This document shows positions 1 through 64,000 of a DNA stretch of 64,000 nucleotides, piece after piece (positions within the stretch are counted from its first letter, which is position 1; each line of letters starts with the position of its first letter). The notes beneath the pieces are model-generated. The model was not told where the DNA came from. It saw only the letters and a list, made by a program, of their open reading frames with translations, and ran no database searches. The DNA is taken from the NCBI GenBank assembly GCA_035221665.1, contig CM069163.1, forward strand, positions 21,266,001 to 21,330,000. Reading direction: 5' to 3'. Made by a program: the position numbers and the translations under genes. The DNA comes from Okamejei kenojei. Its lineage: Eukaryota.

Positions 1-1805
1 AAGCCATACCTACTTATACATATACCTCATATAGTTTCAGACTATGTAAAAATATTAAGAATTCACATAGTCAGATAAGGAAACCATCATCATTTATCAG
101 TAAAGGAGCAGCTTTTAGGAATGAATGTCACATGGACTAATTTTTCTGTTTAGAACCTCTGAGTGTTATCCAAATCATATGACCTGTCATGATTATTTCT
201 CCATAAGTCATGCTCTTTTAAGTAAGTTTTGATCTTGATAAATTGATTGACTTTGCATTTTTCATTTGGAGTTGCCAACTTCATTTTCCTCAGCAAAAAA
301 TGTTCCATGAATTATTTTGTCGTAGTAACTTCATGCCCAATGTCAATATTTTATATATCCTGAAAATAACCTGAAAGTTACTAACATTTGAGAATAACAT
401 GTATCAGGAATAACATGTATAGAGAACACAAAGGATTTTAACATTCATTCCAGCACTTGGTCCTGTGGGTCCTGTGTGATGGCACAGGAAATATTAAGGC
501 AAGCATTGGGCAAAGCTAATACCAGAAGGCAAGTTATTATTTCAAGATGAATTGTTTTTGTAAGTGTGCTGTCATTATTTTACTACATATAGTTACAATG
601 GGAATATATGAAAAGCATTTATGAGTCAATTTGAAACATAGGATCCTCAGCAAAGTACTGAAATTATTTTAATCCTATTGCTTCAGGAATTTTATATAGT
701 GGGTGACTAAATTATTAGGTCAGATACATGCCTTCAATTCCAATAAGCATCCTTATTATAAGAAGTTCTGCAGGAGGGCTAAAGATTAAAATTAGCCGCC
801 AGCCTTAAATTAATTTATAAATTGATTTAAAATATATTTTAAAATCCATACCACTATTTCAGAGGGATGGTGAGTAATCCATGCAGTGAATTGTTCCAAT
901 TTTGCCAGAATTTTTTAAATATACTGATTGCAGAAGGAGCAGCTGTTTGCCCTTTTCACCATATTGTCCAATCTGCCAAATCAGAATAGTATAAATGTAC
1001 TTCGAAAGGAGATTAGTTGGACCAAAATCCAACTACTAAAGGGAATAAATATAGTCTTTATTAATTGAAAGACATGTTATTATTGTTGCCAGCACCATGC
1101 AATTCAAGATGTTGGTTTGGTACTTTATGTTCTTTTCAAAATAGCTTGCACAGCACTCTCAAAGAATATGGGCAGGTTTATCCCAGAGTGACTCAAACAA
1201 TACGATTTAAATATACAGTCAGAGGACTGGTTTGCACCGTCCATAGTCCGATGGTGTTGAAGCATTATTTGCACTGCAGAATATTAAGTTACCTCCGTGT
1301 TCACGGAACATAGATTCAGATAGGATTTCTCCATCCATTGTTAATAAATTATGGCGAATATGGCGAACCCCATTAGCCCTGCACCACTCTGTGAATCATA
1401 CAGGTTTATTAAAAATGCTACATTTCTAGACATGTATCTGATGTTATTGCTCCAGTTTTATATCAGTGGTATAATTTCACTCAGAAACAACTAACGATAA
1501 TATTAATCCACTACCCTCTTGACTCTTGATTTGACTCATGACTCCATTCAGTAACAAGGAAAAGATCTCTTCTAAATTTTGGTCAGGTTTGAGGACTATA
1601 AATCTATTTATAAATGTACCCTCTGGTGATGTGCTTAATTTCCAGGCAGAATTATTGGAATCGTATTTTCTGGTTGCAAATGTAGACCCCACTGTATATT
1701 GGTGACTGGTTCCGTGCAGTGACTGATTATGGAGCAAGATGCTACCACGGGTGACATGATAATTACATTTCTCTGAATCAGTCAATCTGTTTTTTATCAC
1801 TACAG

Positions 1806-1859
1806 GGAAATCCAGGATTACAGGGTTTACCTGGAATGAGGGGGAAAATTGGAATAGCT
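1806..1859 (+). CDS. Collagen exon, 54 bp: GNPGLQGLPGMRGKIGIA
   Basis: Acceptor tttttatcactacag, six Gly-X-Y triplets, donor gtgagt. Confidence 0.93.
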
Positions 1860-1882
1860 GTGAGTATTTGATCCTTTCTCAG

Positions 1883-3947
1883 GGTGCCCGGACGTGGCGC
1901 CGACGGACAAGAATCCGAAGCAAAGACGTCGAAGCCAAAGGACGGAATGGAAACGAGGCCGAAACGCCAATAAACCGAAAGAGTCCAAAGACGAAACGCC
2001 AACCAGCCGAAAGGATGGGACGCCTAAATGCAAACTAACCGAAAGGGCGGGACGCCTAAATCCCAAAGAACCAAAAAGCTGCGTCGCCTAAAAGTAAACT
2101 TACCGAATGGCCGCTCTGTTGAAATGCCACCTACCCGAAAGGCGGCGTCGCCTACAGGCTAAAGGACCGACTGCCGCTCAACGGAAAAGTCCAATAAGGG
2201 ACTTGTCAGCGATTGGTCCAGACCCCCGCGTCCATCACATCACTGTGAAGGCATGAACATTGTCCCAAACCTCCGCTCCACCCGACCCGCAGCCCGCGGA
2301 GGGTGGCCGTGGGAGAGTGGGGGCTGTCCCGAGGAATGCTCACCTTCGGCCGCTTTCAACTTGGTGCTTGGGTTCAGATTGCCCAGTCACCCATGGCTTG
2401 TGTGGGAAAATGAACCCCACGCTCCCGTCTCCCCTCTTCTCTCTCCCCTCTTCTCTCTCCTCTTCTCTCTCCCTCATCTCTATCTTTCCTCTCCCCTCTT
2501 CTCTTCACTACTCTCCCCCCTCTCTCTCCCCCCCTCTCTCTCTCCCCCTCTCTCCCCCCCTCTCTCTCCTCCCCCTCTCTCTCTCTCCCCTCTCTTCTCT
2601 CCCCCCTCTCCTCCTCCCCTCTCTCTCTCTCCTCTCCATCTCNNNNNNNNNNNNNNNNNNNNNNNNNNNNNNNNNNNNNNNNNNNNNNNNNNNNNNNNNN
2701 NNNNNNNNNNNNNNNNNNNNNNNNNNNNNNNNNNNNNNNNNNNNNNNNNNNNNNNNNNNNNNNNNNNNNNNNNNNNNNNNNNNNNNNNNNNNNNNNNNNN
2801 NNNNNNNNNNNNNNNNNNNNNNNNNNNNNNNNNNNNNNNNNNNNNNNNNNNNNNNNNNNNNNNNNNNNNNNNNNNNNNNNNNNNNNNNNNNNNNNNNNNN
2901 NNNNNNNNNNCCCCCTCTCTCTCCCCCCCTCTCTCTCCCCCCCTTCTCTCTCTCCCCCCTCCTCTCTCTCCCCCCCTTCTCTTTCTCCCCCCTCTCCTCC
3001 CCCCCTCTCTCCTTCCCCCCCTATCTCTCCCCCCCCTCTCTCTCTCCCCCCCCTCTCTCTCCCCCTCTCCTCCCCCCTCTCTCTCCCCCCCTCTCTCTCC
3101 CCCCCTCTCTCTCCTCCTCCCTCTCTCTCTCCCCCCCTCTGACTGCGGTCGGAGGAGGGGGGGGGGGGGGACACCCTGGTGTGGAGGTTGGAGTCCGATG
3201 GCAGTGCGTCACAGTCAGTGACTGTGGGACGTTCCCGTGGGTGGAGACGGAGGAGAGGGAGAGAGAGAAGGGAGAGGGGGAGAGAGAGAGAAGGGAGAGG
3301 CGAGGAGTGGAGAGAGAAGAGTGGAGAGAGAAGAGCGGAGAGAGAAGGGAGAGAGAGAGAGGAAAAGAGAGAAGAGGGGAGAGAGAAGGGGTAGACGGGA
3401 GCGTGGGGTTCATTTTCCCACACAAGCCATAGGTGACTGGGCAATCTGAACCCAAGCACCAAGTTGTAAGTGGCCGAAGGCGTGCATCGCTCGGGACAGC
3501 CCCCACTCCCCACGGGCTGCGGGTCGGGTGGAGCGGAGGTTCGGGACAATGTTCATGCCTTCACAGTGATGTGATGGACGCGGGGGTCTGGACCAATCGC
3601 TGACAAGTCCCTCCCCCCGGCAACGTCAAGTCCGTTATTGGACTTTTCTGTTGAGCGGCAGTCGGTCCTTTAGCCTGTAGGCGGCGCCGCCTTTCGGGTA
3701 GGTGGCATTTCGACAGAGCGGCCATTCGGTAAGTTTGCTTTTTGGCGACGCAGCTTTCAGTTCCTTAGGTTTTAGGTGTCCCGCCCTTTCGGTTAGTTTG
3801 CATTTAGGCGTCCCATCCTTTCGTCCGTAGGCGTTTCGTCTTTGGACTCTTTCGGTTTATTGGCGTTTCGGCCTCGTTTCCATTCCGTTCTTTGGCTTCG
3901 ACGTCTTTGCTTCGGCCTCTCGTCCGTCGGCGCCACGTCCGGGCACG
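1883..3947. mobile_element. Foldback-type non-autonomous DNA transposon with long terminal inverted repeats (Mutator/FB-like)
   Basis: About 1883-2460 is the reverse complement of about 3360-3947. Termini gGTGCCCGGACGTGG...CCACGTCCGGGCACg. 8-bp direct repeat TTTCTCAG at 1875-1882 and 3948-3955. Subterminal ACGCC..CCGAA repeats; CT-rich centre containing a gap. Confidence 0.85.
2643..2910. other. Assembly gap (268 N)
   Basis: N run inside a CT-rich tract. Confidence 1.
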
Positions 3948-4826
3948 TTTCTCAGTTTGGCAATTTAGATATATATATTCCTTATTGGTGTAACATATAT
4001 TTCAGGTTCAGAAATTTATATTAAAAAATTGCATATTCTACAATCTTAGATATGAATGTTTGACGAAACTACAATAAATTTCTATTTGTGCTGATTTGAA
4101 GATTCAAATCAAAATAGTCAGGAGCTCCAAAATTCATCAACACAACACTCATGTTTTATGCATTGCACAGACAGAAAATAACAGTACTGCAACATTTAGT
4201 GGTTTTCCATAAATATCTCAGAGTTAATGACACCCATTAATATTGTTTGGACTTTGTGCTTCAAAGAACTTTTGTACTGTAGTGTTGCTCTCCTGGCATC
4301 TGGCCCACCCAAATGACACAATGGTGGTATAACACCCAAAATTCATTGGCAGCAACAATTTTGATCTGAAGGCCAACTTGTATACATACTCAAATAGAAA
4401 ACAGCTTTTTTATTAATCCTCAAGCTTCATGGCAGTACTTTTCAGAGAAACACGACAAATAATGGACAGCAAAAGAATGTTTGCTCACAATGAGCAAAAT
4501 TCAAATCTCTTGATCGAGATACATTTCTTCTGAGATCATACACAGAGCGTTGCGGAACCCGCTGGATTACAAACCTTAAGTAAATTGATCATACTTGAGA
4601 TCCTGTTCACCACAGAGACCAGCAGGTTGTTTCTACGGGTCCCTTCTTAAAACATCGTGGCCAGGAGAAATCTTTGAAATGAAATGATTCCACTTACTTT
4701 GAGTCAGTTTAACCGGAGAGAGAGGGACATCAGTTTATATAATCCAACTAGATTTGATGAAAAAGATTGTAGGATCTGGTGGTCTATCAACATATGGTGC
4801 AGGTGCTGTGAGTCCAGTAACGAACT

Positions 4827-4907
4827 GATCCGAAACGTCACCCATTCCTTCTCTCCAGAGATGCTGCTTGTCCTGTTGAGTTACTCCAGCTTTTTGTGTC
4901 TATCTCC
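4827..4907 (+). mobile_element. Penelope-type terminal repeat (pLTR) fragment with only the 3' half of the hammerhead motif
   Basis: CCGAAACGTCACCCATTCCTTCTCTCCAGAGATGCTGC matches the copies at 13080-13190 and 18850-18960. Confidence 0.7.
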
Positions 4908-5001
4908 AGTCATTGTGTAGCCTTGTTGCAGACATCTCAGCCCTGACCCACTATGCTGCTTGTCCCAACCCATCCAGATGTTTTTCTGTACAATAGAGGG
5001 T

Positions 5002-6518
5002 GTCATAAGGTCGTGATAGGAGTAGAATTATGCCATTTGGCGCAAAAAAATCTACTCTGCCATTCAATGATGGCTGATCTATCTCTACCTCCTGGCCTAA
5101 TTCTTCTGCCTTCTCCCCATAACCTCTGACACCTGCACTAATCAAGAATCTATCTATATCTGCTTTAAAAATATCCACTAACTTGGCCACAACCATCTGT
5201 GGCAAAGAATTCCGCAGATTCACCACCCTTTGACTGAAGAAATCTCTCCTCATCTCCTTCCTAAAAGAACTTCCTTTAATTCTGAAGCTATGATCTCTAG
5301 TCCTGGACTCTCGCACTCGTGGAACCATGCTCTCCACATCTACTCTATCCAAGCCTTTCACTATTCTGTATGTTTCAATGAGGTCCCCACTCATTCTTCT
5401 AAACTCCAACGAGTACAGGTCAGTGCCGATATACTCATCATAGGTTAACCTACTCATTCCTGGGATCATTCGTGTAAACCTCTTCTGTACCCTATCCAGA
5501 GGCAGCACATTCTTCCTCAGATATGGTGCCCAAAATTACTCTCAATAATCCAAATGTGACCATACCTACGCCTTATAGCGCCTCAGCATTGCATCCCTGT
5601 TTTTGTATATAAGCCCTCTTCAAATAAATGCTAGCATTGAGTTTGCTTTCTTTACTACTGATTCGACTTGCAGATTATTTTTTGGGGAATCCTGCACCAG
5701 CACTCCCAAGTCATTTTGCACCTGCCATTTCTGGATTCTCTCCCCCCCCCCCCCCCAATTTAGAAAATAGTCTACGCCTTTAGTCCTACCACAAAAATGC
5801 ATGACCGCACTTTGCTACACTATATTCCATCTGCCACTTCTCTGCCCACTCTCCCAACCTGTCCAGGTCCTTCTGCAGAGTCCCTGCTTTCTCTACACTA
5901 CCTGCCCTTCCGCCTATTTGCGTACCTTCCGCAAACTTGGCCACAAAGCCTTCAACCCCCTCGTCCAAATCATTATATATAACGTGAAGAGTAGCGGCCC
6001 CAGCCCCGACCCCTACGGAACTTCGCTAGTCAAAGGCAACCGACGTGAAAAATCCCCCTTTATTGTCACTGTCTTCTACCATCCAGCCAACCTGCTATCC
6101 ATGCTGATATCTACTCTTTGATATTCATCTTCCTGAGTAGCCTCACGTTTGGTACCTTAACAAAGACTTTCTGAAAATCTGAGTAAACAACATCTACTGA
6201 CTCTCCTTTGTCTGTCCTGCTATTTACTTCTTCAAAGAATTCCAGCAAATTAGTCAAGCAAGACCACCCCTTCACAAAGCCATGCTGACGTCGGCCTATT
6301 TTATCGTGAACCTCATCCTTTATAATGGACTCTAAAATCTTACCATGCACCGGAGTCAGACTAACCGGGCTATAGTTCCCACTATTCTGATTTGCTCCCT
6401 TCTTGTGCAGCGTGGTAATATTGGCAACTTTCCTTTCATCTGGGACCTCTTCTGTCTCTAGTGATTTTTGAAATATCACTGTCAGTGCTTCCACAATCTA
6501 TAAAGCCACCTCTTTCAG
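5002..6518 (-). mobile_element. CR1-clade LINE, 5'-truncated and frameshifted (RT, C-terminus, 3' UTR)
   Basis: Minus ORFs 6111..6494 (QHGFVKGWSCLTNLLEFFEEV), 5786..5968 and 4951..5508 (RVQKRFTRMIPG..GDLIETY..FFSQRVVN). Confidence 0.9.
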
Positions 6519-7348
6519 GTGGGGGTGGTACCCACTCATGATTTGGACTAAAGATCCAAGAGTGAATGTATTAATTCTTCAAGGCACTCCAAGCAGAGTT
6601 ATATTCAAGGTGTATGTATATACTTTGTTAATTAAAATACATTAATCTTTACACTGGAAGTGTTCATAATGAGCACGCAGACAGAAATTGTCCTGACTAT
6701 GTGTCAGGTATTTGGCTCGTGAATGTAAAGATCAATTATAACATATCGTCATCCAGTAATTAAAACCGATCCTTCACAAAATTCAGAGCTGCGCTATAAC
6801 CTCTATACATTTAAAGGTCAATTGTACTCAGTGCAAACCCACTATTGTTGATGCCAGCGGACGAATGGGCTTGTAAATGGCCCACATTTTCCAGTTGCTT
6901 TGATGATGCAGCTATTACCATTTGCTGCCAACACACCTTGGAATTGACAGCAACTTCAGGATTTCTGTGTGTGCATAGTTTACCTGTAAATCCTGCAGTT
7001 GGAGTCAGCGATTCAGCCATCTTTATAAGCTATACTGTTTTCAGCCTTTTTCAACTGAACAAAAGGTAAATCAGTTGAGCTGCTGTGAGGTTAAAATTCT
7101 TAACAACTACTTTTGCTGTAAAATATCTTAAAATTACATTATGTAAAAACAGAACATGCAACAGGCCAAGCAGCATCTGTGGAAAGAGAAACAGTTAATG
7201 CTTCAATAACCCATTGTCATACTTAAAACTAGAAAGCAACAAAAGCAAGGAAATTGTCATAGCCCTTCACAAATCAACGGTCAGCTTTCAGCTGGAATAT
7301 TGCATATTGATACACTTCTTTGATTTGTTACTTGCATTTTGTTTTCAG

Positions 7349-7402
7349 GGAATAATTGGTGATAACGGTCCTGTTGGAATACCAGGACCCCCTGGCCTTG
7401 AG
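7349..7402 (+). CDS. Collagen exon, 54 bp: GIIGDNGPVGIPGPPGLE
   Basis: Acceptor ttttgttttcag, donor gtaagt; peptide visible in ORF 7214..7450. Confidence 0.95.
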
Positions 7403-7959
7403 GTAAGTATAAAGATATTAATAATGATTGCAAATAAAACTTGCGTTTAAGCTGACTGCATACTGCTTAAAATCATCATCCTTTCCCTTGATCTCTATTT
7501 TTATTGCTTCTGCATTTGCAGATTGCATTTTTCTAGGACCTGCACACATATCAATAAATGAAATCCACATAATCTAATATTGCCATAATGTTGTGTAATA
7601 ACCAGTAATTGTAATCACATTGAACCTTCATTCAATCAGGACAAATCATGGAAAATATTCAAGTTTACAATTAAGTCATAAACAGTGTGCATGCATGTGG
7701 TTTTTTTTCAAGGCAAATTATTTTTAATAAATGCTTAAAATAAACGCTTGTGTAGGAACTGGAAGCTGCCAGTACACATGTTCTCAATATGGAAATCAAA
7801 TGGCGAGTTATTGTCCTCGATTGTAACGTTGGGGAGGAGGAAAAGTACACATAAGCTCCAGATTGAAAGCCACAACATTTTGATGGAAAGAACTAAAAGC
7901 AAATTGATGCTCAAAAAAATATTTAGTACCAGTCATTGGATATAAAATATTTACGGTTA

Positions 7960-9255
7960 AACTAATGTAGGGAAAGGCAATTGAGCGACATGAAGGGCAG
8001 GGTTGAAGAACGTCAGCATCAGGACCAATAATAATTTTACATACCTGCACAAATTAAATATCAAGGAACTTGGGATGCAACAGTGTTTGCAAAAGGTTAA
8101 TCAGTTGAGATGTGAGACTAGGAGAGTAGGGAAAGTGAATGGTGTGGAAGATCAAGGGGATCTTGAAATGTATATGTGCAGATCCTTAGGTACATCCGGT
8201 TAAAAATGCAGCAGAATACAAAAAAAAGCAGTGAAGCTATAGAATTTGAAAACAGCAAGGCAATCAGGTGAAGTCAATGCTGTTTTCTGTAAGGAATTTC
8301 ATATTTGGCCAATTTATTGAAGTTCTTTTCATGTATAACTTTGAATTCCTTGAATTTGTACAAAGGATAAAAGGGAACCAGATCTACCCAGATTAAGATC
8401 CAGAAAGAATATGATCAGGTGCCTCATTCAAAGATTACTGTGGAAAATACAAACTTATGGTGTCAGAGATAATGTGTGGCTTTATAGAAAATTGACACGT
8501 GAAAATGAAATGGAGAATACGAATAAAAATGTATTTTCTTGTTGAGCAAAATGTATTGAATGATGCGTCACTGGGACTGGGGCCACAAGTTATGCAAATA
8601 TACATAGCTTTTATAAATGACTTACAGTAGATGAGAGCTCCAAAGATTTGATTGCTAAGTAGGTTGATGTCACAAAGATGGGTTAGAAAGTAAGTCATGA
8701 ATACTATAAAAGAAGACTATAAAGAAATTTGGACTTGAAGGGTTTGGGGTGGCGCCTAGAAAGTCGTGACACGTGTAATAACTCAGTGTGGTTTACTATC
8801 TTACGCTCTTAAGGAAGGATGCAAACATGTTAGAGGCAGTCCAGAGAAGGTTTACTAGACTGATACTGAACTGGATGGTTTATCTTCTGAGAAAAAGTTG
8901 GACGTGAGTGGTTTAATCCTGAAGTTGGAAAGAGTGAGAACAAATCAGTCGGAAGTAAATATAATCCTGGGGCCATTTGACGAGGTGGATGTGGCGAGGA
9001 TAATCTAGGATTTTGGATTAATGTTAAAAGATTGCGTGGAGGGGGTGGGTGACCCATTTAAGGCAGAGTTAAAGTGAATATTTTTCTCCCAATACATTGT
9101 GAGTTTGTGACTTTCTTCCCCAAAGGCCGGTGGAGTTAAAAGTTATTGATTGATAGGCTGAAAAATAAAATTGTGGTTGTAATCAGATGAATCATGATCC
9201 TGTTAAATATTGCAGCAGATTCCAGGTCCAAGTGGCCCACTCCTACTCCTGATTC
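7960..9255 (+). mobile_element. Old, degenerate CR1 LINE fragments
   Basis: Decayed similarity to the younger CR1 copies (ccaatttattgaagttcttt; gtccagagaaggtttactagactgatac; 3' tail ggcccactcctactcct). Confidence 0.6.
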
Positions 9256-9396
9256 ACCTAATTATTTATATCGCTGATTAAATCTCAGTTTAAGTAGTGC
9301 CTATAGTTTTGGTCACCACGTTACAGGATCGTTTTGTTTTCATTGGAGAGAGTTGTGAGGAAATTAATATTTTTAGTTGCCATGATTGGAAAATTT

Positions 9397-10302
9397 CAGG
9401 GGCGGAAACCGCTATCAAAACATTTGGGGGGGGGGGGGGAACACAATTTCTCGGCGGGCGTCTGCGCATGCGCGCGCGCACACATACATGCGAGGCTTCG
9501 GAGGCTTCAGCCGTGGGCCCTGTGGACGGTAACATCGGGAGCTGACCTAGTTGGTGACCGACTCCGAACTCCAGCAACAGCAGCTTCGTCCGCCCCGAAT
9601 CATGGGGCTTGAATCGTCCTGTTCGAGGGGCCTTTCATCGCCCAGCGCAGCTTAAAATTCGGCGGGGGCTTCAACATCGGGAGCTTCTATCACCCTGATG
9701 CAGCAGTTTGATTTTAAGCCACGCCAGGCGATAAAAGGCCCAGTGAACGGGCTGATTCAGCCTTTAGAAAGCGTCTGATACCCACTTGAATCTTTCAAAA
9801 GCTACAATGTGATAAATAACAAAACAAATAAAACTGAGCAAATAAAGGCAAACAGAAGAACCAATCTTGGAAGGGGGAGAGAGAGAGAGATGGGATAAAA
9901 AGTGCTATGTGAGTGATCTGAATGAGGGACTTACCTGCAAACCAGACAGGAAACCCACTTGACCGGATTCCTTAATGACCTGACCCGTTTAAATCTGATA
10001 CCTGTTTAAATCTTTCCCATCCACCAATACATCCAATTAGTTCAAATGGTAATTGTACCCACATCAGACAGCTTTGGAAGGTCAAAACACAATTGGTGAC
10101 ACATCGTGTTAATACAATGTTAATAGAGACATTTAACAAGTGCTTAACAGTGACATCCCCACTGTCTCACAGAAAGAAGAGATTTTAATAGTTTCTTTTT
10201 CACCAAATATCAAAATCCGGATTACAAAACATGGGGGGGGATTGTTCCCCACCTCTCAAAACATGAGGGGGACGTGTCCCCTATCCGGTCACCCCCCCCA
10301 TG
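9397..10302. mobile_element. Non-autonomous hAT-like DNA transposon
   Basis: Begins CAGGGG and ends CCCATG; 8-bp direct repeat GAAAATTT at 9389-9396 and 10303-10310; CAAAACAT-G-run subterminal motifs at both ends; CpG-rich interior. Confidence 0.65.
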
Positions 10303-10314
10303 GAAAATTTGAAC

Positions 10315-10700
10315 TGTGAGAAAAGATTGAATTGGCTGGGGATATTTGCTTTGAAGTGACAGAGAGAAGATTTGACTGAGATAAATAAAATGATCAGGGA
10401 CCTTCGTGAAATGGGAAAAATCCACTTCCCTCAGCACAGGGGTCAAAACCAGAGACAAAGATTTATGGAAGGATTTGCCAGAGATGATGGATAAATGGAT
10501 AAAAAGATCACTTGGAGTGAGAGGTTTGAAACTCCCAAAAGGGTGATAGAGGCAACAAAACACATCCCATTTATAAACCACTTGAATGTACTTGAAGAAG
10601 CATGACTTGAGGATTAGGTTGGTAACTCTTTTTTGACGTACAAATATGATGGGCCAAATGGCTTTTCTTTGATTTGTAGGTTTTTTTTTATCATTGTATG
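10315..10700 (+). mobile_element. Degenerate CR1 3' fragment
   Basis: gagaagatttgactgagata, ggtcaaaaccagag and gatgggccaaatggc resemble the CR1 3' region. Confidence 0.5.
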
Positions 10701-10829
10701 TCACTTCCACAGCGTATCAGTGTCATGAAAAGGTGTTGCTGGTGTTGTCATAACACAACTTTGTGACACACAAACTCTCTATGTGAAATTGGATTCACAC
10801 AGCACTTTACATAATAAAAATTACAGATT

Positions 10830-11230
10830 ATTTAACACCTTTAATGTAATAAAACATATCACAATGTGTATTGTGTAGGAGCTTTATCAGATAAAATCTG
10901 ATTCTGAGCCACATAAAGTGATCCTCAAGAGCGGGTCCAATAGTCGAGAGCTTGATCAAATGATTGGATTTGTAGAGTGTTTTAAAGAAGGAGAGAGGGA
11001 TCGTGAGGTTGAGAGTTTTAGAAAGGAAGTTCAAATAATCAACTGATGGCATTAGTGCTGATAGTGAAGTGAAAAAAGAGGGTGCACAAGAGGTCAGAAA
11101 TGATGAGTGCCGATTTCTTGGCAGACTATTGTCTTCCAAGACTGTTGGGGATTGCAGGGATTGAATCTGAGCCAGGCCATAGAGGGATTTAAATACTAGA
11201 ATGAGAAATTTAGAATCCAGGCAATGTTGG
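10830..11230 (-). mobile_element. Degenerate L2-type LINE 3' fragment
   Basis: ORF 10828..11277 contains KFLILVFKSLYGLA, similar to FKILLFVFKSLNGLA in the L2 at 28663. Confidence 0.55.
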
Positions 11231-11721
11231 ACCAGGAGCATTTGTAGAATAATAATAGAATAATGAAAGCCTGACATTTCCGTATTCTAAATAAAAAATT
11301 AGGTCAGGTTTTGTTCCATCTTGGTCTGTTTGATGTTTATGTTGGATATGGACTAACAACAGCTGTTTCCAATACTGTGCGCCTCTTGTTCTCTACTGAG
11401 CCATTGTTCCTATGAGCAACGATACAAGAATCCATGTCCTCCCATTTAGAAACAGTTTTCACACAAAAGGATCAATAAAAGGTAATTGTATTCATGGACC
11501 CACTAAATTGAAAAGCCAGCATGAGAATTTTCTTTCCACTTTAACATGCGATACAAATATATATCAGAAAGCTGTCGCAAAAAAAAAAAGATATTTTAAA
11601 TTCACTGATTGAGGTTCTGCTTTGCTTTCACCAGTTTCCAATGTTTCATTATATAAGTATGTAAATATTTGTACATTACATATATTAGATTGCTGCAACA
11701 GTGAAGCAGATACAGCTCCAT

Positions 11722-11727
11722 CCCACC

Positions 11728-11762
<35 letters not shown>

Positions 11763-11779
11763 CCACCCCACCCCACCCT
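11722..11779. repeat. Poly-C tract
   Basis: Long C run with CCCCA units. Confidence 0.95.
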
Positions 11780-12420
11780 GTGTGATCCTTAGAGCTGAAC
11801 TATCCTTTCACTTCCCCACATATCCAACAGACCTAGAGGCTTTGCTGCCATGGTCTGCAGGTTATCACTGTGTCTCATGCAAAGGATTGAGAGACCAATC
11901 TGTTTTCTTTTGTTTTTTTCTAAATGTCTGAAAATCAGAGACATTTGTAAATAGCTTAAACATATTTACATGTGTTTAAAAATGAAATACAAAAATAATA
12001 CTAGTAGAGTACACAATTGCAATAAGTGGAATAGATTGATGATCTAAATTTCAATGAGGTAGATTATAAATACCCCAGAAGCTATGCATCTGGATCCTAG
12101 TTACACGATAATGTGCAGAAACCAGGTAAGAACCAGCTCTCCACTGGAAATTCTTAAATTGCTGTGAATATATTGTGAAGGTGTTCTTTTTTTTAAAAAC
12201 AGAATTATTGAGATAAATTTAGTGATTTATGTCTGTTATATGCGACTAACGCTTTTGTTTTGAGCTTTAAATTTACCTTATCTATTTGTTCTTCGAAATT
12301 GGGCATCTGATAGTTACTGATTTTATATCGCGTTGTGTGATGATTCAGGATTTTGAGTATAAATTTGCCATTTCTAAGCATATCAAGTATATCCATATGT
12401 GTCAAAGAGGTTAGTGCCAT

Positions 12421-13193
12421 ACTCATCCAACATTTACACCACCAACGGGATTGCACTACTGGCCCCACCTACACCCCTTTCTCCTTTCCGCAGAGACCGT
12501 TCCCTCCGAAACTCCCTGGTCAACCCGTCCCTTCCCACCCAAACCACTCCTTCCCCAGGTACTTTCCCCTGCAACCACAAGAGATGCACCACTTGTCCCA
12601 TCACCTCTCCCCTCGACTCCATCCGAAGAGCCAAACAGTCTTTCCAGGTGAGGCAGAGGTTCACTTGCACCTCCTCCAACCTCATCTACTGTATCCGCTG
12701 TTCCAGGTGCCAACTTCTCTACATCGGTGAGACCAAGCGCAGGCTCGGCGATCATTTCGCTGACCACCTCCGCTCAGTCCTTCTTGACCTACCTGATCAC
12801 CCAGTGGCTCAGCACTTCGACTCCCCCTCCCATTTCTGTCCTGGGCCTCCTCCATTGTCACAGTGAGGCCCAGTGCAAATTGGAGGAACAGCATCTCCTA
12901 TTTTGCTTGGGTAGTTTACATCCCACTGGTATGAACATTTACAGTACTTCTCTAACTTCAGATAGCCCTGGCTTTCCCTCTCTATCCACTCCCCCTTCTC
13001 CCACTAGTCTTACTGTCTCCGACTACATTATATCTTGGTCCCGCCCCCTCCCCTGACATCAGTCTGAAGAAGGGTCTCGACGCGAAACATCGCCCATTCC
13101 TTCTCTCCAGAGATGCTGTCAGACCCGCTGAGTCATTCCAACATTTTGTGTCCACCTTCGATTTAAACCAGCATCTGCAGTTCTTTCCTACAC
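12421..13193 (+). mobile_element. Penelope-like retroelement 3' part: Cys knuckle, GIY-YIG endonuclease, and pLTR with hammerhead motif
   Basis: ORF 12399..12866 has FRRDRSLRNSLV, PCNHKRCTTC (Cx4CxxC linker as in Neptune-type elements) and NLIYCIRC..LLYIGETKRRLGDHFADH (GIY-YIG). CTGAAGA..GAAAC at 13064-13088. Confidence 0.88.
13061..13095 (+). ncRNA. Minimal type I hammerhead ribozyme motif, slightly mutated
   Basis: CTGAAGA-A-GGGTCTCGACGC-GAAAC-ATC: one mismatch in stem II, and ATC instead of GTC. Confidence 0.55.
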
Positions 13194-16100
13194 TTAATGC
13201 CATACTTGATAAACTGACAAAGTAAAAGCTGGAGTTAAGTCCTCACTAGTATTCAAGTTAAATATGACCAAGCAACTTTTTTTAGCTGGTTTTTGAGTCC
13301 CAGTTTTTTTTAATTTTGCATCGCTCTTTGGTTTTACGTTCCAGAGCCTCATCAAAGAATTTGGTTGCAGCCCTTGTGCAATGTGAACTGTCATTTGCAT
13401 TGTCCTAGTCAGCATTAGCTTAATTTATATCAAAGAGAATTTGTTTCAAGAACTCTATCTGTGCTTGAAATGTTTTACTTTGAGCTGAAGCTAGGCTCTA
13501 TGGAATATATCTAAATGTTTTGGGGCCAATTAGGCAATCCCTTGTTTAATCCAAGGAATTTTTTAGTTGGATAAAGAACAAAATTGTTTGGATCTATTTT
13601 GTTCATTCTGATTATGTGCAAACGTTAAGCTAGTTCTGATGTTTATGCTGATGCATATAAGGTCAACAATCTGTCAATAGTGGTAGCATATGTAAAAATA
13701 GAATGAGAGATTATTCCTAAATACCGATCAAAACTATAATTTGCAAATTTTGTGTCCTATTTGGAGGGAACATATTTTTGTTTTTAGCTGCGGGATGTTT
13801 GTGAGATAGATATTGCAGTCCTCTTAGGAATTTGCCATCCTGCTCCCAAAACATAATATCATCTGCAAATTTAGATATCATGTTTTTGAGTCTAAATCTT
13901 AATTATGAATAACAGTAGTCTCGTTATTGAGCAAAACATTAGTATCAATAATAGTAACCATGAATCTACAGGCTTGTTGTTAAGCCTATCTATTTTACTC
14001 CTGTCATTCTGAGAAGAAAATCACCCATACTTACCAAATTATACGTGTGATCAGACCTATGTCAAAACATAATAAGCAAAATGGACTAACCACCTGACAT
14101 CAATCGAGGCACATGGGAGAGGAGCATGCAGCATAGTAAACCATGCAAAGTTCTCCTCATAAATCTTGAGTCACCAGAAGTGGCAATACAGTGGTTTACA
14201 GTCAAGACTGAATGATCCTGGGCCTGTAAATATTGACTCCAAACCCCCTGGCTTCTCATGGCAAGGAAACGATCACCTACTCAGCTGATTAATCAATGTT
14301 CCACATGTTGAATGCTCTTTGGAAGAAGAACAGAGTGGCAGAGTACTATGAGTGGATGAACATTAATGTTCATCAGCAAGAGTGGCTTAGCACCATCAGT
14401 GGCACTGCCCTGAAAGGCATGTCTGCTGGTTTAAATTGTGCCAGTTGGTGCAAAAGGCCACCAAAGTGATACATTTATTTGATTTTTCCCTCATCAATTT
14501 TTATTTTGGAAACGCCTCTGTTGTTAATAGTAATGGTCTGCACAAATCATAGGGACACAAGCTTCCATCATAGAAATAAGGACATCCTTTAGTACCAAAA
14601 AATCAACATAATTATGTAACTCTTACAAGTATATTTTTTATCAGAATAACAGTTCTGATTAAGATGCACAATGTAGCATAGTATCGTTTACTAATTGTAC
14701 CAACCAAGCATACGGTGTCAATACTGGCTTCATGTATATGGGGCATGAGATACATTCTAAGAAATTCACCATTGCAACTTAAGGACTTCATATGCCCATT
14801 AAACATGAAACATTTAAAATTATTTATTTTAAGTAATTATTTCCAGCATTGTAAATGTTTCATGTTTTGAGCAGTACTTGAGTAATTGGAATTATTACCT
14901 GTACGAAATACAGTTAGTATATTGTTGTATTCCAAAAGCCAAACATTGGATAGGACAGTGGCAGTGAAATGGTTTCTAAATACACAGGTTGTTAAAAGTG
15001 TAATTGCTGATAAATATTAGATTTGGATCTTATTTTCCCTATAATTATGCCTGGCATTATCAACAAACATGCTGAGAAATGGATAGATCATCAAATAGAA
15101 CATATGTTTATGGAATTCATAATCTTTCTCCTCATCTATTCCCCCTTCCTTTACTTGTTATTTGCTAAATATCTATATATTGTTTTGGTTGTGTCACTAA
15201 CTTTTCCACAAAACACAAGTGCTATAGTAACTCATTGGGTCAGACAGCATCTGTGCTGTTTGATCTTTACTGAATTTTCCCTTCATTTCTGCAATGCTCT
15301 GACTTTTTTTAAATTTTCCTTTTTTTTTAAATCTTCTCATGGGAGCTGATTATAGGATCTGCAAGTCCACTAAAGTTTCAAAGAAACAGTACATCATAGA
15401 AAGTCCAAGTTCAATTGTTTTTGCAATTATGCATCATATTCTCTACTAATTTTCTAACGACGATTATATAATTTGCATTCCTTTAGTTTACTCTTTATCA
15501 ACTGTTGTTTAAAAGTAGTTTTAAAATCAATTTTCAAGACTTTCTTTAAAAGTAAATACTCAATCTTTTCCCTTCTTTGTTATTTTAAATTCCCCTCTCT
15601 CAGTCATCTCTCCTCTCCTCTGAACACGTACATTATTTCAACAAAGAACCCATCATACTACAGCCAAGATTTCGCTTGGTACAGACATTACATACAGATT
15701 TAATAATTTGATAAGTAAATAAATGAAACTAAGGGGAGTAGTTTTACGGTTCAGTTGCATGGAATGGTATCTAATCAGCCAAATAAAACTGGACTTAGTT
15801 TCCTGTAGAGACTTTTTGCCCACTGTCCCAGCCAACCAACACTTTTTTGGGCATGATGCAGAAGATCGACCAAATTGACCCCCCTGCCAGATGGTCTGGC
15901 TAAGTTTAGCAAGGCCTCAGCAATAGATAGGCCTCCGCCAGCTGGGCCTATGCCTGGAACTCGTTGACAGCTCTTGACAAGAGGCAAAGCTGGGGATGAA
16001 TCTTTGCCTTTGTTATTCTTAATGCTTTTCAAATAATTTTCAAATGATTAAGATCATTGTAAATAATTTCAAATCCTGTGCCAATTCTGACTGAACTAGG

Positions 16101-16548
16101 CTTGGACAGGTGGATTCCAGCAAAATGCTGGAAAAATCCCAGCAAGGAACAGCACCATTCCTTGTACTGTAGGTCTTGGATTTATAACAAATGACGCTTA
16201 CGTCCGGACCATACTTACCTGGGAGGTTGCTGCAGCCAGTATGATTCATCCCCATGTTATTTATTCTCTTCTCTGGCCACCAGTTAACTATATGCAGCAG
16301 CTACTTACTCGCCGTTTATAATGTTCTGCATTTTGTGTTGTTGGACAACCAAACATTATTATTGTTATTTTTTTTATTAGCCAACTGTTAGCAGATTCTT
16401 ATTCAGTTCCCCAAGGCTTTCTGACAGCAGACTACTCTTGGCTAGAAGATCACAGGTCAACATTTGCATCTCCAGAATCCAATTGGGCTTGAGAAAATTT
16501 CAGCATTACATGGCTCGTTGGCGGCCTAACTGCCAATAGTTAACTTGG

Positions 16549-16598
16549 GGAGATGCAAGTCTGAAGAAGGGTCTCGACCCGAAACGTCGCCTATCTCC
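16549..16598 (+). ncRNA. Type I hammerhead ribozyme motif with intact core
   Basis: CTGAAGA 16561-67; stem II GGGT-CTCG-ACCC; GAAAC 16581-85; GTC 16586-88. Stem I GGAGAT (16549-54) pairs with ATCTCC (16593-98). Confidence 0.72.
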
Positions 16599-16654
16599 TT
16601 CGCTCCTTAGATGCTGCTGCACCCGCTGAGTTTCTCCAGCATTTTGTGTAACCC
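16549..16654 (+). mobile_element. 106-bp Penelope-pLTR-derived mini-element with 16-bp target-site duplication
   Basis: CCAATAGTTAACTTGG repeated exactly at 16533-16548 and 16655-16670; insert is homologous to the pLTR ends at 13061-13155 and 18831-18920. Confidence 0.85.
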
Positions 16655-17580
16655 CCAATAGTTAACTTGGACTTGTTTCTCTCCATTAGTAGTGCTGAAG
16701 TTTTCTTCTATGCTCCTTCATCGATTTGTCACAGCTTCCAGCACAGTTACTGTCTAGTATCAAATTCTAATCCTCAAGAAAATGAGGTGCACTTATCTGC
16801 AGCATTGTGTCTCTCTGTGGTACTCCATACTGATGTTTCTTGGGGTGCTGGTGTCATAGATTTAGATATTTCAAATGTATTGTTGCTGTCTGTTATTTGA
16901 CAAATGAGGACCTAGCTTTTGACCACAAGAGAAAATAGTTGGTGAAAGACATGATCCAAATCCTCTGAACGACAGTAATCCTGGCAGAGATCATCATCTC
17001 CAATAATCTCTGCAGAGAGTCAATGGTAACGATTATATCATCCTCGTAGCACTGCACAGTTCAAAATACATTCCCAGATCCATTATCTTGTCTTTGCCGT
17101 CCACTGGTTAACTATAGGTGCCATGGCAATCGGCACACGCATTGTTCACTCCTGCAAGATCTTCAAATGAGAGCCTCGGTAGTTGTGGAGTAGAGCAACA
17201 TGGCAGGAAGCAAAACGTGAACTACATGGTCAGGACTTATTTGGCAAACAGCTTATTCCGAAGAATGTTTCCCTTCTGAGCTGTGCCAACAGTTGTTATG
17301 CAGTTGGCCAAAAAACTGCTGAGTGCCAAGCCAACAGATGATAAACAGCACTATTAGGCAAAATGCATCTTTAGAGTTTATGAGTCATCTACACAAAGCA
17401 AGATGCAACATTTTGCTTAAAATAATTCTAATAGTGAGCGGCCACAATTAAAGTTTAAATATTAAAGGAGAGATTTAGAATCGATCCTTTTGAAATTTGT
17501 AACAATCAAATCTTAATAAAAAGTTTGTAATCTGAAGAAAAATAACTCGGGAGTTACAACCGTAGGAGATGCAATACCTG

Positions 17581-18960
17581 TTCCTATACCTCCTCCCTCG
17601 ACTCTGTCCGGGGACCCCAACAGTCCTTCCAGGCTAGGCAGAGGTTCACCTGCACCTCCCCCAAACTCATCTCCTGTAAACGTTGTTCAAAGTGTGGACT
17701 CCTATACATAGGCGAGACTAAACGTAGATTGGGCAATCGTTTCGCTGAACACCTTCGCTCACTCAATAGACAAAAGGTGCAGGAGTAGGCCTTTCGGCCC
17801 TTCGAGCCAGTGTGATTCAATATGGTCATGGCTGATCATCCACAATCAGTACCCCATTCCTGCTTTCTCCCCATATCTCCTGACTATGAGCCCTATCTAG
17901 CTCTCTCTTGAAAGTATCCAGAGAACCGGCCTCCACCGCCCTCTGAGGCAGAAAATTCCACAGACTTGCAACACTCTGTGTGAAAAAGTGTTTCCTCATC
18001 TCCGTTCTAAATGGCTTACCCCTTATTCTTAAACTGTGGCCCCTGATTCTGGACTCCCACAACATCGGGAACATGTTTCCTCCCTCTAACGTGTCCAAAC
18101 CCTTAATAATCTTATATGTTTCAATAAGATCCCCTCTCATCCTTCTAAATTCCAAAGTATACAAGCCCAGCTGCTGCATTCTCTCAGCATATGACAGCCA
18201 TGCCATCCCGGGAATTAATCTTGTGAACTTACGCTGCTCTCCCTCAATAGCAAGAACTTCCTTCCTCAAATTTGGAGAAACAAAACTGCACACAATACTC
18301 CAGATGTGGTCTCACTAGGGCCCTGTACAACTGCAGAAGGACCTCTTTGCTCCGAAACACAACTCATCTTGCTATGAAGGCCAACATGCCATTCGCTTTC
18401 TTCACTGCCTGCTGTACCGGGACCTGGACCTACCTGATCTCCTGGTTGCCAAACACTAATTCCTCTTCCTATTCCCACGCAGACCTTTGTGTCCTTGGCC
18501 TCCTCCATTGTCGGAGTGAAGCCAAATGCAAATTGGAGGAACAGCACCTCGTATTTCACTTGGGCAGCTCACAACCCAGCAATATGAATATTGATTTATC
18601 TTACTTCGTTACCCTTGCATCGCCTCTTTCTCCATCTCTCCCCCACCCGTTGTACTAATTTCAAAGTTGTCTTGTTGAGTCTCATTGTATGTAACTCGTT
18701 TTCACCTAGCCCACAGCTAACAATGGCCTGTTTCTTTTATCATCGCTACTTTTTTGCATATATGTTATTCATTTCTTCTATATTTCTCTCTATATCACTT
18801 TATCTCTCGTTTCCTTTACCCCTGACTCAATCTGAAGAAGGGTCTCGACCCAAAACGTCACCATTCCTTTTCTCCAGAGATGTTGCCTGGCCCGCTGATT
18901 TACTCCAGCTTTTTGTGTCTATCTTTGGTTTAAACCAGCATCTGCAGTTCCTTCCTACAC
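17581..18960 (+). mobile_element. Second Penelope-like 3' fragment (GIY-YIG and pLTR), split by a CR1 insertion
   Basis: 17581-17763 and 18418-18960 are colinear with 12600-13190 (LLYIGETKRRL; CKLEEQHLVF). The hammerhead at 18832 has GAAA changed to AAAA. Confidence 0.85.
17764..18417 (-). mobile_element. CR1 LINE 3' fragment nested in the Penelope element
   Basis: ORF 17826..18293 (FTRLIPG..RMRGDLIETYKI..RGHSL); 3' tail GGCCTACTCCTGCACC on the minus strand. Confidence 0.9.
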
Positions 18961-19231
18961 TCTAAATTGCGGTTCCTGTTTTTATGTGTTATCTATCATA
19001 CTCAATTCAATACAATATATGTGTCTTTGTTGAAATGAATGATGCACAGCTCTGGATATTTGTTTTGAGAGAAGAATAAGGAATAATGCAATACATACAG
19101 AATTAAACTACATTATAGATGTAGTACATTACAGTATATAATGGTATTGTAACAGTCTGCATTGAAATAAGTTAGGGATGATAAGTGATGACAAATAGTA
19201 AGTGTTATACATTGATGCATATGACCATAAC

Positions 19232-19965
19232 AAATCATAAGATCATGAGTTATAAGATCATAAGTGATAGGAGTAGAATTAGGGCATTCAGTCCATTAAG
19301 TCTACTCCACCATTCAATGAATAATTAATGAATACAAAATTTTATTAGCCAAGTATGTGTATATATATAAAGAATTAGAATTAGGATACCTCCGCAGGAA
19401 GTATATCCTCTGTTGGACCATTTTGACTGTGGAGTCGATGGTGACCTCCCATTTAAGGTCCCTGGAGATGATGGTTCCGAGGAATTTAAATGACTCCACA
19501 GTTGTGACTGTAGTGTTGTTGATGATGAGTGGGGGGAGGGGATGGGGAGCTCTCCTAAAGTCTACAATCAATTCCACTGTCTTATTGAGCTCCACATTGT
19601 TGCGATGGCACCAGGACGCCAGCTGTGTCACCTCCTGTCTGTAGGCAGATTCCTCCCCATCCTGGATCAGTCCAATCAGGGTTGTGTCGTCCGCAAACTT
19701 AAGCTAGACAGGGGAGTCTGGATGTGCAGTCATTGGTGTAGAGAGAGTAAAGGAGAGTGGGGAGTACACAGCCTTGCGGTGCTCCTGTGCTGAGGGTCAG
19801 CGGGTCCGAGATGTACATTGGCTGATCTATTTCTCCCTCCTAACCCCATTCTCCTGCCTTCTCCCCATATCCTCTGATACCCGTACTAATCTTTGCCTTA
19901 AATATATTCACTGACCTTGCCTTCACAGCCTTCTGTGGCAAAGAATTCCACAGATTCACCACCCT
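19232..19965 (-). mobile_element. CR1 3' end interrupted by a Rex1/Babar fragment
   Basis: 19232-19318 and 19818-19965 join to match the 3' UTR at 5002-5230 (ccattcaat|..tggctgatctat). Confidence 0.75.
19319..19817 (-). mobile_element. Rex1/Babar-type LINE RT fragment
   Basis: ORF 19314..19631: WCHRNNVELNKTVELIVDFRR..ESFKFLGTIISRDLKW..QQRIYFLRR. Confidence 0.8.
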
Positions 19966-20853
19966 GTGAATCCAATCTGCTGTGGCAGCATCCCAATTGT
20001 AGCGTCAAATATTTGCACATCAAAGATAGCATCTGCATTAACAAATGTGTACCAACGCATTCAAGATCCTGACATTGAATCAGCTATGCAGAGGAGTCCT
20101 GATATTTTCCTTATAGAGTTAACACCAAAGATCCAACTTAACACCAACAGATAATCATTATTATCAAATGACATCTAAGGCAAATTACATTGAGCAAAGA
20201 GCTGTGGTTAAGCGATTGGTTTAATGGTTACAATTCCATTTTAAAAATTTCCATGAATCATCAATTAACTCCATTTGTTCATCACCCTATGGTTTCTTTC
20301 AAAAAGCCACGACGGCATTTCTTCATTTCAAGGAGTCATACAGCTCTATGTTACCATGGTTAGACACAATGCAGAGCTTCCTTTGGTTTACTCCCCCCCG
20401 CCCCTCAAATAGACAGCAATGTAATACGACTTAATTTTTCTTTCAACCATGTTTAACTGAGTTAAACCAACATTTGCTGGAACCAAACCATCAGCTGTTA
20501 AATGGGTTTCGTTCTGAGGGAAGATATTAGTCATTCTTCATGACTGACTGCACTCCCTTCTCTGTCTCATGCACCACTCCAGCAGTGATGCTTTTAGTGG
20601 TATAATTTTAGATGATTCACCAGAGACTGTCTGGAGTCTAATTTATCCTTGGCCAAGTATTGAAATTGGATATTGCTTAGAGGCTTATGCTATTTACATG
20701 GCTATGTTGATAGCAACAGCTGTATGCATCAATAAATATTATATGGAGAAATGCATCTCTGGCTGTTCGTATTAAATCTTTCTGTAATAGGGACAGAGTG
20801 CTCTGAAAGTCATTTTGTTGGCTTCATTAGAATAAACATTGATGAACAAGCAA

Positions 20854-20988
20854 NNNNNNNNNNNNNNNNNNNNNNNNNNNNNNNNNNNNNNNNNNNNNNN
20901 NNNNNNNNNNNNNNNNNNNNNNNNNNNNNNNNNNNNNNNNNNNNNNNNNNNNNNNNNNNNNNNNNNNNNNNNNNNNNNNNNNNNNNNN
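20854..20988. other. Assembly gap (135 N)
   Basis: N run. Confidence 1.
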
Positions 20989-22590
20989 CTCTGCGAAAAC
21001 CCGACGCCAAAACGGTGACATGTTTAAATATTCCGGTAGAGATTTACCTTATGATTTCAAAAATCCACTCCTCTGTAAATTTGGTTTCCCGAGTTTTTTA
21101 ACCAATGTTGATCACCAAACTGACATTTTTTTTTCAAATCTAACCACTGGCCAACTGATGATGTCACAATGCCTTTGCTCGTGGCCCACCTGGCTTGTGA
21201 CCCCCCCCCCCGGCTCTGGATTAAAGTAGCTGCTGTCAATGCATAGGCGCACGGTTTTCCGCGAGTTACGTCACCACACCCCGCCCCCCCCCCCCCCCCC
21301 CCCCCCGTTCTTCAAGGCTTGTTTTTGAAGAACTTGAAAAAACCACGTTGTCTTCTTGCACGTGCTGCCGGGAGCGAGAGAGCGAGCGATTATTGCATTC
21401 GAACACCAGCCCTTCACCTCCGATGATGCGCCTCACCCCTCAAACTCTCTCCCCCCCGCTCCCGCTCTGCCCCCCTCACACTCCCTCTTGATTGATTAAG
21501 GTTTATTTAAATAGGGACAGATACAAAAACATAGATACACTTGAAACAGTCATCTGATGTATGCATCATAGTGTTTTTAGCCAAAGGTAATTCGCAACAC
21601 TTGGCCCCTGTAAAACAGATTAACATTATTAAAAAATAGGAAATGGAAATGAGATAAAAAATGGAAAAGAGAAAAAGACATACAGATGTGAGAACAGATT
21701 GTTGAATTAGCCACAATTTAGTGTTTCTTTTGAATGTGACATATGTAGGGATACATTTCAAGTGGTCTGGCAGTGAGTTCCATAATTTTGTCCCTTTTAC
21801 TGAAAAGGCAGTTTGAGCAAAAGATGTTCTGCAGAAGGGGATACTACAATTGCCTTTTGACACTGCTCGGGTGGTGGATCTGGTACCACTTTGCAGTCTT
21901 GTTATTGTTTTGCACAGCAGCTGGGGAGCAGCGCCATTTAGGCACCTGAAGACCAATTTAACTAATCTCTCCCCCCTCTCTCTCCCCCCTCTCTCTCCCC
22001 CCTCTCTCTCCCCCCTCTCTCTCCCCCCTCTCTTGCCCCCCCTCTTGCCCCTCCCTCCCTGTGTCCCTCTCTTCCTCTCTGTGTCCCTCTCTCTGCCTCT
22101 GTGTCCCTCTCAGTGTCCCTCTCCCCACCACCCTCCTCCGCACCTCTGCTCTCCCCACTCCTCTCTCCCCTCTACTCTTCCTCCCCCTCTCCCCCCTCTT
22201 CTCCCCCTCTCTCTCCCCTCTCTCTCCCCCTCTCTCTCCCCCCTCTCTCTCCCCCCCTCCCCCCTCTCCCTCCCCACTCTCCCCCCCTCTCCTCCCTCTC
22301 CCCCCCCCTCTCCCCCCCTCTCACACCCCTCTCATCCCCCTCTCTCCCCCCCCCCTTCTCCTCACTCCCCACTCTCTCCCCCCTTCTCCCCACTCCCCAC
22401 TCTCCCTCCCACCTCCCCCCTCCACCTCCCTCCTCCCCCTCCCCCCCTCTTCCACCTCTCCCCTCCTCCTCCCTACCTCCCCTCTTCCCCCGCTCTCACC
22501 ACCCCCCCCCCCCACCCCCGGTGTGTGCGGGGGATGGTTAGTGTGTGTGTGACGACACAGGCATCACCACCCAGAAAATAATACGGTCCC
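20989..22590. repeat. Unclassified CpG-rich interspersed repeat with a long C/T low-complexity tract (21965-22520)
   Basis: Abrupt shift in GC and CpG content, C runs and CT microsatellite; interrupted by a LINE tail. Confidence 0.55.
21490..21962 (-). mobile_element. CR1/L2-group LINE 3' end (ORF2 C-terminus and UTR)
   Basis: ORF 21507..21956: VFRCLNGAAP..AFSVKGTKLWNSLP..FKRNTKLWL. Confidence 0.75.
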
Positions 22591-22594
22591 AATA

Positions 22595-23605
22595 AGTAGA
22601 TAAATTTCAGGCTGGAGAGACGTAACAAGCAAAGTAGCCTCGGGGTTGGTTCTTGGCCCTCAATTGTTTACTATTTGCATTAATGTCCTGAAGAACTTAA
22701 TGTTTTCAAGTTTGCGGATGATACAAACATAGATGTAAAGGCATGTTGTGATGAGAACGTTGTTATTCTGTAACAGGATATAGATAGATTGAGTGTTTAG
22801 ACATGAACCTGACATGGAGTTTAATGTGAGGAAGTGTTAGGTCATGCCCAGGTAAAAGGGGTCATGCCCAGTTAAAAATAATTAAAAGGTGGATTGTTAC
22901 CAAAGCGCGAGAAATGAATGAAATTCCAAAGGAACCAGGCGTTCTCATGCATGAATCACAAAAGGTTAGCAAGAAAGTCCCACAAGTAATTGATAAATGG
23001 CACGTTGGCCTTTATTATTGCTAAGGGGTTGGAGTTTACGATTAGGTATTTTTGTTGCAGTTGTTCGAGATGCTGGTGAGGCCACACCATGCACTGTTTC
23101 TGATCCCTTAATCAAAAAATAATACAGCGGCATTGAAGACAATCCGAAGAAGATACACCAAATTGTCTTCTGTAAATTGTCCCTAGTGTGTGGGAAAAAG
23201 AGAATGTGATCGCTGGTCGGCATGGGCTCGGTGGGCCGTAGGACCTGTATTCATGTTAAAAACTAAAACTAAGCTGAACTAACGGGTGGGGGTTTCCCCC
23301 ATCACATTTAAATGGGGACATAAGAGGCCAATCATTTAAAACTGAAGCCATAGAAATGTATTCTCTCATGGGCTAGTGAATTTGGGGTTTTCGCTGTCCC
23401 CAAAGGTGGTGGAAATCAGATCGTGTGATATATTTATGGTGAAGATTGATAAATGTTTTAAACTCGGGGGAATTGATGTTTTGGGAGAAATGGTACAGAA
23501 AATGAGTTGAAACCAGCAGAGAACAGCCATGATCATATTGCATGGTGGCTCAGGCATGAGGGGCCTGTGGACCTTCTCCTTCTCCTACTTTCCTGTGTTC
23601 TTGTG
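22595..23605 (+). mobile_element. Degenerate CR1 fragment containing a SINE 3' piece (about 23170-23275)
   Basis: aagtttgcggatgatacaaa (KFADDT); CR1 3' UTR cagccatgatcatattg; tgtaaattgtccctagtgtg is SINE sequence. Confidence 0.7.
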
Positions 23606-24337
23606 TCCAAAATATTCCAAATTAGCTACAGATTTCATCTGATTTAGCACCATAACATAGATGTGGTCAAAATGCATCTATTTTCTTTTCAAAAACAACT
23701 GAATACAGATGCAAATTGACACAAAAACTATTGTTACTGCTATACTTCAGCCAATCCAATCCATGAACATGCACATTTTAAAATAGCAAATTCCAAATGA
23801 TTCTGCAGTTTTGGGAGCTCAATCTGCCAAAATGTTCCTCTGTTGGATTTCCCATTGGCACTGGGTAAATGTGTTAAATCCAGCACCAGGTTATTTCAAT
23901 GAGAATTGTAGGAATGTGGAAAAGAGAGCAAAGGGGAGGTAAATGCCTTTATTGACAGTTTTATTTGTTTTTTAAATCTTTTTAAATTTTTTTAAACATT
24001 TTTTTTGTGAATTGTGCTTCATTATTAAATGTATTATGTGACAGTAACATTTATTGGGATGTAAACTTTCAGATTCGATAACTGGTAAAGCAAAAGACAG
24101 GAAATTGGCTGACTGTCAGATACTTTTAGGGGCGTTATGGAGTGGTGTTTCTTCCCTCAGGTCAAGTTGACTGGAGTCCATGATACATGATCTCATGAAC
24201 TTGTGTATGGCTTTCACATCTGGATGAAATAAGTTTGTGAGGTGACAATGGGTGACAATTGCAAGTTGCTTACATAGGCCATCACCTTTCACATGTGTGG
24301 TCTATCTAAACACATCATCTTTTATTTTATCTCTAAG

Positions 24338-24391
24338 GGTTTTCCAGGAGATATTGGACCACCAGGGCAAAATGGTCCAGAAGGCCAAAAG
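24338..24391 (+). CDS. Collagen exon, 54 bp: GFPGDIGPPGQNGPEGQK
   Basis: Acceptor ttttatctctaag, donor gtgagt; GFPGDIG motif typical of collagens XXIV/XXVII. Confidence 0.95.
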
Positions 24392-24652
24392 GTGAGTAGA
24401 TTTATATGGCTTTTCCATTCCGACAAACAATTAGAGAACTAAAACAATGTCCTGACTTCAATATTTGGTTATCTTTCAAAAAAGTGTCCTTACTTGACAA
24501 ACAGTACTTGTATTTTTATAAATACCTCACTAATTATTTAAAATAGTAACAAATGCTGGAAGACTGCAATGTGGAAAGTCAGATGTGGTGGCTGCAGTAG
24601 TTATTCCCTTACAAAGATAAACTACATTTCAGTTTCTTTATTTTGTTTACAG

Positions 24653-24706
24653 GGGAAACCTGGAGCACGAGGTCTACCTGGACCACAGGGCATAGGTGGT
24701 CGAGAG
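24653..24706 (+). CDS. Collagen exon, 54 bp: GKPGARGLPGPQGIGGRE
   Basis: Acceptor ttttgtttacag, donor gtaagt. Confidence 0.95.
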
Positions 24707-24819
24707 GTAAGTCTTGAGAGAAAACTATATTGGTAAGTAAAGAGTGGGAATAATTGGATCCTTCTCAAGTTGATAGGATGGGGCACCATAGGGCTTGGTT
24801 ATTCACAGTCCCGGATCAA

Positions 24820-24962
24820 TGAGGTTTGTAGATTAATTGGTTTTGGTAAAATTGTAAATTGTCCCTAGTGTGTTGGATAGTGTTAGTGTACAGGGTGATC
24901 GGTGTCAGTGCGGACTCAGTGGGCCGAGGGCCTGTTTTTGTGCTGTCTCTCTAAAGTCTAAA
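24820..24962 (+). mobile_element. HE1-like SINE 3' fragment
   Basis: tgtaaattgtccctagtgtg..gtgggccgagggcctgttt..ctctaaa, homologous to the full copy at 36481-36790. Confidence 0.75.
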
Positions 24963-25224
24963 TAGTATTTATAGCAGGATATTTAAAAAAAAATAGCAAC
25001 TCAGGACAACAGACATGTTTCCCAATATATGGAAATAAATTTCTGGTTTCATCATTCCAATTAACAAAGACTATGCAGGTGAGTTAATGCCGATAATCCT
25101 CCTATTGTGGTTATTTTAGCATGTCCACGGGGTAAGATGCCTTTGAAATAAAAATGTTAACGCGTATTACAATAACCAGTGCATATTATTAATTGACATT
25201 TGCTTTTCACATGCTTTATTAAAG

Positions 25225-25269
25225 GGGGATGAAGGACCAAGTGGACCTTTGGGAGATCCAGGCCCTGAG
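25225..25269 (+). CDS. Collagen exon, 45 bp: GDEGPSGPLGDPGPE
   Basis: Acceptor ctttattaaag, donor gtatgc, five triplets. Confidence 0.92.
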
Positions 25270-28200
25270 GTATGCTTAACATTTCAGGCTTTCATTGGTA
25301 TCAATGGAACCACGAAGAACCTGGAATAAGTTATGGTCAGGCAAAGTTTAATTGTTTAACTAACTTAATACCTTGAAGCAAAGTGCTGGATAGAATAAAA
25401 GGAGCAGACATATTCTCATTGGATCTCTTCGCAGCCCTTTGCTGTACAAAAAAGTGAGATGAGGGTATGAGATGAAATCTGTCCTTGACTTTGGAATAGA
25501 TTCAAGCAAGTGTAGTATTAAAGAGCCCTGGTAAAACTGATGAGTGTGAATCAAAGGCACACTTCCACTGATTCAAGTGATACCTCACACAAAGGAAGAT
25601 GATCATGGTTGTTGAAGTTGGTTATCTCATTCCCAAAACATTACCGCAAGACTTCCTCAGGGCAATAACCTAGCCCAACCACCTTCAGCTGTTTTTTACA
25701 GACCTTATCTACATTTTTTAAATGAGAAGATGGCATGATCATTAATGTCCAATTCTATTCGCATGGTTACAAGCAAATCCACAATATCAAACCATACAAA
25801 TTTAGTTTTTTTCAGTATGTATTCGCAAAACAGTAGTAACTACCTATATCCCACTGTTGGGTGGCTATTGGAGAGTATTTTACAACTTACAAGAATCCTA
25901 AAAGTAAGATGCTTGTACAAGCAATTAGAAATGTGCTGTACAATAGATAAGCAAGCACCTTAATGCCCTAGGAAAAAACTTCCTTATCCTAGTCCAATGG
26001 TTCGCGAGATCTTAAATATTCCACAGAGCTGCAATATTCCACTCATAACAATTTTTTTTTCACCTGGAGATCTGATAATTTCATTTCTATAATAATTCAA
26101 TTTGAGTTATTTTATTAGTTAAATAATTAAATATGTTAATTGGACTTTAAAGAATTTTCCAGCATTTTGTAAAGTTTTAGTAGTTTGTCTTTAACTGGCA
26201 CAATTAAATTTGCTTCTGACGATTGTGGATAATCTAAGGACGTGAGAGTTGAAAAAGGAAGCAAAAGGATGTAAAATCTAATCTACAGTATCTCTATTCC
26301 CTAGTCTTCAAAATTTTCTCGGATTTTACAACCTGCTATCTTTTCCAATTCGAATGTTCTCAAATTAAACACAACTTTCAGTCAATTGCAATTTTCATTG
26401 AACCAGTTAATGACTCATTATAGTGAGAACTCAGCAAACTTGAAGAGGGAAATGGGAAGCATAATTTGGAGGAAGGAAATGCTGTGTGGGACTTAAGTGA
26501 GAACTCTGAGTGTAAATTTTAAAGGACAGAGGAATAGGTCAGACTCATGGGAAATGTTTGCTGCAATCTTGAATGATATGCAGAAATGATATTGACTAAG
26601 ATTTAAGTGCAGAAACATTGAACACAATTTTGGGGAAGAAAGTTTGGGAAAGAGCACAAATTGAATTTTAAAGGAAGATTACATGGGCAATTTGAAGGAT
26701 GCATTGACTGAAATTTGCAGGATAGAGTGAAAGACAAGATTTGAAATGAGGATGCAGGAAGCAGGCAAAATTTGGAGGAAGCAAATTATGGAAAAAGCGA
26801 TGTAAACAAGAATTTGGGCAGTTCTGATCGAGATTTGGCCAATCATTGTTACTGATTTGATGAATCAATTTAAGAAATAACATTCAGAACAATTGAATTT
26901 GTGACTAACAGATTTCTGGGATGGTTTGTATGTGGTATGACTGGAATATCTGCACACTGAACATAGATTTGTAACAGACCGCATATCATTTGAAACTGGC
27001 ATCTTGATTGATACATTGAACAACAATCCATTCTGTTTACAGAATGAATCACATTAGGGATAAGGTTCACCCTGTCATTTTATAGGATATTGAAGGCTGC
27101 ATTGCTTACAGATTTCTCATTGAATAGGAGATGGGTGAAGATCTTATTTGCTGATGACAACTAAAATATAGGTGTTAATCTTATTTTTGTGTTGAGTCAG
27201 TAAGCAATATCCCTGATGGAAATGGAATGTTTTAATTTAAATAACCTAAGTAAATGACAAAGCTGGCATGACACACTGATTCATTAAAAAAAAAAATTCC
27301 CCTTAAGATCCTCTCAACACGACTCAAGCACCAACTCAGAAAGATACTCTTCACAGTATGAATTTTCCCATTTCTCATATGTCCATTCTTGTGGTCAGTT
27401 TCTGTGCCAGTATGTGCTGAAGGTTTGCCAGCTTTGTGAAGCAAGTCTGTTCTTGTTAACATCTGGCTTGCCACTGAACAGACTTATTTCGCCTGGTATC
27501 TGTACGGTAAAGAAAGAAGAGACTTTCATCCCAGCAGTTTGGATTACTTTCAAACCCATACACCAGATAATGAAGAACAAGGTGCTAACCCAATAAATGA
27601 CAACATTCCACATTAGTGATGACATTTTACAGCATACCATTCCTTCAGAATAACGGCAACTGTTAAACTCTGGACTAATCCAAATCTTAAAGAGACATGC
27701 GGTCTTCTGATACATTTAAGTAAAGGCTTTTTATGATAGACCAGTGAAACGCATAAAACAAGAAGGTCTCAGCCTGAATAGCTTTTTGGTTGTGTTAGGT
27801 GCAGCGATTTCAGCTGTGCAGGCACAATGTCATACAATTGGTCGAGGAAACACTGGACTAAAAAACAGTTAAAACTAATCTGCAAAGATTTATATTACTA
27901 TTTCTAAGTCAACATATGCTTTATGCCTTTATGCTTGGTGGAAGCTTGTAAATGCTATGTCAATCAATATTAAGTATGAGTAATATTAAATGAGTCTTGG
28001 CATCACCAATTCCGAAACGCTGTTTCTCAAACAATATTGCTTCATAATAGCTTGGGTGAGCTGGTGATAGTGTTTGTTCTGTGATCCACTTGAATTTCCG
28101 ACCATGGAGGAGAGTTTCGCCCACCTGGGACATCTATCAGGAATTTGTACAAGAGCTGCCTGTACTGTTCCTAATCTAATTGTGTGGAATGCATTCCACT

Positions 28201-28366
28201 TGGGCACGTCCCTGAATTTCAAGGGCTATATGATGTATTACACCAATGTACTAAGGTAGCCCCCAACTTTTAATGACATTTACAATTCTTCTCAATGGGT
28301 TTTGGAATGGATCTATTATTCAAGCATGTGGCATTAATTTCTTTCTATTTATGTGTATTATTCTAG

Positions 28367-28420
28367 GGACGTCCTGGGAGGAGAGGATTTCCAGGCAAAC
28401 CAGGACCTGATGGTCCTAAG
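28367..28420 (+). CDS. Collagen exon, 54 bp: GRPGRRGFPGKPGPDGPK
   Basis: Acceptor tattattctag, donor gtaaag. Confidence 0.94.
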
Positions 28421-28629
28421 GTAAAGAATACATGGATATAACAACATTGATCGTATTTTGACTGCTTTGTGTACATTTAACTAGAATTAAAGTAAAACAG
28501 TAAAATCTAAAATGCATTTCAAGAAATGTTTCCTCCAACATTTCACGATCACATTACATTAAAGCTCATTGATGTCCTCTGAGAGATGTCTTAACTTCAT
28601 TTGATAGCACCAGAATATAACTTTAGCTT

Positions 28630-29530
28630 TAATTTCTGGGACTTAATGAAGGGAAGACAGAGGTGATTTTGTTTGGACCCAATGGCTGCCGTGATCCTCC
28701 CTTTGTTGATTTGGGCCCATTGGCATTGTCCGTAAGGCCAACCGTTTTGAACCTGGGTTTTAGGATGGACGGTGATTTTAAACTAGATAAACAAATAGGC
28801 GCGGTGGTTAAGTCCAACTTCTTTCACCTAAGGAAGCTGGCAAAGGTGAAGCCCATTCTCGAGCGGCAGCATTTTGAAACAGTAATCCATGCCTTTATTA
28901 CATCTAGGCTGGATTATTGTAACGCACTCTACTCTGGAGTCGCAAGAGCTTCATTGGCTCGTCTCCAGCTTGTCCAAAATGCCGCCGCTCGCCTTTTGAC
29001 AGGAGCTCGAAAGAGGGAGCACATTACGCCAATTTTGGCCTCCCTTCACTGGCTCCCAGTGCATTTTCGAGTTCACTTCAAAATTCTTTTGTTTGTTTTT
29101 AAATCGCTGAATGGGCTCGCCCCGTCTTATCTCTCTGAGCTGCTCCACCTATATGCTCCTGCCCGGTGCCTCAGGTCAGCTGATCAGCTGCTCCTTGAGG
29201 TACCAAGGTCTAAGCGGAGGCTCAGAGGGGATAGAGCCTTTTCTGTTGCTGCTCCGGCACTCTGGAACACCTTGCCGCTGCACATCAGACAGGCCCCCTC
29301 ACTGTCCATCTTCAAATCCTCCCTCAAGACTCATTTTTATTCCTTGGCTTTCGACACTGGCTGAGGCTTTGCTCCTGTTCTTAGTGCTTTTAATGTCTTT
29401 TAACTTTTAGAGTGTGTTTTTTATAGTCCTTCGTCTTACGGTTTTTAATGGTTTGTAATGTTTTGTCCATGAGTTCTCATGTACAGCACTTTGTGGCAAC
29501 TGTAGTTGTTTAAAGCGCTTTATAAATAAA

Positions 29531-29567
<37 letters not shown>
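28630..29567 (+). mobile_element. L2-clade LINE 3' end with an uninterrupted ORF2 C-terminus and (ATT)n tail
   Basis: ORF 28663..29364: HAFITSRLDYCNAL..LQLVQNAAARLL..HITPILASLHWLPV..FKILL; AATAAAG followed by (TTA)n at 29525-29567. Confidence 0.9.
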
Positions 29568-29569
<2 letters not shown>

Positions 29570-31349
29570 AAACATTTATTAAAGTAAATTGTCATATTAC
29601 AACAATTTGTGCATGGATTAGAGAGAAATATGATTCTGGAAAGAAATGCAATTCTTTATCAAAATCTCTAAAATGAGGCTGGCCATTGAACCAAACTTAG
29701 CACTGTTTAGTTTCATCTTAAGTATAAGTTAACAAAAATATATATCAGCAAATTCTTTATCCTATTGTATGTTTTGCCACCGGGGCAGGAATTGTGCAGT
29801 GAGGATGTATTGGCTGCCTGGGAGAGATTAAATTCTAACATCCTGTTTGCAGATGGCCCTGTACGTTTTGAAAACAGGCATTTCTGTGGGTTCTAGCCCA
29901 GAAGAATATCAATATTCTGGGAGCATGACACCCCAATGGAAAGACACACCAGCAGTTGCCCATATTATTATTTTTCCAGTTGGGAGGAGAACATATGCAT
30001 CCTTGAAAATGATTTTTAATTGATCTTTTAGTGTAACTTTTGCCAGATTGCCAGTTACTGGTCATTGTTTTAAGACGTAATTTGCGAATTTATTGGAACT
30101 ATTACAAAAAACAGGCACTGGATCCAGACATCCCACGGGTGATGTGTAATTGGCCAGAGTGCTGATGTAAATGGAGCTGTGTATATGTGAGCTCCAACTT
30201 GAATTAAAATCAATTCTCTTGCCTGACAGTCTCGCAAAGCAAGTTCATGTTTTATTGAGTATTAAATATTCTGTGTACTCACAACATTCTTAATTTTGTA
30301 CTTTTTTTATGAAGAAACGTGGGAAACTTTCTAAAGTTGTGCACTTTTTCATAATTATAGTCACACTTACACCATAACATTACAAACACAGGAGTGAATC
30401 AGAGATTATAATAATTTCCTCACACAACCATTGCTTTCCTTGTGATGGTACGTGCCAGTACACTGTACCAGCACCTCTAATGTGACACGTATGTTTATTA
30501 ATCATGCTTAGCGATTGGACAATGTAAGTGAATGAATGAGAACATTTATTTATTTAGACTTAGAATTTAGTTATTATAAATTAAATATCCCCAATGTTGG
30601 GTATGTTAATAGAAAACAATTGTTGATAAATATAACTTAATTTTAATTGAGATGTGTACTGGCACATTTTTGTCTAGAAGTAAAGCACTTTGCTCAGCGC
30701 TATCGTAGTGAAATATTTGCAACAAAAAATGAATTGGTATTTCAAATATCAAAGGGAGATTCCATCATTTTCCTAACATTTGACCTCACATTGAACTGTT
30801 TCCTACACTTTGGTAACTGTGAGGTACTGTTTGAAATTCTGTTTATTATTTATTGGCAATGAAGAACTGCTTTGGAAGTATGCATCATTTATTCAATATC
30901 ACAAATTATAGGAAAGTAATAAATGTAAAATTATCTTGATATAATGACTGCATTTCGATCTTAGTTAATTATTGAACTTCTATGGATGTGACAGATGACT
31001 TGATATTATATAATTTTATATAATAATTTAATGACATTGCCTCTTTTACTTATGATGAGCATGCTATTTACATGGAATTTCATGGGCCTATTGTGCACAC
31101 ATGAATCTGGCTATTGTTTTATGACTGTGAACATGTTGAGCTTAAATAAGTTGAAGCTTTAGAGATAAATGTATTGATTTGTGATAAACTGTAATCAGGC
31201 CCCCACTGATCCTGGAAGTGCATTATTTAGATTGAGGATTTAGTTTTCTGTTCTTGTAGAAATACCAGGTTCTGGAGAATTTCAAAATAATCTTTAAATA
31301 TGTTAAGCTGTATTTGCTAAGATTTTGATTGTTTTCTCCCAACCCAAAG

Positions 31350-31394
31350 GGTGAACCTGGCGATCTTGGAAAAGTGGGGAAAGTTGGAGAGCAG
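31350..31394 (+). CDS. Collagen exon, 45 bp: GEPGDLGKVGKVGEQ
   Basis: Acceptor ttttctcccaacccaaag, donor gtactg. Confidence 0.92.
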
Positions 31395-31734
31395 GTACTG
31401 ATTGGCTTTTTGTTTGCATTTCATAACCACAATTCATTGTATTAAGCCGTATTTTAATTATTGCACATCTGGCGTAAATCTAAACGTGTTCAATTTTAAC
31501 CATGCACCATTTAAGCACTTAGTCCAGCTAACCAAACATGGACTTTTACAACTGTTTGTGCTGAGCTGGCAATATTGAATGTTGTATGTGCTAATCAATA
31601 AAAATACTGATTGCTGGAGAACAAATTGTGGTCCAGTCATTGCACTGCATAGTTGGGAAATTGATCATTGTTAATGAAGCACTGTAAGTATCTTATTTCC
31701 ATCAATAATACGTGTAGAGATTGTTTGCAAACAT

Positions 31735-31969
31735 CAGAGAGTGGTGAATCTCTGAAATTCTCTCCCACAGAAGGTAGTTGAGGCCAGTTCATTGTCTATA
31801 TTTAAGAGGGAGTTAGATGTGGCCCTTGTGGGCTAAGGGGATCAGGGGGTATGGAGAGAAGGCAGGTACGGGATACTGAGTTGGATGATCAGCCATGATC
31901 ATATTGAATGGCGGTGCAGGCTCAAAGGGCCGAATGGCCTACTCCTGCACCTATTTTCTATGTTTCTAT
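31735..31969 (+). mobile_element. CR1 LINE 3' end
   Basis: cagagagtggtgaatct..gatcagccatgatcatattgaatggcggtgcaggctc..ggcctactcctgcacctattttctatg. Confidence 0.85.
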
Positions 31970-32894
31970 CTTGTACCTTCAGTACATTTTGCTCCATTTT
32001 AACTCTACAAAATGTTTTAATTCATTTTTCAACTATTTCAAAATAAACAAGGAGAATAAAATCAGAACCGTCATTGTATGCTGAGCGATTCTTTTGACAA
32101 GTTGCTACATGTTGGGAGTATCACAAACATAACAGGGAATGGCCATGGAGAAGTGGCAAGCAGAACCCAAGGATCTACACTTATGGCAGGAATGAGAGAG
32201 TGTGTTTCATGGGGAGAATTGTCCATTGGTCATTGTTAGTGCCTCGCAAACATTTAAAGTTAACGATAGATTCGCTGGTTGCTGCATTATCTAAGCTACC
32301 AGGGGAGCAGCCATACATTTTCAAGTAGATAATGAGTAAGCAACATAAATTAATACAGCATTTCCATAAAATCACTATTTGTACAGCATGGAAAAAATGG
32401 ATATCATGAATCTGTATTATGTCCCGGGTAGTCATGAAGTATTGAGATATGAATACATATAAGAGATATGGAAATTTTGCGTGTAGGCCATGTGCAAAGA
32501 TCTGATCAGAACAGGATAACCAAGATAAGTTGAAATTAATTTCTAGTTTATAAAGAAAAAAGGGCTACAGCAATATGGAGTCAAAGTGGGGAAGTGGAAT
32601 CAATAGGATTAATTTTTAATCGAACAAGCATAAACTAAATCCGTTAAACTGTAATGTTTGGTGACTCATTATGTTTTTCTGGTGCCTCCTCCATGTTCGC
32701 ACTCACTGAGGAACTTAATTCAGATCTGATCTGTGCAGTCCCTTCCGTCCATAAACCCCACTGAAATACTGGTTAAAGGTATTTCAAAATGTGATAGAAA
32801 TTAAACGGATCAGTGAAAATGATGAATCGTTCAAAAAATTAAATAATCAGCATTACCTAACAATACTTAACTGTAATTTTAAAAAAATATATGA

Positions 32895-33105
32895 AGGAAA
32901 ATAGAGAGATTCCAAGGAATTATAGGCCGGTAAGCCTCACGATACAAGAAGGATTGTTAAAGTTATTGGAGAGGATTCTGCAGAACAGGATTTACGCCCA
33001 TTTGAAAGGGAATGGGCTAATTAGGAAGAGTGAGCATGGCTTTGTACATGGCAGGCCATATCTTACTAATTTGATCGAGTTTTTCGAGGCCGTGACAAAG
33101 GTTTG
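32895..33105 (+). mobile_element. CR1 RT N-terminal fragment
   Basis: ORF 32891..33106: NYRPVSLT..KLLERI..HGFVHGR..LTNLIEFFE. Confidence 0.8.
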
Positions 33106-33464
33106 ATGCTCTGCCGCCCAGGTCATATTGATACAAGTGACGCAAAAAATAAGAGTGCAATGTCACTCGGTCCATTTCAGTCAACGGAAAATAATAATAA
33201 TAATATTGGCAATCCATCCAATCCCAGGGGTTTCCGCCCTGTTTTCCACAGATTTCTAAGGGCCATGTTTGAACTTTTTTGTATTGGCTGGACATTTTGT
33301 GACACATGACTCAATTTAGGATAGTTTGTACAAAATTGCTGCTAATATGCAAGCCTGATTAATCATTGAAGTAACAAATGCTTCAAAGTCCATGCACATT
33401 AATTGGTGGATTCACAATGTTTGTTATTGCTTTTAAAATTAAAGAATGTTCTTTTCTTTACCAG

Positions 33465-33518
33465 GGCGTGGCAGGATTCATGGGACCAATTGGAGAGCTT
33501 GGGAAGACTGGGGAAAAG
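33465..33518 (+). CDS. Collagen exon, 54 bp: GVAGFMGPIGELGKTGEK
   Basis: Acceptor cttttctttaccag, donor gtatat. Confidence 0.93.
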
Positions 33519-34048
33519 GTATATAAAATTAATACCGTCAATTTATGTTAATACTGAGATATTGTAATACAATAGGCATCAGAATTACGCATGGATATTA
33601 ATGGCTGTTTTGAACAAAATAATACGTCATCTAACCCAGTGATAGGTTTCAAGTCCATAGTATGTAAAGGCATTGCATTTAATCCATTCTCTACAATTAA
33701 CACATTACTCAATTTGTTGGAAATAGAATTTAATTTTTGCCCCATATTGGCAAATTCCACTAATTTGCAGAAGCAAATCCCCTCACAGGTGAAGTAACAG
33801 GGAATGTTAGAAATAATTCAGGCATTTTAATGGAAAATTTGCCTTTTATCCAGGAAAGGTTGGAAGCACATGCAAAATGAACCGAAATAAGGAACTGAAT
33901 GTGATTAAAGAAAAGGGAAACAATGTTTAAAATTTGTAATTTTAAAATTTGTAATTTAGATGATATGTGTGGTATATTTTGCTATTCAATCACTGAGCTT
34001 CATTTTTCTATGGGGAGTTGACTGCATAAAGGGATATGGTGCAACATG

Positions 34049-34280
34049 GATAGACACAAAATGCTGCAGTTACCCAGCGGGTCAGGCAGCATCTCTGGAG
34101 AACATGGATAGGTGACATTTTGGGTCGGGACCCTTCTTCAGACTGATTGTAGTTGGGAAGTCTGAAAAGGGTTTCGATCCGAAATGTCATCTCTCCATGT
34201 TCTCCACAGACACTGCCTGACCCGCTGAGTTATGCCATCATTTTGTGTCTATCTTTAGTATAAACCAGCATCTGCAGTTT
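34049..34280. mobile_element. Head-to-head inverted pair of Penelope pLTR/hammerhead fragments
   Basis: 34049-34144 (minus) is the reverse complement of 34159-34253 (plus); both hammerhead cores are mutated. Confidence 0.78.
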
Positions 34281-34558
34281 TTGTTTTAATTACATTAATG
34301 TACCATGAATACAAGAAGGATATCTCCATGAATCTGGTTCAAGTGTAAACGCAAAAAGCTGAAGACATTACAATTCTGAATCCAAACTCTCAACATTTTA
34401 TACTGCCCTTTCCCCATCATTTTCGAAACACATTGGATCCATGATAATGAGCGCACACCAAGGGCAATGGTCCCATCTCTCTAAAGTCTCATGTTAGAGC
34501 GTTGTGTGAAGTGTACTCTGGAATACCCACTGACCATTGCTTGCTCTTGTTTCTGCAG

Positions 34559-34612
34559 GGTGATCGTGGTGAAACAGGTCCTCCAGGCCCTCCAGGAGTT
34601 AAGGGAGCAATG
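34559..34612 (+). CDS. Collagen exon, 54 bp: GDRGETGPPGPPGVKGAM
   Basis: Acceptor cttgtttctgcag, donor gtacgg; peptide visible in ORF 34502..34693. Confidence 0.95.
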
Positions 34613-34826
34613 GTACGGAGTACGTTTGGTGTCCCTCTCCCTATCTCTTTGCCTCCCTACACTCCTGCCCCTACAACCACTCAAACTCTTTAGCCTGTCT
34701 CTACAAACCTTCCCCACTCCCCTTCCTTATTCCTCTTTTACTACCTTCTCCCTGCCCTCTTTCCTCCTGACTTCTTTCTCCATGCATTTCCCCCACATTT
34801 TCCTGCAGTGTCCATCTCTCTGTCTG

Positions 34827-35930
34827 TTAGTGTGCAAAATTAGAGCACATGGTATTGTGAGTAGGGTATTGACATGGATAGAAAAGAGTAAGAATCAACG
34901 GGTCCTTTTCAGAATGGCAGGCAGTGACTAGTGAGGTGCCGAAGGCTTGGTGCTGGGACCTTAGTTATTTACAATATATATTTAGACAAGGGAATTAAAT
35001 GTGACATCTCCAAGTTTGCGGATGACTCAAAGCTGGGTGGCAGTGTGAGCTGTGATGCGGATGCTATGAGGCTGCAGGGTGACTTGGATAGGTTGGGTGA
35101 GTGGGCAGATGCATGGCAGATGCAGTATAATGTGGATAAATGTAAGGTTATCCACTTTGGTGGCAAGAACAGGAAGGAAGATTATTATCTGAATGGTGTC
35201 AGATTAGGAAAAGGGGAGGTGCCAAGAGACCTGAGTGCGCTTGTACATCAGTCACTGAAAGTAAGCATGCAGGGACAGCAGGCAGTGAAGAAAGCTAATG
35301 GCATGTTGGCCTTCATTGCTAGAGGATTTGAGTTTAGGAGCAAGGAGGTCCTACTGCAGTTGTACAGGGCCCTAGTGAGCATACCTTGAGTATTGTGTGT
35401 AATTTTGGTCTCCTAATTTGAGGAAGGACATTATTGCTATTGAGGGAGTGCTGCGGAGTTTACCGGGTTAATTCCCGGGATGGCGGGACTGACATATGAT
35501 GAAAGAACGGGTCGACTGGGCTTGTATTCACTTGAATTTAGGATGAGGGGGATCTTTTAGAAACATTAAATTCTTAAAGGATTGGACAGGCTAGATGCAG
35601 TAAAAATGTTCCCGATGTTGGGGGAGTCCAGAACCAGGGGTAACAGTTTAAAAATAAGGGTGGACCATTTAAGAGTGAGATGAGGAAAATCTTCTTCACC
35701 CAGAGAGTTGTGAATCTGTGGAATTCTCTGCCACAGAAGGCAGTGGAGGCCAATTCACTGGATGTTTTCAAGAGAGAGTTAGAGTTAGCTCTTAGGGCTA
35801 AAGGAATCAAGGGGTATGGGGAAAACGGGACTCTGATTTTAGATGATCAGCCATGATCATATTGAATGGTGGTGCTGGCTCGAAGGGCCGAATGGCCTAT
35901 TCCTGCACCTATTTTTCTGTTTCTATGTTT
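34827..35930 (+). mobile_element. CR1 LINE, 5'-truncated
   Basis: ORF 34931..35389 (SKFADDSKLGG..LQGDLDRL..WQMQYNVDKC) followed by a complete 3' UTR. Confidence 0.9.
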
Positions 35931-35939
35931 CCCAACCAC

Positions 35940-36420
35940 CCATTCATCCTTCTCATTCTCCTGCTCATCTTTTTTTCCCTTTCTCCTTCTCTTTACCCAA
36001 CCGCTTTCACATCAACTACCCCTTCTCCCCCTCTTGTCTCTTCACCATCTTCTCATTCCCTCCCGTCTCTCTGCCCTCTCTTTCTCTTTTTCCCTTATCT
36101 CTTTGCATTCCTTCCACTTCTTCCCTACCACTCCCCTGGCCTCCTCTACCTTCCCTTTCCCCTTTTCATTCTCTTCCTCGGCTCCCTTTCTCACCCCTTT
36201 GCTCTTGACCACCAATGTATGCTTTTCCTCTTTATATTCTCCTTCCTCTCTCCTTCCCCTACCACCCTGTCCTTTTACCTCCTCTCCTCCTTTCCCACCC
36301 CATTGCTTCCTCACATTCCTTTCCCCTGCTATCTCTCAACTCTTTCAACCTCTTTTTCTCCTCCCATTTATCTCCCTCTCCCTTATTTACTTGTTCTTCC
36401 CCCATACCCTCTCCCCCATG
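35940..36420. repeat. Pyrimidine-rich low-complexity tract
   Basis: Almost purely C/T sequence. Confidence 0.8.
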
Positions 36421-36480
36421 TTATTACGAAAGCCATGTTTTCTGAGTTATATTGACAGTTTCCATCCATCATACACATTT

Positions 36481-36790
36481 GTTTAGTTTAATTTAGAGAT
36501 ACAGCACAGAAACCGGACCTTCAACCCACCGAGTTCCGCGCCGACCAGCGATCCCTGCACACTAACACTATCCTGCAGACACTAGGGATAATTTACAATC
36601 CTTGCTAGCAAATTAACCTACAAACCTCTAGGTCTTTGGAGCGTGGGAAGAAACCCGAGATCCCGGAGAAAACCCACACAGGTCACGGGGAGGATGTACA
36701 AACTCTGTACAGACAGCACCCGCAGTCAGGATCGAACTCGGTTCTTTGGCATTGAAAGGTAGCAACTCAACCACTGTGCCACCATGCAGC
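36481..36790 (-). mobile_element. tRNA-derived SINE (elasmobranch HE1-like), near full length
   Basis: Minus strand has A box TGGCACAGTGG, B box GAGTTCGATCC, CR1-like tail and (TAAAC)n end. Confidence 0.82.
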
Positions 36791-37112
36791 CAATTTGCAT
36801 GATGAGTAAATAATCGCTTCATGATTATTTCTTAGATAACTGACAGACTTGCACAATGGATAAAATATACTCCTATAAATGCAAGTTCTGAAATGCATAG
36901 AGTCTGCAATTTTTTATGATCAGGAATTCGGAAATAAAATACTGCCAGTGCTGTAAATCGGACATAACAAGGGAAGGTTATAATCAGGCCAATACTACAA
37001 CTGCAGAAAGTGAAGCAGAGTTAATGTTTCATCAATGTCGGCTCCCGTCAACGATGCTGCCTGGTCTGCTGAATATTTCCAACATTTTCTGTAAGATTTT
37101 AATAAACAGGAT

Positions 37113-37430
37113 TGGCGGCACAATAGCACAGCTGGTAGACTGCTGCCTCAGCACCAGAGACCCGGGTTCATTCTGACCTTGGCTATTGTCTAGCTTTGAG
37201 AGTTTGCATGTTCCCCATGTGACTGCGTGGGATTCCACCTGGGCTCCTTTTATACCTCAAATACGTGTGAGTTTGTAGGTTGACTGGCCTCTGTAAATTC
37301 CCGTTAATGTGTAGGGAGTGGATGTGAAAGTGGGATAACATAGAACGAGTGTGACCAGGTGATCAATGGACGGTGTAGGCTCCATAGGCCAAAGAGCCCG
37401 TTTCCATATTCTAACTCCAAAAATAAAAAC
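37113..37430 (+). mobile_element. tRNA-derived SINE (HE1-like), diverged
   Basis: ggcacaatagcacagctggtag..cccgggttcattctgacc..ttccccatgtgactgcgtggg; inverted relative to the 36481 copy. Confidence 0.75.
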
Positions 37431-38117
37431 TTAAGGATTAAAAATAGACAATGTACAGTGGTTTTTTTTTTTAAACTTTACATTTCAATGCACAGGCACA
37501 AATGGGGTGTATTTTAAGTAATATTGGTCTTACATTTTACTCAGCTCTTTTGATAAAATACATCTCTTGATGCTCCTGAACACATCATCAGTGATGTAAC
37601 ATGGGGTCATTGGGTGTTTCGGGTCTTTCAACATCAGACACCCTCGCCCAGGTGACCCAGCCGTGGTTGATCAGACCACGACTTGTGTTCAGGTGGCATT
37701 CACTCCTCCCCATCGACCTCCTCCTCATCCAGAGCCATCTCGAGGCTTTCTCCGCTGCCTCTGTGGGGTTAGGTATTTCTTATCAAAAGCAAACATTTTA
37801 TGGGATTATATTCAATTTAATGGTGGTTCAATTATGTTATATTTGTCACATATGCAACTGGACGGTGAAATTCTTTTTTGCATATATTACATGTGGAGCC
37901 GCCATGTTTTGCCGCCATTTCCAAAATCCAAAGGCCAGTCGGCCTGTGCGCTCGATGTGCTGGAGCAATATCCATGAACCAACGTCCCTCTCCTCTCCTC
38001 GCTGCATTCACCAGGGTTAAAAATCGGGCAACAAGCTTGAATTATTCTTATTACGAGAGAGATTATGTGAATAGTTCATAGTTTGAAGATTGTGAAAGAC
38101 TGTGACCAGGTAAATTA

Positions 38118-38400
38118 GCAGATGTAGACACAAGGAACTGTGGACGTTGGTTTGCCAAAAAAGACACAAAGTACAGGAGTAACTGTCAGGCAGCATGTGA
38201 GGAGGTGAATAGGTGACATATTGGGTCTGGAATCTTCTTCAGACTGATTGTAGTAGAATGAATAAAGCTGGAAGAGAGGTGGGGGCAGGTTAAAGCAAGG
38301 CAAGTGACAGGTGGATACAGGTGAGGGGGTGTGGATGGCTGGACAAAGAGATGAAAAGACAAAAGGCTGTGAGATGAGGGGAAAAGAGGGAATCGAGGAG
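38118..38400 (-). mobile_element. Penelope pLTR fragment with a degenerate hammerhead
   Basis: Reverse complement reads caatcagtCTGAAGAagattccagacccaatatgtcacc at about 38212-38250. Confidence 0.65.
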
Positions 38401-38604
38401 CAGTGGGCTTAAGGTGAGGGGGGAAAGATTTAATGGAAACCTGAAGGGCAACTTTTTCACACAAAGGGTGGTAGGTAAAGAGCTGCTGAAGGAGGTGGTT
38501 GAGGCAGGTACATGGATAGGATAGGTTTGGAGAGGTATGGGCCAAATGCAGGCATGTGGGACTAGTATAGTGTAGATGGGACATGTTGGACAGCATGGAC
38601 AAGT

Positions 38605-38910
38605 TGTGTTTAGTTTGGATGTACAGTGCAGAACCAGGCCCTTCTGCCAAACGAGTCGCACCGACCCGCACATTAACACTACCCTACATACACTAGGAAC
38701 AATTTACATTAATACCAAGCCAATTAACCTACAAACCTGTACGCCTTTGGAGTGTGGGAGGAAACCAAAGTCCTCGGAGAAACGCGAAGCGGTCACAGGG
38801 AGAATGTACAAACTACGTACAGTCAGCACCCTTAGTCAGGATCGAACCCGCGTCTCCGGGGCTGAAAGCGCTGCAAGGCATCAATTCTACCTCTGCGCCA
38901 CCGTGCTACC
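38605..38910 (-). mobile_element. HE1-like SINE inserted in a CR1 3' fragment (about 38405-38955, + strand)
   Basis: caggatcgaaccc (B box, reverse complement) and gcgccaccgtg; flanks join as ggacaagttg|ggtcaaggggtctctttcc. Confidence 0.75.
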
Positions 38911-39217
38911 CTGGGTCAAGGGGTCTCTTTCCATGCTATATGACTCTGAATCTAAGATGTGATATGTGATCCAAGAGGAAGGGATATAGGTGGAAGGGGA
39001 TGAGGATAAAGGTAGGCGGGATTGTGGAAGAAATGGGTATGCATCCAATTGGAGGGGAGTATTTGTTGCAGATAAATAAATAAACTAACAGAAGTGTTTC
39101 TCAAAGGTACAATGGCCTTGTCAGAGTTTTTGTGCCATCTTGACTACATCCTGCTGCTGAACTGCTCCATCTGGTGGCCACAGTGAATATGAATTATTAA
39201 AAATGGTGAAGAAACCA

Positions 39218-39425
39218 GCTGTCTGTACAGAGTTCGTACGTTCGGCCCGTTACCGCGTGGGTTTCGCCCGAGTGCTCCAGTTTCCTCCCACACTCCAAAG
39301 ATGTATAGGTTTGCAGAATAATTTGGCTTTGGTAAGAATTGTAAATTGTCCCTAGTGTGTAGGATAGTGTTAGTGTACAGGGATCGCAGATTCGGCGTGC
39401 TATATCTCTAAAAACTAATAACTAA
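39218..39425 (+). mobile_element. HE1-like SINE, 5'-truncated
   Basis: accgcgtgggtttc..tttcctcccacactccaaag..tgtaaattgtccctagtgtg. Confidence 0.75.
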
Positions 39426-39974
39426 AGTTGAGAAATGAATTGATTAAATATAGAAATTGATTTTCCAAATTCTTCTTAATTACAATGTTTCTGTCGTGCC
39501 TACTGACATAATTAATCTTATAGACTAATGAGTAATTATCAAACCACAGAGGTGATGTATTACAAATATCGTTCTAAAAATATACTATATTTTAATATGT
39601 TGTTGTTGCTCAAGATAACTGCACTGTATTCAGAATTAAAGAACAGAATGCCAGGACAGATTTTTTTTGTCAGGAATATGTTAGCTTTGTATTTGCATTG
39701 TGGTATTGGTACACTGAGGTGTCAGTAAATAGGCTCCTTGTGTGCCTCTCCACATGTGGAATCCTATTTACTGACAAAAATGACATCCAGTAACGTTACC
39801 TAAGGTCTCTGTGATCAGAAACCAGGTACTTTCAACACAGAAGTAAAAGGGGTAGCTGGACCACAAACTGTTTTACCAACTGACTATGTTTTACAATGTT
39901 TTCATCCAAGAAAAGTAGCTTGGCAAAGGACTGATTGGAAATAGAGAGAGGAATGTAATGTAATGTAAAAACAT

Positions 39975-40140
39975 GGAACTGCAGATGCTGGTTTACAAAA
40001 AAATCACAAAATGGTGGAATAACTCAGCAGGTTAGTCAGCATTCCTGGAGAACAGTCGAAGAAGGGTCCCGATCCAAAAACGGCAACTATCCATTCTCCA
40101 GGGATGGTGCCTGATCCACTGATTTACTTTAGCACTTTGA
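39975..40140. mobile_element. Second inverted pair of pLTR fragments, degenerate
   Basis: Minus piece 39975-40053 abuts plus piece gtcgaagaagggtcccgatccaaaaacggc..ctccagggatggtgcctgatcc. Confidence 0.6.
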
Positions 40141-40861
40141 GTAATAAACCTCAACTTGTTTGCACAGTTTTCAAAGACAAAGCGTGGTATGGTTAGACAG
40201 CATTGACCAATTTTATGCAGATTTCTGAGTGCGATATCTTTGGTCGTTAATGAGGATTGACTTACCGGTACAGGAACTTTATATAACCTTGTACTTTTTT
40301 TCCCATTGTCCCGCTTACAAATGTGATGTCAGTTGCAGACTGACTCCCAAAGTCTGTTTCTGATGAGACTTTCAACCACCTTGGTTAAAATCACCAATGG
40401 TGGGTTTCCATGGAGGAAGAAAGAGCATTTGATAATGATGAAGCCACAAAATTAGTTCAAGGGGTCAGGCACATTTCCCAACAGTAGAGGACAGAATGCT
40501 GCACCACTGTTTGCCAAAGGCATCAAACAAATTGACTCAAACTGTGATACCATTTACCACATTCTCAGGTAATTTCAGCAAAATTCAGTGGCTACAAATG
40601 CCAACATTTTGCAAACAAGAAGCACTTCCATCGTCAACAGATGAGAAATGAGTAAAATAAAAATGGAGAAAGACCTCTGACAAAACACATGGTGTTCATG
40701 GTAAAACTTGCCAGACCATCTATACTTTTATGATTGCCTGTACTTTTGGGAGCTCTGCACTCTATCCCTTTAGGCTCTTTGAAAGTAGAAATGCAAAGGA
40801 CACATTTATGAAAAATCTGGTAGAAATGTAGCCTTTTTGCACTAAATGTGTGTACAACAAG

Positions 40862-41476
40862 TGTCATGTTGGCCTTCATAGCGAGAGGATAGGAGCAAGG
40901 AGGTCCTACTGCAGTTGTACACGTCCCTGGTGAGACCACACCAGGAGTATTGAGTGCAGTTTTGGTTTCCTAAGTCGAGGAAGGACATTCTTGCTATTGA
41001 GGGAGTGCAGCGTAGGTTCACCAGGTTAATTCCCGGGATGGTGGGACTGACATACTGTATGATAAAATAATGGATTGACTGGGATTATATTCACTGGAAT
41101 TTAGAAGGATGAGAGGGTATCTTATAGAAACATATAAAATTCTTAAGAGATTGGACAGACTAGATGTAGGAAAAATGTTCCTGATGGTGGGGGAGTCCAG
41201 AACCAGGGGTCACAGTTTAAGAATAAGGGGTAGGCCATTTAAGACTGAGATGAGGAATATTTTTTTCACCCAGAGAGTTGTGAATCTGTGGAATTCTCTG
41301 CCACAGAAGGGGTTGGAGGCCAATTCACTGGATGTATTCAAGAGAGAGTTGGATATAGCTCTTAGGGCTAATGGAATAAAGGGATATGGGGAAAAAGCAG
41401 GAACGGGGAACTGATTTTGGATGATCATCCATGATCATATCAAATGACCTACTTCTGCACCTATTTTCTATGTTTC
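40862..41476 (+). mobile_element. CR1 LINE 3' fragment
   Basis: ORF 41109..41414: MRGYLIETYKI..RTRGHSL..FFTQRVVNLWNSLP. Confidence 0.88.
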
Positions 41477-43321
41477 AATAATAATGGGTCTCAGCAGGAG
41501 CAGCATCCAGAAATTCTGAAGAATAAATTCCTAATGTTCGGGTGATTCTGACTGACTGCAGAACACTTATCTTAAGTGACACTTGAAGTTTGCTGGGTAA
41601 CCAAACACAAGTGCCTGTGCTGCTCTCAACGTACTTTGAGTCACCCTAACTCTCAGAAATCTTGTCTCACAATTCTTGCAGTCTGTATCTTCTGACATAT
41701 GATACTTTGCTGCTCCATTGGGTAGTTTCTGATTTTTCATCAAACCTGGAAGGAGTATTTGACTACATTGCCGGACCTCCAACATTTTAAGCATTCATAA
41801 TGGCTAATCATGTCCTTCCATTTACCTCTCTGACAACTTCCATGCACATGTGCCTCTTTCTGATGGAAGTTAGCTTCTGAACATACTGTTCTTAAGAGGT
41901 TTTTGCGAGTTCATCTATCTTGTCAGGATCACTCTCCAGCCCCTGTCCTTTTAATGTACAATGCACTCGTACACAGCTATCACCCTCCTGGTTGTATTAT
42001 GTTGTCTTTTCAGGGTTACTTGCTACAGTCAAGGTTTTGAAGAAAGTTATCATCATTGTTAACATAACATGCAATGTTCTTAAAATGGAACCCATTTAGT
42101 GCTGCTTTGGAACTGCTACTAATGAATTTCATGACCTTTTGAAACAGATTACCAGTGCTGTTTTAAAGCCAGGAAACACTACAGACACATTTTTGGTCTA
42201 TGTTTTGTCTTCTGGGTAGATTAGAATTATATTACATCATCTAAATCTTATTTAACAATAGCCTAGTTGAATAGAGGGGTAGATAGTTGATTAGCAGCCA
42301 AATTACTTACAAATGTACTGTATGAGTATACAATTTATGTGCTATACACTAGTTCAGCGACACTTGTTTATCCTGATGTATAGAATTAATGTTTATTTGG
42401 CAAGGTAATAGTTAATCTGCTGGTCACAGCATTCATCTGATAAATTTAATGGAATCAATCCAACAGGAAGGGCTAAGATTAGGAATACAATTATTTTAGA
42501 ATTCTATATTTATCTGCCAAAACTGGAACTGTTACAGCATAAACAACATCTAGAATTCAAAACTGATAAAATGGGCATTAGATAATGGAGAGCTGCTGCC
42601 AATAATAAATATTAGATAATGTTTGCTTTTATCCTATAACATACAGTTCGGTCTATGTAACTACAACTGGAATTAAATCATGTGATCTTATTCTTAAACC
42701 CAATATGCAGCGAAGGGGGAATGTTTACACCGTAATTCAGCACACAGTGATTTCCTGATTTTTATTTTTCCCTGCATCTAGTGGTACATATCAAACCGAG
42801 ACCAGTGTTTTCTCCGTGAAAAAGTGAGGGGACTTTTTTTGTCCATAATTGTTCTTATACTCGGGTATTCCTCTTAGCCAATTACTTTAAAACAGTGTAA
42901 AGGGCCAGATACCCTGATTCCCAGCAATGAGGAGACCGAAAGCAAGACCAAGTTAGCATTCAAATCTGGTCCAAAATCTGGAATATAAAAAGGAAATGCG
43001 AGGGAAGATTATTATGGCCCCGATTTTGCTGAAAAACGTCAATAACCAATGCATATTGTTACTGATGTGCAACTCATCTCGCAGTGTGTGGTATGTGAAC
43101 CACTGTGTTGCTGGCTAACTTGCACATTTCCACCTGAAGATTTCTAAAATTTGCATGAGTAATCTCACAATGCACACTAATTTCCCTTAAAAGTTGCTAA
43201 ATTGTTAAAATGTATGATGAACATAGTAAGCACCCATTGACATGATCATTGTTACTGCTTGATAAACATTTTATTTTACTTGGAATGTGAAAAGTGATTC
43301 TCATTCCGCAGATTGTGTTGA

Positions 43322-43413
43322 ACACAACGTGCTGGACTAACTCAGCAGGTCAGGCAGCATCTACAGAGGACATGGATATGGGATTTTTCGAGTCAGGACT
43401 CTTCTTCAAACTG
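43322..43413 (-). mobile_element. Degenerate pLTR fragment
   Basis: gctggactaactcagcaggtcaggcagcatct..tttcgagtcaggactcttcttcaaactg. Confidence 0.6.
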
Positions 43414-45459
43414 TACATTTATTACCCCTAAAACTTCAAATTGTGAATTTTTTAAAGAGATTTTAAAATGTAAATGATTAAATTTTTTTTTTTTTCATTT
43501 CTGTTACTTTTCTGTTTCTACCATCCATTCTTTCTGTACCTCAAATGTTTTTTTGTAAGGTATTTGCCATTAATTTAATTAACTAATTCAGTCCTTCCCT
43601 CCCTTATTGTTCAATATGTAAGTGGACTAAAGAGAGAAACAATTTGCTGCAACAGTCACCACGTTTATCATCATCCTTTTGTCTTCATGTCGTGTCATCA
43701 GATTATGCTTCTGATATTTTTGTCGACAAATTGAATGTTCAAAATTAAATTTGTACATACGCCTTTAACTAAAGGCACATGGCAGTCTCATTGCCACAAA
43801 ATCTGAACCAATAGAGTTTTTTTTAAATTATGAAAATTTGTAGTTTTACTAAAACAAACATTTTAATTTTTCTTTCCCAATTTATCCACCATTTAATGAC
43901 ATATTGTGGTCATCCCTTTGATGAGAATGCTGAAAAGCTAATCTTACGCAATGAGATTATCATCTGCCGTGATTGGTACAGTTAACATGAGTATATTTAG
44001 TAAAATATGGTTTGTATTTGTAGAAGTTGAAATTTGGAATATAACTAATTACAATCACATTGACTAAATTCATTCCAATTTATTTGGTATTAGTATGGAT
44101 TATTACATTGTGGAACTGAGGTACATGAAAATATTGTTCATATTTATTGGTATGGCTCCTTTGGAGCTTTCATCTCAGTATTGCCATCTGGATGGAATTG
44201 GGTTAAAAATGGGCAAACTTACTACTTTCTGCTCAGTGGACTAAAAGCAGAGATAGCTATAAAACTGTGCAACTGAGAAATAACTTGCAGACATTCTGAG
44301 TGAAAGCAGCCATAAGACATCACATAGATGATGTGTTGTCAACATATGGTGCATACAGGTTATTGTGATAAATTATTTCCACCAATTGGCATACATACAA
44401 GGTAAGATACCATTGTGAATTCCCTTTAATTCATGTATTTTTGCACTCTGCACTGCCAAACCACTCCTAACCACATTCAGACTGCATATGGAAGGTTAAC
44501 TGAATGCAGCTTAAGACTTTTGTGTCAATAAACTTCTCAGTTCATAGCCTGAAGTTGTGAATGTAAGTTTAGCTGCCCACCCAGAAATGCTAAAGAAGGA
44601 TTTTTAATACCAGTGGCTATTTTTAAAACAGTTGAATCTGTTTACCCGATATGTTTTAAATATGTTGATAATTGCTGTGGGAGTGAGGGCATTCCCCCTC
44701 TGCCCACTGGAACCTGAACACACATTCTGTGTATTTACTGTCTCTTGGCCAATGTAGCTAGAAAAACGGAATATAGATGTTTCAGTCTACATTTGCCAGA
44801 AAGAGGTCTGGCACATAACAGTCAAAGTGAATTAAAAGACACAGAAATATTTATTGAAAGCAGTTTCCTTCACAGGAAATGGCAGCAAAATGAAGGTTGC
44901 ACTGATGGCCAGTCATAGATGTTAGAAAAAAACATTTCTCACTGAACACCAATTTTTATTTCCCACAGATATATACTGAAAATTTGGTTCTGTACTTTTA
45001 AATGAATGAACACGTACTTAAGAATTTTTTCCAAATATAAAAGGCAAAATCTGCACATTATCCCACATTTAAAGATGCTATCTACTCCAATTTAAAATAT
45101 AATATATTTATTTTGGTTAGTCATGTCTTCCAACCTATCCAAATATGAATTTGGTGTAATAGGTGTAATTGTGCATTGTGACGAGGTTAGTTCATGTACA
45201 TAAGACTCGATGACTGTCCGCTTCTAATTTATTTGTGTGCAGTATTTTCTTAAACAATTATTTTCTTCATCTAATTTATTCAAATTGCTGCTTTTAGAAG
45301 TCTGCATGAAATCCATTTCATGTGCATATCCTGTGTGGTAGTTGTAAACTGCCAACCACTTGCTTTGTGAGTGGCAGGCTAGATAAAACATTAAAGATGT
45401 ATTGAACGTCCAGTTGTTGGAAAAAATGGGGCATATTGTGACTGAACAATTTAAGGGTT

Positions 45460-45655
45460 TCAAGGTCAGTTTATTGTCACATGTACCAATTAAGGTACAG
45501 TGAAAAAATAGTTACCATAGAACCATACTAAGTGAAAAGCAACAAGACACACAACCACATAAAAGTCAACGTAAACATCTTCCATCACAGTGAGGAATGT
45601 GGAATTCACTGTGATGGAAGGCAATAAAGTTCAATCTTCTTCCTCTTGTTTGCAT
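45460..45655 (-). mobile_element. Probable Rex1/Babar-type LINE 3' UTR fragment
   Basis: caaggtcagtttattgtcacatgt..gtgaaa resembles the tail at 62485-62530. Confidence 0.5.
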
Positions 45656-45734
45656 TACCATTTGGAATATATTCAGTTTAAATAACTAATTGATGTCCTG
45701 TAGCTTCTGTTTTGAAACATTTTATGTACAGTTC

Positions 45735-46000
45735 CTGAAAAGTGGCTTCACAAGTAGATAGGGTGGTCAAGAAGGCTTTTGGCACATTGACCTTCATCAG
45801 TCAGTGCATTGAGTATAGAAGTTGGAACGTCATGTTACAGTTGTACAGGACATCGGTGAGGCCACATTTGGAGTATTGTGTACAGTTTTGGTCATCCTGT
45901 TATAGGAAAGATGTTGTTAAGATGGAAAGGGTGCAGAAAAGACTAACAAGGATGTTGCCAGGACTCGAGGGTTGGAACTATAGGGAGAGGTTGAGCAGCC
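45735..46000 (+). mobile_element. CR1 fragment truncated by a DNA transposon insertion
   Basis: ORF 45742: QVDRVVKKAFGTL..LYRTSVRPHLEYCVQFWS..ERVQKRLTRMLPGL. Confidence 0.85.
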
Positions 46001-46003
46001 TAA

Positions 46004-47980
46004 TGCCCCTGTCACACTTAAGCCCCTGTCCCACTTATGCCCCTGTCCCACTTAGGAAACCTGAACGGAAACCTCTGGAGACCGTGTGCCCCACCCAAGG
46101 TTTCCATGAGTTTCCCGGGGGTTCCGGTCACTCTCCATGAGTCGCCAGAGGTTCTGGTCAATTGCCTGGAGAGCCTCAACCGAAGCGCGAGCTGCATCNN
46201 NNNNNNNNNNNNNNNNNNNNNNNNNNNNNNNNNNNNNNNNNNNNNNNNNNNNNNNNNNNNNNNNNNNNNNNNNNNNNNNNNNNNNNNNNNNNNNNNNNNN
46301 NNNNNNNNNNNNNNNNNNNNNNNNNNNNNNNNNNNNNNNNNNNNNNNNNNNNNNNNNNNNNNNNNNNNNNNNNNNNNNNNNNNNNNNNNNNNNNNNNNNN
46401 NNNNNNNNNNNNNNNNNNNNNNNNNNNNNNNNNNNNNNNNNNNNNNNNNNNNNNNNNNNNNNNNNNNNNNNNNNNNNNNNNNNNNNNNNNNNNNNNNNNN
46501 NNNNNNNNNNNNNNNNNNNNNNNNNNNNNNNNNNNNNNNNNNNNNNNNNNNNNNNNNNNNNNNNNNNNNNNNNNNNNNNNNNNNNNNNNNNNNNNNNNNN
46601 NNNNNNNNNNNNNNNNNNNNNNNNNNNNNNNNNNNNNNNNNNNNNNNNNNNNNNNNNNNNNNNNNNNNNNNNNNNNNNNNNNNNNNNNNNNNNNNNNNNN
46701 NNNNNNNNNNNNNNNNNNNNNNNNNNNNNNNNNNNNNNNNNNNNNNNNNNNGATGAGCATTTTCTGCATGTGAAGAAGAAAGTAAACGGCTGCCACAGAG
46801 CATGGTAAATCCTTTAGAGAGGGAGAGAAGGAGTGGAGACAGTTTTAGGAAGTTTAATAAAGTTAGCGGGCATTTTACCTTCCGGCGGATCTTCTAGGTT
46901 CTGAAAACCAAATAAGATTTCTTTGCCAAAAACTCCAATGAGCCAATCAGAATGGCCGGTCAGTGAAGGCCTTCAACTGGCTGTAAGTAAAAATGCGACC
47001 CCACTACTGGCTTCAACAAAACAGCAACCTATTTTTAGTTGCGGCCGGTTTTGTTTTTTTTTAAATAATCGCAGGAACGTAGCAGAAGCCGCAATTACGC
47101 GGAATCCACTTTCCACAATTAGGGAGAGTGACAGGAACCTCATGGAAACCTTGGGTGGGGCGCAAGGTCTCCAGAGGTTTCCGTTCAGGTTTCTAAAATG
47201 GGAAGATCCGCCGGAAGGTAAAATGCCTGCTAACTTTATTAAACTTATTAAAACTGTCTCCACTCTTCTCCCCCCCGTCCTCTCCCCTTCTCCCCCATTC
47301 TCCTCCCTTCTGTCTCCCCTTCTCTCTCCCCTTCTCTCTCCCCTTCTCTCTCCCCTTCTCTCTCCCCTACTCTGTCCTTCTCTCCCTCTCTCCCGCGCTG
47401 TCTAAATGACTTACCGTGCTCTGTGGCAGCCGTTTACTTTCTTCTTCAACACGCAGAAAGCGCTCCTCCGCCGTCCCTGGCCCCACCTTCGCGATGTGTT
47501 TGTGTGTGTGTGCGCGGTCGGCAGCGAAGATCCTAACTTTGGTCAGTAGATGCAGCTCACGCTTCGGTTGAGGCTCTCCAGGCAATTGACCAGAACCTCT
47601 GGTGACTCATGGAGAGTGACCGGAACCTCTGGGAAGCTCACGGAAACCTTGGGTGGGGCACACGGTCTCCAGAGGTTTCCGTTCAGGTTTCCTAAGTGGG
47701 ACAGGGGCTTTAGGAAACCTGAATGGAAACCTCTGGAGACTTTGCGCTCCACCCAAGGTTTCCGTGCGGTTCCCGGAGGTTTTTGTCAGTCTCCCTAATG
47801 GTCGAAAGTGGTATCCGCTTCTTCTATGTTACGGCGATTATTTCAAAAAATTCAAAACCGGCCGCAACTAAAAATAGGTTGCCGTTTTAAAAATAGGTAA
47901 TTTTTTAGTCAAAGCCGGTTGCGATGCTAGTTGAAGGTGGTTGCCGGAGGTTGCAGGTAGTGGAAGGTAAGACCTCCCTG
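46004..47980. mobile_element. Nested cluster of non-autonomous PIF/Harbinger-like elements
   Basis: TIR start WGCCCCTGTCCCAC occurs three times (46004 with one mismatch, 46021, 46038), each preceded by TAA or TTA. Matching right end GTGGGACAGGGGCT ends at 47709 and is followed by TTA. Internal inverted repeats pair 46770-46895 with 47200-47450. Confidence 0.8.
46199..46751. other. Assembly gap (553 N)
   Basis: N run. Confidence 1.
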
Positions 47981-48934
47981 GTGGAATAAAACTGGGTGAA
48001 AAAAAGGTCTTCGCAGTCCACAAGAACCTGAGAAATTAGAGCAAGAGTAGACTGCATAGTCCGTGCAATCAACTGTTGCCTCACTGATCACTGTGTTTCC
48101 GATTCATTACTTTAGCTAATGAAGAAATTGAAAGTTTGGATTATTTGCAGGATATCTGTTATGCTACATTACAATAGATATAGGTTTTGAGAATCTATAA
48201 ATTAATATACCTCATAACATGTAATAAATACCGTGAGGGCATTTTAATCCTTTTAATTTGGAATGGATTTATTGATGAAAGACCTTCTCAACTCATGGGC
48301 ATGTGCTTGAATCCAACTGAGAATGACAGAATATGTTTCCTTTTTCCTGCTTTTTATGAACCTATGTAAAATGGGCTTGAATAGCCTACACGCAGCAAAG
48401 TTCACCTTCTGTTGGTATCACATGTACGTCACAGAATATTGTGTAGTTCCCCAAACACTATCTTTAAAAATATCGCAGCATAGTTTGAAAGAGTAGATCA
48501 TAATGGTGTTGTGGCCTGTAACCTCCATATTGTGGTTAAGGTGCATGATAGGAATGGAAGAGGGAACTTTGTTCTCCATCTGACTCAGATATACCCAGCA
48601 TAAGAGTGCTCAGCACTGACACTACTGTCATAAAGTGGAAAACTGGGACAGTAGACCTGGCTGTATGTAACAGGATATAATTAACATTTGATCTTGTGGT
48701 AGATTCACAAGAGAATAATAATTGCAAAATATAAAATGTTATAACTAATTTGCAAGTGAGAAACATAGATCTGAAACTGGCATCCTGAATTTAAATAAAG
48801 GTAATTACACAAAGATATGAAAACAGAGTGGACACTGAAAATTAATTAGTGTGCTGGTAAGAATACATCCACCGTGTATATTAGTCTCCTTATTTAAGGA
48901 CGGATATAAATGTATTGGGAACAATTTGCAATAA

Positions 48935-49080
48935 CGCAGCTGGTAGAGCTACTGTCTCCCAACGCCAGGGATCCGGGTTCAATTCGGACCTCAGGTTCTA
49001 TCTGAATTAAGTTTGTATGTTCTCCCTATGACTATGTGCGTTTCCTCTAGCTGCTCTGGTTTCCCCCCACATCTCAAAGG
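48935..49080 (+). mobile_element. HE1-like SINE 5' fragment
   Basis: cgcagctggtagagct..ccgggttcaatt (A and B boxes). Confidence 0.65.
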
Positions 49081-49239
49081 CGGAACAAATCAGGGTCGGC
49101 AACAGATGACCAAGAAAGGGTGGAGCCCATTATAGCCCATTAATGGCTGGTAATGAGGTGATATTGAAGGGATACAAGAATGCATACAGTGGAACTAGTA
49201 GGACCACGAAGGTGGGGGAGGGTGAGGAGAGAGGTAATA

Positions 49240-49880
49240 TCATGACCAAAACTGAACACAATATTCCAAATGAGGCCTCACCAATGTCCTGTACATCTGT
49301 ATCATGACATCCCATCTTCTATTGAGAGCCCTGCCATTCACAGTGTGAGTCCTGCCCTGGTTAGACTTCCCAAAATGCAACACCTTGCACTTCTCTGCAT
49401 TAAACTCCATCATTCAAACCTCAGCCTACCTTCCAAAATGATCAAGATCTTGCTGCAATTTTGGATAATCATCGCTAGCTACAATACCACCCACTTTAAA
49501 GTCATTTGAAAACTTGTACGTTTTGTACGTTTTCATCCAAATCATTGATATAGCAATGGTCCCAGCACCAACCCTGAGGCACATCACTAGGCCTCCAGTC
49601 TGAAAAACAGCCTTCCACAATCATCCTCTGCTTCAACAGTCACACTTTTTAAATAATATTCTGCTTTTCACACACTTATCCAAACGATAAGTCTTCTGCA
49701 GTTTTACCACCTTTTTAACCTGCCAAATATTGTACTTCTCCATTTTTTTTGCTTCTTTGCTTCCTCCATTTCGGGAAAAACAGACTCAACCTCTCCAGTT
49801 TCTCCTCATAACTGAAATGCTCCATCCCAGGCAACACCCAGTGAATTGCCTCTGCACCCTCTCCAGCACTACAATATCTT
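49240..49880 (-). mobile_element. Degenerate CR1 fragments
   Basis: gaccaaaactgaacacaatattccaaatgaggcctcacca; LQQDLD in ORF 49426..49620. Confidence 0.65.
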
Positions 49881-50203
49881 TAACTGCCTAATATGGTTTT
49901 CTAAATGAAAGGCTGTTTATAAAATCACCAGTTTCCTCCCATATCCCAGATGCATGGGTAAACAGGTCACTGTAGATAGCCAGGATTACGTAGTTGAGTA
50001 CTAAAAATAAAGTGGGATTGTTGCAGGATGAATGTACAGGGTGAGTGATTCTCGACGAGGACTTGACAGCATGTTGGGTAGTCACGATACTGTACGACTC
50101 TTGAGTTATAATTAAACCGCTTAACTGCTCAAAAGCTGAGCAATTGTTTGAAATGTGCATATTCTTAATTGAATTCACGTATTTTTCCTCTTTTGATTCT
50201 CAG

Positions 50204-50257
50204 GGTCACCCAGGGCCTCCAGGAGACCTAGGCCCTCCTGGACCAATTGGACCCCCA
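50204..50257 (+). CDS. Collagen exon, 54 bp: GHPGPPGDLGPPGPIGPP
   Basis: Acceptor cttttgattctcag, donor gtaagt. Confidence 0.95.
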
Positions 50258-52807
50258 GTAAGTGCCCTACGTTATTAGATTAATTTTTGAATCTCATTGT
50301 TTGGAAGCATGACCGATAGCTTTGGTGTATAATATGTTTTTCACGCCTTTATATTCATTTAATAATGTTGTTTATGAGTATGCTATTCAGAAATGTGACG
50401 TGTAAGAGTACTGGGATACTCAACCTCTCTCATTGAATGTACCCAATGTTGACACTGTTTATCAATTTAGTTTGTAATTTTCATTAGATAGTTTATCTTG
50501 ATTTTTTTTTATTATTATAGAGAAACTTTCTTCTGATAAATAGCAGGAAAGTGCATTTTATGTTTCCATTAAATATTTAATCAACAAAATTTAATGAATT
50601 TTACCTTCATGAAATATAAGAGTTTTTGAAAACAACTTGAGTGCATGAAGTTCAAGAGTGATGAAAGTTTATTCAACTCATTATTAATTGTGGATCAGGT
50701 TAAGAATGAATGAGATGCCTATACCTTCTTTCCACATTGCATAATAACTAGATAAATAATTCAAATTTACCACCAACTCAAAGCAGCTCATTCATGACTT
50801 TCTTTGGTGAGAAAATACTTCAATCCCTTGAATAAGCACAGAATAATTTTGAAGTCAAAAGTTCTTAAAGTTAGTTGTATAATGTGTGTTTATAAGCACT
50901 ATGTGTCCCTACTTGTGCATAAAACTGAAGGATCATGCATTCATTGAGCATTAAGCAGCACCCTTCAATGGCCACACTAACCACCATCAGCTTTCCCTGC
51001 TATTTGGCATCAACTCATTGGCTGCAGTGTGCACGACGTTACAAATAGATGTCAGTATTTCTTCAAGACTTCATGGGGGCAAATGGAAAAGCCTCAACTA
51101 GCGCCAAGTAAGGATGGCCAAGTACAGCAATTACTTGGGTTTTCTAACAGAGCACACACAATGCAAATATTTCAATATTGAATAGAGATTTATGGAAAGA
51201 AAGCAAGTAATTCAGCTCATCATTTTCATGTTGGTCATAGGTAGAGCTACTTGGGTTATCTTATTTTCCAAATTTCAATCTGTGGCCTTGGTTCTGGTTC
51301 TTCGTGTGCTCATTTAGGCACTTACTAAACATGATATGTTTCCTCATTCTCAACAGCAGAGCCGCCCGCATATTAGTTTCACTACGAGCACCACAGTGGC
51401 TCTGGAAACTTACAAGAATTAACCAAATCACCATACCAACCATTTTCTTTTATATCAATGCCAAAACCATACAGTTGTTGTCTGATTAGTCTTTTGTGTT
51501 CCTTTTAGTGCCAGTCCCTCCTGTGTTTTTGCCTGTGTGTCTACTTCTGTACTGAGGTTTCCTAGTGTTGCAGCTAGGCTAATGCATGGTTACTTGCCTG
51601 GTGTAAAAGAGATAACAGATGACTGTGGAGGGCAACTGTGAGCAGCCCCAGACCAAGGTAGCTCCGTTTTTTTAAACATCTTGCAATGAATAACAGCAAT
51701 CTAGGTTAAATGATGACATTTGTTCATGTGGTTGAAGCTGGAGTGCCTCATGTTCCTAGGCATCTCATGTAGTCGTTGTGAATGGCTGCGTAATTTCCCA
51801 GACATATCACTATCTTGGTGATCAACTATTTGTTTGCTGCCCTATCGGGTAGAATTAGTGTGCAATCACTCTTTGGTAAACTTGCACCTGAGCTACACTT
51901 TCTCCCTTGCCTGGCAGCAATTAATGTGCCTGGTGAATCACTGCATGCATATCCCATCTCTGAAGTGCTGTGTATTAAGCTCTAGGATCTAAACAGATGC
52001 CTATGAATATTTGGATCTAGTGATTTTGTATCATTTTCATCTTAATACATGGGCTACTTAGCCCAAGCATTGGAACAAAAAAGGCACAAAGATACAATTG
52101 GGATGATGAGAGGAACCAGGTAAAAGTAACATGTGTAACCATCTGAATATAGTAAAGCAGAAAAGAGTGTGAGGGACAGGGGGGTGAGCAGAGGAGGTGC
52201 AGGAAGATGGCATGTGGATGTGTGGTTATCTTTGATAACATCTGATTTCTTGGCCAATTGCTTTACGAATACTGATTCCACGAAGGACAGTAGTCTCTCT
52301 AATGCAGCATTAGTGTTTAGCAATATGCTTGTTATGGTTGAAAAATGGTTTTAGCCATTTCAGAGTGATCCATTTCCACTAATGAGAGTCTCCAGGCCCC
52401 CCAGTCATGCAGAACTTGCCTCTAGGTGTCCATCTCTTCCATTGGGACTTGGTATCTGCATTGGAGAATCAGCATCTCTTTTCCCATGTATGTGTCACCA
52501 TTCTTGTGAACAATTCACTCAACCTGGATCGCAGCTTTGCCTTTAAGAGTTACATGCATGGATTCTATTTGGTTAGTTTTAGATTGTGCACACGACTCTT
52601 AACCGTACTTGGGATTATTATGTGCCGAAGTAAAGAAAAATTGTATTTGCTATCACATAAATTCAAGTATCTTTGGACAAGTTACACTCAAGGAACAGCA
52701 CTGAAGAGCCAAACCGGAACAGATCTCCTGCGCATGTTTTTAGCATTTATATTCATGGTATTTGTATTTCTCCAACTAAATAGCTACATATGTTTTCCTA
52801 TTTAAAT

Positions 52808-53988
52808 TGCCTTAGAAAAGGTCCCACACAGGAGAATGGTGACTAAAATTAGAGCACATGGTATTGGTAGGGTGTTGACGTGGATAGAAAATTGGTTGAC
52901 AGACAGGAAGCAAAGAGTAGGAGTGAACGGGTCCTTTTCAGAATGGCAGGCAGTGGCGAGTGGCGTGCCGCAAGGCTCGGTGTTGAGGCCACAACTGTTT
53001 ACCATATATATTAATGATTTGGAAGAGGAAATTAGGAGCAACACCAGCAGGTTTGCGGATGACACAAAGCTGGGTGTCAGTGTGAACTCTGAAGAGGATG
53101 TTAGAAGGTTGCAGGGTGACCTGGACAGGTTGAGTGAGTGGGCAGATGCGTGGCAGATGCAATCTAATATAGATAAATGTGAGGTTATGCACTTTGGTGG
53201 CAAAAACAAGGGGGCAGATTATTATCTCAATGGGGTTAGGTTAGGTAAGGGGGCGGTACAGCGAGACCTGGGTGTCCTTGTACACCGGTCACTGAAAGTT
53301 GGCGTGCAGGTACAGCAGGCAGTGAAGAAAGCTAATGGAATGTTGGCCATAACAAGAGAATTTCAGTACAGGAGTAGAGAGGTTTTTTTGCAGTTGTATA
53401 GGGCTATGGTAAGACCACATCTGGAGTATTGCGTACAGTTTTGGTCTCCTAATTTGAGGAAGGACATTCTTGTGATTGAGGCAATGCAGCGTAGTTTCAC
53501 GAGATTGATCCCTGGGATGGCGGGACGGTCATATGAGGAAAGATTGAAAAGACTAGGCTTGTATTAACTGGAGTTTAGAAGGATGAGGGCGGATCTTATA
53601 GAAACATATAAAATTATAAAAGGACTGGACAAGCTAGATGCAGGAAAAATGTTACCAATGTAGGGCGAGTCCAGAACCAGGGGCCACAGTCTTAGAATAA
53701 AGAGGAGGCCATTTAAGACTGAGGTGAGAAAAAACAATTTCACCCAGAGAGTTGTGAATTTGTGGAATTCCCTGCCACAGAGGGCAGTGGAGGCCAAATC
53801 ACTGGATGGATTTAAGAGAGAGTTATATACAGCTCTAGGGGCTAGTGGAATCAAGGGATATGGGGAGAAGGCAGGCACGGGTTATTGATTGGGGGCAATC
53901 AGCCATGATCACAATGAATGGCGATGCTGGCTCGAAGGGCCGAATGGCCTCCTCCTGCACCTATTTTCTCTGTCTCTGTTTCTATGTT
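52808..53988 (+). mobile_element. CR1 LINE, 5'-truncated and relatively young
   Basis: ORF 52836..53567 (243 aa): SGVPQGSVL..FTIYINDL..FADDTKL..VRPHLEYCVQFWSP; a premature stop is followed by the intact 3' UTR. Confidence 0.92.
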
Positions 53989-55194
53989 TTAATAATTGTA
54001 TTTTGCAAAGAGTTTAGACAATGCTCTAAATCAGAAAATATTCTCCAATTACATAATCATTTTTAAAGATTATAATTTGTCCCAACATTAATAAGAAACT
54101 TTTGAAGTGTGTGTGGTGTCAATATGTTTATCCTTTGAGCAGAAAGTAAGCATCTCCAACTGACATTAATGTTTATTCCACCAAAGAATTACTGCATACA
54201 AATATTTCTGAAGATCCTTTAAGCTGTTTCTTTGGACATAAAATTTGGCATTTATGGAGTTGCAAGTTTTCCCAAGCCATTATATCACAATGTCAGTGTC
54301 CCAGGATAATTATTTTTATCTGAACCCACTCCTTCAGTTGCTCAGAATTTTTATTTTAAATAATGAAATTGTGAACCTACTGTTAAAGAAAATATTTCCA
54401 CTTCATATTGCAGAGCAGGAATGTGAAATATTACAGGTTAGCACTTCCCCTGCAACACATCATTACCTGTCTTTGATCTTTCATGAGTCCAAGCAGTTCT
54501 GCATGGCAGAATAAATAATCATTGGCTATTTTTTTTTCTTATTTCCCCCCTATTCATATACATACATTTATTGGTACAATTTATGTAGAATACAGTCAAC
54601 TACTTTAATTTATTCAGATGTGTTTTTTAGATCATAAATATTTCTGTTTTCATTGGTGTAACGGTGCTCCAAAATTCTAATGTTGTTAATTAGAACTGTT
54701 TTCTCGAGTATAGAAATGACAGTGACAAGGTGTACTTTTCTGCATCATTCAAAAATGGTACTTACTGATCAGTTTCCTAAATTTAGCTATCTTTATAGTT
54801 CATTTAACAATATTGTTTTTTTGTGCTCTAATAAAATGTTTAGACTTTTCTCATTACAATTTTTTTCCATTTTACTAATTTTCCTCATTTAGAATACAAA
54901 GTTGATTTTTCTTTAAATTGAAAATGAATGTACTTTGTTTTGTAGTCTGCATCTTTACCATAATTTATTTTTCACAATTTTATCAGATATAAATTAAAAT
55001 GAAATTCAAAGATGTTTTGCAAATGTGTAACAAGTAGGTGAATAATTGAGTGGGCCTATTAGAGACCAGAAAGAAAACCTTGGAAATTAAAAGTGATGCA
55101 AGAAAACACTGGAGTGTGACAATGCTTTGCGTGCCAGTCTGAGAAGAGGATCTGCTATCATCATTACAATCGTCCCACTCTTTTAAATCTTTAT

Positions 55195-55345
55195 TTCCAG
55201 CAGCTGCACCAAATGTTGTACCCTGTATCTGTGCACTATGGACAGCTTGATTGGGATTATGCATAGTCTTTTCTTTAAATGGAAAGCACGCAAACAAATT
55301 CCTTTGCACTGCACCTCGGTAGACGTGACAACTAAACTAAACTAA
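55195..55345 (+). mobile_element. LINE 3' tail fragment (Rex1/Babar-like)
   Basis: tttgcactgcacctcggtagacgtgacaa followed by (CTAAA)n. Confidence 0.45.
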
Positions 55346-56702
55346 GATACTGAATGAATATTTCAGGAATAAAAAGAATTATGCTGATATTGTATTCAAA
55401 GTGAACAAGTCTGAAATGTTTACAAAGATAAGTTAGTAAAAGAGGAATTATTAAGAGGTCTTAAAAATATACAAATTGCCAAGCCCAAGTAAAGCAAATC
55501 ACAAACTGTTAGATGAAGCCTGGGGAAAATAGTATCTGGCCACTGGAGATGAGCTGAGGGGAGATAATTGAGCTGCATACAATTGTGAGTAGGACATTTC
55601 TCTAATAACAGAACTCCAAGGGGAAAGATTTAGAGTAATTTTAGGATTACAGGGGAGATGAGGGGGGAAATGTCTTCCAGACTGCATTAAGGGTTTGGAA
55701 ATCTCTGCCTGAAAGAGTGACAAAGGCAGATATCATTATCACATTTAAGCTATATTTGGAGACACAAGAAACCGCAGATGCTGGTTTACAAAAAAACAAA
55801 GTACTGGAGCAATTCAGCATCACTGGAGAGAATAGATAGAGGACAATTTGGGCTGGTCCTTTCTTGAGATTGGAATATAAACAACCTTTCAAACAATACT
55901 TGAAGCTGTTCTTAAAGAACTGTGAACTACAGGGCAATGTGTCAAATGCTGGGAGGTGGGATTAGGCTGGGTTGTTCTTTGTGAACTGCACAGGCATGAT
56001 GAGCTAAATATCCTCACGGTTAAAATTTATATTACATTTTTGGTGAGTCTAGTTAAAAATAGCTTCAGTGCAATGCTACATCTTGTAATTCATCAGCTCT
56101 TATTTCTAAGTGTCATCCTATTGTTTTCATATTTTGTAATACTTACATCTAGTACAATAAAAAGTAAAATACAAATAACATGTTAAAAAAATGCTGTAAA
56201 CCCCATACATTAAAAGAGCAAAAGAGCAAAAGGATACTCCAATGAGTATCTCTGGCTTTACCTTGAATTTTCCCTCAACATTATTTGATCAACGTAAGTA
56301 TGCCAAGCACTGGGACTGTGATTCCATACTTGCTTCTGCAACATCTTTGTATTCACAATATTAAATTTGTTCAGAAGAATGTAAAGAACAATATGGTAGC
56401 AGAATTAAACAAAACAACAGAAAATCATCAAATATTCAAATGTTTTTAATAAGTAAAGCTGCTGCCCAGTTAACTGCTGATTGGTGTAAAAGATGTAACT
56501 AAATGAATGCAAAGATGTTAATATTTCTATAAGAGTAAGAGGTTTATACTGTACACTAATGGCATAATATTTTGTGATGTGCCACTGGCATTACAGTTGT
56601 ATTCATTAAATCTGCATATTAAAGTAACGGGTTATGCTGTTGAGTTGCTAACATCTAGATGATTATGGCATTTGTAACCTGCGGCTTATGTATCTATCAC
56701 AG

Positions 56703-56756
56703 GGTGCCAGAGGCATTCAAGGATCCCCTGGATTGAGAGGGGTGAAGGGCCGCAGG
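56703..56756 (+). CDS. Collagen exon, 54 bp: GARGIQGSPGLRGVKGRR
   Basis: Acceptor tatctatcacag, donor gtaagc. Confidence 0.94.
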
Positions 56757-59700
56757 GTAAGCAAGCACTTACAATTACAAATGGAATAAATAACCTCATT
56801 GTGGAGAGCATGTCAATCACAGTAAGTGAGTTCTTAACATATTGTGCTGTATTGAAGACAATAGTCATTGGGAAAAAAAAGTGGTTTTACAATCGTGAGT
56901 GCACCAAGGCAACGGTAAAGAATAATACTATGCAGCATATTATTAGTAAGATATTTTTTTTCTCTGTTTTTTCATGCACCAGGAATGAAAAATAACAGTT
57001 AGGAGTGCTATTGAGCTGGAATATCATATTGCTAATATCCATCTATTTGAAATGGAACTTTTGCATCCTTACCATATCTGACAAAAATAACTATTTCCTA
57101 TGCATAAATAAGGAAAGGTGGCTCTATGTTACACAGAGCTAGGCCCACCTACACCCACCAGGGTATAAGCAGCAAGTGTATGTCACATCTTGTAGTTGGT
57201 TCATGAGTGGAAGTCTGCAGCAAACGTCACATTGCACTGGCGTCAGTACTCCAGGTCCAGGCCTTTCAGGCTCACTATAATTCACACAAAATATATCTGT
57301 TAACCCACTCCCATTGTTCCTATTTACTAATTGCTGCATGTGATACCCAAAGTTAAGAATAGAGTATTGTTGATGCTATTGACATGTCAAAAGAGTATGT
57401 CTTTGAGTATGAAGTGCAAAGCGGTATGTGGAGAGAAACACGTCCAGACTTCATTGGGTCAGTCTGTTGTGACATTCAACAGTTCTACCCTAATGAACTG
57501 TGTTTCTTGGGTTATTTTCAGGAATAAAATGGGCACTTCACTTTGTTCACATTCTGTTGCCTACTTGTGGCCGACAGCAAAACAAGCTGGACATTGAATA
57601 TAACGAACATTCTAATTCTGATTCCAAATGGGAATAGCGATATCACTCAGTTTACCTTTTCTTTTTTGATTTATCTTCATGTTGGGAATTTCATTCATGC
57701 TATTTTTGGGTAATAGTGTGTCTCTTTTGTATAGTGCATATTTGGTACTTGCACGATATTGCCTTTTCAGTCCAGTCTAATGTTAGTTATACGTTTATGC
57801 AGCCATCTGTAGTCCATATGAACTATTTCTTAATTATTCATTTTATGGGATGTGGGCGTAGCTGGCAAGATCAATATTTATTGTACAACATTTATTGTAA
57901 AGAATATTTATTCTTTTAACGTTCATAAGAAAATGGTGTTGAGCCAATTTATTGAACTGTTGCAACCTTTCTTGTGCAGGTATCCACTGTGCTCTTTGAG
58001 AGGGAGTTGCAGTAATTAGTCCCAGTAGTGATGAAAAAATATCATTGTTGTACATAGTAAGGTGTTGTACAAACTTGTTGGAAGCAAAAAAAACCTAAGG
58101 AGGTACTCAGCGGGTCAAACAATATCTGTCAGGAGAAAGGGATTGTCAACTGCAGCCACTGTTGTGGGTGGGCTTATACTGGAGCCTTCTCCTCCTGCTG
58201 TTAGTTGTTTGATTGTCCAGCGCCAATCAATATTAAATGGGACAAACCTGCAGAGCTTTGACAGATACATTGGTTTTGAGATCACTTAGTTCTGACTTGC
58301 TCGCTAAGTTTTGGCATTTTGCCGTGTTGCTGCTTTGTCAGGTTGACATTTTAAGGAATTCCCGATGCTGCTGTCAACCAGCTTAATATTACTGGTAGAG
58401 TGAGGGATATGCCTGGCCATGAGATAACAGATTGTGGCAATGTACATTTTCTGATGGTTCTAATGGTTTGTGGATGTGCAGCATTGAATTGTTTTTGTGC
58501 TTATCCCATTTAGCATTATTATAATGCTACTAGCTTGATAGAGTGTGATGAAGACAGGACTTAGGACAGGACAGGCATAGGGACTTTGCAGTCGTCATTT
58601 CCATCAGAGCTGTCATGGACAGATTCATCTGCTGCAAGTTAACTGGTGAAGCAAGGTCAAGTCAGCTTATTCCTCATAACGGTGCATTCACGCCCTGTGG
58701 TAGAATGACTTTGGCAAGATACATCTGTCAATGTTGCTAAGAAAGCACTCTCGGTGATGCACATTGAAGTCCACCGGCCAGAGAATATGTTGTGCCCTTG
58801 CAGCCTTCAGTGCTTTCTCTTAGTGTTGTTCAAGCACAGATTAGCCAGCTGAGGGAGGGCAACAGATGGTTCACATGTCCATGTTTGACTTGCTACCTTG
58901 CGATTTCATCTGGTCTGCTGTCAAAGGATCATTCCCTTCTGCCTGTACGCCGCTTTGCCATTGTTTGCTGTGGTTCACCTCTCAGTGGGACAGTGAGTGG
59001 GACAGGGAAATCTGACATTGTCTGTAGGATGTGATTCTGCAAAGCTATTACTTGGCATGAGCCTGCTCTCCCAGTTTAGACATAAGTTCCAAGCTGTTTA
59101 TGAGGAGAACTTTGCAAGGCTGAATGGGCTGGAAGTCTTGGTCCATCTTGTTTTATTTATCTGTTTTATTATGGTATAGTGCAGCTGTATGGCGTGTTAG
59201 ACAGGACTACAGGGCATTTAACAGGCAACCCTGTGGGTGACTCTGGAGTCACACATTCACCAGACCAGTTAAAGATGGCAGATTTCTTTCTCTGAAGAAC
59301 ATGTGAGAAATTTGCAGCACTTAAATAGTTTTTATGGTCATTAGACTTTATCCAAATTTGAACTTCCACAGATGCTATGGTTGGATTAGTCTTGGACAAT
59401 GGTTGATATTTGAGTATAGATATAGCACTCCCAAAATCTTTTCTTTCTCCATGCATTTTTCTAAGTTTTCAAACGTCATAACAAATGTGGCATCGCAGAT
59501 CTAACCTTTGGAAAGTAAATTTTGTTCTCCATAAATATCAGTGCCTTGAGTAGAAAAGTACACAGAATTTCTCATCCATGAAGTCAAAATCTGACTATTG
59601 AGAGTTTAGCGTTTAATTAAATATAGGAGAGGGAATATACAGTAGTTGGGACTGGCTTGCTAAAGAATTCTGGTGAGTAAATTTCACTGATGGTATGAGT

Positions 59701-60789
59701 CCAATGTCACAGTGTTAAGTAAAACTATCTGTGACTTCCACATAGTAAATTAAATTCACAACATGTTTCACAATGAAAAGTAAGTTAAAAAATGGGAATG
59801 ACATGACCAAAAGAAACCAATTACGCTGAAATTTCCAAACCAATCGCCATGTGGCTTGGGAAGATATTTTTCTAATGACCTCATTTCTGATGGGAACTTC
59901 ACTGGGATCAGGCCAAATGATGAAATCAAAGATATAGAGGCATTCCAGTGCAGTAGAATGCGAGCACACTGTCGCTTTTCTCTTGAGGAAAGAAGGATGA
60001 GGATTGAACTGATGGAGGTCATTGAAGTGATGGAACAATGCAATTTAAAGTTAGATTGTTGTTCTTCCATCCAAATACTTAGGTTTTCTCCTGTATTGAG
60101 TGAGATCTCTGTCCAGCCACAGCTCTCATTATTGGGTCTCTAAACAAGATATCCACAAAACAAGCAGTTAATTGGCAGCATCATACTTTGGGAGTCAGCA
60201 TAGAGAGGTGGGCCTATCCCTTGGCTGAGGGATCAGGGGGTATGGAGAGAAGGCAGTTGGGATGACAGTGATATATGAATGGCGATGCAGCTCGAAGACT
60301 CCTGCACCTAGTCTAACCTTGGACAGTTAGGAACAACAAAGGAGGAGATAGTTGGTCATTAGTGGGTTGAGAAGGTGTGGGAGTTCAGAGAAGGAAAAAA
60401 AATGCAAAAAAGAGGTGGCCAGGAGATTAATGAAAAGATGTTGGTGAGAATGTTCAAAGCTTTGCGTGGAGGGCTAAGGGAGAGGCGGTTAGGGAAAGGG
60501 AAGATTAAATATCAAAGGGGTGCTTCAGGAGGCAGGTGATAAAGGGATACAAGAAATCTGGAACTAGATATCATCCAACACCTTAGCAGGGAGAACTCTG
60601 CCACTACAGCGTGTACTTGTTTGAGGTTTGTGAAAATGATTTGCAACCCCTTTGCAAGCATGGCGGGTAGTAATAGGTTGATTAAAAACCCTGAACTAAA
60701 TGGCACTAGGGTTACAAGTATCCTGAATATGCATGTAGGGGAGAGGAGAGGGAAGATGGAAGGTAAAGAGGAGGGGGAGGGAGTGTTGG

Positions 60790-60941
60790 GGGATGAGGGC
60801 AAATGAGTCGCGCCTGCGCAGTTGGAGGCTATGGGTGAGTGGTGGAATATTTTGTTGGGGGAAAGGGTTGCATTGGGGGAACGGGTGAGTAATGGAATAT
60901 TGCATTGGGGAACGGGGCCCAACCGGTCTCACTTGGTCTAG
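60790..60941 (+). mobile_element. Possible non-autonomous Helitron 3' end
   Basis: Imperfect GC-rich subterminal palindrome ggggcccaaccggtctc followed by CTAG|T at 60938-60942. Confidence 0.45.
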
Positions 60942-61798
60942 TGCTTATTAAAACTGAAATTTATTGACATTAAATAATATTTTTTAATAAAAATTGCTGA
61001 TTTTGCCACACACAGAGAAACTGAGAAATCACCCCCTTTGTGCTAGAAGGACCTGAAATAAACAATGGTCTGTATTTGAATAAGAAGAGCAGGCAGAAAA
61101 ATACAGTTGAGGTCAAGATCAGATTATTTAAGGTTTTTGAGGGTTTGAACTGTTTAGGGTATTCCAGTTAGCTCAATTAGGTGGATGAGACATGTTCTTC
61201 CTTCCCTTCATACCCACCCCCCCTTCCTTCTATTTCTCCTGTCCTCTTCTTCCTCCTTCGTGAACATCTACACTTCCCCTTCCCTCAAATTCCCCTCTTA
61301 CACCACGTCTTTCCCCTTTCCTCTTCTCTTCCAACTTCCCTTTACACCATCCCTACTTGCATCATCCCTCTCACCATCCCACCCTCTAAACCACACTCCC
61401 CTCTCCCACTTGTCAGCTTGCATCATGCCATCACACTGGTCTTCCCCATAAAGTATATGGATATCCTCTGAGAACAAGCTCAAAAAAGTTTTGCAGATTC
61501 AGAAAATGAATTTGGTATTTACCGTGTGCGTGAATGATGAACATTGATGATTTGCCCCCACTAGCAAGTCCTGATCCATCCATTCATTCCTGTTTAGTAA
61601 ATAGAGTTACACCGGAGAGCATTTTCCCATGCTCATTGACTCAATGGCATTGGTGGATGCACTTAGTATTGACTCATTCCAATGCAAATTGGATACCTTT
61701 CAGACAATAGAAAGATGGTCAAATGTGAGTAATTCAGATACAAAATTAGTGTAGCAAGCTTGGCAGAAACAGGTGACTGTGGTCCAATAGTTTGCCAT

Positions 61799-62330
61799 TT
61801 ATACATAACTAAAACTCTAATCTAGTTATCTTCTGGTTTACGTTGTTTTTCATTTGCGCAACAATAGTACATGATAGCGCTACGATTTTTCGCCACCTTA
61901 CTCACCATTCTTCTGTGCTGCAAGTGCAATGGGTTTTGTTCCGATCGGTGGTATATTTTAAAAGTTATTAAGGTTTAAAAATCTTAAAAACCGTGCATGC
62001 GCAGATTGGTCTCCTCTCCTGTCAGTCACCGCTTGGATGGCGAAGCCCCTTCCTGCACCATTGCCACACTGATTGGCCGCATCCGCTGTCAGTCACCGGC
62101 GGTGCCCGGCATTGCAGACGCAGCCTCCGATCGGCGTGGCCTTCGTTCGCCGCAGCCTCTGGTCAAGGCAACCTCCGGTCAGAGGAGCGGCAACCTCGAG
62201 ATCCAGGGGAGATGAGGAGGGAGAGTGGGGGATTTGAGGGAGAGGAGGATGGAGGGAGGGGGAAAGTGGGGGACGTGAGGAGGGAGTGTGGGAGAGGAGG
62301 GGCTAGAGGGAGAGGAGGTGGGTAGGGGAA
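61799..62330 (+). mobile_element. CpG-rich interspersed repeat, possibly the 5' part of a Helitron-like element
   Basis: Starts tatacataactaaaactct; shares gcatgcgcag/gcctgcgcag and a G/A-rich tract with 60750-60830. Confidence 0.35.
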
Positions 62331-62480
62331 CCTATATAGTGAATACAATTTGGTTTCCTCAAACAGCTGGTAGGACAACCAATGAGAGAATGGGTATTTA
62401 GATCTAGTTCTGTGCAATGAGCAAGGGTTAATCAGTACATTGCTGGTCGAGAGGCCTTTAGGGAACAGTCGTCAATATAC

Positions 62481-62966
62481 AAGATTCAAGAGAGTTTATT
62501 GTCATGTGTCCCTGATAGGACAATGAAATTCTTGCTTTGCTTCAGCACAACAGAACATAGTAGGCATGTCTACAGAACAGATCAGTGTGTCCATATACCA
62601 TTATATAAATATATACACACATGAATAAATAAACTGACAAAGTGCAAATAAACAGATAATGGGCTATATTAATGTTCAGGTTTTGTCCGAGCCAAGTTTA
62701 ATAGCCTGATGGCTGTGGGGAAGTAGCTATTCCTGAACCTGGTCGTTGCAGTCTTCAGGCTCCTGTACCTTCTAGCTGAAGGTAGCGGGGAGATGAGTGT
62801 GTGGCCAGGATGGTGTGGGTCCTTGATGATATTGCCTGCCTTTTTGAGGCAGCGACTGCGATAGATCCCCTCGATGGCAGGGAGATCAGAGCCGATGATG
62901 GACTGGGCAGTGTTTACTACTTTTTGTAGTCTTTTCCGCTCCAGGGCGCTCAAGTTTCCGAACCAA
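62481..62966 (-). mobile_element. Rex1/Babar-type LINE 3' end
   Basis: ORF 62669..62953: ERKRLQKVVNTAQSIIG..RCLKKAGNIIKDPHHPGH..LPSARRYRS..TTRFRNSYFPTAIRLLN. Confidence 0.85.
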
Positions 62967-64000
62967 GGTTTACTTTGATATATGCTTCCAGTTCATTTGC
63001 TTGTATATTCCTTAGCTCATTGTGGAATTGGGCATCTAAATTGATCCTTGTAGTTAAATGACTAATCCTAGAGCTTGTCTGATTTGGGTTGATGTCTCAT
63101 TAACATTGACAGGTTGTGGTTGGCTGCAGCTCAGCAGCAAATTATTTTTCAGTGTCAGATGTCTGTACAAGAAGTTTCCAGTTTACCTGGGAGATGGTTA
63201 CAGTTACTCTTGTCAACCTTTACGATAGAAAGTGTAATACATTTGTCTGACCTTGTGGACAGATTTTCCAAAGGTGCTCCTATATAATATGATATATGAT
63301 GTATCTTGGTTTAATGTTTTCAAATCTTCTGTACATTATATAAAACATAATGTAAAGTAGCTTGAATCCACATGCCATAAATTGCATTTGGTTTCCAATA
63401 TCACCATCTGAATTGTTCTTGTAATAAGTGAAAATGAGAATTGACATTTGACTGAAAAATTGATCTGAAGGGAATAGTCATACTTGGAGAAAATGCTATT
63501 AAATTACTGTCTTTAAGTGAAGATCTGAGATTTGTGCCAGAATTTAGCTCTGACTTCCCACCATTTAATATTTCTATTACTTCTGAGAAGATAAGTTACT
63601 CAGCGTTTCAGCTATGACATCTTAACTGCAAACGGCCAATATTTATTTCTTGATCTCTCATGGGCTTGCAACATTTAAATTGAAAAATCTGAGCATCAAC
63701 AGTGTCCCAGCAGAATGCTGCCATAATGTAAAATAAGATAATGGAGTTCTTCCAAGTAGTGTGAAACTACAACCATTCACAATTCTGCACATCTGTAATA
63801 AAGTAAGTAGAAAGGATTGCCTTTAGTAGTTCGACCATTAACCCATATTCTGCCATTTAAACTTATTACGTAGTGCATTCTTTTATCAATTGTTAAGGAA
63901 TACAGGATGGATTTAAGATGAAATGCACCAAAACGTAATCGCATTTTCTCTCCTCACTTCTATTGGGCATTCACACTGAACAATTAATTGTAGAAAGCAT

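Follow-up and report, generated by a model that had tools for sequence, protein, structure and literature searches.

A short Penelope-like insertion with a 16-bp target-site duplication in Okamejei kenojei, and a recurring 5' start among copies of its family

Features of the locus

The window, by which we mean the whole 64,000-nt stretch of Okamejei kenojei DNA analysed here (GCA_035221665.1, contig CM069163.1, positions 21,266,001 to 21,330,000 of the forward strand), carries an insert of 106 bp enclosed between two copies of CCAATAGTTAACTTGG. Judged from its sequence, this insert is the ~97 last bases of an abundant Neptune-type Penelope-like element (PLE) together with nine junction bases. 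The features at the locus and the other members of the family in the window are collected in Table 1.

Table 1. Coordinates of the insertion, its parts and related copies in the window
Feature	Position	Strand	Remarks
Left target-site duplication (TSD), 16 bp	16533..16548	+	Exact repeat; present once in the empty alleles of organisms B and C
Right TSD, 16 bp	16655..16670	+	Exact repeat
Junction piece, 9 nt, outside family sequence; likely fold-back templated insertion	16549..16557	+	With A16558, exact reverse complement of 16464-16473
Flank likely templating the junction piece: 10-nt match 16464-16473, 4-nt anchor 16479-16482	16464..16482	+	Anchor complementary to left TSD end
3' end module of Neptune-type PLE, recurrent 5' start to short 3' end (last 1-2 C ambiguous)	16558..16654	+	BLAST; contig loose ends at 16558-16560 in 4/4 runs
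Hammerhead of the minimal type I form, with a proximal stem I of 2 bp, the core at 16561-16567, an additional A, a stem II of 4 bp and a palindromic ACGU replacing helix III	16558..16590	+	Descriptor, folding; compared with PMC4209133 (in part)
5'-truncated parent-family copy that has a broken GIY-YIG end, a pyrimidine-rich pLTR, the same hammerhead and the long 3' end (tail of 37 nt)	12424..13193 (770 bp)	+	TSD 12411-12423 / 13194-13206
Second GIY-YIG fragment of family; contains junction-piece 10-mer at 17565 (rival source)	17557..17764	+	Sequence comparison
Further truncated family copy: pLTR, hammerhead remnant, long tail	18379..18961	+	Sequence comparison
Head-to-head pair: short-ended inverted arm, which has 14 nt of pLTR, and direct arm starting at 16558-equivalent base, long tail	34049..34290	.	
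Head-to-head pair: inverted arm with long tail and direct arm starting at 16558-equivalent base, short end	39976..40146	.	
Old solo copy beginning at 16558-equivalent base	43318..43412	-	TSD searched, none found

The window also contains repeats of other kinds. Two fold-back structures (1884-3946 and 46018-47888) have long inverted arms, up to 95% complementary, with CT-rich low-complexity cores and assembly gaps, and are possibly MITE-like or a foldback element; exact repeats of 18 and 28 bp with a spacing of 498 bp (47144-47691) lie inside the second. Fragments of the 3' part of one LINE-like family with RT remnants, probably CR1-type, occur at 17884-18418, 34967-35915, 40886-41446 and 52806-53967. 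A plus-strand open frame of 243 codons (28633-29364), without a Pfam hit, has the look of a young LINE's 3' terminus, presumably resembling L2/Rex-type ends, and has decayed less than the elements around it.

The insertion and its empty site

The two 16-bp copies are identical and cannot be extended on either side, which confirms the exact duplication around a 106-bp insert described in an earlier note on this DNA. They form the sole TSD-like exact repeat of at least 16 letters at such spacing among the 12 listed close repeats of at least 13 letters, and no exact 16-mer recurred within 300 bp in any of 20 simulated 64-kb sequences. The target site itself is partly palindromic (CCAA...TTGG around a central GTTAAC), with a marginal hairpin of -0.4 kcal/mol.

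Public DNA runs cover the region in organism A (five runs from two samples) and, in part, in its relatives; none of the 24 runs listed is of RNA. Contigs of four of these were compared with 16309-16908, two being of organism A and the others X8 (organism B) and X9 (organism C). One contig each in X8 and X9 passes directly from 16532 to 16655, leaving out 122 bp; 16 letters at the joint fit either side, and this is the empty site, with a single 16-letter copy, that the earlier note had proposed to look for in related species. The flanks differ from the window by ~2% in organism B and ~7% in organism C. No empty-site contig was found in the two runs of organism A, in which contigs can conceal a rare empty allele and of which X1 may be the window's own sample. 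The empty sites in B and C, taken with the 16-bp repeat, indicate an insertion with a true duplication that arose on the line to A, in support of the proposal that it is recent. Taken singly, it is an ordinary lineage-specific Penelope copy, serviceable as a presence/absence marker.

The parent Penelope family

By BLAST, 16558-16649 resembles ten other places in the window at ~71-86% identity (11 of 14 rows kept, including the self match; three weak rows with E 0.059-0.72 were left out of the copy count). The match to 13061-13151, downstream of a GIY-YIG frame, is 84% over 92 nt, and the copy to which it belongs (12424-13193) has its own 13-bp TSD with one mismatch. The TSD search at the eight other units in the window gave only this one convincing case (12411/13194), the rest having at most 11 letters with a mismatch, or none. 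The family has two 3' ends, 37 nt apart, a tail length that fits the Neptune-type layout of pLTR, minimal hammerhead, optional 30-40 bp tail and inverted arm, as given in the parts of PMC8557442 and PMC3846280 drawn on here; both the optional tail and the inverted arm are present. Each of the two head-to-head pairs carries the tail on one arm only, a configuration consistent with priming from both nicked strands. The parent family is very abundant: between 61,214 and 87,048 contigs per run fall on the region in the four runs, nearly all of them on the insert, where the summed contig depth of 3-9 x 10^5 times the flank is unsuited as a copy number.

The protein encoded by copy 12424-13193, P0001, has a CX4CxxC linker and a CxxC between GIY and YIG. 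A CX2-5CxxC linker before a C-terminal GIY-YIG with CCHH, plus a CxxC between GIY and YIG, is described for Neptune and Nematis (PMC8557442, in part); P0001 has this arrangement, which cannot tell Neptune from Nematis. Its GIY-YIG Pfam score of 17.4 lies below the cut-off of 22.6, and its relatives carrying both RT and GIY-YIG reach E values down to 2e-40; the ten best, out of 201 candidates, come mostly from skates, rays and sharks, and some of these proteins have RT upstream. An annotated shark protein, P0006, has a C-terminus that runs through the pLTR into the hammerhead (SLMKGLRPKR, against SLKKGLDPKR translated from the window hammerhead), and gene models such as this are Penelope fragments.

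These comparisons bear on what the insertion had been taken to be. The link to Penelope holds, in that the same module closes a GIY-YIG-bearing copy, and the attribution to a Penelope RT and endonuclease is judged right. The unit is not 'ribozyme-only', 16558-16654 being the end module that also terminates copy 12424-13193, and what had been called a short tail is the Penelope end region. Nor does the idea of a 'local' RT stand: no Penelope RT motif was found in six frames of the window, whose RT hits look like other LINE-type elements, and within the 64 kb no intact Penelope ORF was found, only broken GIY-YIG fragments, so that the enzyme must have been supplied by a copy elsewhere. Exact copies of the insert were absent from metagenome, viral and prokaryote genome contigs.

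A minimal hammerhead

The hammerhead comprises the core CUGAAGA (16561-16567), an extra A at 16568, stem II (16569-16572/16577-16580) and GAAAC-GUC (16581-16588), with cleavage predicted after C16588. It shows the core CUGANGA, GAAA and UH, the extra base at 9/10.1, the G10.1-C11.1 pair and the palindromic 15.2-16.2 of the minimal form, to which it is assigned because a helix III loop is absent. A canonical type I hammerhead was considered and rejected, as there are no bases between 15.2 and 16.2 and no Rfam match. Of the claim of a 'complete type I hammerhead', therefore, the core letters stand as stated and the completeness does not. In the proposed Rfam search for a hammerhead nothing in the window reached the gathering score, and even at E<=10 the stretch 16400-16800 matched no hammerhead family; two weak Rfam rows (bxd_4 and mir-9201) are chance matches. 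The focal hammerhead is the only descriptor match in the window (three of 20 simulations gave one hit each), and among eight window copies it alone has an intact core.

The pairing GGAGAU/AUCUCC is able to form, with a pair probability of ~0.46 and a fold z of only -0.48, and folding z-scores of the insert lend no support to a special structure. Its 5' strand is not family sequence, however, and the coincidence of insert start and stem I start, to which the earlier note had drawn attention, is for that reason meaningless. Family-encoded stem I amounts to 2 bp, and when the private 5' piece is left out the pair probability of stem II is 0.005. Consensus folding of the copies recovered stem II only; for stems I and II together, 85% of cells across copies are paired with two double changes, a level reached by 60 of 500 shuffles and hence not significant.

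Taken alone, this hammerhead is predicted to be inactive. In the portions of the literature drawn on, the minimal Penelope hammerhead did not cleave as a monomer (PMC4209133), the anole Penelope hammerhead cleaves only with its protein (PMC11167929), and dimer cleavage is attributed to Lunse et al. as cited in PMC6765202. Tandem repeats of the hammerhead core, with a unit of 36-38 nt and joints from 16591-16596 back to 16558/16559, occur in a few contigs of all four runs; they would set two minimal hammerheads side by side and could possibly form an active dimer. In the focal copy, 31 family bases lie 5' up to the cut site and the copy continues past 16588, so that uncut RNA was the template.

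The nine junction bases

The unit was said to start at 16549, with stem I. Family homology begins at 16558, where contig loose ends pile up (16558-16560 in 4/4 runs), and the distal part of stem I is private to the focal copy; none of the listed rows (24 of 690) has loose ends at 16549. A single-copy left-flank contig extends to 16581 in X1 and X4 (organism A, both samples), which, if the contig was built from 31-letter words, suggests that words starting at 16549-16551 are unshared and the junction private.

A source for these bases lies close by. The stretch 16549-16558 matches the flank 76 bp away as a reverse complement at 10 of 10 positions, and the four last bases of the left TSD are complementary to 16479-16482, 5 nt beyond that match; the chance of such a 10-mer within 100 bp is 0.1-0.6%. 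The putative template 16464-16473 is unchanged in the empty alleles of X8 and X9, among the 40 of 42 difference rows listed. It is thus likely that the junction piece was templated by the nearby flank through fold-back of the left target end. The flank is not the sole possible source, since the same 10-mer stands on the sense strand of the family GIY-YIG fragment at 17565, and a switch of template to ORF RNA of the element itself (~480 nt upstream), or an untemplated addition, is a less probable origin that deserves some weight for this piece alone. Against the ORF as donor, the anchor match to the target end is absent beside the ORF site, though present beside the flank site, and one of the two window ORF copies lacks the exact 10-mer.

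A recurring 5' start

Eight copies in the window reach 16558, of which four start there and four continue into the pLTR; three more end short of it. A recurring size class, the lack of which was to have spoken for ordinary 5' truncation, therefore exists, half of the copies reaching 16558 beginning at that base. With the focal copy excluded, three of seven start at 16558. For an assumed stop rate between 0.2 and 2% per base this gives P = 7e-6 to 0.006, but raising the rate to 5% per base takes the significance away (P = 0.065); the seven copies are old, and the insert served as the query that retrieved them. Among the 15 of 58 joints listed, all four that go back return to 16558/16559. In part, the loose ends at 16558 are only to be expected, since copies continuing into the pLTR also depart there.

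The initiator consensus is YYANWYY, and A16558 is the +1 of such an initiator-like match in 4/4 pLTR-bearing copies, a weak signal in that 121 nt of family pLTR contain four matches. A DPE-like motif, sought by eye at +28, was off by ~3 bases and was discarded. Just before 16559 the loose ends (among the 24 of 690 rows listed) are AT-rich and end in G in 4/4 runs, with an agreement to consensus of only 0.31-0.32; of the eight listed joints into 16558, four carry G and four C. Of the between-letter rows, 12 of 473 entered this comparison. The G could be a plain A-to-G change, and none is added at 16558 in the focal copy. An extra G marks full-length L1 insertions (PMC11702581, in part).

According to the sections considered, Penelope start sites lie in the pLTR (PMC2377424, PMC8557442), and in Drosophila Penelope an intron ends at the 5' edge of the hammerhead, well downstream of where transcription starts (PMC4209133, PMC2377424). 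No paper on short Penelope copies that share one 5' start was found in the literature searched, which was mainly open-access. The chances seem even that the copies starting at 16558 are run-off cDNAs, extending from an internal RT start to the RNA 5' end.

Proposed mechanism and rival readings

Overall, the insertion is a short 3'-end Penelope copy with a 16-bp TSD, probably reverse-transcribed from uncut RNA by synthesis from an internal start back to an RNA 5' end just before the hammerhead. Two steps can be read off the copy, namely that the family sequence 16558-16654 ends at the shorter of the two family 3' ends, and that the copy extends across the hammerhead cut site, so that its template had not self-cleaved. 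The remainder leans in part on the anole PLE, whose RT begins synthesis within the RNA, at two sites by which the tail is set (PMC11167929, in part). By analogy, the GIY-YIG domain would nick the target and RT would start inside the RNA at the site defining this 3' end. Synthesis may then stop at 16558 because a capped RNA begins there, at the initiator-like pLTR site, a step as apt to be wrong as right. The left target end would quite likely fold back, copy 9-10 nt of adjacent flank and join the cDNA through one shared base, and a second nick 16 nt from the first would yield the duplication. A transcript starting just before the hammerhead and running into the ORF would place the RT start site ~97 or 135 nt from its 5' end, so that copying from the internal start off that end would give exactly the 97-nt unit; copying the ORF would require a second junction further along a tandem transcript. 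In vitro, the anole protein requires an RNA that extends as far as +172 of the ORF, ~55-60 nt further than the RT start at +111-118 (PMC11167929, in part). The short copy ends at the RT start site and lacks the downstream binding region, for which reason it is predicted to be a dead end.

The same Penelope origin could hold with another meaning for 16558, as a hot spot for stalling or joining, where RT pauses at a folded or protein-bound hammerhead or a near-palindrome aids fold-back and end-joining. Such a hot spot would sit well with the position of 16558 at the 5' edge of stem I, with the head-to-head junctions sharing 1-2 bases that account for two of the four starts, and with the palindromes at inverted junctions of rotifer PLEs (PMC3846280, in part). 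It is nonetheless unlikely, as it leaves the majority of G before 16559 (4/4 runs) and the initiator match unexplained, and the low stem II pairing seen when the private 5' piece is removed indicates a weak fold. More improbable by far is that AG at 16558-16559 is the 3' splice site of a pLTR intron, short copies deriving from spliced RNA and the 9-nt piece from the end of an upstream exon. A pyrimidine-rich stretch followed by CAG does precede the hammerhead, and in D. virilis the intron reaches up to the 5' end of helix I (PMC4209133, in part), but a shared upstream exon would be expected, whereas the junction of the focal copy is single-copy, each of the four short starts is preceded by a sequence of its own and the 9-nt piece has an exact local source.

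It had also been suggested that the unit belongs to a retrozyme or SINE-like family mobilised in trans. In this form, a non-autonomous family of ~97-135 nt with its boundary at 16558 would be copied from its own short masters by the Penelope protein. The recurring size class and the very many copies are in its favour, as are the few contigs with a head-to-tail module or hammerhead-only repeats (the 16650-to-16558 joint occurs in 12, 13, 9 and 3 contigs) and the proposal that retrozymes derive from pLTRs (bioRxiv 2026.07.22.740005, in part). Set against upwards of 60,000 contigs per run, though, those tandem joints amount to a few dozen. The insert is a single unit rather than the tandem hammerhead units of non-LTR retrozymes, rare tandem joints being found elsewhere in the family; it spans the cut site at 16588 instead of ending there, and protein-coding Penelope copies end in the same sequence, all of which speaks against a retrozyme. 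Among the window copies, moreover, short arms are fused to pLTR-bearing arms of the same subtype within one insertion (34049-34290). A SINE-like family that propagates itself is doubtful because short copies lack the RNA beyond the RT start, the ~55-60 nt needed in vitro by the one PLE tested (PMC11167929, in part). This reading as a whole is hence quite improbable, and the short Penelope copy made by internal initiation remains the preferred account.

Significance

The fixed 5' start outweighs the single insertion in importance, the Penelope transposition cycle being still poorly understood. We tentatively propose, at a little less than even chances, that cartilaginous fishes have a large class of hammerhead-headed insertions of 97/135 nt that is the Penelope counterpart of retroviral strong-stop DNA, produced by run-off to a capped 5' end at an initiator before the ribozyme. 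If this is true, such mini-copies map the transcription start of the element, and a unit-length transcript primed internally, close to its 5' end, gives rise to dead-end mini-copies, which would explain both the abundance of solo minimal hammerheads in animal genomes and the need of Penelope for tandem transcripts to copy the ORF. Should the short copies be run-off products, end counts in a shark or ray genome would test the internal-initiation model in vivo and locate the promoter without bench work.

Comparison with known systems

Comparisons here refer to the parts of the cited papers that were drawn on. The closest parallel to the proposed mechanism is Poseidon of the green anole (PAc), in which RT likewise starts internally at two tail-defining sites on an uncut RNA template (PMC11167929). 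The 3' ends also lie at a comparable distance beyond stem II, 86 and 122 nt here and 111-118 nt for one PAc site. PAc is of another clade, and the part of that paper concerned says nothing of short genomic copies that share a 5' end. LINE-1 (PMC11702581) and R1/R2 (PMC2718515) resemble the focal copy in a short flank-derived piece at the 5' junction, with a possible extra G at run-off ends. They are a different class of retroelement and their evidence comes from de novo events, unlike the junction piece and extra G considered here, which are deduced from one fixed copy and from consensus rows.

Non-LTR retrozymes (PMC7229834, bioRxiv 2026.07.22.740005) have in common with the insert a type I hammerhead, no ORF, a TSD of more than 4 bp and a link to the PLE pLTR. 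In contrast to them, the insert is not tandem, its hammerhead is minimal rather than canonical and its ends are unrelated to the cut site; circular RNA is a retrozyme feature, and the insert is known from DNA alone.

Truncated insertions of EN+ Neptune-type PLEs (PMC8557442, PMC3846280) agree with the family of the insert in the sequence of the end module, the spacing of 37 nt between two 3' ends, the occurrence of head-to-head pairs and of long TSDs, and the parent linker and GIY-YIG motifs. The focal copy differs from them in having no pLTR upstream of its hammerhead, and many copies of its family share one 5' start instead of being truncated at random; its TSD is 16 bp, compared with 8-10 bp in rotifer PLEs (PMC3846280). 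The solo minimal hammerheads of animal genomes share its core, the extra base before stem II, the G10.1-C11.1 pair and the palindromic 15.2-16.2, and differ in that the window family has a stem II of merely 4 bp and an encoded stem I of merely 2 bp (PMC4209133). Those hammerheads are mostly single motifs and have already been ascribed to truncated Penelope copies (PMC4209133), and the insertion described here belongs to this known class.
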